A DNA stretch of 64,000 nt from contig OZ242195.1 in assembly GCA_965205975.1 (NCBI GenBank), positions 1,888,001 to 1,952,000 of the forward strand, given 5' to 3'. Source of the stretch: Candidatus Latescibacterota bacterium (GTDB lineage Bacteria > Latescibacterota > UBA2968). The position numbers and the translations under genes were made by a program. Shown here piece by piece: positions 1 through 64,000 of this stretch (the first letter of the stretch is position 1; every line of letters begins with the position of its first letter). The notes below the pieces were generated by a model, which saw nothing but the letters and a program-made list of their open reading frames with translations, searched no databases and was not told the DNA's origin.

Positions 1-1171
1 CAAATATTGTCGCTATGCCGGGAACGATCCAGGCCGTATCTTCAGGGGCAGAAGCACAGGGCAGCGTGTGGACCGGCATGATGTGCCTCACCTACATGTT
101 CGCACTCATGGGCATCCAATCCTCACCCGCCTTTTCCATGTGGTGCTTTTCCAACAAAACCAGCGAACCTTTCCGCTGGCAGCAAGTCGTGGCATCCTCG
201 ATTATCATCGGCATCATCCTCTTCACCTTTACCATCTTTCAGGGTATTGGGGGCAATATCCTCATTGCAAACGGCATCTTTGAATCCGCCAATGACAAAA
301 ACCTCGTCCCCCAACTCATCAACCTGCTCACCGACTCAGCACCCTGGCTCGTTGGCCTGCTCGCAGTTTGTGCCCTCGCCGCAATGCAATCCACCGGCGC
401 TGCCTACATGTCCACCTTCTCCGGCATGGTCACCCGCGACCTCTACAAACAGTACGTCGCCCCCGACGCATCGGACAGCGTACAAAAACTCTGTGGGCGC
501 ATCTTCGTCATCGTCGTCACAGTGGTCGCGCTATTCGTCGCCGCACAATTCACCGGCGCCATCGTCATGCTCGGTGGCCTGGCAGTTGCCTACGGCTTCC
601 AGATGTATCCGGCACTCATGGGCGTATGCTACTTCCCCTGGCTCACCCGCAAAGGCGTGGTCTGGGGCCTTGTTGCCGGCCTTATTGCCGTTACCCTGAC
701 TGACCGTACAGTAGCCGTATTTGGGCTCCCCTGGGGTGCATTTCCTCTCACCATTCACAGCGCGGGCTGGGGCATCTTTGCCAACCTGATCATTGCCCTG
801 TTCGTCTCAAAATTTGCCTCAGAAAACAACGGAGAACGCGAAAAACGCAAAAAACACCACGCCTTCATCCAGGCCGTCTCTGGCCTCACCGACGACCAGA
901 AGAAATGGGTGACCCCGGCGTGGATCCTCACAGTTTTGTGGTTCCTCGTTGGATTCGGGCCTTTTGCCACGGTTGGCAACACCCTATTTTCCGACCCCAA
1001 CACCCCGGCCACATGGGCACCTTTTGGTTTGCCCTCGCTGTGGGTCTGGCAACTCCTCATGCTGATCTTTGGCATCTTCGTCATGTGGATGCTCGCCTTC
1101 AAAGTCGGCCTCTCCAAACCCGTTCCGTCGAAAACGTAGAATCACAGCGCAAAGCGCTTTTTGCAGAATAA
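1..1171 (+). CDS. Sodium:solute symporter (SSS) family protein, 5'-truncated by the window edge; probable -1 frameshift near 1123
   Basis: Polytopic hydrophobic ORF 15..1139 with the SSS-type 'ALAAMQST' and 'RDLY' segments. The adjacent frame continues VENVESQRKALFAE* to 1171, directly before a hairpin. Confidence 0.8.
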
Positions 1172-1178
1172 AAAAGCT

Positions 1179-1195
1179 CGGTGGAAAATCCACCG
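1179..1195 (+). terminator. Putative terminator hairpin after the SSS gene
   Basis: CGGTGGA-aaa-TCCACCG stem-loop followed by GTATTT. Confidence 0.4.
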
Positions 1196-1216
1196 GTATT
1201 TCATGGAGATAGATGA

Positions 1217-1429
1217 ATGGCAAAGCCTCACATCCCTCTAAAACTGGATAGAACAGCTCTCTCTATAGGCTCACTTTCCGACACGTCGGAAGAACGTACA
1301 TATTGGCTTACCCAAACGCCTCGCGAGCGCCTGAAACAAATCGAAATTCTTCGTCGGATCAATTATGGAAATCGAGCTACCAGACGACTTCAAAGAGTTC
1401 TTGAAGTTGCTCAACGAACATGGCGTTGA
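1217..1429 (+). CDS. Small hypothetical protein, partner of the downstream nucleotidyltransferase
   Basis: 70 aa, GGAG RBS, 'YWLTQTPRERL..IEILRR' motif, overlaps the next gene. Confidence 0.55.
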   Translation: MAKPHIPLKLDRTALSIGSLSDTSEERTYWLTQTPRERLKQIEILRRINYGNRATRRLQRVLEVAQRTWR

Positions 1430-1811
1430 ATATCTCTTGATTGGTGGCTATGCTGTCGGTTATTACGGTTACCCACGAGCCACTAACGATTTAGATATTT
1501 GGATTGCAGTCCATCCTCAAAATGCCGAACGCCTGGTCACTGTCCTGCAAGCCTTTGGATTCCCCACATCCGATCTATTTGCAAACATATTTCTCAATGG
1601 AGAAGACATCATTCGCATGGGCGTTCCTCCAATGCGTATTGAAATTATTCCATCTATCTCTGGTGTTGATTTTGATACATGCTATGCAGAACGCATCGTG
1701 GATACCATAGATGAAATTCAAGTCACTCTAATCAGTCTTGAGCACTTAAAGGCGAACAAAAAAGCCAGCGGAAGATTCAAAGACCTCGACGATTTAGAAC
1801 ACCTTCCTTAA
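1365..1811 (+). CDS. Nucleotidyltransferase (Pol beta superfamily, DUF6036-like)
   Basis: 'YLLIGGYAV..YG.PRATNDLDIW' NTase signature; C-terminal 'KKASGRFKDLDD'. Confidence 0.75.
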   Translation: MEIELPDDFKEFLKLLNEHGVEYLLIGGYAVGYYGYPRATNDLDIWIAVHPQNAERLVTVLQAFGFPTSDLFANIFLNGEDIIRMGVPPMRIEIIPSISGVDFDTCYAERIVDTIDEIQVTLISLEHLKANKKASGRFKDLDDLEHLP

Positions 1812-1817
1812 AAGCCT

Positions 1818-2852
1818 TCAATATTCCCACAGATCATCGTCGAACCACACCCCAAACCCCGGTCCCTCACCTGGTGCCATTTTGCCATCCATAACTTCCG
1901 GCTGATCGCGCACCCAATTCATCCAGGGGCGCCTACTTTCAGCCAGCGGATCGGGATCGAGTGCGACAATCGCGTGCAGCGCCCACACCTCTCCCCCACG
2001 ATGCGGACACACCTCTGTATTGTACTCCTTCGCCAACGCGTAAATTTTCACCAACTCTGTCAATCCCCCGCACCAGCACACATCAGGTTGATAAATAGCG
2101 TGTAATCCCCGCTGCATCAGCGCCTCAAATCCACGCGCCGTATATTCGTGCTCGCCACTCGCAATGGGAATGGGACTCTCGCGCATCAACCGTTCATAGC
2201 CGTCAAAATCCTCTGGCAAAAGCGGCTCTTCCAACCAGTCCAAATTGAACTCAGCCAACCGATCCGCAGCGCGCAATGTGCCCTCTACATCCCACGACAT
2301 TGACGCATCGCACATCAACTGAATATCGGCACCCACGGCTGCTCGTGCATCCGCAAAAAAATCCGCTATGGCATCCAATTCACTGTGGGGATCCATCCCG
2401 CCAACACCAAATTTTAATGCCTTATAACCCAGCGCGAGTGCGCCCTCAAGACCATCCCGCGACCACCCCGTGCGATACGACGGCACCGCCATTCGCGTTC
2501 CACCCAGCACTTCGACAAGCGGTTTATTCGCCCGTTTGCCCCGCAAATCCCACAATGCCAAATCCACACCACTAATCGCCATCATCGCAATCCCCTTGTA
2601 TCCATAAGCTGCGGTATGGCGATACATCGCATCCCACAACCCCTCGACATCCTCGGCATTCGCGCCGATTAACACCTCGCGCAACACCGTCTGAACCACA
2701 TGAATACCCGCCGGGCCGCCTCCACCAACACCGTATCCCGACAACCCATCATCCGTATCAATACGAACGAGAATCTGTCCAATCGTTCCGCGCCAACCAG
2801 CAGGCGCGCGATCCGCCTCGGGCTGCACTGCGCGAACATGTGTAATGATCAT
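1818..2852 (-). CDS. Mandelate racemase/muconate lactonizing enzyme (enolase superfamily)
   Basis: 'AISGVDLALWDLRGK', 'WLEEPL', 'SGEH', 'QPD' motifs. Confidence 0.9.
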   Translation of the reverse strand: MIITHVRAVQPEADRAPAGWRGTIGQILVRIDTDDGLSGYGVGGGGPAGIHVVQTVLREVLIGANAEDVEGLWDAMYRHTAAYGYKGIAMMAISGVDLALWDLRGKRANKPLVEVLGGTRMAVPSYRTGWSRDGLEGALALGYKALKFGVGGMDPHSELDAIADFFADARAAVGADIQLMCDASMSWDVEGTLRAADRLAEFNLDWLEEPLLPEDFDGYERLMRESPIPIASGEHEYTARGFEALMQRGLHAIYQPDVCWCGGLTELVKIYALAKEYNTEVCPHRGGEVWALHAIVALDPDPLAESRRPWMNWVRDQPEVMDGKMAPGEGPGFGVWFDDDLWEY

Positions 2853-2967
2853 ATGCGATCTCCTATTAAAAATAAAAAATAATTGCCATTCTGCGTCTTG
2901 ATATAAGACCCGATTCAGGATATATTTACTACAACTGACTTACCCGCCAAATTCCCGGAGAAATATA

Positions 2968-3709
2968 ATGGATAAAACAATCAGACGCACGCCTGATGGA
3001 AAGCCCGAACGGCGCACGCCCGATGAAATGCTGCGCGATGCCGTATCAGACGATACCGATATTCCCGGCAAGGGCAAGCCACTCGACTTAAAAGCGTATT
3101 TCCGTCCCAATGAGGAACATCGCATGGCGGGCAAAATTCTGCGCGACAACAACGTGCTTCCCGCACATCTCCAGGAGCGCAAAGATGCGGAAGAATACCT
3201 CAAAAAAGCCGAAGAGCACCTGCAGCGCGCAACCGAAAAAATCGCACCATTGCAAAAAGCAATACGCCCCCTCGCGCAAATACTCATCCGCACATTTTCC
3301 AACGACAAAGAGATGTGCGAAGCGCTTGGCCTGAACGCACTACCAGAAAATTTTCACCCCAACGCGAAAACGCCGCCCGCGTCCGATCTCCTTGAGACCA
3401 TCAGCACCTTCGACCAATTGTGCAAACAATACAATGCACGGGTGCGCGACCTGACATACCGCTACCTCGAAAACCTGCGCCTCGCGCACGAAAATATCGA
3501 AGCCAGCAAAAAGCGGCAACTCGTCAACCGCTCGCTTTTGCCAGCTTATGCACCCATTGCCAAAGTCGATATCAAAGCGCAGAGAAAATACATACAAAAG
3601 ATGTTTCCCCCTCCTGCCCGAACGCCCACGCGACTGGCAATCGCGTCTCAAAACATGGCAACGCTCTCAAAAGCCATCCCTCTGGCATCGCATGTTCAGA
3701 TCTGTCTAA
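2968..3709 (+). CDS. DUF1992-domain protein; probable frameshift in a C run at about 3607-3611
   Basis: 'PGKGKPLDL...MAGKILRDNNVLP' DUF1992 motif. The alternative frame after the C run reads LLPERPRDWQSRLKTWQRSQKPSLWHRMFRSV* to 3709; the ORF track runs on to 3840 through AT-rich intergenic-like DNA. Confidence 0.6.
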
Positions 3710-3724
3710 TCTTCTTTTTTCTTT

Positions 3725-3741
3725 ATCTGTGTACATCTGCG
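3725..3741. repeat. ATCTGYGT 10-bp-period short repeat (copy 1)
   Basis: atctgtgtacatctgcg; related to 30514-30542 and 55107-55134. Confidence 0.45.
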
Positions 3742-3878
3742 AAAAACGCTCAAATTATTCGCGTTTTTTTCTGCGGATACCTCCACCTGACCCACTCCTA
3801 TCTTGTCTTGACGCATTATCCAAATTCTTGTAATTTATAAGTAAGTAAACACTTTCTTTTTTTATCAGGAGTTGATCT

Positions 3879-6176
3879 GTGGCAAACGGTTCCGAGATAA
3901 ATCTTCTGGAAATCCCTCCGCAGCACATTTTAGATGGCCTTATCCCATCGCACGAAACGGTCCAATTATCGGTCAGTACCGACATTTGTCTCGATGGCAC
4001 GTATGGCATCGCTTATCTCCTCGCCACGGACAAACACTTGTTTGCAATCAGCCCCAACGGCGATTCGACACCACACACAGAGCGTATCCCACTTTCAGAA
4101 ATTACCAATCTCGAAGTCAAAGACCTGTTTGGCAACAGCTTACTCAAAGTCCGCACCGGAACCACAGGTGCCACACTCGCGCGATTTACCAAAGGTCAGA
4201 ACCAGAAATTCAATCGGATAACGCACCAACTTGAAACCCTTGTAAAAGACGCACGCAAAACCGAAGAAAAAATCGCAAAAGGCCAACTTGGGCGTGCGAT
4301 TTCGGGCAGACGGTGTGACGTGTGCGGCACAATCATTTCCCGCAGAGTGGGAGTCTGCACCAACTGTCTCGACACCCGGAAACTGCTGTATCGCTTGCTC
4401 GCCTATGCGCGTCCCTACTGGAAACTCGGAACCCTGAGCCTTGTCCTGCTCCTCACCGCGACATTCATTGGCCTTACCCCACCGCTTTTGATGCGCGAAC
4501 TCATCGATGGCGTACTCGCACCTTCTGCAACATATGAAACGACCTTCTTCCGCGACATCACAAACAGTATATTTGGGATACCAACCGGATACCAAATCCT
4601 CTATTTTCTCGTGGGCCTGCTCCTGCTGATCAACCTCTCACGATCGGGCCTTCGCGCCGTACGCTCGTATATCCTATCCGTTCTTGGACAGAAAATCACC
4701 TATAACCTCAGGAATGAGGTCTATCAGCACCTTCACCGACATTCTCTCAGCTTCTACAACGAACGCGAAACCGGCACCATTATGGCCAGCATCACCCAGG
4801 ATGTGGGGCGCCTGCAAGATTTTATCAGCGATGGCCTGCAAGAAATCATCCGCGACATCGTTACCATCGCCTTTATATGCATCATTCTCTTTACGATGAA
4901 TATCAAACTCGCCACCCTCGTTTTAATCCCCACGCCCCTTCTGATTATTGCAACCCTCAAATTTGGTCACCACCTGCATCGCACCTATCGCGGCCTGTTT
5001 CGGCGTTGGGCTGCCATCAGCGCACTCCTTGCCGACACCATTCCCGGCGTGCGCGTGGTCAAAGCCTTTGCACAGGAAAACCGCGAAGTGGGTAAATTTC
5101 AGACGCGCAGCGAAGACCTCCTCAAGGGCGAAATCAAAATTGCGGGCATTCGCAGCATCTTCAGTCCCGTCATGGCTTTTATTACATCTATCGGAACGCT
5201 GATTATATGGCTCGTGGGAGGCTCCTCGGTTCTCGACGGCGCATTGACCCTGGGCAACTTTGTGGCATTTACACAGTACATGTGGCAGTTTTATGGCCCG
5301 GTTGAAAGCCTCTGCCGCCTCAACCACCGCTTCCAGCGGGCCGCGTCTTCTGCCGAACGCGTCTTTGAAGTGCTCGACACGCAGCCCGACGTAACCGACA
5401 GGCGCAGCGCGTACCCAATGCCCTCAATTGAAGGACGCATCCAATTTGACGACGTGACATTTTCTTACGAACCCGGCAAACCCGTTCTCAAAAATCTCAA
5501 TTTTACCGTTGAACCCGGCGAAATGATTGGCCTCGCCGGACATTCTGGCGCGGGCAAAAGCACCCTGATCAACCTGATTTGCAGATTTTACGACATTGAG
5601 GACGGCGCAATTTTAATTGACGGACGCGATATCCGCACTGTCACCCTCAAATCCCTGCGCGATCAGATTGGCGTCGTTCTGCAAGACCCCTTTCTCTTCA
5701 ATGGGCCCATAGCCGAAAATATCGCATACGGCAACCCCGATGCAGCACTCGATGAAATCGTCGCAGCCGCCAAAACAGCCAATGCCCACGATTTTATCCT
5801 CCGCCTACCCGATAGCTACGACACACCCGTAGGTGAACGCGGCGTTCGGCTCTCGGGCGGCGAAAGACAACGCATCTCCATTGCGCGCGCGATCCTGCGA
5901 AACCCGCGTATTCTAATTCTCGATGAAGCCACCTCCAGCATGGATACAGAGACAGAATCACAGATTCAGGAAGCCCTTTACAGACTCGTGCAAGGGCGCA
6001 CGACCTTTGCCATTGCCCATCGCCTTTCCACGCTCAAACACGCAGACCGTCTCTTTATCATCGACCAAGGCGAACTCGCCGAGATGGGATCACACGCCGA
6101 ACTCATCGCCTACGATGGTATTTACGCGCGCCTTTGCCGCATGCAAACCGAACTGTCAAAACTTCGCGCGTGGTAG
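3879..6176 (+). CDS. ABC exporter, fused permease/ATPase with N-terminal extension and CxxC..CxxC
   Basis: Walker A GHSGAGKS, signature LSGGERQR, Walker B ILILDEATS, about six TM segments, CDVC..CTNC. Confidence 0.92.
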   Translation: MANGSEINLLEIPPQHILDGLIPSHETVQLSVSTDICLDGTYGIAYLLATDKHLFAISPNGDSTPHTERIPLSEITNLEVKDLFGNSLLKVRTGTTGATLARFTKGQNQKFNRITHQLETLVKDARKTEEKIAKGQLGRAISGRRCDVCGTIISRRVGVCTNCLDTRKLLYRLLAYARPYWKLGTLSLVLLLTATFIGLTPPLLMRELIDGVLAPSATYETTFFRDITNSIFGIPTGYQILYFLVGLLLLINLSRSGLRAVRSYILSVLGQKITYNLRNEVYQHLHRHSLSFYNERETGTIMASITQDVGRLQDFISDGLQEIIRDIVTIAFICIILFTMNIKLATLVLIPTPLLIIATLKFGHHLHRTYRGLFRRWAAISALLADTIPGVRVVKAFAQENREVGKFQTRSEDLLKGEIKIAGIRSIFSPVMAFITSIGTLIIWLVGGSSVLDGALTLGNFVAFTQYMWQFYGPVESLCRLNHRFQRAASSAERVFEVLDTQPDVTDRRSAYPMPSIEGRIQFDDVTFSYEPGKPVLKNLNFTVEPGEMIGLAGHSGAGKSTLINLICRFYDIEDGAILIDGRDIRTVTLKSLRDQIGVVLQDPFLFNGPIAENIAYGNPDAALDEIVAAAKTANAHDFILRLPDSYDTPVGERGVRLSGGERQRISIARAILRNPRILILDEATSSMDTETESQIQEALYRLVQGRTTFAIAHRLSTLKHADRLFIIDQGELAEMGSHAELIAYDGIYARLCRMQTELSKLRAW

Positions 6177-6193
6177 CGAATAAAGGTATATAA

Positions 6194-6703
6194 ATGTCTT
6201 CACTCCCCAATCTGACCGGCGACCTCTCTTTACTCTCGCCCCGCGACATTCGCCTGTATCTCGACGATTTTGACGATCTCACACTCGACCTGCGCAGCGA
6301 AATCCACGAGCGGGTTGGTGTTCAGCGCGCTTTTCCGCTCAACGCGTCCACAAAATTTATCGTAATTCTAAATTCAGACGGCGACGAAATTGGCATTGTA
6401 CGCGACATGGCCGATCTCGACTCAGACAGCCGAGATGCATTGGAAATAACACTCGAACAGACATATTTTATGCCTCGCATTCTAAAAATAAATAGCATTG
6501 TTTCCAATTTTCACGTCCCCACATGGGATGTGGAAACAGATCGCGGGCACCGCGTATTTGAAATCCCCAGCAGCAAGCGCGACGTGCGCGTAATTGACGA
6601 CGTACGCGTGATCCTCCGCGATGCCGATGGCAACCGCTACGAGATCGTCGATTACCGTCGCCTTGACCCCGATAGCATTGCATTTGTGGAAACCATTGTT
6701 TGA
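6194..6703 (+). CDS. DUF1854 domain protein
   Basis: 'RAFPL', 'YFMPRILKI', 'WDVETDRG.R.F', 'DADGNRY.I.D...LD..S'; usual partner of this ABC exporter. Confidence 0.8.
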   Translation: MSSLPNLTGDLSLLSPRDIRLYLDDFDDLTLDLRSEIHERVGVQRAFPLNASTKFIVILNSDGDEIGIVRDMADLDSDSRDALEITLEQTYFMPRILKINSIVSNFHVPTWDVETDRGHRVFEIPSSKRDVRVIDDVRVILRDADGNRYEIVDYRRLDPDSIAFVETIV

Positions 6704-6792
6704 AACCTGTATCTGGGGAACAATCGCACTACAATTTTCGTCAAAACCAAAATGAATTGATGCGCCTATTTTTGTATTAGAAAGGAGGGACC

Positions 6793-9700
6793 ATGAAACT
6801 CAGTGAATTTGCCATTAATAAACCCATCAGCACCATTATGATTGTGCTCAGTATTATGATGATGGGTTTTATTTCCCTATTCAGACTGCCGCTCGAATAC
6901 CTGCCCAGCCTGACATTTCCGCGTATCTTTGTTTCCGTCAATTACCCCTCCTCTTCTCCGGAAGAAATTGAGCGGTTCATTACGCGCCCTATCGAAGAAA
7001 TCCTCGGCACGCTGTCGGGCGTTGAAGGCATAAGTTCCTCATCGAGCGGATCCAGTGCACGCGTCGGCATGGAATTTGCGATGGATGCCGATATGGACAT
7101 CATCGGTGTTCACATCCGCGACCGTCTCGATCAAGTTCGCGCCGACCTGCCCGCCGATGTCGATCGCATCGATATTCGCAGCTTCGACACCGAAGACTTT
7201 CCCATTCTCGAATACTCCCTCACCTGGCTTGGCGAAAACAACCAGGAACTCGTCAATGTTTACAATCAGCTAATCTTGCCCAGAATACAGCGTCTCGAGG
7301 GCGTCGCCAATGTCGCGCTCGAAGGATTGCGAGAAAAAGACCTTCTTATTGAAGTCGATCAAAAAGCCATGACAGCCTATAAGATGGACTTCCGCACTAT
7401 TAATCGCGCTCTGAACAGCAACAATATCAATGTCTCTGCGGGATATGTCACCGAAGGCAACAAACGTCTCGCCGTGCGCAGCATGGGCGAGTTTGAAACC
7501 GTTGATCAAATTCGCGCACTGCCCATTCGCCCCAATCTCACTCTCGCCGATGTTGCCGATGTCACATACGATTATCCCGAATCCCGCAGCTTTGAACGCC
7601 TTGACGGGCGTCCTTCGCTAAACCTTGAAGTCCAGAAAGCCTCAACAGCCAACATGGTCGATGTCTGCAAACTCGTGCGCGACGAACTCGCCCTCATCCA
7701 CGAAGAAGTCGGCAAAGACAAGCTCCGAATGCACATAGTGCGCGACCGATCTATCGACGTGACAAATAGCATCGCCAGCCTCAGCCAATCTGCTATTTTG
7801 GGAGGCCTGTTGGCCGTCATCGCCATCTTTATTTTTCTTCGCAATTTCCGCAGCACGCTCATCATCGGCTCTGCTATTCCCATCAGTGTGCTCACCGTTT
7901 TCCTGATCATGTATTTCATGCGGCAATCCGGATCGAACATCACCCTCAATCTCATTTCCATGATGGGGCTAATGGTCGCCATCGGCATGCTCGTCGATCC
8001 TGCTGTCGTGGCCCTTGAAAATATCTTTCGCAAACGATTTGAAATAGGGCAAGGTGCCAGGCAGGCCGCGCTTGAGGGCAGCAATGAAATCGGGCTTCCA
8101 GTTCTCGCTGCATCGCTCACGACCATCTGCGTATTTATCCCGGTCATTTTTGTCACCGATTCGCGCACATCGCTCTTCATGCGCGACTTTGCCATTACCG
8201 TGATCATATCTGTTATTGCCTCGTTTTGTATCGCGCTCTCACTTATCCCGCTTGCAGCCTCTCGCGCCTTCAATGATGATGGTAAAATCCTTGATCGCGT
8301 TCTCAAGAGTATTGTCGGCCTTGTAGCCGCGCTCGGTTTGGGAGCCTTTATTTATTACACGGACTTCAGCAAAATTGATTACGCTGGCCTGTGGGCAAAT
8401 TTTAACACGACCATCAGCGCGTTGCCGACATTTGCCAAAATCGGTTTTCCCGGCATCATTGCCCTGGTCATCTTTCTCTATTTTCGCTATCGTTCAATTG
8501 GCCCCAAAGCGATGTATGCCAAATTCGTATCTTCCACCCTTCACTACCGCTGGGCAACTCTCTCGGTAGCATGTGTTCTCCTTTTTGTCGGCAACTACAT
8601 CTACGGCAAAGTAGAGCAACAGCCCTTCCGATATCAGCCCAGTCGCGCCGTAAGGCTCACCATTGAAATGCCCCGCAGCTACGATGTAGATAAAGCGCGT
8701 GAGATCTTCAAAATTGCCGAAGACATACTCATCCCCTTAAAAAACGATCTCGACATCGAAGCCATTGGCAGCCGATACAGCGGTCGGCGCGGCACCCGCC
8801 TGACCCTTTATCTCACGCCAGCAGACGAAGGCAAACTCACCACAGATGAAGTTCAGCGCAAAGTTATCGCCCTCCTGCCCAAAGACATTCCAGGTGTGCG
8901 TTTCAAATCCGGCGGTGGCCGCGGTAGTTCTGCCGTGGGGGCTGGCGTTCAACTCAAAGGGCGCAACCAGGAAACACTGGCCATTTTAGCTGAAGACATT
9001 GAAACCAGCATGCAGGGAATGCCCGGCGTTCACGAAATACAGACCAGCCTCGAAAGCGGAACCGAGGAAATTCGCGTCACAGTCAATCGCGAGCGCGCAC
9101 AGCGCTATGGTCTCTCTCCGCGCGATATTGCAAACACCATAGCCTCTGCACTCGGTTCGCGCGGTGGCTCCAACTTCAAAACCCCCGATGGCGAAATCGA
9201 CATCACAGTGCTGCTGCGCGAAGAAGATCGCGCCACCCTCGAACAACTCAAAACAACGGAATTTGAAAGCGATAACGGCGGCATGGTCACCTTCTCCAGC
9301 CTGGCGAATTTCGACCTGACAACGGGACGCAACACGATTCAACGCGAAGATCGCATGTCAACCGTAACCGTTTTTGCCAATACAGATCAGCAAGCGGTAT
9401 TTCGCGTGGGGCAGATCATGAAAATGCGCATGGAAGGCGTCCCCCTGCCCAAGGGATATACGTATGAAATGGATCGCCGATTCAGATCTATGAATGCAGA
9501 ACAAAACCAGGACTACGAGACCTTGATTTTAGCACTCATTCTCATTTACATCATCATGGCCTCACTCTTTGAATCCTATGTCCATCCACTCACCATTATG
9601 TTCTGCATATTCTTCGCATTCATCGGCGTCGCCCTCGGTCTCTACACCTTCAAAATCGCCATGGACAGCAATGCCAAATACGGTCTTCTCGTACTTTTTG

Positions 9701-10047
9701 GTATCGTGGTCAACAACGGTATTGTCCTGGTCGATCACATCAACAGATACCGAAAACAGGGGCTTGTTCGCCGCGATGCTATTATCCGTGGAGGGCAAGA
9801 TCGCTTGCGTCCGATTATGATGACCGCTACCACCACCATCATCGGTCTGATGCCGCTGGTACTGCCGATGCTCTTTGGCAATGCAGAAGGCACCTCAAGG
9901 CGCTGGGGACCAATTGGTCTGGTGGTTATTTCCGGGCTATCTATCTCAACAATCCTGACCCTCGTACTCTTGCCCACGGTCTATTCCCTCATGGATGACC
10001 TCTCCCAATTTGCCAAGCGCGTCACAGCCGTAGCACGCGCGCAATAA
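6793..10047 (+). CDS. RND efflux transporter permease (AcrB/AcrD/AcrF family)
   Basis: 1084 aa; 'SPEEIE..ITRPIEE', 'AIGMLVD', 'RLRPIMMTATTT'; AGGAGG RBS. Confidence 0.92.
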   Translation: MKLSEFAINKPISTIMIVLSIMMMGFISLFRLPLEYLPSLTFPRIFVSVNYPSSSPEEIERFITRPIEEILGTLSGVEGISSSSSGSSARVGMEFAMDADMDIIGVHIRDRLDQVRADLPADVDRIDIRSFDTEDFPILEYSLTWLGENNQELVNVYNQLILPRIQRLEGVANVALEGLREKDLLIEVDQKAMTAYKMDFRTINRALNSNNINVSAGYVTEGNKRLAVRSMGEFETVDQIRALPIRPNLTLADVADVTYDYPESRSFERLDGRPSLNLEVQKASTANMVDVCKLVRDELALIHEEVGKDKLRMHIVRDRSIDVTNSIASLSQSAILGGLLAVIAIFIFLRNFRSTLIIGSAIPISVLTVFLIMYFMRQSGSNITLNLISMMGLMVAIGMLVDPAVVALENIFRKRFEIGQGARQAALEGSNEIGLPVLAASLTTICVFIPVIFVTDSRTSLFMRDFAITVIISVIASFCIALSLIPLAASRAFNDDGKILDRVLKSIVGLVAALGLGAFIYYTDFSKIDYAGLWANFNTTISALPTFAKIGFPGIIALVIFLYFRYRSIGPKAMYAKFVSSTLHYRWATLSVACVLLFVGNYIYGKVEQQPFRYQPSRAVRLTIEMPRSYDVDKAREIFKIAEDILIPLKNDLDIEAIGSRYSGRRGTRLTLYLTPADEGKLTTDEVQRKVIALLPKDIPGVRFKSGGGRGSSAVGAGVQLKGRNQETLAILAEDIETSMQGMPGVHEIQTSLESGTEEIRVTVNRERAQRYGLSPRDIANTIASALGSRGGSNFKTPDGEIDITVLLREEDRATLEQLKTTEFESDNGGMVTFSSLANFDLTTGRNTIQREDRMSTVTVFANTDQQAVFRVGQIMKMRMEGVPLPKGYTYEMDRRFRSMNAEQNQDYETLILALILIYIIMASLFESYVHPLTIMFCIFFAFIGVALGLYTFKIAMDSNAKYGLLVLFGIVVNNGIVLVDHINRYRKQGLVRRDAIIRGGQDRLRPIMMTATTTIIGLMPLVLPMLFGNAEGTSRRWGPIGLVVISGLSISTILTLVLLPTVYSLMDDLSQFAKRVTAVARAQ

Positions 10048-10048
10048 C

Positions 10049-10097
10049 AAAAAACCCCAAGTGCTCGGCAAACCTTACCGAGTACTTGGGGTTTTGC
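10049..10097. terminator. Bidirectional intrinsic terminator between the convergent RND and bactofilin genes
   Basis: AAAACCCCAAGTGCTCGG-loop-CCGAGTACTTGGGGTTTT. Confidence 0.8.
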
Positions 10098-10145
10098 TTC
10101 TTCCCTAAAAGGCACTACGCTTCCTCGCGCAGTGCCTTTTATGTT

Positions 10146-10514
10146 TCATTTGATGTGATCAACCTCTTGTATTTCACTGCCCGCATCGCAGTCGGCCTTA
10201 AAAACGGCGCCATCTTCAACAATCAAGACACCCGTTTGAATTTTTCCAATAAAAGTGGCTTGCGACTGCAAATGAACCTTCTCCTCAGCCACCAGATTCC
10301 CCACAATGCGCCCGCTGATCAATGCGTCGCGCACCTTTACATTGGCCTCAACAATACCCGACGTTCCTACAATCAACGTACCGGATGACTCGAGTTCGCC
10401 TTTCAAGACCCCATCCACACGCACGCCAGCCTCAATTTGAAAATGACCTTCAGAAACTGCCCCACGCCCAATAATGGTATTCATGGTTTTGTCAAAATTA
10501 GTATTGCGATCCAC
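10146..10514 (-). CDS. Bactofilin (polymer-forming cytoskeletal protein)
   Basis: 'TIIG.G...G..VRVDG...G.L...G.LIVGTSG.VEANV...ISG...GNL...V.L....IVEDGAVF'; GTG start after AGGAGGAG. Confidence 0.88.
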   Translation of the reverse strand: MDRNTNFDKTMNTIIGRGAVSEGHFQIEAGVRVDGVLKGELESSGTLIVGTSGIVEANVKVRDALISGRIVGNLVAEEKVHLQSQATFIGKIQTGVLIVEDGAVFKADCDAGSEIQEVDHIK

Positions 10515-10599
10515 GGATCTCTCCTCCTGAAAGTTTTCAACGGGCACCTAATATAAATCTTATGTACTTTGAGTCAATTTCTTTCTTCAAATTTTCCGC

Positions 10600-10628
10600 T
10601 TGACAAGCATTTTTTACAAGCGTACTTT
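10600..10628 (+). promoter_or_regulatory. Putative sigma70 promoter for the 10664-12796 operon
   Basis: TTGACA-17bp-TACTTT. Confidence 0.45.
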
Positions 10629-10663
10629 GCGAGCCATTTTACACCCAAAACCGAGGAGAAACT

Positions 10664-11038
10664 GTGGCATTCACAATTACTAAGACCGTTCGCCCAAACG
10701 CCGTGTGGCAAGAAATGTACCTCCAGATACAAAAAGACCAGCGCGTAATTATCACTGCAGAGGGCCTCTGGTCTCCCGAGATGCGTCCGCTTACAATTGT
10801 CTGGTGTGGCCCCGATGGCATTGAAGGGCGTCCCGCCAATGATCAATATCTCTTGCCCGGCACAAATGTGGGGGCACTCGTTGGGCGCATTGCCGACAGT
10901 CCCATTCTTTCGGTGGGCAATTATTTCGATTTCTATTCGCCCTACGAAGGCCCGCTATTTCTCGCCATGAACGAAAATCCCGAATACCACAGCCAGGCCG
11001 GTTCCCTCCACGCTCAAATCATCTTGTTTGACCTGTGA
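10664..11038 (+). CDS. Small beta-rich protein, LecA/PA-IL lectin-like
   Basis: 'I.AEGLW..CGPDG...GALVGRI...VGN...G.LFLAMNE....GSL' resembles the PA-IL-like fold; GAGGAG RBS. Confidence 0.5.
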   Translation: MAFTITKTVRPNAVWQEMYLQIQKDQRVIITAEGLWSPEMRPLTIVWCGPDGIEGRPANDQYLLPGTNVGALVGRIADSPILSVGNYFDFYSPYEGPLFLAMNENPEYHSQAGSLHAQIILFDL

Positions 11039-11817
11039 AACTAATCCGATTTTTTGCCCGAGAATACGCCCTTTCTGGGCTGTTTATCATCCTGCTACTC
11101 GGCTTGTGGGAAGTGATCGTGCGAAGTCTCGACATCGCCGCATTTATTCTTCCCCCACCCTCTCAAATCCTGTCTAAATTTGCCGCATCCCATCGCCTCC
11201 TGCTCTCTCATGGTCTCGTCACACTCACCGCAGCCCTCGGCGGCTTTTTTACAGGCGCGTCATCGGGGCTATTGTGCGCCATAGCAATGGCCCGTTCCCG
11301 CCTGATCGAACGAATGCTCTATCCGCTGGTCATCTCTACCCAGACCTTCCCCAAAGAGGCACTGGCTCCTGTCTTTGTCATCTGGTTTGGATTTGGCCTT
11401 TTGCCCAAAGTGATTATTGCGGGCCTCATTTCTTTTTTTCCAGTTGTGATCAACACCACGCGCGGTCTCTTATCCGTTGACAAATCCATCCTCGACTTGA
11501 TGCGTTCGCTCTCGGCCAGCCAACGACAAATTTTTTTTAAAGTGCGCTTGCCCAATGCCATTCCCTATCTTTTTGCCGCCCTCAAAATGTGCATCACGCT
11601 CAGTGTGATTGGCGCTGTAGTCGGCGAATTTGTCGGCTCCAGTGCGGGTCTGGGCCACCTCATTCGCCTCGCCAATTCAGAACTCGCCACTGATTTGATG
11701 TTTGCCGCCCTGCTCGCACTCGGGTGTATGGGCACGGGCCTGTTTTTGCTCGTTGACGGCCTCGAAAAAACAGCCCTGCGCCGTTGGGGCGGCGCCGTTG
11801 AAACCATAGGTCGCTAA
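11035..11817 (+). CDS. ABC transporter permease (nitrate/sulfonate/pyrimidine type)
   Basis: 'FILPPPSQI', 'FFPVVINT', 'KVRLPNAIP', 'GAVVGEFVGSSAGLG'. Confidence 0.9.
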   Translation: MKLIRFFAREYALSGLFIILLLGLWEVIVRSLDIAAFILPPPSQILSKFAASHRLLLSHGLVTLTAALGGFFTGASSGLLCAIAMARSRLIERMLYPLVISTQTFPKEALAPVFVIWFGFGLLPKVIIAGLISFFPVVINTTRGLLSVDKSILDLMRSLSASQRQIFFKVRLPNAIPYLFAALKMCITLSVIGAVVGEFVGSSAGLGHLIRLANSELATDLMFAALLALGCMGTGLFLLVDGLEKTALRRWGGAVETIGR

Positions 11818-11830
11818 AAGGAGTATTCCC

Positions 11831-12796
11831 ATGAAAAAAATATTCATCGCTCTTGCCCTCACACTCATCACTCTGTCTTGTACGAGTACAGACAAAACAC
11901 AGGTGCAGTTCATTCTCGACTGGAAAGCGCAGATGGAACACGCGGGCTTTTTTGTCGCCAAACAAAAGGGGTTTTATGAACAAGAGGGACTTGAGGTTGA
12001 AATTCTCGAAGGCAGTGGTGCCCCCACTTCAGCCCGCGTCGTGGGCAATGGCACCTACAAACTCGGCGTAGCCAGCGGATCGGCAACTGTTATGGCGAGA
12101 GTGCGCAACATTCCCATTGTATCGCTCGCCGTAATCAATCAGCAAACCCCGGTAGTCGTTTATTCACTCGTAGAAAAAAATATCACAACACCGCAGGACC
12201 TGATCGGCAAAAGCATCGGCGTCAATATCGGCGGCACAAAACACCGCGAATTTCAAGCCTTCTTGCGCCAACAAAATATCTCTGAAGAAGACATACAACT
12301 CATGGGCATGAGCGAAGCCAGCCCAGCACCGCTCCTCGCAGGTCAAGTCGATGCTATGCTCGGATATACCGAAGACCAGCCCGTCACAGTTGAACTCCAG
12401 GGCCACGCGGTCAATCGCCTTGCCCTATCGGATTACGGCATCGATGTATATAGCACTAATATCATTGCCAACGAGTCTTTTCTCAAAGAAAATCCCAACC
12501 TGATCAAACGCTTTTTGCGGGCGAGCCTGCGCGGATGGCAACACGCTGTCGATCATCCCGAAGATGCGGTAGCAGCCTACATGGCCGCGCGTCCCGAAAG
12601 CGACGAGGCCTTCAATCGCGCCAATTTCAAATATCTAATCCCCCTGTTGCAGAGCACCGACACCCAACAACAGGGCCTGGGTGCCCAAACAGAAGCAAAA
12701 TGGCAACAAACACAGGATATCCTCCACAGCCTGGGCATGATCGACCAAAAAGTCGATCTCAACCTGCTCTTCACCACGACATTTATGCCTGAGTGA
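11831..12796 (+). CDS. ABC substrate-binding lipoprotein (NMT1/THI5-like)
   Basis: Lipobox 'TLSC'; 'LDW....H.GFFVA..KGFYEQEGLEV'. Confidence 0.88.
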   Translation: MKKIFIALALTLITLSCTSTDKTQVQFILDWKAQMEHAGFFVAKQKGFYEQEGLEVEILEGSGAPTSARVVGNGTYKLGVASGSATVMARVRNIPIVSLAVINQQTPVVVYSLVEKNITTPQDLIGKSIGVNIGGTKHREFQAFLRQQNISEEDIQLMGMSEASPAPLLAGQVDAMLGYTEDQPVTVELQGHAVNRLALSDYGIDVYSTNIIANESFLKENPNLIKRFLRASLRGWQHAVDHPEDAVAAYMAARPESDEAFNRANFKYLIPLLQSTDTQQQGLGAQTEAKWQQTQDILHSLGMIDQKVDLNLLFTTTFMPE

Positions 12797-14180
12797 AGTC
12801 GGGAGCTAACCGCACACCAACCGCTTGCTCATAAGCATACGCCAGACGCAAAATTTGAGCCTCGTCATAAGGCTTGCCTATAATCTGCAAACCGATGGGC
12901 AAATTCTCATCGGACCATCCACACGGAACCGACACCGCGCACAAACCCAAAAAATTGACCAGCCGCGTTGTCAACCTGACGGGCGCGACATCCACATCTG
13001 TGATATGCGGTGCAACCGTCAACATCGTCGGACAAATCACGGCATCCACATCTCGCAGGGTCTCGCGGGCCGAGATTCGCAACTGCTCGCGCCGCTGCAA
13101 AACCGCTGCATAATCTGGCGCAGAAAAAGACGCGCCATGTGCTATCCGCGTTCGAATGCGCGGATCCATCATCTCGCCCTGCCTGGCAATCAAATCCCCA
13201 TGGCACGCATACCCTTCCACGCACATAATCATCGAACTGCCGCGCCCCTCGAGCTCCTCGTCTAATTCCTCCCGCGCTTCGGAAAAGTACATCTCCCTCA
13301 CATCAACCCCCAAATCACACAAAACCCCTGCCGCGGCTTCTACCGAAGCGATAACCTCAGCATCTGCCCCATCGCAAAACGGATCGCGCACAAACCCGGC
13401 GCGCAACCCCTTCACATCTCGCTTTAATCCGCGAACCACATCTACCAGCGGCTGATTTAACGTCACCGGATCAGCCGCATCAGGCCCCGCAATCGCTTCA
13501 AATACCAGCGCGGCATCTTCCACAGACCGCGTCAAAGGTCCCATGCTATCCAGCGTCCACGAAAGCGGCATCGCGCCAGCGCGGCTCACCCGTTCCAGCG
13601 TAGGCTTGAGACCCACAACACCGCAAAACGACGCCGGGATCCGAATAGAACCGCCCGTATCTGTCCCCATCGCAACAGGTGCCAGCCCTGCCGCCACGGC
13701 CACCCCCGACCCACTGCTCGACCCACCCGGCACGCGTTCTGATCCCCAGGGATTGGGCGGTGTACCGTAATGGGGATTCAAACCATAAGGCCCAAATGCG
13801 AGTTCTACCATATTGGTCTTACCCATCAACACGGCACCCGCCTGCGAAAGGCGCTTTGCGACAGTTGCCGAATCCTCCGGTACAAAAGTATCCCATATTT
13901 TCGCACCCGAAGTCGTGCGAATACCCGCCGTGTGAAACAAATCTTTAAGCGCGATTGGAATGCCGTGCAAAGGCCCCAAATCCGATCCCGACCGCAACAT
14001 CGCCTCCGCCGCCTGTGCCTCGGCGCGCGCGCGTTCTGCCGTAACTGTAATAAACGCCTTTGTCCGATCGCCGTATTCGTCAATGCGATTGAGCAGCGCA
14101 TCCACCACCTCAACCGGCGATACATCGCCCACCCGATAGCGCGCGCCCAATTCCGATAGGGATGCAAAATGTATATCCAC
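12783..14180 (-). CDS. Amidase signature family protein
   Basis: 'LHGIPIALKD', 'GGSSSGS', 'GTDTGGSIRIPASFCG'. Confidence 0.92.
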   Translation of the reverse strand: MDIHFASLSELGARYRVGDVSPVEVVDALLNRIDEYGDRTKAFITVTAERARAEAQAAEAMLRSGSDLGPLHGIPIALKDLFHTAGIRTTSGAKIWDTFVPEDSATVAKRLSQAGAVLMGKTNMVELAFGPYGLNPHYGTPPNPWGSERVPGGSSSGSGVAVAAGLAPVAMGTDTGGSIRIPASFCGVVGLKPTLERVSRAGAMPLSWTLDSMGPLTRSVEDAALVFEAIAGPDAADPVTLNQPLVDVVRGLKRDVKGLRAGFVRDPFCDGADAEVIASVEAAAGVLCDLGVDVREMYFSEAREELDEELEGRGSSMIMCVEGYACHGDLIARQGEMMDPRIRTRIAHGASFSAPDYAAVLQRREQLRISARETLRDVDAVICPTMLTVAPHITDVDVAPVRLTTRLVNFLGLCAVSVPCGWSDENLPIGLQIIGKPYDEAQILRLAYAYEQAVGVRLAPDFTQA

Positions 14181-14182
14181 AG

Positions 14183-15223
14183 TCAGACATCCTCCCCTGG
14201 CGACCACGTCACCCGTCCGGCAACCATGTCATCTAACAACACAAGCTCCCCACCGCGTTCTGCCGACGCATTGGCCCCCAGTACAGCCGCCAGACTGTTC
14301 AGCGCATCGCCATACGAACTCCGCATCGCGGTTCTGTCTCCCTTGCGTATCGCATCGACAAATGCCTCTGCCTGAAACGCAAATGCATTGGGACGATTAT
14401 CCCACGCCGCGACTTCTTCACCATTCGACACGACATTTTGCGCCGACCACTCCAAAAGCGCGTCGTCGGCAACCACCGTCACATTGCGCCGCGCATAATT
14501 CACATTGGTCAACACCCGCGAAGTTGTCGCATTGGCAACCACGCCGCTCTTAAATCGATAATTCACATTATAGGCATAAGGCATATTGATCGGCTCTGGA
14601 CCATCACCTGCCGCGCGGTAAAAATAAAACGCCGATACCGCCTCAATATCGCCCAGGAAAAAACGCAATAGATCGATCATGTGAATGGTATTTTCCACAT
14701 ACGATCCCCCACACAGGGCCATGCGACTCGTCCAGTATCGGATATGCCGCCCGCTGTAAAACAACTGCACCAGTGCGTGTCGCGGAATCCGCGTTTCGAG
14801 CATCGCCTTCATATATTCAGCAGAAGGATAATAGCGACTCATGAATCCCACCTGGGAAACAATACCCGTCCTATCAATCGCCTCGCCAAATGCTACAGCC
14901 TGAGCCATATCTAAACTTTGCGGTTTCTCCACAAAAAGGGCGATCCCCTTTTCTGCTGCGATCAACTCCGCATCCGTATGCAAGGTCGGAGGCAAACACA
15001 CATAAACCCCGTCCAATTCCTCCTTGTCAAACATCTCGCGGTGATCCGTATAAACAGATTTCGCGCCCCAAATTTTTGCCTGATCAGACACAACGCCCTG
15101 ATCCACATCGCAAAATGCCTGCAACACCACCTCGCCCTTTTCAACCAATTGGTATAGGGCAGGCAAATGTGCATTCTGTGGAATATGACCCAATCCGATC
15201 ATACCCATGCGAACGGGTTGCAT
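14183..15223 (-). CDS. Gfo/Idh/MocA family oxidoreductase
   Basis: 'IGLG.I', 'FVEKP', 'IHMIDL'. Confidence 0.88.
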   Translation of the reverse strand: MQPVRMGMIGLGHIPQNAHLPALYQLVEKGEVVLQAFCDVDQGVVSDQAKIWGAKSVYTDHREMFDKEELDGVYVCLPPTLHTDAELIAAEKGIALFVEKPQSLDMAQAVAFGEAIDRTGIVSQVGFMSRYYPSAEYMKAMLETRIPRHALVQLFYSGRHIRYWTSRMALCGGSYVENTIHMIDLLRFFLGDIEAVSAFYFYRAAGDGPEPINMPYAYNVNYRFKSGVVANATTSRVLTNVNYARRNVTVVADDALLEWSAQNVVSNGEEVAAWDNRPNAFAFQAEAFVDAIRKGDRTAMRSSYGDALNSLAAVLGANASAERGGELVLLDDMVAGRVTWSPGEDV

Positions 15224-15226
15224 ATA

Positions 15227-16123
15227 CTAACCCCCCTCAATTTCTGCAATCAATTCTCCGGATAATTGCTTGCCATCCGACACACGCACACAATCCTCTA
15301 ACTCATCAATATCCGATACCCCACACAACAACATCGACACCCGATTGTCCGACAACAAATAGCGCAAAGCCGTGCGCGTCATAGGTTCATTTACACCTTC
15401 AACTATTTTCTCCACTCGCATTAAATTGTCATACAAATCGGCAAATCGCTCCTGTGCCATCCACTGCCCCCTTTTTGAGCCCAACAACCCCGCGTGCAAT
15501 GGCGAAGCACAAATCACAGCAACGCCTTCTGCTGCTGCCGTGGGAATCAACTCCTCGGTTGCTTCTCGCGTCAGCAAATCGTACTTGCAAAACGTAATCA
15601 CCGAAACAAAAACATCGGTCTCTTTGAGCACCCGAGACATCAAACCCAGATCAGAACCCGTCAGCCCAATATAATCACAGATTCCCTGAGACTGTATCTC
15701 CAACAACGCTTCTATAGTTCGACCCGCATCAAACAACCCGGGCCACCCGGCTTTTTCGGCCTCATGCACCTGCAAAAGATGAACATGATCGCGCTTTAAC
15801 CGCTTCAAACTCGCATCGAGACCGCGCCACACTGCATCGCGTGTATAATCAAACGGCTCGGGATAATATCCCACTTTTGTCGCCAGATAATACGGCTCAC
15901 GCACCCCTGACAGCGCGACACCCAGCACCTCTTCGCTGCGACCGCGTCCGTAAAGCGGTGCCGTATCGAAATAATTTACACCCAATTCCAGCGCCCGTTC
16001 CACCACCGCTACGCCATGCGACATCGGTTTTAGCCCCATCTCGGGACGCCCGTAGAACCAAGACCCGCCAAGCCCTATCTCGCTGACCTCCCATCCCGTT
16101 TTACCAAATATTCTGTATTCCAT
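15227..16123 (-). CDS. Aldo/keto reductase
   Basis: 'GKTGWEVSEIGLG', 'FDTAPLYG', 'ATKVG', 'SLKRL'; start set at MEYR because the longer ORF overlaps the upstream gene. Confidence 0.9.
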   Translation of the reverse strand: MEYRIFGKTGWEVSEIGLGGSWFYGRPEMGLKPMSHGVAVVERALELGVNYFDTAPLYGRGRSEEVLGVALSGVREPYYLATKVGYYPEPFDYTRDAVWRGLDASLKRLKRDHVHLLQVHEAEKAGWPGLFDAGRTIEALLEIQSQGICDYIGLTGSDLGLMSRVLKETDVFVSVITFCKYDLLTREATEELIPTAAAEGVAVICASPLHAGLLGSKRGQWMAQERFADLYDNLMRVEKIVEGVNEPMTRTALRYLLSDNRVSMLLCGVSDIDELEDCVRVSDGKQLSGELIAEIEGG

Positions 16124-16128
16124 TTTAA

Positions 16129-16803
16129 TTACCGATACCATCGACTCAATGTGATATCCGACACGGAACACGCATAGAGGAGGCGCAACACCCACATCTC
16201 TACCACAGTGCGAACAAAGCCCCACTTGCGCCACCGCCGCGTGGAACTGCATACCTGTGCATTGAGCATCACAAATTTTCCCACACGCACTACACGCGCG
16301 CAAAACTCGGAATCTTCAAACAACTGCAAGGATGGAAATCCCCCCACACCTTCAAACGTATCGCGCCGAACATAAATACCCTGATCGCCATAAGTAATCC
16401 CCAAATACCGGGACCGCAAAGTGCTCAAAAACGCAACCAATCGAAAACCAATCGTCTTCTCCGACAACCCGAGTTGAAACCGCCCGCCCACCACACCGGG
16501 TACGCGCAACGAGTCGCGTATCAACATCATCCCCTCAGAGGGTAAAAACGTATCGGCGTGTAAAAACAAAAACACATCGCCCATCGCCTGTTCTGCTCCG
16601 GCATTCATCTGCATCGCCCGTTCTGCTCTCTCTGCCTGAACCCATTGCACCCCACTACGCGCCTCAACCACTTGTTGCGTGCCATCTATACTCCCTCCAT
16701 CTACCACAATCAGTTCCACATCCTCAACACCGCAAAACTGTGCCAGGCATGCGCCGATAACAGCCTCTTCATTTAGAACGGGAATAATCACACTAATCTG
16801 CAC
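16129..16803 (-). CDS. GT2 glycosyltransferase, TIGR04283-like
   Basis: 'ISVIIPVLNE', 'QMNAGA', 'FLHADT', 'YGDQG', 'FED', 'SSTRRW'. Confidence 0.85.
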   Translation of the reverse strand: MQISVIIPVLNEEAVIGACLAQFCGVEDVELIVVDGGSIDGTQQVVEARSGVQWVQAERAERAMQMNAGAEQAMGDVFLFLHADTFLPSEGMMLIRDSLRVPGVVGGRFQLGLSEKTIGFRLVAFLSTLRSRYLGITYGDQGIYVRRDTFEGVGGFPSLQLFEDSEFCARVVRVGKFVMLNAQVCSSTRRWRKWGFVRTVVEMWVLRLLYACSVSDITLSRWYR

Positions 16804-16813
16804 ACCAACTCCG

Positions 16814-17356
16814 CTATTTTTTTATTATATCAAAAAACTGCCGCCCATAACTAATCAGCGAAACAACGAGACATGCAACACTCAGACCAATCAGCGCGGG
16901 TTTGAGCACATCGGCATCCCACAAATAGGCCAAAAGCAACCCACTCAGCACCAGCGTTGTGACCTTGCCCCAAAAATTGGAAGGCAACAACACATCATGT
17001 CGCCTGACCAGATACATCCCCGCAAAAAAAATCACCACATCGCGCATCAAAACAACCAGAACCAGCCATACGGGTAAATCTTTAAACACAACCATGGCAA
17101 TTGTAATTGCCCCAACAGCCACCTTATCGGCCAGAGGGTCGAGAATCTTCCCCCACTGTGAAATTTCACCCCACCTGCGCGCGAGCCACCCATCTACCCA
17201 ATCGCTGACAATCATCACCACCACCACGCCGAATGCTTCCCATACATAATTCGGGCCCAATGAAATAAGCCACACAGCGGGCAGGATCAGCACCGCGCGC
17301 AACAAACTAACGGCATTTGACAGCGTCCAAAACCGACCGCGTTCAGCAGTTCCCAT
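16814..17356 (-). CDS. CDP-alcohol phosphatidyltransferase family protein
   Basis: 'SDWVDGWLARR...GKILDPLADK' signature. Confidence 0.9.
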   Translation of the reverse strand: MGTAERGRFWTLSNAVSLLRAVLILPAVWLISLGPNYVWEAFGVVVVMIVSDWVDGWLARRWGEISQWGKILDPLADKVAVGAITIAMVVFKDLPVWLVLVVLMRDVVIFFAGMYLVRRHDVLLPSNFWGKVTTLVLSGLLLAYLWDADVLKPALIGLSVACLVVSLISYGRQFFDIIKK

Positions 17357-17364
17357 TCAATACC

Positions 17365-18096
17365 TCACGACAACATCAATTTCAGACCAATTCCCAGTAC
17401 CAGAACCAGCACACAGCGGTTAAACCACACAGGGGACAATCGCCGGTTCAAAAACAAACCGACCGCAGCCCCCAGGAACAAAGCTGGCAACATCCACACA
17501 TCCATCATCAAACTCTGGAAATTGATCAATCCCAAAAAAACATAAGGCGTCAACTTCAAAAGATTCAAAGCAATGCCAAAAATCCACGCCGTGCCTACAA
17601 ACGTACGCCCGACCAGACCCTGCGGCAACAAGTACAACATCAAAATCACGCCACCTGCAGAAACCAATGTGGAAACCACCCCCAAAGTCACACCAACGCC
17701 AAAACGCATCCACGGTCCCGGCGGTTTCACATTCGCCAGCACCCGGTCCCTCAGAGCCTGTAGCACTGCAAAAATGCATGCCAGAGCGCCTAACATACGC
17801 CGAAACCAGACCTCTGGCACAATATCCAGAATACCAGCGCCAATCAAAATACCCAGCACCATGCCGGGCATCAATGCTTTGACGTGATCGCCAACCCAAT
17901 GCCCCCAGTAGTACCGCGCACTGATCACATCGGTTGCCAACGACAGCGGCAAAACAAGCCCCAATGCGGACTTCGCAGGCACGGCAAGCGCGAGAACCGG
18001 CACAGCCACCACACCAATGCCTCCGCCAAATCCCGCGCGCATCACGCCAATCAAAAAACCGCCAACCCCCAACACGACAAAATCAATTATGTCCAT
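17365..18096 (-). CDS. Sulfite exporter TauE/SafE family membrane protein
   Basis: 'GFGGG.G...VP', duplicated multi-TM architecture. Confidence 0.8.
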   Translation of the reverse strand: MDIIDFVVLGVGGFLIGVMRAGFGGGIGVVAVPVLALAVPAKSALGLVLPLSLATDVISARYYWGHWVGDHVKALMPGMVLGILIGAGILDIVPEVWFRRMLGALACIFAVLQALRDRVLANVKPPGPWMRFGVGVTLGVVSTLVSAGGVILMLYLLPQGLVGRTFVGTAWIFGIALNLLKLTPYVFLGLINFQSLMMDVWMLPALFLGAAVGLFLNRRLSPVWFNRCVLVLVLGIGLKLMLS

Positions 18097-18904
18097 CAGC
18101 GGTTACCTTCACACTTCCTTGCCATATCTCAAACGCATTCGCCGCAGGCCCCACTATAAACAGCGCGTAAAACGGCGCGTAAATCGCTTCATTCAAGCGC
18201 AAAATCATCTCGACAAAAGCCACCAGAAACGCGACAAAACACTGCCCCTTTCGCGTGAACACAGTCGTTTTGGGATCTGTAATCATAAAAAAAATGAACA
18301 ACTGATACATCGGTCCTGTAATCGGCGCAATACTCGTCAAATACGCCTGCCCGGTAAACAAGCAGCGAATAAGAGCAAAAGCCAAAAACGAAATAACATA
18401 TACCGCGCAGATATGAAACCGCCGCAATCGCCAGAGCGCGGCACTCCCCAGAACCCAGATAATTACCATTACCGATAGAGTATTGCCCCACTGGATACTC
18501 AACCCCGCCACCACTTCAGGAGCGAGAAACAGCATAATACTCACTCCAAAATTGGACGGATTCCACAAATGCCTGCCGCGCCATCGCAACACATACTTAG
18601 ATGCAATAGACAACACACTACACAACACATAAGGCCAAAACAAAGGCGAGCGGATTAAAATGCCCACACTGATCCCGGTAATATACGCACTGACCAGCCC
18701 CGGCCAAACACCCCACGTCAACCGCCCCAATACAAATTCCGCCAGCACGCTGCTCAGGATAGCTGTCAGCGTCTGCCCCAAACTCTCCAAAAAGCCAAAA
18801 GTAACCTGTCCTCCAATCAAAATGCACGTAATCAATGCCGGCGACAGATAACGGCTCTGCAACCCCGTCCAGACCGACTTCCAGAACCCGCTCGCTCGAT
18901 CCAT
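18083..18904 (-). CDS. UnbU-like / RnfD-NqrB-like membrane protein
   Basis: 'SKYVLR..GRHLWNPSNFG', 'FFMITDPKT'. Confidence 0.7.
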   Translation of the reverse strand: MDRASGFWKSVWTGLQSRYLSPALITCILIGGQVTFGFLESLGQTLTAILSSVLAEFVLGRLTWGVWPGLVSAYITGISVGILIRSPLFWPYVLCSVLSIASKYVLRWRGRHLWNPSNFGVSIMLFLAPEVVAGLSIQWGNTLSVMVIIWVLGSAALWRLRRFHICAVYVISFLAFALIRCLFTGQAYLTSIAPITGPMYQLFIFFMITDPKTTVFTRKGQCFVAFLVAFVEMILRLNEAIYAPFYALFIVGPAANAFEIWQGSVKVTADGHN

Positions 18905-18946
18905 TACAATTCTCTCTGTACACGGCAATTGTACATTGTTCCGTCT

Positions 18947-18984
18947 ATGAACTGGCCTGAGAATCGGCCAGTTGTACATCGCTC
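18947..18984. repeat. REP-like palindromic element, family A copy 1
   Basis: ATGAACTGGCCTGAGAATCGGCCAGTTGTACATCGCTC; 35/38 identical to 32234-32271. Confidence 0.75.
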
Positions 18985-18987
18985 CGT

Positions 18988-20775
18988 CTATTCGTCTATC
19001 CGATGCACCCGCCGCACATCGGGCGCGTAAAACATCTGCATATGTCCCGACGGCCAGCGTATTGCAACGCTATCAACCGCCGCACCCTCACCTAAACCAA
19101 AATGCAGCGGGCGTTGATTCTGCGCGGCATATCCACTCCCGCTCGACACCTCCTGCACCTGCACCTCGCCATTCCAAAATACCCGCACCCGCGCCCCAAT
19201 CGCACTGCGATTGCTCTGCTGCCCAAATAGCTCGAACCCAATCCAGTTCGCCTCTACCCGCACTGTATTGCGGTATAAAAGAAGCGGTCCCCGCTGATTG
19301 GCCACCACCACATCCAGCGCCCCCCGATTCCACAAATCTACCAGCGCCACAGCCCGCCCGTCGAATCGGTCCTGCACACCTACCGCCTGTGCCACCTCGA
19401 CAAATTGCCCCACCCCGTCGTTCACCCAAACGCGCTTGGTCTGATGACCAGCCAGACTTCTGCCCCGCATCGGAGGCCAATTTTTTGCATCTGAAATAAT
19501 CGCGCTATGCCCGCCCGCCACCTGAGAAAAATCGTACCAGTAATTCCCACTTCCCTCTGCCGAAATATATCCATTGGTCAAAACGATATCCAGCGCCCCA
19601 TCGTTGTTCAAATCTCCGAACTGCGCGCCAAAACTCCACCCACCCAGATCCACGCCCATCGCCCCGGCCAGATTTTCAAACCGCAAGGCCTCATCTCCCA
19701 TGGGCACCCACAAATTATTTCCCTGAATAAGAACACCAGCCTGGGAAATATTGGTCTCGTAAATTGCCAGATCTCCTCGATTCAGCACATCGCCAAATGC
19801 GGCATTCATACCGCTCTTCGGTTGGCGTCCCACCCCGGTTTGCTCTCCTGTCTCGACAAACCGCTTTCCACCCTCGTTCACATATAACTCGGATATCCCG
19901 TAATCATTGGACAAAAACAGATCGGGAAATCCAGAGCCGTTCAAGTCCGCCGCACCCACCGCCAGTGTCCACCTTCTGCTCGTGATTCCGACCTGTATAG
20001 TCACATCTTCAAATGTCCCATCGCCCGAGTTCCTCAGCAAGTACTTTCGCCCCCCATTATTCGCATATTCAAAACTCTCCGGCATCATCCGAGTGGTCTC
20101 CAAATCCCACAAATCCAGGGACTCGGACCAGTAACCCGCCACAAAAATATCCAGATACCCATCGCAGTCGTAATCTACCCAAATCGCACTCCCGGCATTG
20201 ATCCACCCGGGCAAACCCGCTATTTCTGTCACGCGCTCAAACACCTTCCCCTCGCGATTGCGAAATAACTCGGGCTGGCCCCATTTATACAAAAACAAAT
20301 CTTCGAACCCATCGTTGTCGTAATCGCCCCACACAGACCCCATACTCACACCCGCCCTGTTCACATCTGCCACGCCCATTGTCTCAGCCACATCTTCAAA
20401 ACCCATCTTCCCCAAATTTCGATACAACCGATTCAAACTGCCCTTGCGACTACTGGTCACATACAAATCCTGCCATCCATCCCGGTCGTAATCCACCACC
20501 GACACCGCCGCACCCATCGACGCGATAATCGGCATAATATGATCCAGCTTTGCATCCAGCACAGGCGCTTCATGTACAAAATCGATCCCCACCTGTTTTC
20601 CAACTTCCTCCAGATGGAATCCATATCGTTCAGAGCCAGTGCCACTCACTTTCCCCACCTGCCATCCCCCCCACTTCATCGCGACCAGCACCACCAGCAA
20701 TAGTCCAAAAAACAGCACTACCAGAATCCGCACAACGCGATTGGGATGCCTCTCCTCTATCCCGCTGTCTTTCAT
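18988..20775 (-). CDS. CRTAC1/ASPIC-UnbV family FG-GAP protein
   Basis: Repeated DxDxDG FG-GAP motifs; C-terminal 'AIGARV...SGSGY..Q...LHFGLG...IRWPSG'. Confidence 0.88.
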   Translation of the reverse strand: MKDSGIEERHPNRVVRILVVLFFGLLLVVLVAMKWGGWQVGKVSGTGSERYGFHLEEVGKQVGIDFVHEAPVLDAKLDHIMPIIASMGAAVSVVDYDRDGWQDLYVTSSRKGSLNRLYRNLGKMGFEDVAETMGVADVNRAGVSMGSVWGDYDNDGFEDLFLYKWGQPELFRNREGKVFERVTEIAGLPGWINAGSAIWVDYDCDGYLDIFVAGYWSESLDLWDLETTRMMPESFEYANNGGRKYLLRNSGDGTFEDVTIQVGITSRRWTLAVGAADLNGSGFPDLFLSNDYGISELYVNEGGKRFVETGEQTGVGRQPKSGMNAAFGDVLNRGDLAIYETNISQAGVLIQGNNLWVPMGDEALRFENLAGAMGVDLGGWSFGAQFGDLNNDGALDIVLTNGYISAEGSGNYWYDFSQVAGGHSAIISDAKNWPPMRGRSLAGHQTKRVWVNDGVGQFVEVAQAVGVQDRFDGRAVALVDLWNRGALDVVVANQRGPLLLYRNTVRVEANWIGFELFGQQSNRSAIGARVRVFWNGEVQVQEVSSGSGYAAQNQRPLHFGLGEGAAVDSVAIRWPSGHMQMFYAPDVRRVHRIDE

Positions 20776-23700
20776 GGCCTGTCATTCCTCAGCACCCGAT
20801 CAAACCAATCAGGCGTCACATACCGCGTGTGAAACCGCTGCCAGTCCTCTGCATTGCGCTTAAACACCGGATCATCCTCAAGTGTTTCAGGCGGGCGATC
20901 ATAAGACAAAACCCCATGCACGGGCAAGGGCAACACCGTCGTTGAAAAAGCCGTATTATAATCGCCATCCTTAACCCATCCATCGCCTTTCAAAACAAAA
21001 TCCCGCACCAGCTCTCCAGGATCGGGCAAAGCCGCAAACAGCAACTGGATTTCATCTCCCGCATTCACAATCGCATATCGATCATCGACCTGTGCCAGCA
21101 ATGGCTCTACATCTCCATATCTCGTGTAATATCCCACGAGATCTCGCCACATTTGCGAAGTCCCACCAAGCGCGTGATAATCCGGCACCTCGGGCGAACT
21201 CGCATCTGCCTCCGCCACCTGAGAAAACCCGCGATAACGCAACTGCGCGCGGTCCAAAGGTACAGAATGAACCGTCATCACACTATCTTCAAGCGGCACG
21301 GCCCACGCCAAACGATCCCAATAAATCTCCAAATTGGTCTGCAATCTAAATTTTCGGGGAACATCTCGCGGAAAAACACCGCTCAGATCGATCAATACCG
21401 TCTTGCGCTTTCCGGCGGGAAACCCCAGGTCTGGATGTGCGACGCGCCAACCAGTCCCATCAAATACATGCAGAGAAAGTCCCTGGGGTGGCGGATGGCT
21501 ACCCTGCCCCAGCGCCACATTGATCGAACTATCCGTCGGATGAATCCATCCCTGACCAACCAGCCACAGAGGTCCTTCTCTCGGCACCTCGTCTCCCACC
21601 ACCACCTCCACATAGTGTTCTCGCGTCACCCCTTGATACGCGCCCCGCCCAAAAGTATCCACATACTGTCCATCCCGCGCCTGCACCCTATCGGTCACAT
21701 CGCGCCCCCGATCATCTTTCACAACAGCAAATGACCGGGGCTGCGTAGTCGCGTAAATATCGAGCGATGGAGAAACCCGGGCAAAACGCTCATCCACAAA
21801 AATCGACGTCCCCTCGGGATGATCAACTGCAACAAGAGAAACCCAATCGACAAAATGCGTCTCCCAAAGTTCACCCGTAATCCGTATGTCGTACACCCCA
21901 TTTTGAGCAATTAGCTGATCGCCTCTGACCTTTACCCAATCTTCCGTCTGATCAATACCCGCAACAACCTGAGCATTGATCCGCATCCCCAGAGGCGACC
22001 GCCACAGAAAATCCGTTACAAACCCCATCTCCGACCCATTGTACGCAAAAACCCAGGGGCACGACCCCTTCAACCGCTGTACAGCACGCACCACCTGATC
22101 AACCTCCAGATCGAACTCCACCTGAGGCATCCCATTGGGCCACACAATCCGCACGAGATCTGCCCCCGTATAAGTCCCCAACCCAAAATGTAATACCGGA
22201 TTCGTCACCACTTGCTTCTGATAAAATGCGCCAGAACGCAACTCCACTTCTGATCCCAAACCCAGTGCATTGATCCTGCCATCGCCAGAAGCCCTACCGC
22301 CCACGGGACGAATCGCCTGCCAGTGATACGCCAAATCGCCCCGATTCACCAGTTGCAACGCCTCTCCTGCATCCGAAACACCCAGCAAATCGAGCCGACC
22401 ATCGCCCGTCAAATCCGCCACACCAGTCACGCGCGCCTGCAGATCCAGAGCATGGTAAGCCTCTTCCGACGCCAGATAGGCGCGTTTGCCAAACACCAGA
22501 TCCAGCGCGCCATTATTATCCAGATCCGCTATGAGAAGCGGAGCAGGACCTGCGGTTGAATCACCCTGGATCAGAGTGCGAATCCCTCCTTGCGATACAG
22601 CGATCACAGCGCCATCTCGATCTACAACCACGCGCTCTAAGTGCCCATCTCGATCCAGATCTCCCGCGCTTAACGCAATCCCGTTCATCGCCTTCCTCGC
22701 CCCCGGCGTAAATACACCAGCCCGCTCGTTAATCGCCTCGATCAATTGCCCTTTTCGATCCAGCATCGCCGCATCGGGATCGCCATCCCCATCGCAATCT
22801 ACCCACACAAATCCCCTCAGTCCATCTACATTACCGAAAGATTCTCGCGCCACAAACGAACCATCCCCATTGTTTTGCAACACGAGAGGCGGTCCTGTAG
22901 AACGCCCCAACACAAAATCGACATCCCCATCCATCTCTACATCTGCTCCCCACACGCCAGCTATCTCTTCTTCGTCCAACCCAATGGAATCAGTCACATC
23001 CTCAATCCCGCCATCTCCATTACGTCGGAACAATCGAAAGCCCTCTGACCCCACCAGCGCCAGATCTAACGCAAAATCGTTATTCCAATCAACCGTCAGC
23101 ATCCCATCCATCTCCGACACATCTGGAAAATCGAGCGCAATCCCCTCCATCCCCCACACTTGAGAAGCACTTGCCGCAACCACCTCTACCTCTTCTTTGG
23201 ACCAGAAAGGCTTGAGCACCTGCCAATCACTTCCCTCCAAATCCGCAACGGGTTCGGGTTCAAAGTGCATGTTCAAATCCGCAGGTGCTGGCATAGCCTG
23301 AGGCATACTGAACTTCAAAAATTTAACTATGGGATCTCCCAGGCGTTCAGCCGGCACAATCAGCGCATCCAGCGCGCGTCGGTACATCGGATCGCGCAAC
23401 AACACATTGTGCAAAAACATCGCTTGCAAAGCTACTTCACTCCCCCCTTCCATCTCGCCCTGCAAACTGCGCAACTGCACCCGCGCCGCAGCCGGCCAGT
23501 CTTCTGCCCACTCGCCCAACTTCTCCACCGATGCACGCAGAGCCTCCTCCTCATCCCGTTTGCCCGCCTGCCTCGCCCGCTCAACCCACAATGCAGGATT
23601 ATCCGGCACCTGTCTGATCAATACCTCCAACTGTGCCCAGACCTCGTCCTCGCTCCCTGCTCCTCCCCGTCGCTCAACCTCCTTCATCAGCGCGTACTGC

Positions 23701-24095
23701 GCCTTCACAAGCCCCTGTTGCGCCGCGGCCTCGAAAAACGCGATAGCAGCGTCGGATTGTCCTCTACTGCGCTCGACCAATCCCTGTAACATCGTAATAG
23801 TACCGCTTTCGGGCATCAGTGAACGCGCTGTCTTCAGGTCTTTTGCCGCCCCACCGTAATCCCCGCGCCGCAGCCGCAACACCCCGCGATTTGCCCACGC
23901 AACCGGCTCATCGGGTTCCAATGTGAGAGCGCGGCTCAAACTGGCATCCGCCCGGTCAAAAGCACCCACCTCCAGCGCGAACACACCCGTATAGAATGCG
24001 GAGACATAATCCGCGGATGGCGTAGCCATCTCCTCTTCTCCGCATCCAAAACTCAACACCATCAACAACCCGATCACGCGACGAATATCAAGCAT
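20772..24095 (-). CDS. Large lipoprotein: TPR + FG-GAP + ASPIC-UnbV + C-terminal domain
   Basis: Lipobox 'SFGC', TPRs, DxDxDG repeats, 'LHFGLG..WPNG', 'KGSCPWVFAYNG', 'GW.KDGD'. Confidence 0.8.
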   Translation of the reverse strand: MLDIRRVIGLLMVLSFGCGEEEMATPSADYVSAFYTGVFALEVGAFDRADASLSRALTLEPDEPVAWANRGVLRLRRGDYGGAAKDLKTARSLMPESGTITMLQGLVERSRGQSDAAIAFFEAAAQQGLVKAQYALMKEVERRGGAGSEDEVWAQLEVLIRQVPDNPALWVERARQAGKRDEEEALRASVEKLGEWAEDWPAAARVQLRSLQGEMEGGSEVALQAMFLHNVLLRDPMYRRALDALIVPAERLGDPIVKFLKFSMPQAMPAPADLNMHFEPEPVADLEGSDWQVLKPFWSKEEVEVVAASASQVWGMEGIALDFPDVSEMDGMLTVDWNNDFALDLALVGSEGFRLFRRNGDGGIEDVTDSIGLDEEEIAGVWGADVEMDGDVDFVLGRSTGPPLVLQNNGDGSFVARESFGNVDGLRGFVWVDCDGDGDPDAAMLDRKGQLIEAINERAGVFTPGARKAMNGIALSAGDLDRDGHLERVVVDRDGAVIAVSQGGIRTLIQGDSTAGPAPLLIADLDNNGALDLVFGKRAYLASEEAYHALDLQARVTGVADLTGDGRLDLLGVSDAGEALQLVNRGDLAYHWQAIRPVGGRASGDGRINALGLGSEVELRSGAFYQKQVVTNPVLHFGLGTYTGADLVRIVWPNGMPQVEFDLEVDQVVRAVQRLKGSCPWVFAYNGSEMGFVTDFLWRSPLGMRINAQVVAGIDQTEDWVKVRGDQLIAQNGVYDIRITGELWETHFVDWVSLVAVDHPEGTSIFVDERFARVSPSLDIYATTQPRSFAVVKDDRGRDVTDRVQARDGQYVDTFGRGAYQGVTREHYVEVVVGDEVPREGPLWLVGQGWIHPTDSSINVALGQGSHPPPQGLSLHVFDGTGWRVAHPDLGFPAGKRKTVLIDLSGVFPRDVPRKFRLQTNLEIYWDRLAWAVPLEDSVMTVHSVPLDRAQLRYRGFSQVAEADASSPEVPDYHALGGTSQMWRDLVGYYTRYGDVEPLLAQVDDRYAIVNAGDEIQLLFAALPDPGELVRDFVLKGDGWVKDGDYNTAFSTTVLPLPVHGVLSYDRPPETLEDDPVFKRNAEDWQRFHTRYVTPDWFDRVLRNDRP

Positions 24096-26076
24096 CGTGC
24101 TCCTTCCATCCCGGTATTGAAATATCCATCCGCCGCTCAGGCGCGTAGATCCTATCCCCCTTATAAGGCGTATCCTGCGTCAGAATATAAATGGCGCCCT
24201 CGTGTACATACGTAATCTCATCCCTCGAATCTCCCACCACATCTTCCACAACCCCGCCCGCCCAATCGAATGGCAAGCCCTCGCACACGGGTTTAATCAC
24301 CTTGCGACACTCTGCATCGTAAAACCCGAATGATTCCGCACTGGTGCCGATAAACAACAACTCTTGTCCATCACCTCCCCAGTTCACAGCCGGACCTCCC
24401 TGGCTCATGTTATCCGGCTCCATTCGGGACAGCGGATCCCCCTGCCCACTCACCAGATTCATAACACCATAAGTTCCCCACCGATCGCCCATCCACATCT
24501 CCAACCCCGGCAAATCGGGTCTAAAATTCCCCGCGTAAATCCCCTGCACATGTCCATAGCGGTGGTGTCGCAACAGTGTACCATCCCGCGCATCCACCAG
24601 GAAAAATCCCGGATCACTCCCCGCAATCCCGACCTCTGGCCCATTGCTCTCATCCCCATCCAATTCCCCAAAAGAAGCGTGGTCAATATGCCCTGCACCG
24701 CCAGAATCCTCGATGTACTCCGACCCCTCCATTGTCCAGAGATGATTTCCATCCCCATCGTACAGATCGTAACCGGGCAAAATTTCATCCCGCCCGTCGC
24801 CATCCACGTCGTAAAACCAGATATACATCCCGTACCACGCATTGTGCGCGTCCTGCCGCCAGCGCAAGTTCAGATTTTCGTCAAATGCCCAGATCGAATA
24901 CCCTGTGCCCGCGCCATCCCCATCTCGCAAAATCAAATCCTGCGCCTTCTCCGTCTTTCTAATTTTACACGGCCAGATCACCCTGAGCGAATGCAAAACA
25001 TCTCCCATGCTCGCATTCCTGTATCCCCGATACGGTCCCGTCCTCGGCAATTCTGTTTCCGCCGTCACCTCGCCCGACTTTCCGCTCACCAGCTTTAACC
25101 GATCATCCTCAATACCGATAAAGTCTTCCACCCCATCCCCATCCAGGTCGTGTACCACAGATCGTTGCAGCCCTTTTGCAGCGGGAAAAGTCCGATCGTA
25201 TTGCACTTCCCCATCAAAATCCAGGCACACGACGCGCACGCCTTCATCCGTCTCCTTTTCCAACACAATTTCCTTTTCCCCCGCCCCTCTAAAATCGCCG
25301 TATCGAACGCCACACGGCCAGAACTCGCCAATATCAATCCGCTTCCACAGCACGGGTTTTGGATACTTCTCCGCCTCCTCCGCCACCTCTTTTTGATATG
25401 CATCCAACCGACTCACATACGCGGCATTACCAGATGCACTCGTTGTGACGCGCACCGCGCGCATGCGACTCCGCGTATTTGTACGCACGCCCACTTTCCC
25501 CGTTGGAAAGCGATCGTCATAAGCCACAAATGCCTGCTCCCCATTCACATAACACGCAAACCGCTCGCCCTCACACACCACCTTTAGCGTGTAATACTGT
25601 CCCCTATCAAATCCATTGGGCAGATCCGCCAGCATCGTCCATGCCTCGTCTTCTCTCCGATAGAGCACAAACCGGTCAAATCCCTCCATACAAAAATAAT
25701 AATACCGCCTCAAATCCCGATACCGCACCATAACCCCCGACCGAGCGACAATCGCGTGGGGATCGTCATTGCCCGGCTGGGTATATGCATTCAACTGCCG
25801 CACCTGCGCTTCCACCGTGTAATCCCCCCACAGCGGCTCACCCGCCACCAGGCACCGATCCGACTTGGCAGTGTGCTCCAACACCTCTGTGTCCCCATCT
25901 TTCACCACCCGGTAGTTACTCAGCATATTCCACTTGGGAGGTGCGACCAGCGCATTTCCCCAGCCCTTGAAATATTGCTCCTCGATACTCTGATCCGGTT
26001 CTGTCTTATCCAGCACCGTCCCCAGCGGACATCCCGTCAGGTCAATTTCTGCCAGCAATTGTTCATTGCTTGCCAT
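24088..26076 (-). CDS. DUF1080-like beta-sandwich + FG-GAP/rhamnogalacturonan-lyase-like propeller protein
   Basis: 'WGDYTVEAQVR..SGVMVRY..YY..GKVGV' N-terminal domain; DLDGDG/DVDGDG repeats in the C-terminal half. Confidence 0.55.
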   Translation of the reverse strand: MASNEQLLAEIDLTGCPLGTVLDKTEPDQSIEEQYFKGWGNALVAPPKWNMLSNYRVVKDGDTEVLEHTAKSDRCLVAGEPLWGDYTVEAQVRQLNAYTQPGNDDPHAIVARSGVMVRYRDLRRYYYFCMEGFDRFVLYRREDEAWTMLADLPNGFDRGQYYTLKVVCEGERFACYVNGEQAFVAYDDRFPTGKVGVRTNTRSRMRAVRVTTSASGNAAYVSRLDAYQKEVAEEAEKYPKPVLWKRIDIGEFWPCGVRYGDFRGAGEKEIVLEKETDEGVRVVCLDFDGEVQYDRTFPAAKGLQRSVVHDLDGDGVEDFIGIEDDRLKLVSGKSGEVTAETELPRTGPYRGYRNASMGDVLHSLRVIWPCKIRKTEKAQDLILRDGDGAGTGYSIWAFDENLNLRWRQDAHNAWYGMYIWFYDVDGDGRDEILPGYDLYDGDGNHLWTMEGSEYIEDSGGAGHIDHASFGELDGDESNGPEVGIAGSDPGFFLVDARDGTLLRHHRYGHVQGIYAGNFRPDLPGLEMWMGDRWGTYGVMNLVSGQGDPLSRMEPDNMSQGGPAVNWGGDGQELLFIGTSAESFGFYDAECRKVIKPVCEGLPFDWAGGVVEDVVGDSRDEITYVHEGAIYILTQDTPYKGDRIYAPERRMDISIPGWKEHDA

Positions 26077-26149
26077 GTCTTCCTCCCGGTAAAAAATTGG
26101 AAATTACATCGACGCGGTGTCTCTTATCATACCATCAACAAAGCTGAAC

Positions 26150-28096
26150 TCAAAATACATGCACCACATGCCCCTGTCCCGGAAACCAGACCATATCTAC
26201 CACAAAAGATAGCGTTACTGCCAGGGCATATCCAACCAACAGACCGATAAAAAAAGGCTGCCACTGGCGGTACAACACCATCCCCCCTCCCTTCAGCAAC
26301 AACCCCTTGATCGCCCAAACCAGAAAGGCCGAAAACGCCAGTTCTCGTGTAAAATTAGTGCCGGGAATGGTCAGTCCGATCGGGTGAAGCGGCCACCTCG
26401 GAAACCGGTAACGCAAAAAACTCAACAGTCCCATCAGCGCGGCACCGATACCGAACAGCATCAGTCGAATACTATCCGTACCCTGTGGCGACTTCATCTT
26501 GGCAACTGCCGCATTAAAGGCCGCTTTGTTCCCACTTCGATAGGGCCACACATCAAAATGATAGGCTCCATGGGCATAAGCAAGGTGAAGCGTTAATACA
26601 AGCGATACCACTGCACTCAACCCGAGGCCAAATACCACAGCCCAGAGCAGAAGGCGTCGGTTGCCACGCACAAAATCTGCCAGCCGTGCCCCGTGTACCA
26701 ACCCGGGCATAAACAGTCCCCGATAGGAAATCAACGCATAGGAAAATGCCAATGCCGTCATCGTCGCTCCCGACAGGGTACGCGTACCCAGAGCAGCCAT
26801 CGTAAATGCCTGACCGCTCAACGGGGTGCGCACATAAATCAACCCTGTCTCCGCCACGATCTTGGCGACCCCCACATACGTCACCAGCGTTGCCAAAACA
26901 CACAACATAGCTGCACCATAGGCCATTCCCGCCGCGTGTAGCCACAACACCAGATAACCCAGCCCGATAAACAACCCCCATACCGCCACCCGGTAGCCCA
27001 TCATCTCGTCCGAATCTCCGGCGTTCCGATCCCCTCTAAAAGCACTGCGGAATGCGGCGTAAAAGTGCCTCCGGGCCATCCACAACCCCCAGACCACAAA
27101 TACGGTCAACGCCCCGAACCCCTCCCAGCCAGCCACCTCGTATGACGAACCCCAACTGTCGGAATTCTTCAAACCAAACCCCAGTCGCCTTAAGATACCC
27201 ACCTGGAATACATTCAACACATAAAAAAACCAGACGCTAAACAACACTTCCAGATTGGCAAAATACACAAACCCGATCGTAAACAGATTGAGCTTGATTC
27301 GGATTCCAGGGAAACTGCGGCCCAGTGGTAGCCATGTTCCAGACCGGTAACTGCCCGTGGGAAATTTAGGCACCCCAGGAGAAAAATACGACAGGATGTT
27401 CCAGGCGATCATCCCAAATCCCGTCACAGCACCCGACCAGAACAACCTTCCCCCAATCATCCGTATCCCGTGTTTCGGTGCCGAGACCAGATCCACCGCC
27501 ACATTTGCCAGCGGATAGACCAATCGCTCGTGATCCACCCACTGCCGCCGCAACAAAACCGCCAGACAAATCGACACACACGCCGCTGCACCGATAAAAC
27601 TCAACCACCAGAACAGTGGCAAAACCCACTCTCCCCACGGCACAGCCTGTCCGGGCGGTAATCCCTCAAAAAACCATGTCATCGCCCGCCCGTCTTCCGA
27701 GGGCGCCATCCACGGTCTGATGTGATTGTGCAGGTAAGGTGCCCACCCATTCTCCGGTGTCGCAAAATAAAATGGTGCCGCAAGAATCCCCAACAAATAT
27801 CCCGGCAGTCCATCCGCCGCCGGGATCACCGCGCTGGCCAACCCCATCGTCAACGCCACCAGCAAATCCGAACGCCCGAATGCCCACTCGGGTTTTTGCG
27901 CTTTGAGCACTGGATTTACAATCAGGGCACACAGTACAAAGGGGACAAATAGGGCCAGCGCAAAATTGCTCATGTTCAACCGGGAGGCCCGCACAATAAA
28001 CTCAGAATAGGTAGCCCAAACACTCACCAGCACCACAAAAAATGACCCCAGTACCACCGCACGAACCTTAAACCGATCGTCTCGCACCTGCCCCAT
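26150..28096 (-). CDS. DUF6785/DUF6784-like polytopic membrane protein (paralog 1)
   Basis: 'RRQWVDHERLVYPL', 'WPLHPIG', 'W..K......GG...YR...PFF.GL..G'. Confidence 0.7.
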   Translation of the reverse strand: MGQVRDDRFKVRAVVLGSFFVVLVSVWATYSEFIVRASRLNMSNFALALFVPFVLCALIVNPVLKAQKPEWAFGRSDLLVALTMGLASAVIPAADGLPGYLLGILAAPFYFATPENGWAPYLHNHIRPWMAPSEDGRAMTWFFEGLPPGQAVPWGEWVLPLFWWLSFIGAAACVSICLAVLLRRQWVDHERLVYPLANVAVDLVSAPKHGIRMIGGRLFWSGAVTGFGMIAWNILSYFSPGVPKFPTGSYRSGTWLPLGRSFPGIRIKLNLFTIGFVYFANLEVLFSVWFFYVLNVFQVGILRRLGFGLKNSDSWGSSYEVAGWEGFGALTVFVVWGLWMARRHFYAAFRSAFRGDRNAGDSDEMMGYRVAVWGLFIGLGYLVLWLHAAGMAYGAAMLCVLATLVTYVGVAKIVAETGLIYVRTPLSGQAFTMAALGTRTLSGATMTALAFSYALISYRGLFMPGLVHGARLADFVRGNRRLLLWAVVFGLGLSAVVSLVLTLHLAYAHGAYHFDVWPYRSGNKAAFNAAVAKMKSPQGTDSIRLMLFGIGAALMGLLSFLRYRFPRWPLHPIGLTIPGTNFTRELAFSAFLVWAIKGLLLKGGGMVLYRQWQPFFIGLLVGYALAVTLSFVVDMVWFPGQGHVVHVF

Positions 28097-28121
28097 TTAT
28101 TTCACCTCAACATCATCTCCG

Positions 28122-29087
28122 CTACTCGGTTTGCCTCGGAGACCAGCGGGGTGCAGAGACCTCCATATCCACAGAAACTTCATGCAAATCTGTGCCATTG
28201 GCATTTATCATCATCAACCTGTGCTCCAGGCGGCCACCCTGTCTCTCAAGGGTTCGCCGCACTTCAAAAGCAATCCTTTGACCGTCGGGAGACCAGGTAG
28301 GAGAAAAAAAAGCCACTGTGGAACTCGCACCCAGAGTCAACCGGCGCACTGCAGTCCCGTCGGAATCCATAGTATAAATCTCGTATTCCGGAAACTGATC
28401 CCGCACAGGTGGTTGATGCCGATTTGACGCAAATGCAATGCGCGTTCCATCTGGCGACCAGGCCGGGTGAATATTCTGAACACCATTAAAATCCGTAAGC
28501 CTGATCCGGTTAGAACCATCTGAATCCATGAGAAAAATGTCGATATTGTTTCCTTGACGCGATTGAAAAGCAATCCTGCGCCCATCGGGTGACCAGTCCG
28601 GGGCTTCATCACTGCTGGGAAAATTTGTCAGATTTTGCAATCCTGTTCCATCGAGGTTGACCGTGTAGATATCCCATCTATTCCTATTATCCTTCCTCGC
28701 CTGAAAAGCGATCTTTCCACCATCGGGAGACCAGACTGGCCCGAGATCGGGACCGGGCAAATCAACCACCTTCTGTATGCTCCTGTCCTCCAGATTAAAA
28801 ATATAAATATCGAAATTTCCCACGGCATCCCGGTTTGAAGCAAATGCAATGCGCCGCGCATTCGGAGACCAGGAGGGATTGGTATAGCCTCCCTGCTCGC
28901 TCGTAAGCCTCATCAAACCTTCGCCATCGGGACGCATCAAAAAAATTTTGAATGTCCTGAAATCTCCCGGTCCCACAAACGCAATGCGGCCTTCAACAGT
29001 TGAATAATCGGAATCCAGCAGACCGGTGTTTCCAGCACAATGAAGCAGAGGAAAAAACAGAAGATACAATATCCACTGGTTCCTCAC
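28122..29087 (-). CDS. TolB-like (PD40 repeat) beta-propeller protein, probable lipoprotein
   Basis: Five 'PxWSPxG..IAF' repeats; 'LLHC' near the N-terminus. Confidence 0.85.
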   Translation of the reverse strand: MRNQWILYLLFFPLLHCAGNTGLLDSDYSTVEGRIAFVGPGDFRTFKIFLMRPDGEGLMRLTSEQGGYTNPSWSPNARRIAFASNRDAVGNFDIYIFNLEDRSIQKVVDLPGPDLGPVWSPDGGKIAFQARKDNRNRWDIYTVNLDGTGLQNLTNFPSSDEAPDWSPDGRRIAFQSRQGNNIDIFLMDSDGSNRIRLTDFNGVQNIHPAWSPDGTRIAFASNRHQPPVRDQFPEYEIYTMDSDGTAVRRLTLGASSTVAFFSPTWSPDGQRIAFEVRRTLERQGGRLEHRLMMINANGTDLHEVSVDMEVSAPRWSPRQTE

Positions 29088-29102
29088 AGCACACCTCCTG
29101 CG

Positions 29103-30407
29103 CTATGCTGGCGCGCCATATACCAGAATCTTCCGTCGGTCGTAAATCAGCACCTCATCTCTGCCATCCCCATCTATGTCCAACACCATCGCGCCATATC
29201 CGATCCCATAATCGTACGCCCGAAATCCCCGGATGCGCTGTTTGGGCTGTTTGAAATCCTCTCGAAAGGGAAATTCCATCACCCGGTTGCCATCTCCATC
29301 CATCAAAAACGGCCAGTAAAGATGTGTGTCTTCTGGCTCGCTATCATAAGGCACATCCTCCTGTTGTTTCTTTAAAGCCGGGGCATAAATCACCAGATCC
29401 AGTCCGTCATCTCGCCAGCCGCGCACAGCATGTTGCGCGTATCCCACACCGGATTTTTGCCACAGTGCCTGTCCATCGGGCGTATAACACGTCATCCCAA
29501 TCCACTTTTCGTTCAAAATCATCGTCTGTCCATCTATATCACTGCGAAAACACCCCACCGTCGTATTCTGCGAATGCTCATGCGGGCGTCTCCATATCAT
29601 CTCGCCCTGCGTATTCGCCACAAAAAAATCCCTGCTACCCGAATACGCAATCTCAATCTCCCCATCCCCATTGAGATCTACCGGATTGATATTGTCCGCA
29701 TGCTCTTTCGTGGCATTTTCCACAGGGATCGACCACAACAAAGTCCCGTCGCTATCCACCAGATTATACCCGATCAACATCTCGTCACACCCATCGCCAT
29801 CCACATCGATCAACACCGGCGCATGGCCCGCCCCGTGATAATGCGGCGTCATCCACAATTCCGACAAATCGCTATCCAGAACATAAGTCGGATTGCCGTA
29901 TTCATAAGGCGAATAAGCACCATCATTGACTTTTACGACCAGTTGCTGCCGCGTCGGGTCGCCCTTCAAATTTCCTGCCTTCACCTGGGAAAAATTATCT
30001 GCTGGCAACTTCTTCTCTGCCTGAACCTCGCCCGTTTCCCCGTCAAAAACCGTCAGCACATCCCACACAATTGAAACCACCTCCGCCTTCCCATCGCCAT
30101 CCACATCAGCAGTAAGAAAATCATTGCCCCCATGCGCGCAGTACGGATCCGCCCCCCGATGCGGCTCGCCCACCTGCCACAGCTGATTGCCCTCCTGATC
30201 AATCGCCGTAATGCAGAACAAACGCCGTTCCTCATCCGTATTCCATCCCCGCTCAATGTAGAGATCCGACTTCAACTGCCCCGGACTCTGCCGCAACAAA
30301 AACTCCAGTTTTCCGTCCCCATTCACATCCGCCACAACCATCTGCCCGCCAATACCTTCTACATCCAGTTCCCACAGCAGCCGCGCATCTTTCTGTGCAT
30401 CACTCAT
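29103..30407 (-). CDS. FG-GAP/rhamnogalacturonan-lyase-like beta-propeller protein
   Basis: DVNGDG, DVDGDG, DLNGDG and DIDGDG repeats. Confidence 0.55.
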   Translation of the reverse strand: MSDAQKDARLLWELDVEGIGGQMVVADVNGDGKLEFLLRQSPGQLKSDLYIERGWNTDEERRLFCITAIDQEGNQLWQVGEPHRGADPYCAHGGNDFLTADVDGDGKAEVVSIVWDVLTVFDGETGEVQAEKKLPADNFSQVKAGNLKGDPTRQQLVVKVNDGAYSPYEYGNPTYVLDSDLSELWMTPHYHGAGHAPVLIDVDGDGCDEMLIGYNLVDSDGTLLWSIPVENATKEHADNINPVDLNGDGEIEIAYSGSRDFFVANTQGEMIWRRPHEHSQNTTVGCFRSDIDGQTMILNEKWIGMTCYTPDGQALWQKSGVGYAQHAVRGWRDDGLDLVIYAPALKKQQEDVPYDSEPEDTHLYWPFLMDGDGNRVMEFPFREDFKQPKQRIRGFRAYDYGIGYGAMVLDIDGDGRDEVLIYDRRKILVYGAPA

Positions 30408-30468
30408 AGTTGGTCTCCTTATATCTTTGCATCCCTTGTCTGCGCTCTTATGTGGTTATCTCTTTTGA

Positions 30469-30496
30469 TGGGCGGGCACAGGGGCACCGCCCCTAC
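30469..30496 (-). repeat. GTAG-type REP element
   Basis: Minus strand GTAG-GGGCGG-TGCCCCTGTGC-CCGCCC. Confidence 0.6.
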
Positions 30497-30513
30497 ATTT
30501 GATTTTGACTTTT

Positions 30514-30542
30514 CATCTGTGTCTATCTGCGTTCATCTGCGG
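30514..30542. repeat. ATCTGYGT 10-bp-period short repeat (copy 2)
   Basis: catctgtgtctatctgcgttcatctgcgg, overlapping the CRTAC1 stop. Confidence 0.6.
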
Positions 30543-32148
30543 ATGCGTTTTCTTCCACAACCACAACGCGGTCCACCCCAACATCTTCCAACACCTGCAC
30601 ACGCCCACTCACCCAACGCACCTCAATTCGATCCACGCGACGCGCATTGCCCAGCCCAAAATGAAGTCGCAAATCGCTCGCCGACAAATAGCTCGACTGA
30701 CTCCGAACCTCGCGCACCTGGATCTTTCCCCCCGCGCTCACGTGTACTACTGCCCCAATCCCATCCCTATTTGAAAACCCCTGTCTCGTCTCCTGAATAC
30801 CCCCCACCAGTTTTACAACGATCCAGTGTCCCGCGTCCCTACCCTCATTGCGAAACACCCGCGCTCGCTGTCCCGAATGCAGCACCACCAGATCCAGATC
30901 GCCATCCCCATCCAGATCGCCAATCGCCGACCCGCGACTTACCCCCGGTACTTCAACGCCCGCATTGACCATCTCAAATCGCCCGCCCATATTGCGAAGT
31001 ATCTGATCCCCCTGTAAATAGGACTCAGCCCTGGAAAACGCCTGTACATTCGGAAAAATATGTCCATTTGCCACAAACAGATCCAGATCGCCATCATTGT
31101 CATAATCTAAAAAATGGGTGCCAAATCCCAGAGGCAGAAGAGACACCCCCGCAATTCCGGTTGGCACACTTCCCTCCATAAAAAAACCACCCGCCATGCT
31201 CTGATAAATCGCATTGGTCTCATAAGAAAAATTCGTCACAAAAATATCCGACCGCCCATCCCCATCGATATCCCCTACATCAACCCCCATCCCCGCCTGC
31301 GTCCTCCCCTCTGCATTAAACGCCACGCCCGCCTCTATCCCCACATTTTCAAACCGTCCCCCCACGTTGCGATACAAAAAATTTGGCGTCGTATCATTTA
31401 CCACATAGAGATCGGTATCCCCATCCCCATCATAATCCAGACTCACCACCCCAAGCCCTTTGCCCGAAGGATCCGCCACACCTGCTTCAAAAGAAACATC
31501 CGTAAATAGTCCATTCCCCTCATTCCGATAAAGCAAATCCGGCGCACCCTCAAAATAGCCCGGATCGCAATACGTGCGAATGCCCATCCGCTCGCAATGC
31601 GGCTCGGTTTTCATATCATAAGTCAAATAGCGCACCACATACAAATCCAGATCGCCATCCCCATCCGCATCAAAAAAAGTGGCACCAGTAGACCACCCAC
31701 CGCCATCCACCCCCGCCTTTTTCTCCACAAAACCGCCACGACCATCATTTTGATACAGCACATTGGCATCATAACCCGTCGTATAAAGATCGAGATCGCC
31801 ATCATTGTCATAATCCCCAATCGTACACCCCATCCCATACCCCACACCAGGCGCGCCTGGAACAGCCGAAAAGCGAAACCCACCATCGTTCCGGTAAAGC
31901 GCGTTCTCACCCACCGCCTGCCCGTGTTCCCCATTGACAAAATACAAATCGAGATCGCCATCTCCATCCGCATCAAACACTGCACAGCCCGACCCCATGG
32001 TCTCCAAATAATGCCAATTTCCCCGTGCGCCAGTCCGATGCACAAACGATATGCCAGACGCTTCTGTGACCTCCACAAATTGCTCTGCGGCAACAGAACT
32101 CGAAAATAAAAGAAGCCATAAAAAATAAAGTGCATAAAAGAAAAACAT
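30523..32148 (-). CDS. CRTAC1/ASPIC-UnbV family protein
   Basis: 'ETMGSG..FDADGDGDLD', many DxDGDGD repeats, 'SYLS.SDLRLHFGLG'. Confidence 0.9.
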   Translation of the reverse strand: MFFFYALYFLWLLLFSSSVAAEQFVEVTEASGISFVHRTGARGNWHYLETMGSGCAVFDADGDGDLDLYFVNGEHGQAVGENALYRNDGGFRFSAVPGAPGVGYGMGCTIGDYDNDGDLDLYTTGYDANVLYQNDGRGGFVEKKAGVDGGGWSTGATFFDADGDGDLDLYVVRYLTYDMKTEPHCERMGIRTYCDPGYFEGAPDLLYRNEGNGLFTDVSFEAGVADPSGKGLGVVSLDYDGDGDTDLYVVNDTTPNFLYRNVGGRFENVGIEAGVAFNAEGRTQAGMGVDVGDIDGDGRSDIFVTNFSYETNAIYQSMAGGFFMEGSVPTGIAGVSLLPLGFGTHFLDYDNDGDLDLFVANGHIFPNVQAFSRAESYLQGDQILRNMGGRFEMVNAGVEVPGVSRGSAIGDLDGDGDLDLVVLHSGQRARVFRNEGRDAGHWIVVKLVGGIQETRQGFSNRDGIGAVVHVSAGGKIQVREVRSQSSYLSASDLRLHFGLGNARRVDRIEVRWVSGRVQVLEDVGVDRVVVVEENASADERR

Positions 32149-32233
32149 AATAGTCCTACCACAATACAAAGTCCGAATAGACGAAGAGATGAACCCTGCC
32201 CAAACCCCAAAGTCGTTACAACCTCCGTCGCTG

Positions 32234-32271
32234 ATGAACTGGCCTGAGAGACGGCCAGTTGTACACCGCTC
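32234..32271. repeat. REP-like palindromic element, family A copy 2
   Basis: ATGAACTGGCCTGAGAGACGGCCAGTTGTACACCGCTC. Confidence 0.75.
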
Positions 32272-33763
32272 ATTCGCGTTTTTTTTCTATGGATGCCTTT
32301 GCCGCCATTGCCTCTGCCTCTACTTTCCGCCCTGCCCGACCATAGAGAACCGACAACTGAAGATACAACTCGCGTGGATCTTCCGCCCCCTCAATCACCT
32401 GATCGTACAACGCCCTTGCCGCGTCCATATCTCCCGCCACCGCATATGCCACACCCAATCGCACCAGCAATCCCGCAGAATACGCAACCTGATCTGCCCT
32501 GGTCTGATATGTCGAGATGCACTTATCTAAATGTCCCGTCTCTGCCTGTGTCTGGCTAATCTGATCGTAAATATAAAACGCGGCATAGGCAATAGGATCC
32601 ATAGCCACAATCCGCTCATAGCCTTCCACCACATCGCGCGACAACCCATCGGCACACAAAAACATATCTGTCCTGTGTCTCAATGCCTCGTCAGATACCA
32701 TGCCTCCTTCACCCAGCGCAAAAGCCGCGTCATAAGACCGCCGCGCTCGCTCTACGTCTCCCAACACCTGATAGGATTGTCCCAGAGCCAGATACACCAG
32801 GGGGACCTCTGGACTAAACCGCCACGGCAAATCCGGATCTTCCACCAGATCGACCGCTTCCCTATAAACCTCTATAGCTTTATCGTGATGCCCCAATCTC
32901 ACAAACCTGTCTCCGAAATCCAGCAAATCGGCTACCTTATCAAATCGCACGGGCAACACATACTGATCTCGAACCGCGTACCGGTGACGCTCGTCAAAAA
33001 ACTTAAACGCCTCCCACGCATGTCGCGCCGATAGCGAATCACCCGATACCTGATACGCCTGTGCCAGTCCATAATGACCTTTGGGATCTTCAAAATCTAT
33101 TTTTGTCGCCCGTTTGTATGCAGATATAGCAGACGCATACTTACCATGCATCATCATAAGTTGTCCGATTTCCAGATGTGCCTCTTTGCGATCCGAAAAC
33201 ATATGGACAGCCTTTTGAAATGCCTCCAGCGCCTCGTCGTAACGCGCTTGCCTAACCAGCGCAAGACCATATCCGTAAACCGCCAGATCGTCCGTCGGGT
33301 CTCGCTCCAAAACAGCCTTAAACGCCTCTTCCGCATCGGAATACACCCCCGCCAATTCGGCCACAAAACCCAGATTCCGGTAAAACATTGTCTCATCGGG
33401 TTTAAGCGCGACCGCCTGCCCAAATGCTTCAATCGCCGGACTGTAATTGCGCTGAAAAAAATACACCACCCCAAGATCGTTGTGCGCGCCTGCATCCTCT
33501 ATTTTCAGATGAATGGCCCGCCGCAAATTCTCCCCGGCCTCTTGCAAATCGCCCTGCCGCGTCACAATCTGGAGCCATCCCAAAAATCGGTATGCATCCG
33601 CCGCTGTCGAATCGGCTGTGATCACATCCTCGCACCGCACCATTGCCCCGTAATAATTGCCCTTAATAATATCGACCAGCACCGAATCCATCTGTGATGG
33701 CTCAACATTTGAGACAAACAGCATCCACACCATTAGCCCATAACCAAATCTTTTCAAAATCAC
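32270..33763 (-). CDS. Tetratricopeptide repeat protein
   Basis: Multiple TPRs ('AHNDLGVVY', 'YRNLG', 'HYGLAQAY'); GTG start after GAGGAGG. Confidence 0.85.
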   Translation of the reverse strand: MILKRFGYGLMVWMLFVSNVEPSQMDSVLVDIIKGNYYGAMVRCEDVITADSTAADAYRFLGWLQIVTRQGDLQEAGENLRRAIHLKIEDAGAHNDLGVVYFFQRNYSPAIEAFGQAVALKPDETMFYRNLGFVAELAGVYSDAEEAFKAVLERDPTDDLAVYGYGLALVRQARYDEALEAFQKAVHMFSDRKEAHLEIGQLMMMHGKYASAISAYKRATKIDFEDPKGHYGLAQAYQVSGDSLSARHAWEAFKFFDERHRYAVRDQYVLPVRFDKVADLLDFGDRFVRLGHHDKAIEVYREAVDLVEDPDLPWRFSPEVPLVYLALGQSYQVLGDVERARRSYDAAFALGEGGMVSDEALRHRTDMFLCADGLSRDVVEGYERIVAMDPIAYAAFYIYDQISQTQAETGHLDKCISTYQTRADQVAYSAGLLVRLGVAYAVAGDMDAARALYDQVIEGAEDPRELYLQLSVLYGRAGRKVEAEAMAAKASIEKKRE

Positions 33764-33771
33764 CAACCTCC

Positions 33772-35727
33772 TCAATACAAATGAATCCAATGTCCCCGTC
33801 CCATAAACCACAACACATCCACCGCAAACGACACGCCAACCCCCAGTGAATACCCCGAAAGCAATCCCGTAAACAACGGACGATACCGCCGATAAAGCGT
33901 CACACCGCCAATTTTCACAATCAGAAACTTACACGCCCAGGCAATAAAAATGGACCACGTCGCTTTCGTGGCGCGACCACTTCCACCCACTGCAAATCCA
34001 ATCGGATGCAATGGCCACCAGGGCAAGCGGTAGCGCAACACCGTCAACAGCGTCATACCCACCACGCCAACCCCGAAAAACATCAGACGAGAAGACGCTG
34101 GTCCCTGAGGGCTTTGCATCATGTTCACAGCCCGCGCAAACACGCTATCGCGGCCATAGCGAAACGGAAACCCCCCAAAATTATACGCGCCCTGTTCATA
34201 ACCCCATCCCAGACTCAAATAAATACACAGGGGAATCCCCACCAGCAGCGCCAGCCCCATGCTCTTGCCCAGTCGCCTTTGATCGGTACCGGCCAGATCA
34301 CCCATCTTCGCACTATTGGCCAGAGACGACATAAACATGCCCTTGCCGTGAAAAAACAGCCCCTCTGTAAATGCCAGCGTTGTAATCGTCCCCCCCGCCA
34401 TAGATACCGACCCCAAAACATTGGTCACCAATGTCTGCGGACTCACCCCCCATGCCAGATAGAGCAATCCACTCTCACACACCACCTTTGCCAGCCCCAA
34501 ACATACCCCGTAGAGCGCGAGCAAAAACAGAACGCCGATGTACCACTCAATCCCTGCCATACACAGCCATAGCAAACAAAACCCCGACCCCAGAATCACG
34601 CCCAATACAGCTGTGCGGTAAGACACCATTTCACCCGAATCATCCACCCCGTACTTCGTATTGATCGCTTTTCTCACCACATCCCGCAGATGATGCCTCG
34701 CCGTCCACAATGCCCACCAGACCAGCGCGAACAACGCTCCCAGATTTTCCCATGCACTCGCCGCACCCGTTCCCGGTCCCAAATCCAGACCAATGCGGTT
34801 GAAAATCCCATTCTGCGCCCAGTAAACCAGATAAAAAAACCAGAGACTAAACAACACATCCAGATTGGCGAAATAACCAAACCCGATAATGTACAAATTG
34901 ACCCGGTTGGTCATCGCGGGGAACCCATCGATAAATACCAGATCTTTGCGTCCAAAAAAATTGATGCGAGGCCAGGCATCCCAAAAATACCACACAAAAT
35001 TCCATGCCAAAAGTCCAAAACCCAAAACAAACCCAAACCAGAACAGCTTATTCCGCATCAGGCCTGACAATATTCCCCCAACGCCGTCGTCTTCAATCAG
35101 ATCGGACACCGGTGAAATCAGGGGATAGACCAGACGCTCGTTTTCCACCCATTGCTTTCTCAGCATCACCGCCATACACAGCAGCACAAAAGTCAGCACC
35201 CCGATCAAACACATCCACCAGAATAACGGCATAATCCAGACCGACCAAGGCACTGCGCCTGAGGGCAGTCCCTCAAAAAACCCCTGCATGGCACCGCGCT
35301 CATTCAAAGGCGCCAACCACGAAGGGATAGTCGGATGCAACAGGGCTTCCCATTGATTCTCTGGCGAGGCAAAATAATACGGCGCAGCCAGTACCCCCAG
35401 AAAAAATCCCAAAAGACCGCTACCGGGGATATGTGCCCCAATTAATCCCATTGCGGCAACAGTCAAAAGCTCTGAACGCGAGAGCATATACCCTGGATAA
35501 ATCCATTTCAAAAGCGGGTTCAAACCCAAAACCACAACCACAAACCACATAAAAAAACCCACAGGGAAGTGACTCACATTCATAGAAGACGACCGCGCCA
35601 CCGGCTCGGAAAATGTAATCACCGCGACCTCTGCACAGACCAGCACCAGGCCCAGCAACACAGCGCGGGCGGTCACACCCCGGTCGGCTGACTGAATCGC
35701 AACAGATGTATCAAAAGCCAGACTCAT
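33772..35727 (-). CDS. DUF6785/DUF6784-like polytopic membrane protein (paralog 2)
   Basis: 'RKQWVENERLVYPL', 'WWPLHPIG'; collinear with 26150-28096. Confidence 0.7.
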   Translation of the reverse strand: MSLAFDTSVAIQSADRGVTARAVLLGLVLVCAEVAVITFSEPVARSSSMNVSHFPVGFFMWFVVVVLGLNPLLKWIYPGYMLSRSELLTVAAMGLIGAHIPGSGLLGFFLGVLAAPYYFASPENQWEALLHPTIPSWLAPLNERGAMQGFFEGLPSGAVPWSVWIMPLFWWMCLIGVLTFVLLCMAVMLRKQWVENERLVYPLISPVSDLIEDDGVGGILSGLMRNKLFWFGFVLGFGLLAWNFVWYFWDAWPRINFFGRKDLVFIDGFPAMTNRVNLYIIGFGYFANLDVLFSLWFFYLVYWAQNGIFNRIGLDLGPGTGAASAWENLGALFALVWWALWTARHHLRDVVRKAINTKYGVDDSGEMVSYRTAVLGVILGSGFCLLWLCMAGIEWYIGVLFLLALYGVCLGLAKVVCESGLLYLAWGVSPQTLVTNVLGSVSMAGGTITTLAFTEGLFFHGKGMFMSSLANSAKMGDLAGTDQRRLGKSMGLALLVGIPLCIYLSLGWGYEQGAYNFGGFPFRYGRDSVFARAVNMMQSPQGPASSRLMFFGVGVVGMTLLTVLRYRLPWWPLHPIGFAVGGSGRATKATWSIFIAWACKFLIVKIGGVTLYRRYRPLFTGLLSGYSLGVGVSFAVDVLWFMGRGHWIHLY

Positions 35728-36635
35728 TACTCTTTCTCCAGCTTATCCAGTTTCCGGCTGAAAACCAATTCAATCTCTGCTTTGATATCATCAATAGGCT
35801 TTGGATCGCCTGCCATACGCACCTGCGGCAATCCCAAACCGATCTTCATATTGTGAGAAAGCACAAGCCCGCGGTCGATATCGATCTCCCACTCGGCATT
35901 CCCCGATCCCTTGCCATCAATCACAAGCGACAACACCTCAATGTGAAACCAAATTCGGTAATGTACCTCGCGCTCCTCCTCAATCTCCACCACCCGGTAC
36001 CCCTTTTGCTCTTTGACCTTCTTCAGCTTATACGCACTGTTAAACTGCACAAGTGACGGCTCTAAACCAGCATCGAAATCGTAAAACGGCACCTCAATGC
36101 GCTGCTCACCCTCCCATGTATCCCCGACCGACACCGCCCGGTCGGGCAGCACGGGCGCGAGACCGGGCATCCAGACCTGCCGCAAATCCGTAATCATATC
36201 CTTGCGCTTAGCCTTGAAAGCCGAAAAATCGGGACCAAACGCACCCACCTGTCCCCCGGGCGCAATCTCCCAGGCAAACGAAAGGTCGTTCAACAAATCC
36301 AGGGTATAGGGGAATTGCTCATAGGTCAACCGCTCACCCGTCAATATGGCCTGGCTCCCGGCCTTATCTACTCTGGCAGTCACTTTCACGCTATCGCCCC
36401 CTCCGACCACCATTTCTCGGCTCCGCCATTCCCCATACCCCTGCATAGTAAACGAGCCTTCTCTCAAAATCATCTCGGCCTTATCGCTAAAATAGTCCAG
36501 GCGATACTTGTTCTTATAGCGAGCGATTCGCCCTTCGGGATACTGCAACTTCAACACCACCTGATCCGTAGCACAAACCTCCCCTCCCACCACCAGAATC
36601 CCTATCGCACATAGAACCCATCTCAAGATCTTCAT
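35727..36635 (-). CDS. Hypothetical exported beta-rich protein
   Basis: Signal-peptide-like N-terminus, 'LPDRAVSVGDTWE' motif, AAGGAGG RBS. Confidence 0.65.
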   Translation of the reverse strand: MKILRWVLCAIGILVVGGEVCATDQVVLKLQYPEGRIARYKNKYRLDYFSDKAEMILREGSFTMQGYGEWRSREMVVGGGDSVKVTARVDKAGSQAILTGERLTYEQFPYTLDLLNDLSFAWEIAPGGQVGAFGPDFSAFKAKRKDMITDLRQVWMPGLAPVLPDRAVSVGDTWEGEQRIEVPFYDFDAGLEPSLVQFNSAYKLKKVKEQKGYRVVEIEEEREVHYRIWFHIEVLSLVIDGKGSGNAEWEIDIDRGLVLSHNMKIGLGLPQVRMAGDPKPIDDIKAEIELVFSRKLDKLEKE

Positions 36636-36660
36636 AGCATCCTCCTTCCCGATGCCTTCT

Positions 36661-38880
36661 CTATCCACCTGGCCTCTTTCTTCTTTCCCGGATCAACACT
36701 TCCAACTCGCGCACAGCATTCGCATCTCTCGCAATTTGCCGGTATCTATCCAACGCCGCCTCAGCCTCCACCTCCCGCCCAGCCTCTGCACAGACCAGTG
36801 CCAGATTGTAATAAGGTACAGCGTAATTGGGGTCGGACTCAATGGCTTTCCGGTACCAATAGATTGCCACATCCAGAGAATCCCGAAGCGTATATGTATC
36901 CCCCAGATCGGTATAATCCCGGGCTGTGCCGGGACGCGTTCTAAACCCCTTCCGAATATCAGCCTCCCACAACTCGCAGGCGTGATGCAGAGGTGCAACC
37001 AGAGTCGAATCCCTTGCCGCTGCTTCCCGCCACATTTTTACCGCCTCCGAGAATTGCCTATTCCTGACAAACACAGTACCAAGCCCCGCATAAGCATCTG
37101 CCATTCCGGGCCAGACCTTCAGAGCCTGCCGAAACGCAATCTCCCCGGCCAGGTCATCACCTTGTTGCAATGCCTCAATGCCCACCTGCACCTGTGCCTC
37201 TGGATCATCGGCAAGAAGACCTGTCACTATTGTCCGATATTCCGTCAGAGCTTCCGATAGCTTATTACCCCCATCGCCCGATAGATTCACACCCTCCAGC
37301 ATCGAAGCCGCCCGTATGCGCACCAAACGCGAGGGATCATCCAGCCGCTCGGCTACGGCCTCAATACTCGCATCGCTCCCATGCCCCATCAATCCCTCTA
37401 TCGCCCGGGTGCGTACCATCGGATGCGGATCGTCCAGAGCATCTATCAAAGCCTTTTCAGCCCTCTCATCAGCCTGTCTGCCCAGCAATACGGCTGCCGA
37501 AGCCCGCAACACCATACTCTGGTCTTTCGAAAGCGCGATCAAACCATCCAGAGCCTTTGGATCTCCCATCCGTCCCAGAACAATTGCTTCAGCCTGAGCC
37601 ACTTCATCCGCCTGTGAACCCCACCACGTTTTTACCCAACTCGCCGCCCAGTTGGGCGTTTGATCGCTATGGCATTCGTTGCACGCATTTGGAATGCCAA
37701 ACCGAACCGTATTTTCCGGTACCGGCGACAGGATGCGGTGGTCGTATATCCCAATGCGCTTCACCTCTTCTACAGGTGGCATATGGCAATCCACGCACCC
37801 CACCGTCTTGTGATTGCTATGCCTTTCAACAGGCTCTCCCACATCCACCCTGTGACAGTCCAAGCACACCCGGTCATAGGTTGCAGCGCGGGTCTCGCCT
37901 TCTCCTCTCACAGGACCCAGATGATGAGAATCGTGACAACCCGCACACGTCAGATGCCCCACCGTATAACACGAACTCATCAAAAAAGCCAGCGTGTTGT
38001 AGTTCAGTTCGCGGTAGCGTCCATCTGCCCAGAACTTTTCGCTGTCCAGCACTTCCAATTCGTAAAAGTCGTAAAACGGATCGCCCGGCTGATATCCCTC
38101 TTTGATAATCCTTTTATGTGCATGGCACTGTGCGCAGACCTCCACTGACTGCTCCGAACTCAAAAATTGCAAATTTACCAGTGTCGTATCCCGCGCTGGC
38201 ACCTGATCCGGCAACGCTTTCCAGAATGCCACATGTTGGCCTCCAGATCCATGACATGTTTCGCAATTGATACTCAGGTCAGTCCAGCGCGTCGCGTAAG
38301 TGCCCGTCTCTGGATCGTAATTTTTCTCAATCTGACTCGCGTGACAATCGTGACATTGAAAATTCCAATTCCGCCCAAAATTTGTCCAGTAATTGACATC
38401 TCCCGGCGCAAAGCCCTGTGGGTGGTCGAACAACCCCTCCACCGGATCGTACCATGTCTGTTCTCGAACGTCCCAATAGACCGGCAGCACCTGAATACGT
38501 CCACCTTCGAGCGTGGTCAAATACCACTGCGTATCCCGGTCTCCGATCACATATTCAATGGGATAGACCCCCCGTTTCCCATTCGCGCCATCCGTCTCCA
38601 TAAAATAGGTCCCATCCCGCACAAACATTCGAGAAGTCATTCCCCTATACGTATATGTATTGTTCTGTCTGAAATCTCCCCGCACAGCCTCAATCGAAGG
38701 CACCTGCATTGACCGCTGATGCAATGACCTCTGCCATTCTTTATAGGCATTCAGATGACACGTTGCACACGCCTCTGCGCCCGTATATATCGCTTTGGAA
38801 GTTACCGGATGTGGAGGATCTTCCTCACACCCACATACCATTACTACAAAGAGAAAAATCCCCGGGATCACTGCACGCAT
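36661..38880 (-). CDS. Multiheme (8 CxxCH) cytochrome c with HEAT and TPR repeats, probable lipoprotein
   Basis: CATCH, CHDCH, CETCH, CAQCH, CAGCH, CLDCH, CVDCH, CNECH; HEAT 'LIDALDDPHPMVR'; C-terminal TPRs. Confidence 0.88.
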   Translation of the reverse strand: MRAVIPGIFLFVVMVCGCEEDPPHPVTSKAIYTGAEACATCHLNAYKEWQRSLHQRSMQVPSIEAVRGDFRQNNTYTYRGMTSRMFVRDGTYFMETDGANGKRGVYPIEYVIGDRDTQWYLTTLEGGRIQVLPVYWDVREQTWYDPVEGLFDHPQGFAPGDVNYWTNFGRNWNFQCHDCHASQIEKNYDPETGTYATRWTDLSINCETCHGSGGQHVAFWKALPDQVPARDTTLVNLQFLSSEQSVEVCAQCHAHKRIIKEGYQPGDPFYDFYELEVLDSEKFWADGRYRELNYNTLAFLMSSCYTVGHLTCAGCHDSHHLGPVRGEGETRAATYDRVCLDCHRVDVGEPVERHSNHKTVGCVDCHMPPVEEVKRIGIYDHRILSPVPENTVRFGIPNACNECHSDQTPNWAASWVKTWWGSQADEVAQAEAIVLGRMGDPKALDGLIALSKDQSMVLRASAAVLLGRQADERAEKALIDALDDPHPMVRTRAIEGLMGHGSDASIEAVAERLDDPSRLVRIRAASMLEGVNLSGDGGNKLSEALTEYRTIVTGLLADDPEAQVQVGIEALQQGDDLAGEIAFRQALKVWPGMADAYAGLGTVFVRNRQFSEAVKMWREAAARDSTLVAPLHHACELWEADIRKGFRTRPGTARDYTDLGDTYTLRDSLDVAIYWYRKAIESDPNYAVPYYNLALVCAEAGREVEAEAALDRYRQIARDANAVRELEVLIRERRKRPGG

Positions 38881-38890
38881 CGATCTTCCT

Positions 38891-39784
38891 CTATTCTAAA
38901 TAGCTCCCAAAAAAGTCTCGGGCCATTTCGGCTCGTAATCGCTCTCGAATAGCCAGTCGAAATTCTCGGGCACAAATGTACGCGCGTTCGGGACGCAACT
39001 TCTCTCGCAGCCGCGGAAAAAACGACATCAACCCATCGCGCTGATTCTTCGGCAACCCGCAGGACACACCCGTAGCGACCCATGCCGTTAGCATCGCCTT
39101 GCGGGGCTCCGTATCCTCGTTCTGCCAGGCAGAGTGCAATCCCCCGCTACACAAAATCAAAATCTGACCCCGACGCGCGACAGCCGGAACCGGCTCCTGT
39201 TCCAGCCAGGGCGTATCAATTAGTTCGGGCACATGCTCGGGATAAGCCGGCGCAGTATCCGGCGGCTCTGGACGCAACCCGTGGACGCGGGGCAACATCG
39301 CCTTGTGCTCTGGCGTCAAAACCCGACTCCAGTGTTCCATAATCGGACGATGACTACCCGGCAAAATACGCATAGCCCCCCGATGCTTGGGCACGTCATT
39401 GACCCAGAGCCACAACTCAGCGCGCATCCGTCGGGGCGTCGCCTGAAAATCCTCCCATGTCGCCTGGATATCGACATGACACCCATTCCTCCATTGCTCG
39501 CGGCCACTCGCCAAAGGTGCGCTACTCGGTGCGCGTTCGTGGGGTGACAATCCCCACCATAGATGTACGGACTCGGCTTGCAACACCTTCCTGGCGACCT
39601 CCTCCAAATAGGGATGCTGGACAACATCGACATAATCCGGATCTTCATAAGGCGGACGCCCGCTCGCCTTCAGCCGATCCCATGCTGCTTCAGCGCGGTC
39701 CAACTCCTCAGTGGTGAAGGGACTATCAATCGTAACGGCTCCCTCATCATCGTACTGTCTCATTTGTGTATCAGTAAATAGCAT
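38891..39784 (-). CDS. Phytanoyl-CoA dioxygenase (PhyH) family protein; probable +1 frameshift near 38975
   Basis: 'HVD', 'GAMRILPGSH', distal 'LHSAW'. The alternative frame gives the C-terminus VPENFDWLFESDYEPKWPETFLGAI*. Confidence 0.75.
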   Translation of the reverse strand: MLFTDTQMRQYDDEGAVTIDSPFTTEELDRAEAAWDRLKASGRPPYEDPDYVDVVQHPYLEEVARKVLQAESVHLWWGLSPHERAPSSAPLASGREQWRNGCHVDIQATWEDFQATPRRMRAELWLWVNDVPKHRGAMRILPGSHRPIMEHWSRVLTPEHKAMLPRVHGLRPEPPDTAPAYPEHVPELIDTPWLEQEPVPAVARRGQILILCSGGLHSAWQNEDTEPRKAMLTAWVATGVSCGLPKNQRDGLMSFFPRLREKLRPERAYICAREFRLAIRERLRAEMARDFFGSYLE

Positions 39785-39930
39785 GGTTTTTTCCCTTACC
39801 CTTTATTAAAATAGAAATCACTCGAATCATACGATCCATATCAAAATAAACCGAATCATAAGTTTATTGCCTCTCAAGCCGAAATTCAAGCCAAATACCA
39901 GGGGCCTCATAAATAAAAAGATGACAAAAT

Positions 39931-39966
39931 AAAAAGGCAACCGAATAAAAGTTCGGTTGCCTTTTT
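39931..39966. terminator. Intrinsic terminator downstream of the LacI gene
   Basis: AAAAAGGCAACCGAA-loop-TTCGGTTGCCTTTTT. Confidence 0.85.
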
Positions 39967-39990
39967 ACCTGCCTCAACACAAATTTTCTA

Positions 39991-41019
39991 TCATTTTTCA
40001 TTTTTGTTCGCCCCACAGGATTCCCGCACGACCAGACGCGATCTCAAGGTCACTTGACGAGGCGTATCCTGCCCCTCGAGTTGTTCCAGCATCAGATCTA
40101 TAACGGCCTGAGCAATCGCCTCGTATGGCATTGCCAGTGTGGTCAGAGCTGGCGTCATATAAGCCGCAGCTTCTATATCTCCGTTACCTACCACAGCCAC
40201 ATCATCGGGTATGCGAATACCCGATTCCCGTAGCCCCCGACAAACGCCTATCGCGGTATAATCGTCCCGGCATACAAGAGCAGTAAACTGGTCGCCGAGT
40301 TCTTTGCCCAGGCGATACCCCCCTTCTGCATCGATGGTACTGACAGGTGCGTAGTTGGGCGTCAGGCCGTGATTTCGCATCGCCAGGCCATACCCCTTGC
40401 CCTGGTTTGAAAGCGAGGTGTTATCATTCCAGTGCGATCCGAGAAACCCGATCCGCTCGTGACCCAACTTGATCAAATGCTCTGTGGCCTCGTAATACTC
40501 TGCTAACTGGTCCAACACGACCCCGCTCAGGTTTGGAGTCGAATAAAAAAATGTCACTACTGGCACGCGTCCCTTCACAACATCCAAAATACGCTCTGAT
40601 TCTCCTGCGTCCCCTCGCGTATTAATTAAAAGTCCATCTACGCCCCAGGAAACCAATTGCTTGATCTGCACAGTCTGGTCGTCTCGTGGATTTTTAGAAA
40701 TCCGGTTAGAGGCCACTCCCATCATGATCTGATAATCATACTCGTCAGCCGCTTTCAGTATCTGATCGGTCTGATATCCAAACGCCTCCTGGAAAATCTG
40801 GTAGGTCAGCAGACCCAGTGTACCCGTCTTCCCCATCACAATCCCCCGCGCCATCAAATTGGGGCTGTAGTCCATATCGGCGGCTGTTTGCCGCACCAGT
40901 TCTCGGGTCTCCTCCTTCACCAATACCGAAGCGTGTGGAGACAGCGCACGTGAGACTGTTGAATACGAAATACCCAACTGCCTTGCGATATCTTTAATCG
41001 TAGCTTGTTTTTTTTTCAT
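39991..41019 (-). CDS. LacI family transcriptional regulator
   Basis: 'ATIKDIARQLGISYSTVSRAL', 'YSPNLMARG', 'IPDDVAVVG', 'LVVRESC'. Confidence 0.93.
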   Translation of the reverse strand: MKKKQATIKDIARQLGISYSTVSRALSPHASVLVKEETRELVRQTAADMDYSPNLMARGIVMGKTGTLGLLTYQIFQEAFGYQTDQILKAADEYDYQIMMGVASNRISKNPRDDQTVQIKQLVSWGVDGLLINTRGDAGESERILDVVKGRVPVVTFFYSTPNLSGVVLDQLAEYYEATEHLIKLGHERIGFLGSHWNDNTSLSNQGKGYGLAMRNHGLTPNYAPVSTIDAEGGYRLGKELGDQFTALVCRDDYTAIGVCRGLRESGIRIPDDVAVVGNGDIEAAAYMTPALTTLAMPYEAIAQAVIDLMLEQLEGQDTPRQVTLRSRLVVRESCGANKNEK

Positions 41020-41117
41020 TGGCTTATCTCTCACCAATTAAGCGACATAAATGAGGGTGCATAACTCATAACTCACGAGCAGACCGTTTTGATTTGGCTC
41101 AGATTGGGATCTATATA

Positions 41118-41135
41118 ATGCAAAAAGTGTGCCAA
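41118..41135 (-). promoter_or_regulatory. sigma54 (-24/-12) promoter upstream of the LacI gene
   Basis: Minus strand TTGGCACACTTTTTGCAT matches TGGCAC-N5-TTGCW. Confidence 0.6.
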
Positions 41136-41330
41136 TGTGAGCATTGTTCCAAACACATACTCGCAAAGGGTTATTTTTTATCAGGAAAGAGAGTCATTCT
41201 GCCTATAAGACCGTTCCCAAAGAGTTCTGATTGGCTCTTACAAAGGGCGTAAAATGGTCCCAAAAGACTAAATATAGTCCCGAAACTATCACATCTTTAA
41301 ACCTTTTCTCGATACCTCGATTCCATTATA

Positions 41331-41371
41331 TCTAAAAAAGAGCGATATATCGTCCCGGGACAATATATCGC
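41331..41371 (-). terminator. 30-bp near-perfect palindrome with a downstream T-tract (terminator and/or operator)
   Basis: GCGATATATCGTCCCGGGACAATATATCGC (41342-41371); followed by TCTTTTTT on the minus strand. Confidence 0.55.
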
Positions 41372-41463
41372 CCCCAATAGGAAATAACAAGTCCTATTTT
41401 TCTCAAATCGCTCTGCTTGACAACGCCTGCTTTTCATAGGTAGCCATCTCCCAACCTTTTTGG

Positions 41464-42214
41464 TCATCGCAATTGCTTCAACAAGCCCAAAGCCGCATCG
41501 ACAATCTGCTCGCCACACCCCGGTGCAAAAACGCTCGCCTCCGGCTCATAGCCCCCTTCTTCATAAGACTGCCTCGTCGGCAAATAACCCACCGAATCAT
41601 TGGCTAACTCGATCACTATAGTCTGCGAAAACGGAGATCGAGCTTTCAAATCCAACCCCAATTCCACCAGCAACTCCCCCGGCACAGCCGCAATCCCCAG
41701 ATCCCCAATGCGAAGTGCCTGCACCCATGTCCGCACCCGATCCGGCACATCGGCCATGCGCCTGGTTATTCGACGCACAAAAGCGCGCTCGGCCATCGTG
41801 GGACGCTCCATATCTCCAATCTCCCTCACCCGCGCCATATCAGCCTCAGAAGGTGCTGACTTGCGCGCCAGCACCACCTCTTGCATCGGCGATCCGATCG
41901 ATCAAAAACGCCGTATAAGCATCATCGCCCGTGACAGCCCCCGTGTGCGTATGCGTGCAACAAATCAAAACCCGTTCCGCACTCAATTCCGTCTCCACAG
42001 CGATCCGTTCCTTCGCGCGGTCCAGATAGTCCCGCTTCACCCCGAGCAAATCGCACACCACAATCGCCACACCTTCTCCCTCTCGTTCCACCACAAAACT
42101 GCGCACATGCAATGGATCGCGCACCTTCTCGGCGAACCGATCCTCAAACGATCCCGGAATCATCGTACCCAGCGGCGGCGTAATATCCAGACAGGCAACC
42201 CCTGCAGTAATCAT
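41464..42214 (-). pseudogene. Neutral/alkaline ceramidase-like hydrolase with an internal deletion and frameshift
   Basis: N-terminal part ('DITPP', 'DPLHVR', 'THTHTG') joined out of frame at about 41885 to the C-terminal part ('VQALRIGD..PGEL', 'LANDSVGYLP..GGYE'); the central region is absent. Confidence 0.7.
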
Positions 42215-42237
42215 AGGACACTCCTTATAGGGGTCAT

Positions 42238-43095
42238 TCAACCCAATCCAAACTGCCGCTTCAAAAACTCAACCGTCTCTCTGTAAAACCGCGCCTGAAT
42301 CGCCCCTTGATCCTCCTCTGGTACATCCTCCCGCATCCGCACCACGCATTCCACGCCCAGCGCATCCATCTTCTCCTTCAGCACCTGTCCGAATATCGGA
42401 TGGTGGATTCCCTGTCCCGCATCCGGCTCGGGGTCCATCGGCAAATTTGGCGTGGTGTACCACAACATCACGGGCGGCGCGTCTTTAGACACATAATTGA
42501 TCGCCGAAGCTGCTTTAAACATCGCTCGGGCCTCTGGCTTGTCGAATTCTTCGGGCGAAAATCCAAAAAATAATTGTAGCGCCTCGTGTGCACACGCCGG
42601 CCCCGAAATAATCGTACGAATAAAATGCGGATCGTAAGAACACTGCCCCTGCCACGACGCCACGCACGTCAGCCGCGTGGATTGTCGGGCCACCGGATCT
42701 TCGCTTTCCGGCTCTGCTTCTTCCCCGCGAAACCCGATCCACATCGAAATCCCGGCTCCAGCAGATCCACCTCCAGCCGCCACCCGGGAAGCGTCCAGGT
42801 TCCACTCCTCTGACTTCCACCGAATAAACTGAATTGCCCGCTGGCTGTGCTCCATCGCCGCCGGATACCGATCCGTTCCCGAAAGCGGATAATTGATCGC
42901 CGCCACAGAAATACCCGCTTCCAGACAGCCTTTGAGCAACACCTGCGAAATCCCTGCTTTGTCTCCACCCCGAAATCCACCGCCGTGAATATACACATAT
43001 ACTGGTGTCAGACCCTCCGAATCCGCCTGATACAGATCCACCACATCCCGCTCGTGATCTCCATACGCCACATCTTGAAAAGTCGGTTCGCCCAT
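42238..43095 (-). CDS. Alpha/beta hydrolase (esterase/lipase)
   Basis: 'HGGGF', nucleophile elbow 'GGSAGA'. Confidence 0.88.
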   Translation of the reverse strand: MGEPTFQDVAYGDHERDVVDLYQADSEGLTPVYVYIHGGGFRGGDKAGISQVLLKGCLEAGISVAAINYPLSGTDRYPAAMEHSQRAIQFIRWKSEEWNLDASRVAAGGGSAGAGISMWIGFRGEEAEPESEDPVARQSTRLTCVASWQGQCSYDPHFIRTIISGPACAHEALQLFFGFSPEEFDKPEARAMFKAASAINYVSKDAPPVMLWYTTPNLPMDPEPDAGQGIHHPIFGQVLKEKMDALGVECVVRMREDVPEEDQGAIQARFYRETVEFLKRQFGLG

Positions 43096-43134
43096 TTTTT
43101 CCCCTTGAAAATCTCAGTTATACATCCTCGAAAC

Positions 43135-45405
43135 CTACCTATTAACCCATATTGGACTCGACCATGCAAAATCGCCCTGTGCTACCTGCAAATTTCCACA
43201 GCGTCCACCCATCGGCACCCTGCGAAGTGGCTTTAGTCTAACCTCTAAATAATAAAAATGTTCTCCAACACCTGGCTCGTCCTCAAACCTCAAAACGGCC
43301 TGTTGTTTTCCGACCCATTGCTCCTGTACCTGCTCTCCATCCCTGAACAGCGCGATCTCCTGCACCATTCGGGATGCCTGCACCCTGCAGATTAAGTGTA
43401 CCTGTCCAGCCACCCGCACCTCCGATCCCATGGGCATTCCGTTCACCCGGACATCCATCATAACACGAGCACCGTTGGTGGCAAAACACCGCCGTGCCCA
43501 CAGAGCTTCAAATAGTGCCTCTCGGGTCAACGCCTCTGCCCACACACCCGTCAGAGCACCCCCCATCCCGGGCACAATCCGATGGGAATCGCTATTCCCC
43601 ATAAACGCCAGGCGATAGCCCTGCCGCAGTGCCTCTGGAATCGTATCCCGCATCTGAATGTAAATATCCCAACACGAACACAGTTCCACACCCCCGAGCC
43701 GACTGCTCGGAATCACCCACCAGGTGGGATGGTGCGGAAATGTGAAAGCCCGCGTCTCTACCATCGCTGCCACCCACTTCTCCAGTGTATCCGCATCGGA
43801 CTCAGTAAAATGATATAGCGGCACTGCCCCATCCGGAAATAGCATAATCCGATGATTCGGTCCACTCTCTGATTCCTTGCGGTAGGTGCGCTCATAGGCG
43901 GGGACAGCCACAAATCGTCCCGGATCATTAAAGTGATCGGCCTCCGCCAGAATCAGCTCGAGCTCAGATGGCGTGAGAATATTATCGTAAAGCGCATCAT
44001 TATCCGTCACCGCCATAAAATCCAGCCGTGCTTTGTAGCGCCCATACGCGTAATTCTCGTCGATCTCACCCTCCGCATCGCCCGATAGATTGCCGTGACA
44101 GTGGAGATCCCCCCAGTAAAGCTTATAGGTCTTTCCCCCCACCTCTATTTCGGGCCGCTGATCAAACACAGGCGGTTCCGGCAGTCGGACCGGTCGCCAC
44201 GACCGCCACGCCGAAGCCGGGCGTTCCTCCACAGACCGCGCCCGATCCAGCGGCAAACTCCCGGCACAGATATCCGCATAATATCGCCCCTCGGAAATCT
44301 GGGCGGCAAACGGCAACCTCCCATCCACCACCGGTAAATCTCCATTCACCGTATAGGCGTGTACCTGCCCATCTACCTCGCAGGACCGCCCCTGATTTCT
44401 CCCGGTCAGGGGCCGGGCATAAAACAGCGCATCCGGACCGTGCCGGTTGACCAACTCGTCCTCTTTGCGCTCATAAAGAACCCAAACATCCCCATCTGTT
44501 TCCCGCACAATCTGCGGCCGTCGCCGCCACCCCACAAACCCCATATAATGCTCGCGCCCCAGCAATCCATCGTAGAGATGCGCCACATACCCTTCGGGCA
44601 TAGTGCGACCCGGACCTCTATAAGGTGTCCAGGACCGGCCGTCAAAATGCGAAGCCATCGCCTCTACTTTGTGGTCCACAAATCCTTTGGGATGGATCAC
44701 ATCGCGCGTGACCGCCCACGTCGCCCAGACCCCGCCCGAACCATCGGGACACAACCTCGGAAACAACTCCCAGTCATCTGTAAGCGAGAACTTCTCCGGT
44801 CGCCCCACCCCATCCGGCGTCCACTTTCTCAAAAACAGATCACAGGCCCCATTTTGGAGCGTCTGGTAAGCCACCCAGGCACCCCCGGCATGACCACACA
44901 GCACGGGCCGATAGTGATCTCCCCCACCCAGCGACAGATCCACGACCTCAGCCCAGCGATCTCCATCCAGACATCGCCCAAACACCCGACGCCTTCTACC
45001 CACCAGCGCTGTCCAAACCACCCATATCCTGCCCTCACCATCTGAAGTCACATTTGGGAAAGCCAGACTCGCATCCGCCTCAGCCAATCGCACCACCTCG
45101 CCCATTTCGTCTGCCGATCGGGCCAGCACGCACCATCGTCCCTCCCGCACAGCGCACCACACCACCCACACCGCATCGCCTCCACACGCAATTCGCGGCT
45201 GAAAATTGATCCCTGCCTCTTCACTCACCGATAGCAGAGGACCTCGCCGCTGGCCCTTAAAAGACCGCACCAGAATCCGGTCTTCTTTGGGTCTGTACCC
45301 GTGCCATGCCACCCAGAACCGTCCAGATTCATCTACAGTCAGCGCCGGGTCTTTATCCACATGCCCGCGGCGATGTTCTGACAATCGAATTTGCAAACGC
45401 TCCAT
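43135..45405 (-). CDS. Beta-propeller + PHP-like (DUF3604) metallohydrolase
   Basis: 'YWGDLHCH', 'DFMAVTD', 'PHHP', 'GNSDSH', 'AWSSPIWV'. Confidence 0.7.
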   Translation of the reverse strand: MERLQIRLSEHRRGHVDKDPALTVDESGRFWVAWHGYRPKEDRILVRSFKGQRRGPLLSVSEEAGINFQPRIACGGDAVWVVWCAVREGRWCVLARSADEMGEVVRLAEADASLAFPNVTSDGEGRIWVVWTALVGRRRRVFGRCLDGDRWAEVVDLSLGGGDHYRPVLCGHAGGAWVAYQTLQNGACDLFLRKWTPDGVGRPEKFSLTDDWELFPRLCPDGSGGVWATWAVTRDVIHPKGFVDHKVEAMASHFDGRSWTPYRGPGRTMPEGYVAHLYDGLLGREHYMGFVGWRRRPQIVRETDGDVWVLYERKEDELVNRHGPDALFYARPLTGRNQGRSCEVDGQVHAYTVNGDLPVVDGRLPFAAQISEGRYYADICAGSLPLDRARSVEERPASAWRSWRPVRLPEPPVFDQRPEIEVGGKTYKLYWGDLHCHGNLSGDAEGEIDENYAYGRYKARLDFMAVTDNDALYDNILTPSELELILAEADHFNDPGRFVAVPAYERTYRKESESGPNHRIMLFPDGAVPLYHFTESDADTLEKWVAAMVETRAFTFPHHPTWWVIPSSRLGGVELCSCWDIYIQMRDTIPEALRQGYRLAFMGNSDSHRIVPGMGGALTGVWAEALTREALFEALWARRCFATNGARVMMDVRVNGMPMGSEVRVAGQVHLICRVQASRMVQEIALFRDGEQVQEQWVGKQQAVLRFEDEPGVGEHFYYLEVRLKPLRRVPMGGRCGNLQVAQGDFAWSSPIWVNR

Positions 45406-45524
45406 ACTCCGATCCCCTCGGAATCATCCTGTGCGTCACAAGATAACTTTTATTTTAGAGAATAATTGGTATATTCTTCACAAGAACTCTGATACAACCC
45501 GTGCATTTCCCCGGAGAACCGACA

Positions 45525-46775
45525 GTGACAACAAACACCATTCGCGTGGGCATCATCGGAACTGGCAGCCGTGGCATCAACTGTATTGGCCATCAAATTG
45601 CCGAACAAGCCAGCGACCTGGACATCACAATCACCGCCTTCTGCAACCGAACAGAAAGCCGAATGCACATCGCCCTTGAAGATGTGAACAGGATCGCGAC
45701 AGCAGCGGGCAACAGAACTTTTTCACCCACATTCTACAGCGACCCAATAGACCTGATCTCCGACGACAAGGTAGATCTAATTGTCATCACCACACCCACG
45801 GCAGCCCATCGCGAAGCGGCAATACCCGCACTGCGCTCGGGCAAAAAGGTCTATCTGGACAAGCCCATCGCACATACGCTTGAAGATGCCGTAGCCATCT
45901 ACAAAGAAGAGCACAAAACAAATAATCCGATGATCATGGGCTTTACCCGGCGCTATGAACAGCCCTGGACCGAACTCTACAACTTGCTGAAAAGCGGCGT
46001 CATCGGCGACCTCAAAATGATGCTCATTCGCGCCGTAATTCCCTACACGCATTATTTTATGACCTGGCATCGCACGCGGGCCTTAAGCGGCGGTGCGCTC
46101 AATGACAAGGCATCGCACTACACGGACGTATTCAACTGGTTTGCGGGCGGCCACTGTCTCCAGGTCAACGCCTTTGGGGGGCGCAACCTCTTTGAAGTAC
46201 GCGAAGACGCGCCCAAATTTTGTGCTGTCTGCGACGACTGGACCTGTCCTTATCGAGCGGAATTGGTCGAAACGGGTACACAGGATCAGACCCGAGGCGC
46301 GATTGACCAGACCTTCGCCCAGGAAACCGATCCCACGCGCCGAAAAGACAACTGCGTATATAAACCCGGCGCAGACATTTTCGACCACGCATCCATCCAC
46401 TTCCAGTACGACAACGGAATCGTCGCCTCCATCTTCTACGCCATTTACGGTCCCAAAGCCGAAGATGAAGAAACCTTTGAACTGGTCGGCACAAAAGGCC
46501 GAATGATCCTGACCCGCTTGAAGGGCGAAATCGACCTGGTAACGGACTACGGGGAACGCAGAGAAGAAATCATACAATGCAAAGCCGAAGCCTTTGAAAC
46601 CTCTCACTTTGGCGCAGACCGCAAGTTGGTGCAGGAAATTGCCAAATTTACCCGCGGCGGTCCATCCCCAGTAGATGGCCGATACGGCATGGAAGCCACT
46701 CGAATGATCCTGTCTGCAATGCAATCCATCGACCAGGGCGGCGAAACCATTCGCCTCACCAACGGACCAACCTGA
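45525..46775 (+). CDS. Gfo/Idh/MocA family oxidoreductase
   Basis: 'GIIGTGSRG', 'LDKPIA', 'GFTRRY', 'SGGALNDKASH'. Confidence 0.88.
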   Translation: MTTNTIRVGIIGTGSRGINCIGHQIAEQASDLDITITAFCNRTESRMHIALEDVNRIATAAGNRTFSPTFYSDPIDLISDDKVDLIVITTPTAAHREAAIPALRSGKKVYLDKPIAHTLEDAVAIYKEEHKTNNPMIMGFTRRYEQPWTELYNLLKSGVIGDLKMMLIRAVIPYTHYFMTWHRTRALSGGALNDKASHYTDVFNWFAGGHCLQVNAFGGRNLFEVREDAPKFCAVCDDWTCPYRAELVETGTQDQTRGAIDQTFAQETDPTRRKDNCVYKPGADIFDHASIHFQYDNGIVASIFYAIYGPKAEDEETFELVGTKGRMILTRLKGEIDLVTDYGERREEIIQCKAEAFETSHFGADRKLVQEIAKFTRGGPSPVDGRYGMEATRMILSAMQSIDQGGETIRLTNGPT

Positions 46776-46793
46776 GATATATAAGGAGGAAAA

Positions 46794-47612
46794 ATGACAC
46801 CAATACCCATGACCGACGAGCAAAAATTCTTCTTCGACCTTCGTGGCTGGATCCTGCTACCTTCTGTGCTATCAGCAGCCGAAATAGAAGAGATGAAAGC
46901 TGAAGTGTATGCCGGTGCCAGACGGAGTTATGAGGGCGCGCTTCAGAACCTGCTGGACCACCCGGCAATCGTGGGCATTCTAAACGAAATCCTATCCGAA
47001 GCCCCCTTTGTGAGAGACGACTGCTACGGCTTCCGCTGCGAAGGCTCCTTCACCACCGTGCGGCCTCCCGGATGGAACAAATCAGAACGGAGAGACAACG
47101 GCCTGCCTCACGTCGTGCGCCCTCCCCAACAAGCCAACGCCATGCGCTATCAAGTCGCGGGAAATAAAATTTTTGCCGGGCTGACCCGGGTCGTGTGGGA
47201 ACTCGAAGAAGTGGTGTCAGGACAGGGCGGCACCTCTTTTCTCAGCGGGTCTCACAAAGCCCACTTCAATTACGGCGGGCCGGATCGGTTTCGACCAAAT
47301 ATCGGCGGCTCCCCCTATGAATCCAGCATGAGAGATGCAATGGAAGATTATAGCTGCCCCGCAGGCTCGGTGGTTATCTTCACAGAAAGCCTGATCCACG
47401 CGGCCAACGACTGGATCAATCCGAATAACCCGAGATGCGCGGTCTTCAACTGCTACAACTCCATCTGGGCACAATGGCACCGCCTCAATCTCGACCACGA
47501 AACAATCGAAGCCATGCCCCCAAAGCGGCGAACGCTCTTCCGCGGCACCTGGGCAATTGGCGGCGGCCCAAATGGCAACCGCGAGTACTCGCTGGATAAT
47601 AGAACCGTCTAA
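46794..47612 (+). CDS. PhyH-like dioxygenase-fold protein
   Basis: 'FFFDLRGW', 'GGTSFLSGSHK', 'AGSVVIFTESLIH'. Confidence 0.7.
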   Translation: MTPIPMTDEQKFFFDLRGWILLPSVLSAAEIEEMKAEVYAGARRSYEGALQNLLDHPAIVGILNEILSEAPFVRDDCYGFRCEGSFTTVRPPGWNKSERRDNGLPHVVRPPQQANAMRYQVAGNKIFAGLTRVVWELEEVVSGQGGTSFLSGSHKAHFNYGGPDRFRPNIGGSPYESSMRDAMEDYSCPAGSVVIFTESLIHAANDWINPNNPRCAVFNCYNSIWAQWHRLNLDHETIEAMPPKRRTLFRGTWAIGGGPNGNREYSLDNRTV

Positions 47613-47682
47613 ATACTGCTTATACTATATATGTTGCCGAGTAAAAAGCAATCAAATCCAGAATCGGGAAACGTGACAAAAT

Positions 47683-48588
47683 ATGACCACACGAACGCGA
47701 AAATCACCCGATGAAATCAAAAACCTCCTGGAAGGACCAGTCACATCAATACCAACACCTTTTCTATCAAATGGAGACATCGACTGGGATGGCATAGGCA
47801 ACATCATCGAAATCGGCATTAGAGGAGGCAGCGGCGTCATCTTGCTGACAGCGGGCGACAGCCAGTACTTCTGTCTCAGCGAAGACGAAATTGCACAACT
47901 CACACAATTTACCATCGAGCGCACTGCTGGCCGCGCCCTCACCATCGCCGCGACCGGGGCATGGCCCACCCGGCAAGCAGAAGCATTCGCCCACAGGTGT
48001 GTCGAATGGGGCGCAGATGCGCTCATGTCCGTCACCACATTCCACGGCTCAGACCCCGAAGGCGTGGCCGCCCACAATGCCGCAATCGGCAAAATCATCC
48101 CGGTGATGCTCGTCGGCTATCCCTCGCACCGCGCACTGGATATGCTCATAGACGAACCCGGCATCTGCTGCTTCAAAGAAGACGGCGACACGGCCTATGC
48201 CGTAGAAACCCTGCAAAAATACGGCCACCACTGGAAAATCATGACCGGAGGCACCCTGTGGCGTCACCTCCTCGAATGGCCTTTTGGCTGCACCACCTTC
48301 ATGGACTGGTCCACCTCATTCGCCCCCCACATCGGCTCGGAATTTCACCAGGCTCTCTGCCGCAATGACATAGCCGAAGCACGGCGGATCACCGTCGAAA
48401 TCGAACGCCCGCTCTGGGATCTACAGCCCAATTTCCGGGGCGGATGGCAAACCATGTGGCGCGCCATCCTGGAACTCTACGGCGTCTCCGCCCGATATCT
48501 CAGATTCCCCCAACTCTCTGCTACGGAAGAAGATATGGAATTTCTCCTTACGTCTCTGGATCAGATCGGCCTGCTCCCGAATGGCTAA
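47683..48588 (+). CDS. Dihydrodipicolinate synthase (class I aldolase) family protein
   Basis: 'IPTPF..NGDID', 'LSEDE', candidate Schiff-base Lys in 'FKED'. Confidence 0.75.
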   Translation: MTTRTRKSPDEIKNLLEGPVTSIPTPFLSNGDIDWDGIGNIIEIGIRGGSGVILLTAGDSQYFCLSEDEIAQLTQFTIERTAGRALTIAATGAWPTRQAEAFAHRCVEWGADALMSVTTFHGSDPEGVAAHNAAIGKIIPVMLVGYPSHRALDMLIDEPGICCFKEDGDTAYAVETLQKYGHHWKIMTGGTLWRHLLEWPFGCTTFMDWSTSFAPHIGSEFHQALCRNDIAEARRITVEIERPLWDLQPNFRGGWQTMWRAILELYGVSARYLRFPQLSATEEDMEFLLTSLDQIGLLPNG

Positions 48589-48603
48589 AATGTGAAGCCT
48601 ACA

Positions 48604-48635
48604 CAAAACCGGGACTTGCGGTAAGCCCCGGTTTA
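48604..48635. repeat. REP/terminator-like palindrome, family B copy 1
   Basis: CAAAACCGGGAC..GTAAGCCCCGGTTTA between convergent genes. Confidence 0.65.
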
Positions 48636-48653
48636 GATACCTTGCAAAACTAT

Positions 48654-49271
48654 CTATAACCCCTGCAACTCAATCTCTCCAACGGCAATGCGCTGCAACG
48701 TCCGGACGTAAAGCCTGTGTTCCTGTTGCAGCACCCGGGCCGATAGGGTCTCGACCGAATCCCCAGGCTCAACCGGCACCTGGACCTGGTCCAAAATCTG
48801 ACCGTGGTCGTATTCTTCGTCAACCAGATGCACCGTAGCCCCGGTCTCGCGTTCACCCGCGGCCAACACCGCCCGATGCACGACCTCCCCGTAAAAACCC
48901 TGACCGCCAAACTTCGGCAACAGGGATGGATGGATATTGAGAACGCGCCCCCTGTACGCGGCCAAAGTCCGAGGTCCCAACCGTTTCATGTACCCGGCCA
49001 GGCAGACCACCTCGACCTCATATTCCTGCAAAATCGCCAGAATAGCCCCGTCCAGAGCACCGGGCTTGGGGTGGGTATAAGTACTCAAATGCACGGCTGG
49101 CACGCCCATCTTTCTCGCCCGGTGTAGAGCACCGGAATCCGAGTTATTGCTGATAACCACCCGGGGCCTGGCCTGCAATCGTCCTGTTTTGCAGGCGTCG
49201 AGAATAGCCTGCAAATTGGTACCTCTATGCGAAGCCAGAAAGCCCAGTTGCAAGACCCTTCTACTCAGCAT
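48654..49271 (-). CDS. purN: Phosphoribosylglycinamide formyltransferase
   Basis: 'ASHRGTNLQAIL', 'LAGYMK', 'LNIHPSLLPKFGG', 'GATVHLV..EYDHG', 'EH'. Confidence 0.95.
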   Translation of the reverse strand: MLSRRVLQLGFLASHRGTNLQAILDACKTGRLQARPRVVISNNSDSGALHRARKMGVPAVHLSTYTHPKPGALDGAILAILQEYEVEVVCLAGYMKRLGPRTLAAYRGRVLNIHPSLLPKFGGQGFYGEVVHRAVLAAGERETGATVHLVDEEYDHGQILDQVQVPVEPGDSVETLSARVLQQEHRLYVRTLQRIAVGEIELQGL

Positions 49272-49285
49272 TTTCCCGTTTCTCC

Positions 49286-49995
49286 TTAATCCACCTTCTC
49301 CCCCGGCTTGCGATAAGACGCAGCATAACGGTCGCCCTCTGGATCGTACGACACATGCACCTGTCCATCCCGCACGACCAACCTGGGCACCGTGCGATCC
49401 CGTCCATCGCGTTCGGGACCGCGCATAACCGCAAACTGTTCCTCAGTCATATCTTCGACCATATCGCCCCAGCGCTCCTGAGGATCAATCACACCACCGC
49501 CCCAGTTGGAATTTTTGGACTGATATTTAATCAGCACCCCCCGCCTGGGAATCGGATTCTTCCACGCCAGCGCGCCGTGTGTACACCCGCCATCCATAAA
49601 AAATAACACGTCTCCCGCTTTCATCGCTGGCTGCACGACCGGCGGCCATTTTGAATAAAATACGCCCGGGACGGATTCCGGGGTTCATCCCCACCAACCA
49701 GGTCCTGCCCGATCTCCCCCTCCCGGCTACCCAGCAACCGGGGTGCCTGATCCAGCCGGAATCCATGCCCAATAATCTGGTTCAAATACCACACCAGTTG
49801 CGGATGCACCAGCAAATCTCGAAACAGATCTCGCTGGGGTGCCTCTCCCCCCAGCATGCCTTCAGATTCACCCGCCTCGTCCAGCGCTCTGTTCAAAGCC
49901 TCGACTTCCCCGCGACTCAACACCCCTGGAACATGCAAATATCCGGCGACATCAAACGCATAATTCTCTTCATTGCTCATCTCTTCCCGGTCCAT
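49286..49995 (-). pseudogene. PhyH-family gene with an internal deletion and frameshift
   Basis: N-part ('YAFDVAGYL..FRDLLVHP') joined out of frame at about 49640 to the C-part ('QPAMKAGDVLFF..THG..W..RR'); the GG..PGSH core is missing. Confidence 0.65.
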
Positions 49996-50100
49996 CTCTG
50001 ACCTCCTGTTGGAAGATTGGGGTTTATCTCTGCATTGTCAAAATATTGTACGCCAACTTTTTGCTCAATCCAACAAAAAAGTTTTGAAGTTCCGAAAACG

Positions 50101-50140
50101 CAAAACCGGGACCAGCAGCACAGCCGTAAGCCCCGGTTTA
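50101..50140. repeat. REP/terminator-like palindrome, family B copy 2
   Basis: CAAAACCGGGAC..GTAAGCCCCGGTTTA just after the sterol desaturase stop. Confidence 0.65.
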
Positions 50141-50164
50141 AACACCCTGTATTTCCCCCAAATA

Positions 50165-51172
50165 TTAAATCTGATGCACCGCCTTGCGCTTCGCCCGCAT
50201 ACTGGCGTGTGATTCTGGCGACCCATCGTGAAACGTGCCAAACCAGTAATCAAACGGAAAATCATTCTCCCCGTAATTGCACTCAAAATAGCGGTGATGC
50301 AACTGGTGAAAAAACGATGCTGCGGGCATTCTATCACTGCTTCCCACCTCAATTTTATCAAACCCTACATGCCCCTGCGCCGGTGTAAACGCCGCATGTT
50401 GTGCATTCATCAACATGTGAATCGGATGGGATGGCACCACCCAGTGAATCAGAATACAGCTAAAATACAACAAATGCTCAATCGGGTGCATAGCCAGCCC
50501 GGACCACGGCCCGATATTGATATTCTTGTGATGCAAATAGTGCGCGGACTTGTACAGGGGCTTCCAATGCGTCAGGCGATGAACCCAATAAAAATGGAAC
50601 AGCCGCCAGAACTGAATACCGCACAGCAACGCAACAAAGTAGATCGGTTCTGTGCGCCAATCGACATAGGGAATTATCTCATTCGCAAATGCCCACATAG
50701 AAACCACTTCATAAGCCGTCCAGATCGTCCCCCCACTCACACAACTCCAGAAAATATTATCGCGCAATTGATTGCCCCACAAAAACTTGCGATTTGATGT
50801 GGCGAGCCATTTCGACGTGTATTTATACCGCGTACCCTGCGCCTTGAACCTGTAGAAATACACATGCCACGCGCCCGCGATAACGATTAGCATCGCAATA
50901 TTCCGTACATACATCTCGGCAATCCAATCCACGCGAAACGCCGCACAGCGTTCGAGCGCGGGTTGTAAATAAAGCCATGTGCCAATGGCGATAAGCATAT
51001 AAATTGCGTTCCAGGGCCACAAATAGCCCGGAAAACCAAACATCCACTTCAGTGCCTCAACAGGGCGCGGAGGCCATGCAAAAATCGGCGCAGGCGCCGG
51101 GCGTTTTGCGGGCTGCCACTCACCACTTTCATCTCGAGCAACGCCATCTACGACTTCCCTGGTATCAGCCAT
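50165..51172 (-). CDS. Sterol desaturase / fatty acid hydroxylase family protein
   Basis: His boxes HRLTH, HYLHH, HQLHH; 'HPIE', 'NYG'. Confidence 0.9.
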   Translation of the reverse strand: MADTREVVDGVARDESGEWQPAKRPAPAPIFAWPPRPVEALKWMFGFPGYLWPWNAIYMLIAIGTWLYLQPALERCAAFRVDWIAEMYVRNIAMLIVIAGAWHVYFYRFKAQGTRYKYTSKWLATSNRKFLWGNQLRDNIFWSCVSGGTIWTAYEVVSMWAFANEIIPYVDWRTEPIYFVALLCGIQFWRLFHFYWVHRLTHWKPLYKSAHYLHHKNINIGPWSGLAMHPIEHLLYFSCILIHWVVPSHPIHMLMNAQHAAFTPAQGHVGFDKIEVGSSDRMPAASFFHQLHHRYFECNYGENDFPFDYWFGTFHDGSPESHASMRAKRKAVHQI

Positions 51173-51205
51173 AGTGTACTCTCCTCAAATGGTTGAGACT
51201 ACGTA

Positions 51206-51871
51206 CTAAATCCTCCCGCTGACCCACTGAATACCCCGCACTAACACCGACTGAAAATTTCCATCCTTCCACGTCTGATTGTCGTGCCCGCTTTGGAAGC
51301 AAAACACCCGCGTACCATTGTATTGCCGCGTCCAGCCAATCGACTTCATACACGCCGGGTGATCTGTCGTCAACAGCAAATGGCTATCCGAATCCGGCTC
51401 GTCCATCAGGTATGTCTCATCGATCATCTCCCAATCGGATATCCCTCGCGTAATCGGATGATCCCCATCCTCTACCGCAATCCGCATCACCTCGTCGTGG
51501 CTGAACGATTCAAACGACCCCGCCACAACACCGGCCATCTGAACCCAGGGATCCCAATTTGGAAATGCCAAAATCGCGTGGTGCAACAACACCATACCCT
51601 TACCCGTCGCCAGCCAGGACGCCAGCGCGCTTAGAGGTCGCCCCATCCACCCGGGGCGGTTCTCATCTGTCGGACCTTCCTTGTGCATATTGTAAAACAC
51701 AACCGCATCGTAAAAATCGCGCTCCTCTGCTCGTGGCGATGCAAAATCCTCCAGAGACTGAATATAGGCATCCACGCCTTCTATCTTGCGAAACAACCCG
51801 TGAAAATTCGGCACATCAAAACGGTGGCCGCCGGTCACCACCGCAACCTTAATAGAATCGTCCATAAGCAT
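51206..51871 (-). CDS. ThuA domain protein
   Basis: 'VTGGH', 'G...LHH', 'HPITRG...DE.Y', 'RVF....GH'. Confidence 0.85.
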   Translation of the reverse strand: MLMDDSIKVAVVTGGHRFDVPNFHGLFRKIEGVDAYIQSLEDFASPRAEERDFYDAVVFYNMHKEGPTDENRPGWMGRPLSALASWLATGKGMVLLHHAILAFPNWDPWVQMAGVVAGSFESFSHDEVMRIAVEDGDHPITRGISDWEMIDETYLMDEPDSDSHLLLTTDHPACMKSIGWTRQYNGTRVFCFQSGHDNQTWKDGNFQSVLVRGIQWVSGRI

Positions 51872-51888
51872 ATCTCCCTTAAAATAAT

Positions 51889-53337
51889 CTACCGACCTCG
51901 ATTAGTCTCCCAAACCGACCTTTCCTGCCACGGCTCAAAATCTGGATTCTCCTCGGGCATTTTGGCTTCGATCTCCTCCTGCCACGTCTTCAGAAGCTCG
52001 TGCAACCGATCTCGCACATCGGGCAATTCATCTGCCAGATCATTCTCCTCGCCGATATCCTCTCGCAAATTGTACAACTCGGCATGCCCGGATTCAAAAA
52101 ATTCGATCAGCTTATAATCCCCCGCTCGAACAGAAGATCCAGGTGTCCCTCCCTGATTGCCATAATGTGGGAAATGCCAGAAAATCGCATCGCGCGCCAG
52201 GTTACCCCCCTTTAGCAAAGGCACGATACTCACCCCATCGCAATGCTGTTCGGGAATCAGATCCAGACCTGCCATTTCCAGTATCGTCGGATAATAATCT
52301 GTACTCGTCACCGGAACATCGCAAACAGACCCTACCGGTGTCACACCGGGCCATTTGACAATCAGCGGCTCTCGCGTTCCGCCTTCATACATCCAGCCCT
52401 TGCCCTCGGCGAGCGGCGCATTGCACGTCGGCGAACCTTCACTCGTCGCTAGCCCACCATTATCTGAGGTAAACATAATCGCGGTATTATCGGCAATACC
52501 CGCTGCTTCCAGCGCGTCCAAAATGCGCCCCACACTCTCATCCATGCTCTCGATCATCGCGGCGTACACCGGATCGGATTGCACCGTCCGCCGCGTAATG
52601 CGCCTGTCCTTTTTGTGTGCCCCCGGGAAAAAATCACCCTCTTCAAACGGTTCAATTTTATCCAGCCCCATTGCTCTTGCCTTCTCTTCGTACTTCTCGA
52701 TCTTTTCTCGCTTCGCCTGAATGGGCGTATGCACCGTATAATACCACAAATTCAAGAAAAACGGACGATCGTCGCGGTTCTCGATCAAATCTATAACCCG
52801 ATCCGTCAAATAATCCGTCAAATACGTACCGTCTGGTACATCGACATCGTCCAGCACCGGAATCGTCCATGGGCTAAAATAACCCCCTCGTCCGGGAGAC
52901 CCGTGTTCGCATCCGCCCACATTCACCTCAAACCCGTGTTCATCGGGATAAAATCCAGGTCCACCCAAATGCCATTTGCCAACATGCCAGGTCGCATACC
53001 CCCCGTCCTTCATCGCCTGTGCAACCGTGCGCTCTTCATGGGGCAAGTACCTGAAATAGGGCACATCGATCAATTTGCCGCGATTGGGATGATTTCTCCC
53101 GGCCCAATCGATAAAATTCGTCACCCCAACCCGCGCGGGATATTTGCCACTCATCACACTCGCGCGCGTTGGCGAACACACCGGACACGACGCGTACGCA
53201 TCCGTAAATTTCATCCCCTCGGCGCACAGCCGATCCAAATTGGGCGTCTCGTAAAATTCACTTCCGTAACACGTCGTATCTGCCCACCCGTAATCGTCTA
53301 ACAAAACAAAAATAATATTGGGTTTGCCCATTTCCAT
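51889..53337 (-). CDS. Sulfatase (formylglycine-dependent)
   Basis: 'PNIIF..LDD.G', CSPTRAS (CxPxR), 'GKWHLG', 'SDNGG'. Confidence 0.95.
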   Translation of the reverse strand: MEMGKPNIIFVLLDDYGWADTTCYGSEFYETPNLDRLCAEGMKFTDAYASCPVCSPTRASVMSGKYPARVGVTNFIDWAGRNHPNRGKLIDVPYFRYLPHEERTVAQAMKDGGYATWHVGKWHLGGPGFYPDEHGFEVNVGGCEHGSPGRGGYFSPWTIPVLDDVDVPDGTYLTDYLTDRVIDLIENRDDRPFFLNLWYYTVHTPIQAKREKIEKYEEKARAMGLDKIEPFEEGDFFPGAHKKDRRITRRTVQSDPVYAAMIESMDESVGRILDALEAAGIADNTAIMFTSDNGGLATSEGSPTCNAPLAEGKGWMYEGGTREPLIVKWPGVTPVGSVCDVPVTSTDYYPTILEMAGLDLIPEQHCDGVSIVPLLKGGNLARDAIFWHFPHYGNQGGTPGSSVRAGDYKLIEFFESGHAELYNLREDIGEENDLADELPDVRDRLHELLKTWQEEIEAKMPEENPDFEPWQERSVWETNRGR

Positions 53338-54329
53338 TATATCTCCACATCCACACTCTTGCCAGAAGCTCCCGACTCGCGCGCAGCGTGTAACACCTGC
53401 ATCACCCGCAAACCGTGTTCAGCGGTAATAATCAACTCCTCGCCCTCGCGCAAATGCCGCGCAATATTTGCGTGCAGATTTTCTCGCGGTATCGCATCGG
53501 TGCGCACTTCCTCAGAATCTTCCCCGTAAACCGTAACCTCATTACCTCCCCCACGCGCGCACACAAGCGTGGCCTCCGTGCCCAGAACGATCCATTTATA
53601 CGGCAGAGAATAAAAAGAAATATCCGCCTTGGCAGCGCGCGCGCGCACCCCATTGTCAAACACCATCACAATATCGAACAAATCGTCCGAATCGCCCCAC
53701 TTCGTATGCCGCACATCGGCAAATACTGACACCACCTTGTGACCTGACATCAAATCGATAATCTGCTCGACCCAGTGCGGTCCAAAATCCAACAAAGTTC
53801 CCCCACCCGCCGCAGCCGTCACGCGCCATTGCTGATTGTAATCGGGCACGCCAAAACCCACAGCGGGACGTGCTCCCATCGTGCGATTCTCAAGCGCAAC
53901 AATCTCGCCAACCGCACCATCTAAAACCGCGTGCTTAACCAGACAATAATCGCGATCGTAATGCCGATTGTGGTGCATCGTCAATACCACGCCATTCTCT
54001 CTGGCCGCCTGCACCATTTCCTCAGCCTCTGGCCCGGTCAGTGACATCGGCTTTTCAATCAGCATGTGTTTCTTCGCCGCCGCCACCTTGAGTGCATCCG
54101 CATAATGCGCTGCCGAATGCGTCGCGATCAAAACCAACTCGATATCCCAACCGAGAAATTCATCGAGATTATCGGTCGCGCGCATGCCCTCGGCAACCGC
54201 CTCTTCCCGCCTGGATTCCGTAATATCGCACACACCCACCACATCGTACAATCCCGTCTCGCGCATCGTTCTCAGATGGCCGCCAGCCACCCGCCCAAAT
54301 CCAATAATACCCGCCTTGATCTTTTCCAT
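53337..54329 (-). CDS. Gfo/Idh/MocA family oxidoreductase
   Basis: 'GIIGFG', 'EKP', 'GGG.LLDFGPH'. Confidence 0.9.
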   Translation of the reverse strand: MEKIKAGIIGFGRVAGGHLRTMRETGLYDVVGVCDITESRREEAVAEGMRATDNLDEFLGWDIELVLIATHSAAHYADALKVAAAKKHMLIEKPMSLTGPEAEEMVQAARENGVVLTMHHNRHYDRDYCLVKHAVLDGAVGEIVALENRTMGARPAVGFGVPDYNQQWRVTAAAGGGTLLDFGPHWVEQIIDLMSGHKVVSVFADVRHTKWGDSDDLFDIVMVFDNGVRARAAKADISFYSLPYKWIVLGTEATLVCARGGGNEVTVYGEDSEEVRTDAIPRENLHANIARHLREGEELIITAEHGLRVMQVLHAARESGASGKSVDVEI

Positions 54330-55055
54330 TTATTTTTCCTCATCATCTCCGTATTCTTCACCGCGATAAGCCGCACGCAACTCGGCGATATTGGTCACCT
54401 TCTTAACGCGTTCTTGAAGTGCCTCTTCCCCTGCGATCAGTTCCTTCACATTCGCCAGCACCTCCGCCATCCGATCTGCGGGAAATTTAACCGCGCCATT
54501 TTCATCCATGTGAATAATCTCGCCAGGCGCAACATCCATGCCGCAAATCGACACTGGCACATTCACCGCCTGCACAGCTTGGTCGCCATGGCCCGGCGAT
54601 ATACCCGTCAACAAATACTGAAACGCCATCGGGCGGATTTCATCGATATCCCTCGACGGTCCATTTGACACGCATCCCACGCACCCGAGTGCTTTCATCG
54701 TCGTTGTCATATTGCCGCCCGCAAGCCCTACCTTACCCGCAATCTCCGGCGGAAACTTCTGCTCCAGCGCCAGTACCGTCGGCTTTGGCGACGCATCCAG
54801 CGCTTCTGCCACATCCATAAATGACAACCGACTAAACCCAGCATCTGGCAACGCAAAAGTACACGTCACAGCATACCCACACCGCGCGCCGAGTTCTGGA
54901 TACATACACTTAATCGTCTGATCCGTGTACCAGTTTTCAAGCCACGGATTATAAAGCCCCAAACACAACGGATTATTCGGATACGTCGCCACCACATTTG
55001 TAATAGACGGCGTATCGAAATTCTCCAACTCCTTCAAAATCTCCTGTTCTGTCAT
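54330..55055 (-). CDS. RraA / HMG-aldolase-like family protein
   Basis: 'GYAVT', 'G...NG..RDIDE', 'V.PG..IH.D.NG'. Confidence 0.8.
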   Translation of the reverse strand: MTEQEILKELENFDTPSITNVVATYPNNPLCLGLYNPWLENWYTDQTIKCMYPELGARCGYAVTCTFALPDAGFSRLSFMDVAEALDASPKPTVLALEQKFPPEIAGKVGLAGGNMTTTMKALGCVGCVSNGPSRDIDEIRPMAFQYLLTGISPGHGDQAVQAVNVPVSICGMDVAPGEIIHMDENGAVKFPADRMAEVLANVKELIAGEEALQERVKKVTNIAELRAAYRGEEYGDDEEK

Positions 55056-55106
55056 GGTATTCTCCTTAAAAGTTGATCCTACCTGTTAGCCTTTTACTCT
55101 ATTTTT

Positions 55107-55134
55107 ATCGGTGTTTATCTGTGTTCATCTGTGG
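55107..55134. repeat. ATCTGYGT 10-bp-period short repeat (copy 3)
   Basis: atcggtgtttatctgtgttcatctgtgg, overlapping the AKR stop. Confidence 0.55.
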
Positions 55135-56102
55135 TTGCTTTTCCCCACCTTCACCACATGCTCTTGATCCCAATCCTGGATCAACGGTTTCAGATCATCC
55201 CAAAACGCCTCGGGAATTTCAATACTGCCAGCTTCGGCATTTTGAATCGTCTCCGCTTTGTTTCGCCCCCCGCAAATCGCCGTCGCAATCAACGGATGCC
55301 TCGTACACCACTGCAGCGATGCAGCCACCAGTGGAATGCCATAATCGTCGCAAAGTGCTTTTATCCTCCCAACGCGATCCAAAACAGCCTGACTAAAATT
55401 GCGATTCACATAAGAATGCCCGGGCAAGGGTCCCGTCGCCAATAAACCGCGTTCCAGAGGTGTTGCAAGCGCAATCCCCACATTGTGTTTTTCAGCACCG
55501 GGAAAAATGAATGTATCCGCCGTGCGATTCAACAAACTCCAGGCATCGGGAACCACCGAAGCATCAAACTCGCCCGTATCAATATAGGGACCATTGGAAT
55601 CGGGATCATTCGCCGCAATACCGACAAAACGCACCACACTCTCATCCTGCAATTTTCGCAACGCCCCAAGCGCCCCATCTTTCGCCATCACCTGCTGCAT
55701 GGGAAAATCCATCGGATCGTGAATATACAACACGTCAAACGCATCCAGACCCAACCGCTCCTGACTGTCTTCCACCTGCTGCATCACCCCGTCGGAAGAG
55801 AAATCGTATTCATTTCCCGATCTTCCCACCTTTGTCGTCACCGTACACTTTTCAGCCAGGTCAGGGCGTTCGCGCAACGCACGACCAATAATCTTCTCAC
55901 TCACGGTATTCCCATAAAGAGGCGCTGTATCGACCAGCGTACACCCAGCCTCAATAGCAGCCACCACATTCTCTACACCCACATCTTCATCAACGCCCGA
56001 CGACAAACGACCATCTGCCCCCATCACACGAGCGAGAAATGCCGTGCCAAAACTGACGATTGGAACCTCCAACCCCGTTCTGCCCAATATCTTACTTTGC
56101 AT
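55125..56102 (-). CDS. Aldo/keto reductase
   Basis: 'LGRTGL', 'DTAPLYG', 'TTKVG', 'IHDP'. Confidence 0.9.
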   Translation of the reverse strand: MQSKILGRTGLEVPIVSFGTAFLARVMGADGRLSSGVDEDVGVENVVAAIEAGCTLVDTAPLYGNTVSEKIIGRALRERPDLAEKCTVTTKVGRSGNEYDFSSDGVMQQVEDSQERLGLDAFDVLYIHDPMDFPMQQVMAKDGALGALRKLQDESVVRFVGIAANDPDSNGPYIDTGEFDASVVPDAWSLLNRTADTFIFPGAEKHNVGIALATPLERGLLATGPLPGHSYVNRNFSQAVLDRVGRIKALCDDYGIPLVAASLQWCTRHPLIATAICGGRNKAETIQNAEAGSIEIPEAFWDDLKPLIQDWDQEHVVKVGKSNHR

Positions 56103-56118
56103 CACAAATCTCCTCAAG

Positions 56119-56148
56119 CGAATAGACGAATAGACGAATCTACGAAGA
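56119..56148. repeat. CGAATAGA octamer tandem repeat
   Basis: cgaatagacgaatagacgaatctacgaaga; related bits at 32174 and (inverted) 18985. Confidence 0.5.
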
Positions 56149-56204
56149 GGTTACAACTGCGCCAGCAGTTCATCTACGATCAGATTCTCAGAGAACGCTC
56201 ACGC

Positions 56205-56233
56205 ATAATAGACGACAGAACCCTGCGTGTCAA
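56205..56233 (-). promoter_or_regulatory. sigma70 promoter for the leftward AKR-RraA-sulfatase operon
   Basis: Minus strand TTGACA-17bp-TATTAT. Confidence 0.6.
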
Positions 56234-56314
56234 TGCGAAAAACTCCCCTGTGCTATGTCGTAAAATAAAAGTAGCGATCCCCGCCTGTTCGGACAAATGG
56301 TGATAAAAAGAATA

Positions 56315-56343
56315 TTGACAGCCTATTTGCAATCTGTTATACT
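56315..56343 (+). promoter_or_regulatory. Strong sigma70 promoter (extended -10) for a leaderless hsdM transcript
   Basis: TTGACA-17bp-TATACT with TGn extension; only 6 nt separate the -10 box from the ATG at 56350; no RBS. Confidence 0.75.
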
Positions 56344-56349
56344 GTAAAT

Positions 56350-58185
56350 ATGACAAACATAACAGAAATACACGACATTTCGGCTGTTTTGCGCGCCATT
56401 CGCGCCCATCTTGACCTGACACAGGAAGAACTCGCGAATCGACTCGGCGTTGCATTCGCCACTGTCAACCGCTGGGAAGGTGGCGTAACTAAGCCTCAGA
56501 AGGCAGCGCGAGAGGCCATCGTCGCACTCGCAGACGAGGCGGGAATCGACATGGCGGAAGTTGCCTCAGAACCAGTCGAAGCCGCAGCACAAGTGACGAG
56601 ACGACGGCGCGTTTCCAAAGCTCCTTCCACGAAAACCATGGAACAGATGCTATGGGACGCGGCCTGCTCCATCCGTGGCGAAAAGGACGCGGCCAGATTC
56701 AAGGATTATCTACTCCCCCTCCTCTTTCTCAAACGCCTATCCGATGTCTTTGACGACGAGATCGAGCGTCTCGCAGAGGAATACGGCGACCGCGCAATAG
56801 CCATAGAGATCGCTGAGTCCGACCACAGCTTGCTACGATTCTATCTGCCGGCAGAAGCACGATGGAGTGTCATCAATGGGCGCGAAAGTTACGAATGGCC
56901 TGATAACCAGGGGCGAAGCACACGCCCGAAGGACATTGGCGAGCACTTGACAAGATCTGTCCGCGCTATCGTACGGCATAATCCCTCGCTCTCCGGCGTC
57001 ATTGACCTTGAGGATTTCGCCTCTGAGCGCAACGGAGAACGCGATATCAACCCGGCGAAACTCACCGAGGTTGTCGAGACCTTCTCCGATCCGCGCTACC
57101 GCCTGGGGCTTGCTGACGTTCAGCCCGATTTCCTCGGCCGCGCCTACGAGTTTCTCCTGCGAAAATTTGCCGAAGGCTCTGGCCAAAGCGCGGGTGAATT
57201 TTTCACCCCAACCGAAGTCGGCCTTCTAATGGCGCACATCATGCGCCCGAGGCCCGGCGAAGAATGCCACGACTATGCCTGCGGTTCAGCTGGCCTACTC
57301 GTTAAGCTCCAACTCGTCGCCCGCGAACTCGACCCTACAAGTCGCGTGCCGCTCAAACTCTATGGACAGGAGCTACAGGCCGAAAGCTATGCGGTCGCCA
57401 AAATGAACGCCATCATCCACGACATGGAAGCGGAGATCGAGCGCGGCGATACAATGATCAATCCGAAGTTCAAAACCGCAGACAGCAAAATCCGTACTTA
57501 TGACATCGTCGTCGCCAATCCAATGTGGAATCAACCATTCAACCCGGACATCTTTATCGACGATCCCTTCGACCGCTTCCGCACTCAGGGCGGCGTCACC
57601 ACCGGCAAAGGCGACTGGGCCTGGCTTCAGCACACACTCACATGCTTGAGCGAGCGTGGACGTGCGGCAGTGGTACTCGACACCGGCGCAGTGACGCGCG
57701 GATCTGGCTCCAGAAATGAGGACAGAGAACGCAACATCCGCAAGTGGTTCGTTGAACATGACTTGATTGACGGCATAATACTCCTACCGGACAACCTCTT
57801 CTACAACACCAGCACCGCTGGCGTGATCATCGTCCTCTCAAAGCGCAAGCCTGCCTCACGAAAGAACAAAATCGTGCTCCTCAACGCCAGCCAGCGCGTG
57901 CGTAAGGGCCGTCCGAAAAACTATATCCCGGAAGAAGACCTGCGCCCACTCGCAGCCGCCTATCTCAAAGGCGAACCAGTTGAAGGCGAGGTCGCAGTCA
58001 TCACGCGGGAGCAAGTAGAGGAAGCAGACTACAACCTCAGCCCGAGCCGGTGGGCAGGGCAGACGGACGCCTTTGACCACCGGCCTATCTCAGAGATTAT
58101 TGCAGATTTGAACAAACTGAATGAAGAAGCCCGTGAGATTGACGGGCATTTGGCAGATATACTCGCACAATTGCAAGAAAAATGA
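56350..58185 (+). CDS. hsdM: Type I R-M methyltransferase subunit with N-terminal XRE HTH
   Basis: '[21 protein letters not shown]' HTH; '[10 protein letters not shown]', '[11 protein letters not shown]', 'GEFFTP', motif I 'DYACGS', motif IV 'NPMW'. Confidence 0.92.
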
Positions 58186-58210
58186 ACCTCGAAAAAGAAA
58201 GGAGAAAAAC

Positions 58211-58588
58211 ATGGGCGCAACACACGTCACAGTCAGGATTACAAACCCGGCGGATCCGGACAGGTTTTGGGAAGGGCTTTTTCTGGTGGATACAGGGGCA
58301 ACCGATTCCCTGGTGCCCAGACCTTACCTGGAAGCCATCGGCCTCAAACCCGAAGGAAAACGCGTGTATGAACTGGCCGACGGCAGCGAGATCGCAGTGG
58401 ATGTCGCCGTCGCCAAAATTGAGTTCATGGGCGAGTTCGTCGGGGGGACGATCATATTCGGCGAGGCCGACGCGGAGCCGTTGTTGGGCGTGACTGCGCT
58501 GGAATCCGTCGGTATAGAAGTAGATCCGTTGAATCAGCAGTTGAAGAGGTTGCCAGCCGTGCGGCTGAAAAGAATGGCGGATCTGTAA
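58211..58588 (+). CDS. Clan AA (retropepsin-like) aspartic protease, AF_0612-like
   Basis: 'FLVDTGA', 'LADG', 'LLGVTALE'; AAGGAG RBS; TAATG-coupled to hsdS. Confidence 0.85.
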   Translation: MGATHVTVRITNPADPDRFWEGLFLVDTGATDSLVPRPYLEAIGLKPEGKRVYELADGSEIAVDVAVAKIEFMGEFVGGTIIFGEADAEPLLGVTALESVGIEVDPLNQQLKRLPAVRLKRMADL

Positions 58589-59880
58589 TGAACGAAGCGT
58601 GGACCTGGCATCCCCTTGGAGAACTGTTCGAGATCGGCGCGGGAAAAAGCATGTCTGCCGCCGCCCGCAACGGTCCTGACAAGACACCATTCCTTCGAAC
58701 CTCAAATGTCTTTTGGGACCAGATTGACCTTTCTACTGTCGATGAGATGGCGATTCCCGAGCACGAGTTATCCAAAAAACTTCTGCAACCCGGCGATCTG
58801 CTGGTTTGCGAGGGAGGCGAGATTGGACGTGCGGCAATCTGGAATGGCGAAGTCAAAATAATGTCGTTCCAGAACCATTTACATCGACTACGGCCTATTG
58901 TTGAAGAGGTCGAGCCGCGCTTCTACGTGTATTTCCTACAATCCGCCTTTACCCAACTTGGCATCTTTGAGGGCGCGGGTAATAAAACGACGATACCAAA
59001 CCTGTCACGCAGTCGGTTAGCAGGACTTGAGGTACCGCAACCAAATATCAATGAGCAACTGGCAATAGTCGCCGCGCTTTCGCGGATCCGGGAAGCTATC
59101 AAAACACATGATCAGAGCGTCGCGCTTGCACAGGATTTGAAACGCACCGCGATGCAGATGCTCTTCACACGCGGTCTGCGAGGCGAAGTGCAAAAGGAAA
59201 CTGAAATCGGCTCGATGCCGGAGAGTTGGGAACTCATCCCCGTTGCGAATATAGCAACGGTAAAAGGTGGGAAACGGATGCCAAAAGGCGTTTCGCTAAC
59301 TGACGAGAATACGGGAAAGCCATATATTCGTGTGACCGACTTTCAGGACCATAGTGTGGCAGTAGATCAGGTGCTTTTCGTACCGAAGGGTTATGAAGAC
59401 GTGATTGCCCGCTATGTTATCTCTAGCGATGACATCTACATTTCAATTGCAGGAACAATTGGGCTTGTTGGGCAAGTTCCTGAAAGTCTCGATGGCGCCA
59501 ACTTGACAGAGAACGCTGCTAAAATCTGTTTGACCGATCCGAATGTCGATGCACGTTTCCTGATGTATGCCCTCTCTTCTCACGCCTGCCAGACTCAGAT
59601 TTTGGAGGCAACAGGGCGAAATGCACAGCCTAAATTGGCGTTAAATCGAATAGAACAAATAAAGTTACCGATTCCGAAAAATCTCAATGATCAACGAGAA
59701 GTCACTTCTATCCTCGACGCCATTGACCGCAAGATTGACCTGCATCAAAGAAAACGTGCTGTGCTTGACGACCTGTTCAAAGCACTGTTGCATAAGTTGA
59801 TGACGGGTGAGATACGAGTTGGAGATCTTAATTTATCAATAATTGGTAGCTCTCGGTCTCGGGACTGCCGACAGGAGTAA
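58588..59880 (+). CDS. hsdS: Type I R-M specificity subunit
   Basis: Two TRDs; 'EQLAIV', central 'LFTRGLRGE..KETEIG.MPESW', C-terminal 'KALLHKLMTGEIRV'. Confidence 0.92.
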   Translation: MNEAWTWHPLGELFEIGAGKSMSAAARNGPDKTPFLRTSNVFWDQIDLSTVDEMAIPEHELSKKLLQPGDLLVCEGGEIGRAAIWNGEVKIMSFQNHLHRLRPIVEEVEPRFYVYFLQSAFTQLGIFEGAGNKTTIPNLSRSRLAGLEVPQPNINEQLAIVAALSRIREAIKTHDQSVALAQDLKRTAMQMLFTRGLRGEVQKETEIGSMPESWELIPVANIATVKGGKRMPKGVSLTDENTGKPYIRVTDFQDHSVAVDQVLFVPKGYEDVIARYVISSDDIYISIAGTIGLVGQVPESLDGANLTENAAKICLTDPNVDARFLMYALSSHACQTQILEATGRNAQPKLALNRIEQIKLPIPKNLNDQREVTSILDAIDRKIDLHQRKRAVLDDLFKALLHKLMTGEIRVGDLNLSIIGSSRSRDCRQE

Positions 59881-59887
59881 ATTGAAT

Positions 59888-61060
59888 ATGGAAGCCACAG
59901 CACCTTTCGCGCTCCATATAGTCTGGCATCCAAACCATGACATAGGTAGAGTAGTCGCGAATCGACTATTTGAGCACTTCGGTGCTAAACACAATCAGAG
60001 GCTGGTGGGAGATACGGGCGTACGCGTAGTCTATCGCCAAGCCATTGCGCCAGATGCTCTGGTTCCTTTGCCAATCGACTGGCAGAGTGGGAATGTTACC
60101 GCCGTAGTGATTCTCGTCGATAATGAGTTGGCGAGTGACCCTGCGTGGACAGAGTATGCTCGTGAAATCGCAAGAGAAGCCGACATGAAGGGGTTTAGTG
60201 CTGGCATTTTTCCTGTAGTGATGGAATCAGGGATCCTTGATAACATTGACCTTACAGAGCAGGCACTACGCTGGGACAGTTGGGATGGGGAATATAGAGA
60301 ACGCGAACAACGGCTCCTCAGAGACCTCACGTACGAATTTATCAGGATGCTCAGGCATTATTTGACTCAGCTTCGACATCCGAATGAAGGCGTAGCTGAT
60401 CTCGAATCTTACTTACAGAACGTCCAAGTCTTTCTCAGTCACTCTAAGCACGATGACCAAGGAGAATCTATTGCCAGAGAAGTCCGCGATTGGCTCCACC
60501 ATAACAGTGCATTGGCAAGTTTCTTGGACATTCAAGACATACCAGCCGGGCTACCCTTCCGGGAAGTTTTACTGTATCATATTGAAAACAGTATTCTCGT
60601 GGTAGTGTACACGAACTCCTATTCGTCACGTGAATGGTGTCGGCGAGAGGTCATCGAGGGCAAGAAACAACAGGTCCCGATGATTGTTTTTGACTGCTTG
60701 CATGGCATCGATCCAAGAAGTATTCCTTATATGGGCAACGTACCATTCGTGCGGATGGACTCGGATCAAGGAGATCAGGTCGGGACGGTTATCGGATGCC
60801 TGCTTGACGAAGTTTTCTGGACCTACATCTGGTTCTGTAGCGTCGAACGCTTTAGGACAGAGCACCCCGATGTACTGTTCATAGCTAGGCCTCCCGAGCT
60901 AATCGCGCTGGCGACGCTACCGGATCACCAGAGTGAAGCCGGTTCAACAATCGTGTATCCAGATCCGCCATTGATTACTGACGAAGTTCAGTTATTTTTA
61001 AAGGTTGCGCCGAAGGTACGTACCTATACACTATCCGAATGGATGGAGGAAGTACTATGA
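59888..61060 (+). CDS. TIR-domain protein with an extra N-terminal alpha/beta domain
   Basis: 'VFLSHSKHD...FLD...YSSREWCRREV' TIR with the catalytic Glu; C-terminal 'RPPE..YPDPPL'. Confidence 0.85.
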   Translation: MEATAPFALHIVWHPNHDIGRVVANRLFEHFGAKHNQRLVGDTGVRVVYRQAIAPDALVPLPIDWQSGNVTAVVILVDNELASDPAWTEYAREIAREADMKGFSAGIFPVVMESGILDNIDLTEQALRWDSWDGEYREREQRLLRDLTYEFIRMLRHYLTQLRHPNEGVADLESYLQNVQVFLSHSKHDDQGESIAREVRDWLHHNSALASFLDIQDIPAGLPFREVLLYHIENSILVVVYTNSYSSREWCRREVIEGKKQQVPMIVFDCLHGIDPRSIPYMGNVPFVRMDSDQGDQVGTVIGCLLDEVFWTYIWFCSVERFRTEHPDVLFIARPPELIALATLPDHQSEAGSTIVYPDPPLITDEVQLFLKVAPKVRTYTLSEWMEEVL

Positions 61061-61923
61061 TACTCGATAAAATAAAAACAACATCCACAATTGCTATTTC
61101 TATATCCGAGAGTCCAGATATGGAAGTACTTGGGCTAAGTGAAAGGCATCTGCAAGATGCAGCGGCTAAAATCGCGCTACGTCTGCTATCTTCTGGAAGA
61201 AGCTTGGCTTATGGTGGAGATCTACGTACTAAAGGGTTTACAGATCTGTTATTTGAACTGGCCTTGCGCTATCGGGGACATCCGCATCACAATGGAATAA
61301 TTACTGTGACTAACTACTTAGCATGGCCCATTCACCTTAGCATGACGGCCGACGAACTCGAGAAATATGTCGCAGAATACCATGGAACCGCCCAACTCGT
61401 CCTCATTGGGGAGGATGGGAAGCGGCTGTCGATGGAAGACCGCAAGGCACTATCATCTCGTAAACCCGATGCTAGCGAGAGGTCAAACGGACTGACAGCT
61501 ATGCGACAGGTCATGTGCGAGGAAACAGATGCACGCATTTTGCTCGGCGGGCACGTAGAGGATTACAAAGGGCGGATGCCGGGTATCGCAGAAGAAGCGT
61601 TGCTGTCGCTTCAGGTCAACCAGCCGGTATTCTTAATAGGCGGTTTTGGCGGCTGTGCACGTGACATAGCGGAAACAGTCGGGCTTGTGGAGCCTTGGAC
61701 TGGCTCTCGCCAGACTTGGTCGAGCCGGGAGCGGTTCAAATCCTACGGTCCAGACAGCTTACACAACGGACTTTCCACTGAAGAAAATCAGCTACTCGTC
61801 CAGACGCCGTATATTGACCAGTCAATGAGCTTAGTCATGAAAGGTCTTCATAGGCTACGCAATAGTAAAACTAAAGATGACCTAAACCAAAAGGAAGGCA
61901 ACTATGCACAAGGTGTTTATTAG
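61057..61923 (+). CDS. SLOG-domain protein (cluster 2-like nucleotide-binding Rossmann fold)
   Basis: 'IAISISES', 'LAYGGDLR', 'LTAMR', 'ILLGG..YKGRMPGIAEEA', 'PVFLIGGFGG'; ATGA overlap with the TIR gene. Confidence 0.8.
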   Translation: MILDKIKTTSTIAISISESPDMEVLGLSERHLQDAAAKIALRLLSSGRSLAYGGDLRTKGFTDLLFELALRYRGHPHHNGIITVTNYLAWPIHLSMTADELEKYVAEYHGTAQLVLIGEDGKRLSMEDRKALSSRKPDASERSNGLTAMRQVMCEETDARILLGGHVEDYKGRMPGIAEEALLSLQVNQPVFLIGGFGGCARDIAETVGLVEPWTGSRQTWSSRERFKSYGPDSLHNGLSTEENQLLVQTPYIDQSMSLVMKGLHRLRNSKTKDDLNQKEGNYAQGVY

Positions 61924-62500
61924 CTATCACCACGAAAACGATCAGTATTACAAAAACGCCTTGGTCGAATTCGGCTACCAGCATTCGATATTCATCGATG
62001 TCTCAGTCGATACCGGAGACATCTCTGAGGATCTAGATGATCAGCGCATACGAGAGATAATCAGAGACGGATACTTGCGAGACTCTACGGTTACGATCGT
62101 CTTGGTGGGAACTGATACAAAACGCAGAAAACATGTGGACTGGGAGATATACTCCAGTATGTATAGCGGTGTTGTGAACAAAAAATCCGGAATTGTGGTT
62201 GTCAATCTACCTGGGACATCGGATCTATGTACGGTAGCACACGAAGGCGAAAAAGAAGCTCTCTATCCAGATATATCTTCGTGGACATCAATCTCTACTA
62301 GGGTGGAATACGAACAGCGGTATCCGTACATGCCAGATCGCATTATTGATAATCTACTAAATCCAAAGGCTAAAATATCTGTTGTTCCATGGAACAGAAT
62401 CAACGCGACAAGTCTTAAGTTCCTGGTTGATGCAGCCTTTAATGATCGTGGCCGTTGCGAGTATGACTTAAGCCGACGAATGAGACGACACAATTCGTGA
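61904..62500 (+). CDS. ThsB-like TIR protein (MTH538/DUF1863 type)
   Basis: 'KVFISYHH.ND', 'YLRDSTVTIVLVG..T..RKHVDWEI..S'. Confidence 0.85.
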   Translation: MHKVFISYHHENDQYYKNALVEFGYQHSIFIDVSVDTGDISEDLDDQRIREIIRDGYLRDSTVTIVLVGTDTKRRKHVDWEIYSSMYSGVVNKKSGIVVVNLPGTSDLCTVAHEGEKEALYPDISSWTSISTRVEYEQRYPYMPDRIIDNLLNPKAKISVVPWNRINATSLKFLVDAAFNDRGRCEYDLSRRMRRHNS

Positions 62501-62559
62501 TTTCGCTTGGTATAGAGTACCACCCTGCCTATCCCCGGTTATGGCTGAATATCCATAAA

Positions 62560-63151
62560 CAACGATGAAGGGGAAGAACTAAAATCGGGAGATGTAGGCA
62601 CTATCATCCACGTCCACCCGGATGAAGAAGCCCTTGTTGTGGAGTTCATGTCCCTTGATGGCGACACAGTGTCGCAGATTTTCGACAGTGAGAAGATTTC
62701 CGAGACAGCGTTGCGGATTTTATCCAATCCGTCAATAGGAAAGATGCGACAGACAGTGTCTGTTAAATCTACTGAACACGCTGAGATTTCGCAGACACTG
62801 TCTGCAAAATTGGCGAAACGATTCGCGCTTGGCTAGTCCCACTACGTCATCCTTCTGTCCATCGACAACCCCGAAGAACGCCGCTTCTACGAATACTTCA
62901 ACTACTTTGACCGCTATGTGAAAACCGAAGACGAACTTCCGACTATCGGCATCGTGCTCTGCACCCGTAAGAACGATGCACTGGTCGAACTGACCCTGTC
63001 GGAAGAAGCCAATATTTACGCGTCGAAGTACCAACTCTACCTGCCATCAAAGCAAGATCTCGTGACCCAGCTTGAGCGCATTCAGAGAGAGCTTAGAAAT
63101 GGAAAAATGATGGATAGCCCGACGCTCAGGATCTATGACAAGGCATCATAG
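62560..63151 (+). pseudogene. Chimeric relic: DUF4926 fragment fused to a degraded DUF1016 (YhcG/PDDEXK) gene
   Basis: 'LKSGDVGTIIHV..VVEF..DG.T' then 'LG*SHY..LL.I...ERRFYE' joined directly to 'YFDRYVK..PTIGIVLC..IYASKYQLYLP'. Confidence 0.7.
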
Positions 63152-63181
63152 AATCGTGAGAGAATGGGCTGATACATGTTC

Positions 63182-63236
63182 GGGGGGCGTAATGGGGCGT
63201 AATGGGGCGCAATAGGGGCGCAATAGGGGCGCAATT
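63182..63236 (+). repeat. Five tandem GGGGCGYAAT(W) units upstream of hsdR
   Basis: GGGGCGTAAT x2, GGGGCGCAATA x2, GGGGCGCAATT. Confidence 0.85.
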
Positions 63237-63273
63237 GACCTAAAAGATACGCTCAAACTCTGGAAACCACAAC

Positions 63274-64000
63274 ATGACCGACCTTAAAATCACAGAGGCT
63301 GGCACTGTCCAATTCCCCATGGTTCGCCACGCAGCCGAGATCGGTTGGACCGCGATCTCGCCCAGTGTTGCCAGACAGAGGCGCGGCGATGAAGCGGAGA
63401 TGCTATTTCGCGACGAACTCGAAGCAAAGCTCACCGACTTCAATCCGTGGATGTCTGCTGACACCATACGTCAGATCATTGAGCGGATAGAAGCAATACC
63501 ACCGACGATTGAGGGAAATCGTGAGATGCTCAATTGGCTACGCGGAGAGCGGCAATGGTATGATGAATCCGAGAACCGACAACGGCATGTCCAGTTCATC
63601 GATTTTGAGCATCCAGCCAACAATATTTTTCACGTCACATGGGAATGGAAGATCAAACCTCCATCCCGCAAGGGCAACCGAGCAGACGTAATGTTTGTCA
63701 TCAACGGCATACCAGTCGCCATTGTCGAACACAAGAACCCGAAGACCGCCAATGCCATTGAACGGGGTATCACCCAATTGCGACGCTACGAAATGGAGAC
63801 ACCCGAGTTGATGGGAATGGCGCAACTCTTCAACGTCACGCATCTCCTCGAATACTGGTACGGTGTCACCTGGAACACCTCGCGCCGATTCATGGCACGC
63901 TGGAAAGAACGCCCGGATGAAACCTATCGCTTCGCTGTACAATCCTTCTTTGAGCCAACTGATTTTCTACGCACGCTACGAGACTGGATACTTTTCTATG
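63274..64000 (+). CDS. hsdR: Type I R-M restriction subunit, 3'-truncated by the window edge
   Basis: Own translation: [16 protein letters not shown]...IDFEHPANN...[21 protein letters not shown]...QLRRYE (HsdR nuclease D..E-x-K and Q..Y motifs); absent from the ORF track because it has no stop in the window. Confidence 0.9.

What the first reader, a model, noticed from the sequence alone, without database searches (positions are those of the whole stretch)
59888..62500. TIR - stand-alone SLOG - ThsB-like TIR cassette nested inside a type I R-M operon: Thoeris-like system with no canonical effector
Seen: three translationally coupled genes (ATGA and 20-nt overlaps) between hsdS and hsdR. Both TIR domains keep the catalytic Glu (WCRRE, VDWEI), and the middle gene is a SLOG domain not fused to anything. 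Known: in type I Thoeris, ThsB TIR makes a cyclic-ADPR-type signal that binds the SLOG of ThsA and activates its SIR2 NADase; type II uses a TM-Macro effector. No SIR2, Macro, TM or caspase domain is visible here. Inference: the small TIR is the sensor/signal synthase, the free SLOG is the receptor, and the 390-aa TIR with its unexplained N-terminal domain is the effector NADase. The cassette would be co-expressed with R-M, possibly as a back-up or guard. TIR/SLOG-only operons have been reported as Thoeris variants, so the novelty may lie mainly in the split architecture and the R-M nesting.
Basis: partly seen in the sequence, partly recalled or inferred. Interest (0 to 1): 0.82.

Follow-up and report, generated by a model that had tools for sequence, protein, structure and literature searches.

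The report
Sister lineage of type III Thoeris
These three genes belong to a widespread, untested sister branch of the type III Thoeris anti-phage system, in which a small TIR enzyme likely makes an alarm nucleotide that a SLOG receptor would pass to a partner TIR enzyme predicted to destroy NAD+; the position inside a restriction-modification operon is a common cargo slot, not a defining feature.

Summary
Observation confirmed: three intact coupled genes (390-aa TIR, 288-aa SLOG cluster2, 198-aa ThsB), both catalytic Glu present. The SLOG is not truly free. Its gene follows an ORF1 homologue in 77 of 80 loci, the two are one polypeptide in 114 of the 120 best long homologues, and a complex model docks it on ORF1's N-terminal domain (0.83, best control 0.00). 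That domain is a Glu-less pseudo-TIR. A ThsB gene lies nearby in 40 of 41 loci. The pair is homologous to, and in the same gene order as, type III Thoeris ThcB4-ThcA (sister clades), but scores far below both family cut-offs and has a shorter C-terminal domain. R-M nesting is not conserved: 1 of 26 metagenome loci; 14 other operons with this hsdM lack the cassette, and those read through to hsdR carry other cargo. Best model (0.5, all steps inferred): ThsB signal, SLOG receptor, ORF1 TIR NADase. This scan earlier noted true type III cassettes on other DNA with the same proposed mechanism; no sequence look-alike of this lineage was on record. New variant of a known kind.

The parts
56315..56343 (+). 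Best sigma-70-like site (11 of 12, TG) ahead of hsdM; candidate promoter for the whole operon
   Evidence: total count of sites is at chance level (8 found, 7.2 expected), function not shown
56350..58185 (+). hsdM, type I methyltransferase with N-terminal HTH (context)
58211..58588 (+). Clan AA aspartic protease, usual passenger of this hsd operon family (context)
   Evidence: TIGR03698 E 8.5e-24; homologues start at the same Met
58588..59880 (+). hsdS (context)
59888..61060 (+). ORF1, 390 aa, three domains: pseudo-TIR, catalytic-type TIR, small C-terminal alpha/beta domain; sister of ThcB4; likely effector
59888..60382 (+). ORF1 residues 1-165: pseudo-TIR without the catalytic Glu; predicted SLOG-docking domain
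   Evidence: hhalign to the ORF1 TIR over 125 columns, P 2.6e-4, probability 42%; atlas neighbours TIR_2 at 0.91; interface residues 25-67
60413..60823 (+). ORF1 residues 176-312: TIR with E254 (codon 60647-60649)
   Evidence: E254 in 120 of 120 stand-alone and 109 of 109 fused homologues; SARM1 TIR Z 14.1, rmsd 2.7, 124 aligned
60863..61057 (+). ORF1 residues 326-390: small domain with conserved RPPE and YPDPPL..E motifs; second SLOG contact
   Evidence: no fold assignment obtained
61057..61923 (+). ORF2, 288 aa, SLOG cluster2 (PF18163); likely signal receptor
   Evidence: top structural match BcThsA SLOG with 3'cADPR, Z 14.2, rmsd 3.7, 184 aligned; R150/G176/E180 map on R371/G399/E403
61904..62500 (+). 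ORF3, 198 aa, ThsB-type TIR with E81 (codon 62144-62146); likely sensor and signal synthase
   Evidence: E81 in 33 of 33 neighbouring ThsB-like proteins aligned
62549..63148 (+). Gene remnants: DUF4926 fragment and YhcG PD-(D/E)xK C-terminal fragment
63274..64000 (+). hsdR start (981 aa, runs past the window; context)

Best explanation
The cassette is a ThsB-type TIR gene plus a split pseudo-TIR/TIR/SLOG protein, and it likely works as an anti-phage TIR-to-SLOG-to-TIR cascade: ORF3 would make an NAD-derived alarm nucleotide on infection, ORF2 would bind it while docked on ORF1, and ORF1's TIR would then be switched on to destroy NAD+. Shown: the genes, domains, conserved residues, linkage and fusions. 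Predicted: the ORF1-ORF2 complex, through the pseudo-TIR and the C-terminal domain, using the SLOG loop (23-28) that follows the first pocket strand. Inferred by analogy with type I Thoeris: signal, binding, activation, NAD+ loss, phage protection. ORF1+ORF2 would be a ThsA analogue with TIR in place of SIR2. The hsdS-hsdR interval only supplies a landing site and probably a promoter.
For: Fusion ORF1-SLOG in 114 of the 120 best long homologues, always in that order; adjacent in 77 of 80 dereplicated loci and on 11 of 11 plasmids. Complex score 0.83, best of 3 controls 0.00; mark reached by 116 of 157 solved complexes and 2 of 215 mismatched pairs; runs share at least 84% of contacts, partner pLDDT at least 84 (halves of a split protein tend to pass). 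E254 invariant in 229 of 229; R150, G176, E180 at 99-100%, mapping on the ligand residues R371, G399, E403 of BcThsA. ThsB-like gene within 4 kb in 40 of 41 loci. No SIR2, Macro or SLATT among 148 hand-picked neighbours, so ORF1 holds the only conserved candidate toxic site besides the SLOG pocket. One ORF1 homologue is fused to a cNMP-binding domain (P0407), like Pycsar TIR effectors (recalled).
Against: No activity or protection data. The sister type III system is reported, in a secondary source, to lack an abortive-infection phenotype and to depend hypothetically on a NucS-like domain (10.64898/2026.01.22.701046). A Glu-bearing TIR can make a signal as well as deplete NAD+, and the fold matches do not separate these (SARM1 Z 14.1 ties with IL-1RAcPb and MyD88 at 13.7). 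Some homologues carry patatin or metallophosphoesterase domains, which may be the true outputs. K388 of BcThsA is not kept in register (V167). No confident SLOG contact reaches the catalytic TIR, so activation needs an unmodelled oligomer step. A few SLOG homologues lack an upstream ORF1 (L078: about 1 kb without a hit).
Confidence: 0.5

Rival explanations
1. The SLOG protein is itself the effector enzyme (LOG-like nucleotide N-glycosidase); both TIRs make or amplify signals, and ORF1 scaffolds or gates the SLOG.
For: LOG-family hydrolases rank close behind ThsA in the fold search (Claviceps LOG Z 11.2); the review passages state that some SLOG clades cleave N-glycosidic bonds (PMC9503650); type III literature calls the SLOG protein the effector; SLOG-ThsB fusions occur in three relatives.
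Against: The invariant Arg/Glu are also the non-catalytic ligand contacts in ThsA; best match is the ThsA receptor; the dominant fusion is to ORF1, not ThsB.
Confidence: 0.2
2. ORF1+ORF2 is a relay or sensor module whose output is another domain: the ORF1 C-terminal domain (as proposed for type III), or an effector supplied in cis or trans (patatin, phosphoesterase, the Nmad2-MazG-UDG genes).
For: Patatin-ORF1-SLOG, SLOG-patatin and phosphoesterase-ORF1 fusions; MazG or Nmad2 genes within 4 kb in 15 of 41 loci; invariant residues in the C-terminal domain (P336, E337, P358, P360, E366).
Against: 26 of 41 loci, this one included, have neither MazG nor Nmad2; such fusions are rare (2 SLOG-patatin of the 120 best long hits); the C-terminal domain is about 65 aa against about 120 in ThcB4 and lies in the SLOG interface.
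Confidence: 0.18
3. The cassette is a dedicated guard or back-up of the type I R-M enzyme, triggered when R-M is inhibited (as PrrC with EcoprrI; recalled).
For: Nested with the same hsd family in L001, L002, L043, L100, and after hsdM-hsdS in L015; within or beside other type I hsd genes in G011, G017, G057. 5 of the 8 strong copies among 61 related genomes lie in or beside type I hsd genes.
Against: Only 1 of 26 well-flanked metagenome loci is so nested (2 more have weak hsdM-like hits). 14 other operons with the same hsdM lack the cassette; the 10 read through to hsdR carry different genes. G034, G048, G057 hold this hsd family and the cassette at separate places. The hsdS differs between nested copies.
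Confidence: 0.07
4. The cassette is not anti-phage or is a decaying passenger.
For: Gene debris follows it; no experiment exists for this lineage.
Against: All three frames and key residues are intact; neighbours across loci are TIR, integrase, CRISPR, dnd and hsd genes; the sister system is a named anti-phage system.
Confidence: 0.05

Closest known systems
Type III Thoeris (ThcA/ThsD SLOG + ThcB TIRs; van den Berg et al. 2024, not read; NCBIfam NF058525, NF058526)
   Same: Long TIR gene (about 380-390 aa) directly followed by a SLOG gene, with small TIR genes nearby. ORF1 family vs ThcB4: hhalign probability 98%, E 2e-13, residues 69-268; ORF2 family vs ThcA: 84%, E 7.9e-6. TIR cores are sister clades, support 99/93.
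   Different: 31 bits against a cut-off of 220, and 15 against 110. SLOG is 288 aa cluster2, not about 190-200 aa. C-terminal domain about half the size, homology to ThcB4's not shown. Often fused into one chain of about 690 aa; the 16 ThcB4 loci seen were all split.
Type I Thoeris (ThsB + ThsA SIR2-SLOG)
   Same: ThsB-type TIR; SLOG whose best structural match is BcThsA SLOG, with R371/G399/E403 equivalents kept.
   Different: No SIR2; a pseudo-TIR/TIR unit stands where SIR2 would; SLOG family cluster2, not STALD; K388 not kept, so the ligand may differ.
Pfam SLOG cluster2 (PF18163; Burroughs et al. 2015, recalled, not held)
   Same: ORF2 is a clear member (236 bits, cut-off 25.3); sources already label fused forms 'SLOG cluster2/TIR domain'.
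   Different: A domain family defined computationally; no experimental study was found in my searches.
TIR NADase effectors of Pycsar, CBASS and SPARTA
   Same: Ligand-gated TIR as likely toxic output; SPARTA TIR Z 13.5; cNMP-ORF1 fusion.
   Different: Signal would come from another TIR and be read by a SLOG through a pseudo-TIR.

Membership tests
Thoeris (general) | ThsB-type TIR with catalytic Glu next to a putative effector | tested here: met
Thoeris (general) | Phage-induced NAD-derived signal that activates the effector; phage protection | not testable with these tools
   needs LC-MS and plaque assays
Type I Thoeris | SIR2-SLOG effector ThsA | tested here: not met
   no SIR2 in the three proteins or in 148 neighbours
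Type I Thoeris | 3'cADPR pocket residues | tested here: inconclusive
   R371, G399, E403 kept by profile mapping; K388 not; S290 and L326 match S17 and L56 by eye only
Type II and IV Thoeris | TM-Macro or caspase effector | tested here: not met
   one caspase, on the opposite strand, among 148 neighbours
Type III Thoeris | SLOG-only protein with several TIR genes, long TIR before SLOG | tested here: met
Type III Thoeris | ThcB4 equivalog NF058526 above cut-off | tested here: not met
   31.3 bits vs 220; six fused homologues 22-54 bits
Type III Thoeris | ThcA equivalog NF058525 above cut-off | tested here: not met
   15.3 bits vs 110
Type III Thoeris | Homology of the core pair to ThcB4 and ThcA | tested here: met
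   tree outgroups were only ThsB and neighbouring TIRs, 131 columns, long branches
Type III Thoeris | NucS-like C-terminal domain in the long TIR protein | tested here: inconclusive
   profile score 3.1 vs shuffled maximum 6.05; domain shorter; not folded alone
Thoeris types V-XI | DUF2270, DUF6650, SLATT, CMP hydrolase, ion channel or hydrolase effector | tested here: not met
   Pfam scan against the text of 10.64898/2025.12.03.692087; the type IX effector was not named in the parts read
The 29 putative Thoeris types of Yirmiya et al. 2025 | Listed effector in Fig. 1C / Table S1 | not testable with these tools
   figure labels and supplement not visible
R-M-coupled guard systems (PrrC-like, recalled) | Obligate linkage to a type I R-M operon | tested here: not met

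The most novel reading that the evidence does not exclude
An undescribed Thoeris type, as widespread as named ones, that runs an all-TIR cascade: a SLOG receptor for a new ADPR-derived signal gates a TIR NADase through a pseudo-TIR adaptor. Because it lacks most of the C-terminal domain proposed as type III's nuclease, and comes as a natural single-chain fusion, it would settle what kills the phage in the type III clade.
Probability: 0.35. Interest if true: 0.75.

Novelty: new variant of a known kind. Interest (0 to 1): 0.52.

Why it matters
Type III Thoeris has no known signal or proven effector. This sister lineage is large (651 clusters at 50% identity with E up to 1e-30; SLOG cluster2 in 6 of 401 sampled genomes against 7 for ThcB4 and 2 for STALD) and is below the NCBIfam type III cut-offs; PADLOC has no model for ORF2. 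Its fused forms give a one-protein effector for biochemistry and structure, and point to a pseudo-TIR as the link between receptor and enzyme. The R-M nesting itself is ordinary.

Tried and rejected
Foldseek on whole ORF1 gave only misleading multi-domain hits; both VIA runs covered only residues about 175-314, so the N- and C-terminal domains have no structural match and were not folded alone. The ORF2 profile found no PDB relative by sequence. Homology of the ORF1 C-terminal domain to ThcB4's or to TIR: no signal. N-domain against ThcB4 N-domain alone: weak. A global profile alignment to ThsA SLOG mis-registered the first strand. Viral contigs: 1 locus only, so no sign of a mainly prophage system. 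Transcription: a 6430-nt contig from an RNA library spans hsdM to ORF3 of a related strain (X23), but contigs do not show transcription and no silent control was laid. Promoter and terminator counts are at chance level. PADLOC and NCBIfam name neither the fused protein nor the Nmad2-MazG-UDG genes. Literature: ten searches found no experimental paper on SLOG cluster2 cassettes; van den Berg 2024 and Burroughs 2015 are not held. Earlier scan notes: no sequence look-alikes.

Full report
Observation. Pfam calls ORF1 TIR_2, ORF2 SLOG cluster2 and ORF3 ThsB_TIR; PADLOC has weak ThsB-type hits for ORF1 and ORF3 and nothing for ORF2. The cassette is 48.1% G+C against 50.9% for the genome and 56.3% for hsdM. 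It starts 7 nt after hsdS, but 773 nt of DUF4926 and YhcG debris separate it from hsdR. The closest named relative with the cassette is a Candidatus Latescibacterota MAG (83% in ORF2); two sponge-metagenome runs that I laid hold close copies in pieces.

ORF1 and ORF2 are one unit. ORF2 has 2015 homologues among 4774 candidates of similar length, ORF1 1363 among 4024. A search for longer SLOG proteins gave 750 hits among 7997 scored; of the 120 listed, 114 carry an ORF1-like part before the SLOG, 108 nearly whole. On plasmids the same 11 of 72,556 records match both proteins; 3 of the 6 that I opened are annotated as one fused gene. From 96 loci I kept 80 after removing copies above 90% identity. 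ORF1 adjoins the SLOG in 77; the other three have 3, 256 and 531 nt of contig upstream, but a dropped near-copy, L078, has about 1 kb without an ORF1 hit, so exceptions exist. Fused and split forms mix in the tree. The complex model passed: 0.83 against a best control of 0.00; the mark was reached by 116 of 157 solved complexes and 2 of 215 mismatched pairs; runs share at least 84% of contacts; partner pLDDT at least 84. Halves of a split protein tend to pass, and my own alignments were used, so this supports binding and does not show it. Confident contacts are ORF1 5, 25-67 and 360-388 with ORF2 23-46, 64-77, 215-216 and 251-265; none lies in the catalytic TIR.

Domains. The ORF1 model (pLDDT 87.9) has a five-strand alpha/beta N-terminal domain. 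It aligns with ORF1's own TIR over 125 columns (P 2.6e-4, probability 42%), W87 on W250, with no Glu at the catalytic position; atlas features also point to TIR_2. I read it as a pseudo-TIR, with moderate support. E254 is present in 229 of 229 homologues. The ORF2 model (pLDDT 86.1) matches BcThsA SLOG best (Z 14.2). Through two ThsA proteins, their alignment to 6LHX and a profile match (probability 93.5%), R150, G176 and E180 fall on R371, G399 and E403, which contact 3'cADPR (10.1101/2022.05.07.491051, passages). K388 falls on V167.

Third gene and other neighbours. In 41 loci with 2 kb or more on both sides, a ThsB-like gene lies within 4 kb in 39 by script and in 40 with L003, which an overlap rule missed. 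The HMM was built from 33 of these neighbours, so the count is partly circular; 30 of the 33 had been called ThsB_TIR by Pfam. Position and strand of ThsB vary; in three related genomes it is fused to the SLOG. MazG or Nmad2 genes are near in 15 of 41. Among 148 neighbours picked by hand from the ORFs, Pfam found no SIR2, Macro or SLATT. Rare fusions add patatin, phosphoesterase or a cNMP-binding domain (20 proteins chosen for odd length).

R-M nesting. The cassette has strong matches in 8 of 61 related genomes (plus one weak hit); 5 of the 8 lie in or beside type I hsd genes of several families and at different positions (two flanking genes identified by eye only). The window's hsdM has orthologues in 16 of 61 genomes; only G000 and G049 have the cassette in that operon. 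The other 14 lack it; in the 10 read through to hsdR, the hsdM-hsdR gap is 2.8 to 11.2 kb with different genes. In 26 well-flanked metagenome loci one is nested and two have weak hsdM-like hits. Nesting is recurrent in this lineage but not required.

Relation to type III Thoeris. NCBIfam gives 31 of 220 bits for ThcB4 and 15 of 110 for ThcA. Earlier scan notes described the type III core as a three-domain TIR plus a SLOG, which led me to fetch true members: 7 above the cut-off in 401 genomes and 9 homologues from plasmids and viral contigs. They have the same gene order. Profiles match at 98% (ORF1 69-268) and 84% (ORF2). In a 71-row tree of TIR cores the ORF1 family (99/98) and ThcB4 (97/59) are sisters (99/93), with limited outgroups, few columns and long branches. 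The C-terminal domains could not be linked (3.1 vs shuffled maximum 6.05). So it works like the type III core but fails the family models.

Papers seen. 10.64898/2025.12.03.692087: parts 1-5 of 8 and term passages; it calls type III signalling uncharacterised and allows that some putative types use TIR as effector; its Fig. 1C labels and tables were not visible and may list this family. Passages only: PMC9503650, 10.1101/2024.10.24.620036, PMC13276650, 10.64898/2026.01.22.701046, 10.1101/2025.02.20.638879, 10.1101/2022.05.07.491051. Not seen: van den Berg 2024, Burroughs 2015. PrrC, Pycsar effector layout and LOG catalysis beyond one search are recalled.

Mechanism and verdict. Most likely (0.5) ORF3 makes the signal, ORF2 reads it while docked on the pseudo-TIR, and the ORF1 TIR depletes NAD+. 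Every functional step is inferred. The reported lack of abortive infection in type III and the patatin fusions weigh against it. Rivals: SLOG as enzyme (0.2), another output (0.18), R-M guard (0.07), no defence role (0.05).

Noticed in passing
L010, L021, L063, L069, L072, L084 and others: A recurring Nmad2 - MazG_C - UDG-like gene trio, usually with a ThsB-like TIR, sits beside the TIR-SLOG pair (MazG or Nmad2 in 15 of 41 loci); PADLOC and NCBIfam do not name it. Candidate unnamed defence module tied to modified nucleotides.
   Followed up: partly
window 58211-58588; L002, L127-L139: A clan AA aspartic protease gene sits between hsdM and hsdS in most operons of this hsd family, and HsdM carries an N-terminal HTH.
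   Followed up: no
L127-L139, hsdS-hsdR interval: Variable cargo slot with many unannotated genes of 300-2000 aa; a source of candidate defence genes.
   Followed up: partly
G000:C1:1872183-1873117 (about 16 kb before the window): A second ThsB-like gene, broken and next to a transposase-like gene, followed by a 148-aa hydrophobic ORF; looks like a disrupted Thoeris-type pair.
   Followed up: no
window 63184-63236: Five imperfect copies of a 10-11 bp G-rich unit just before hsdR, seen by eye.
   Followed up: no
P0454, P0244, P0246, L059, P0438, P0455, P0497, P0407: Fusions of the module with patatin, calcineurin-like phosphoesterase or cNMP-binding domains.
   Followed up: partly
L003 (Alphaproteobacteria MAG): The cassette lies between a dnd-like phosphorothioation gene set (by eye) and an hsdR.
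   Followed up: no
L110:13-1404: A protein with a SLOG cluster2 part lies directly upstream of a true ThcB4-ThcA pair, so both lineages can share a locus.
   Followed up: no
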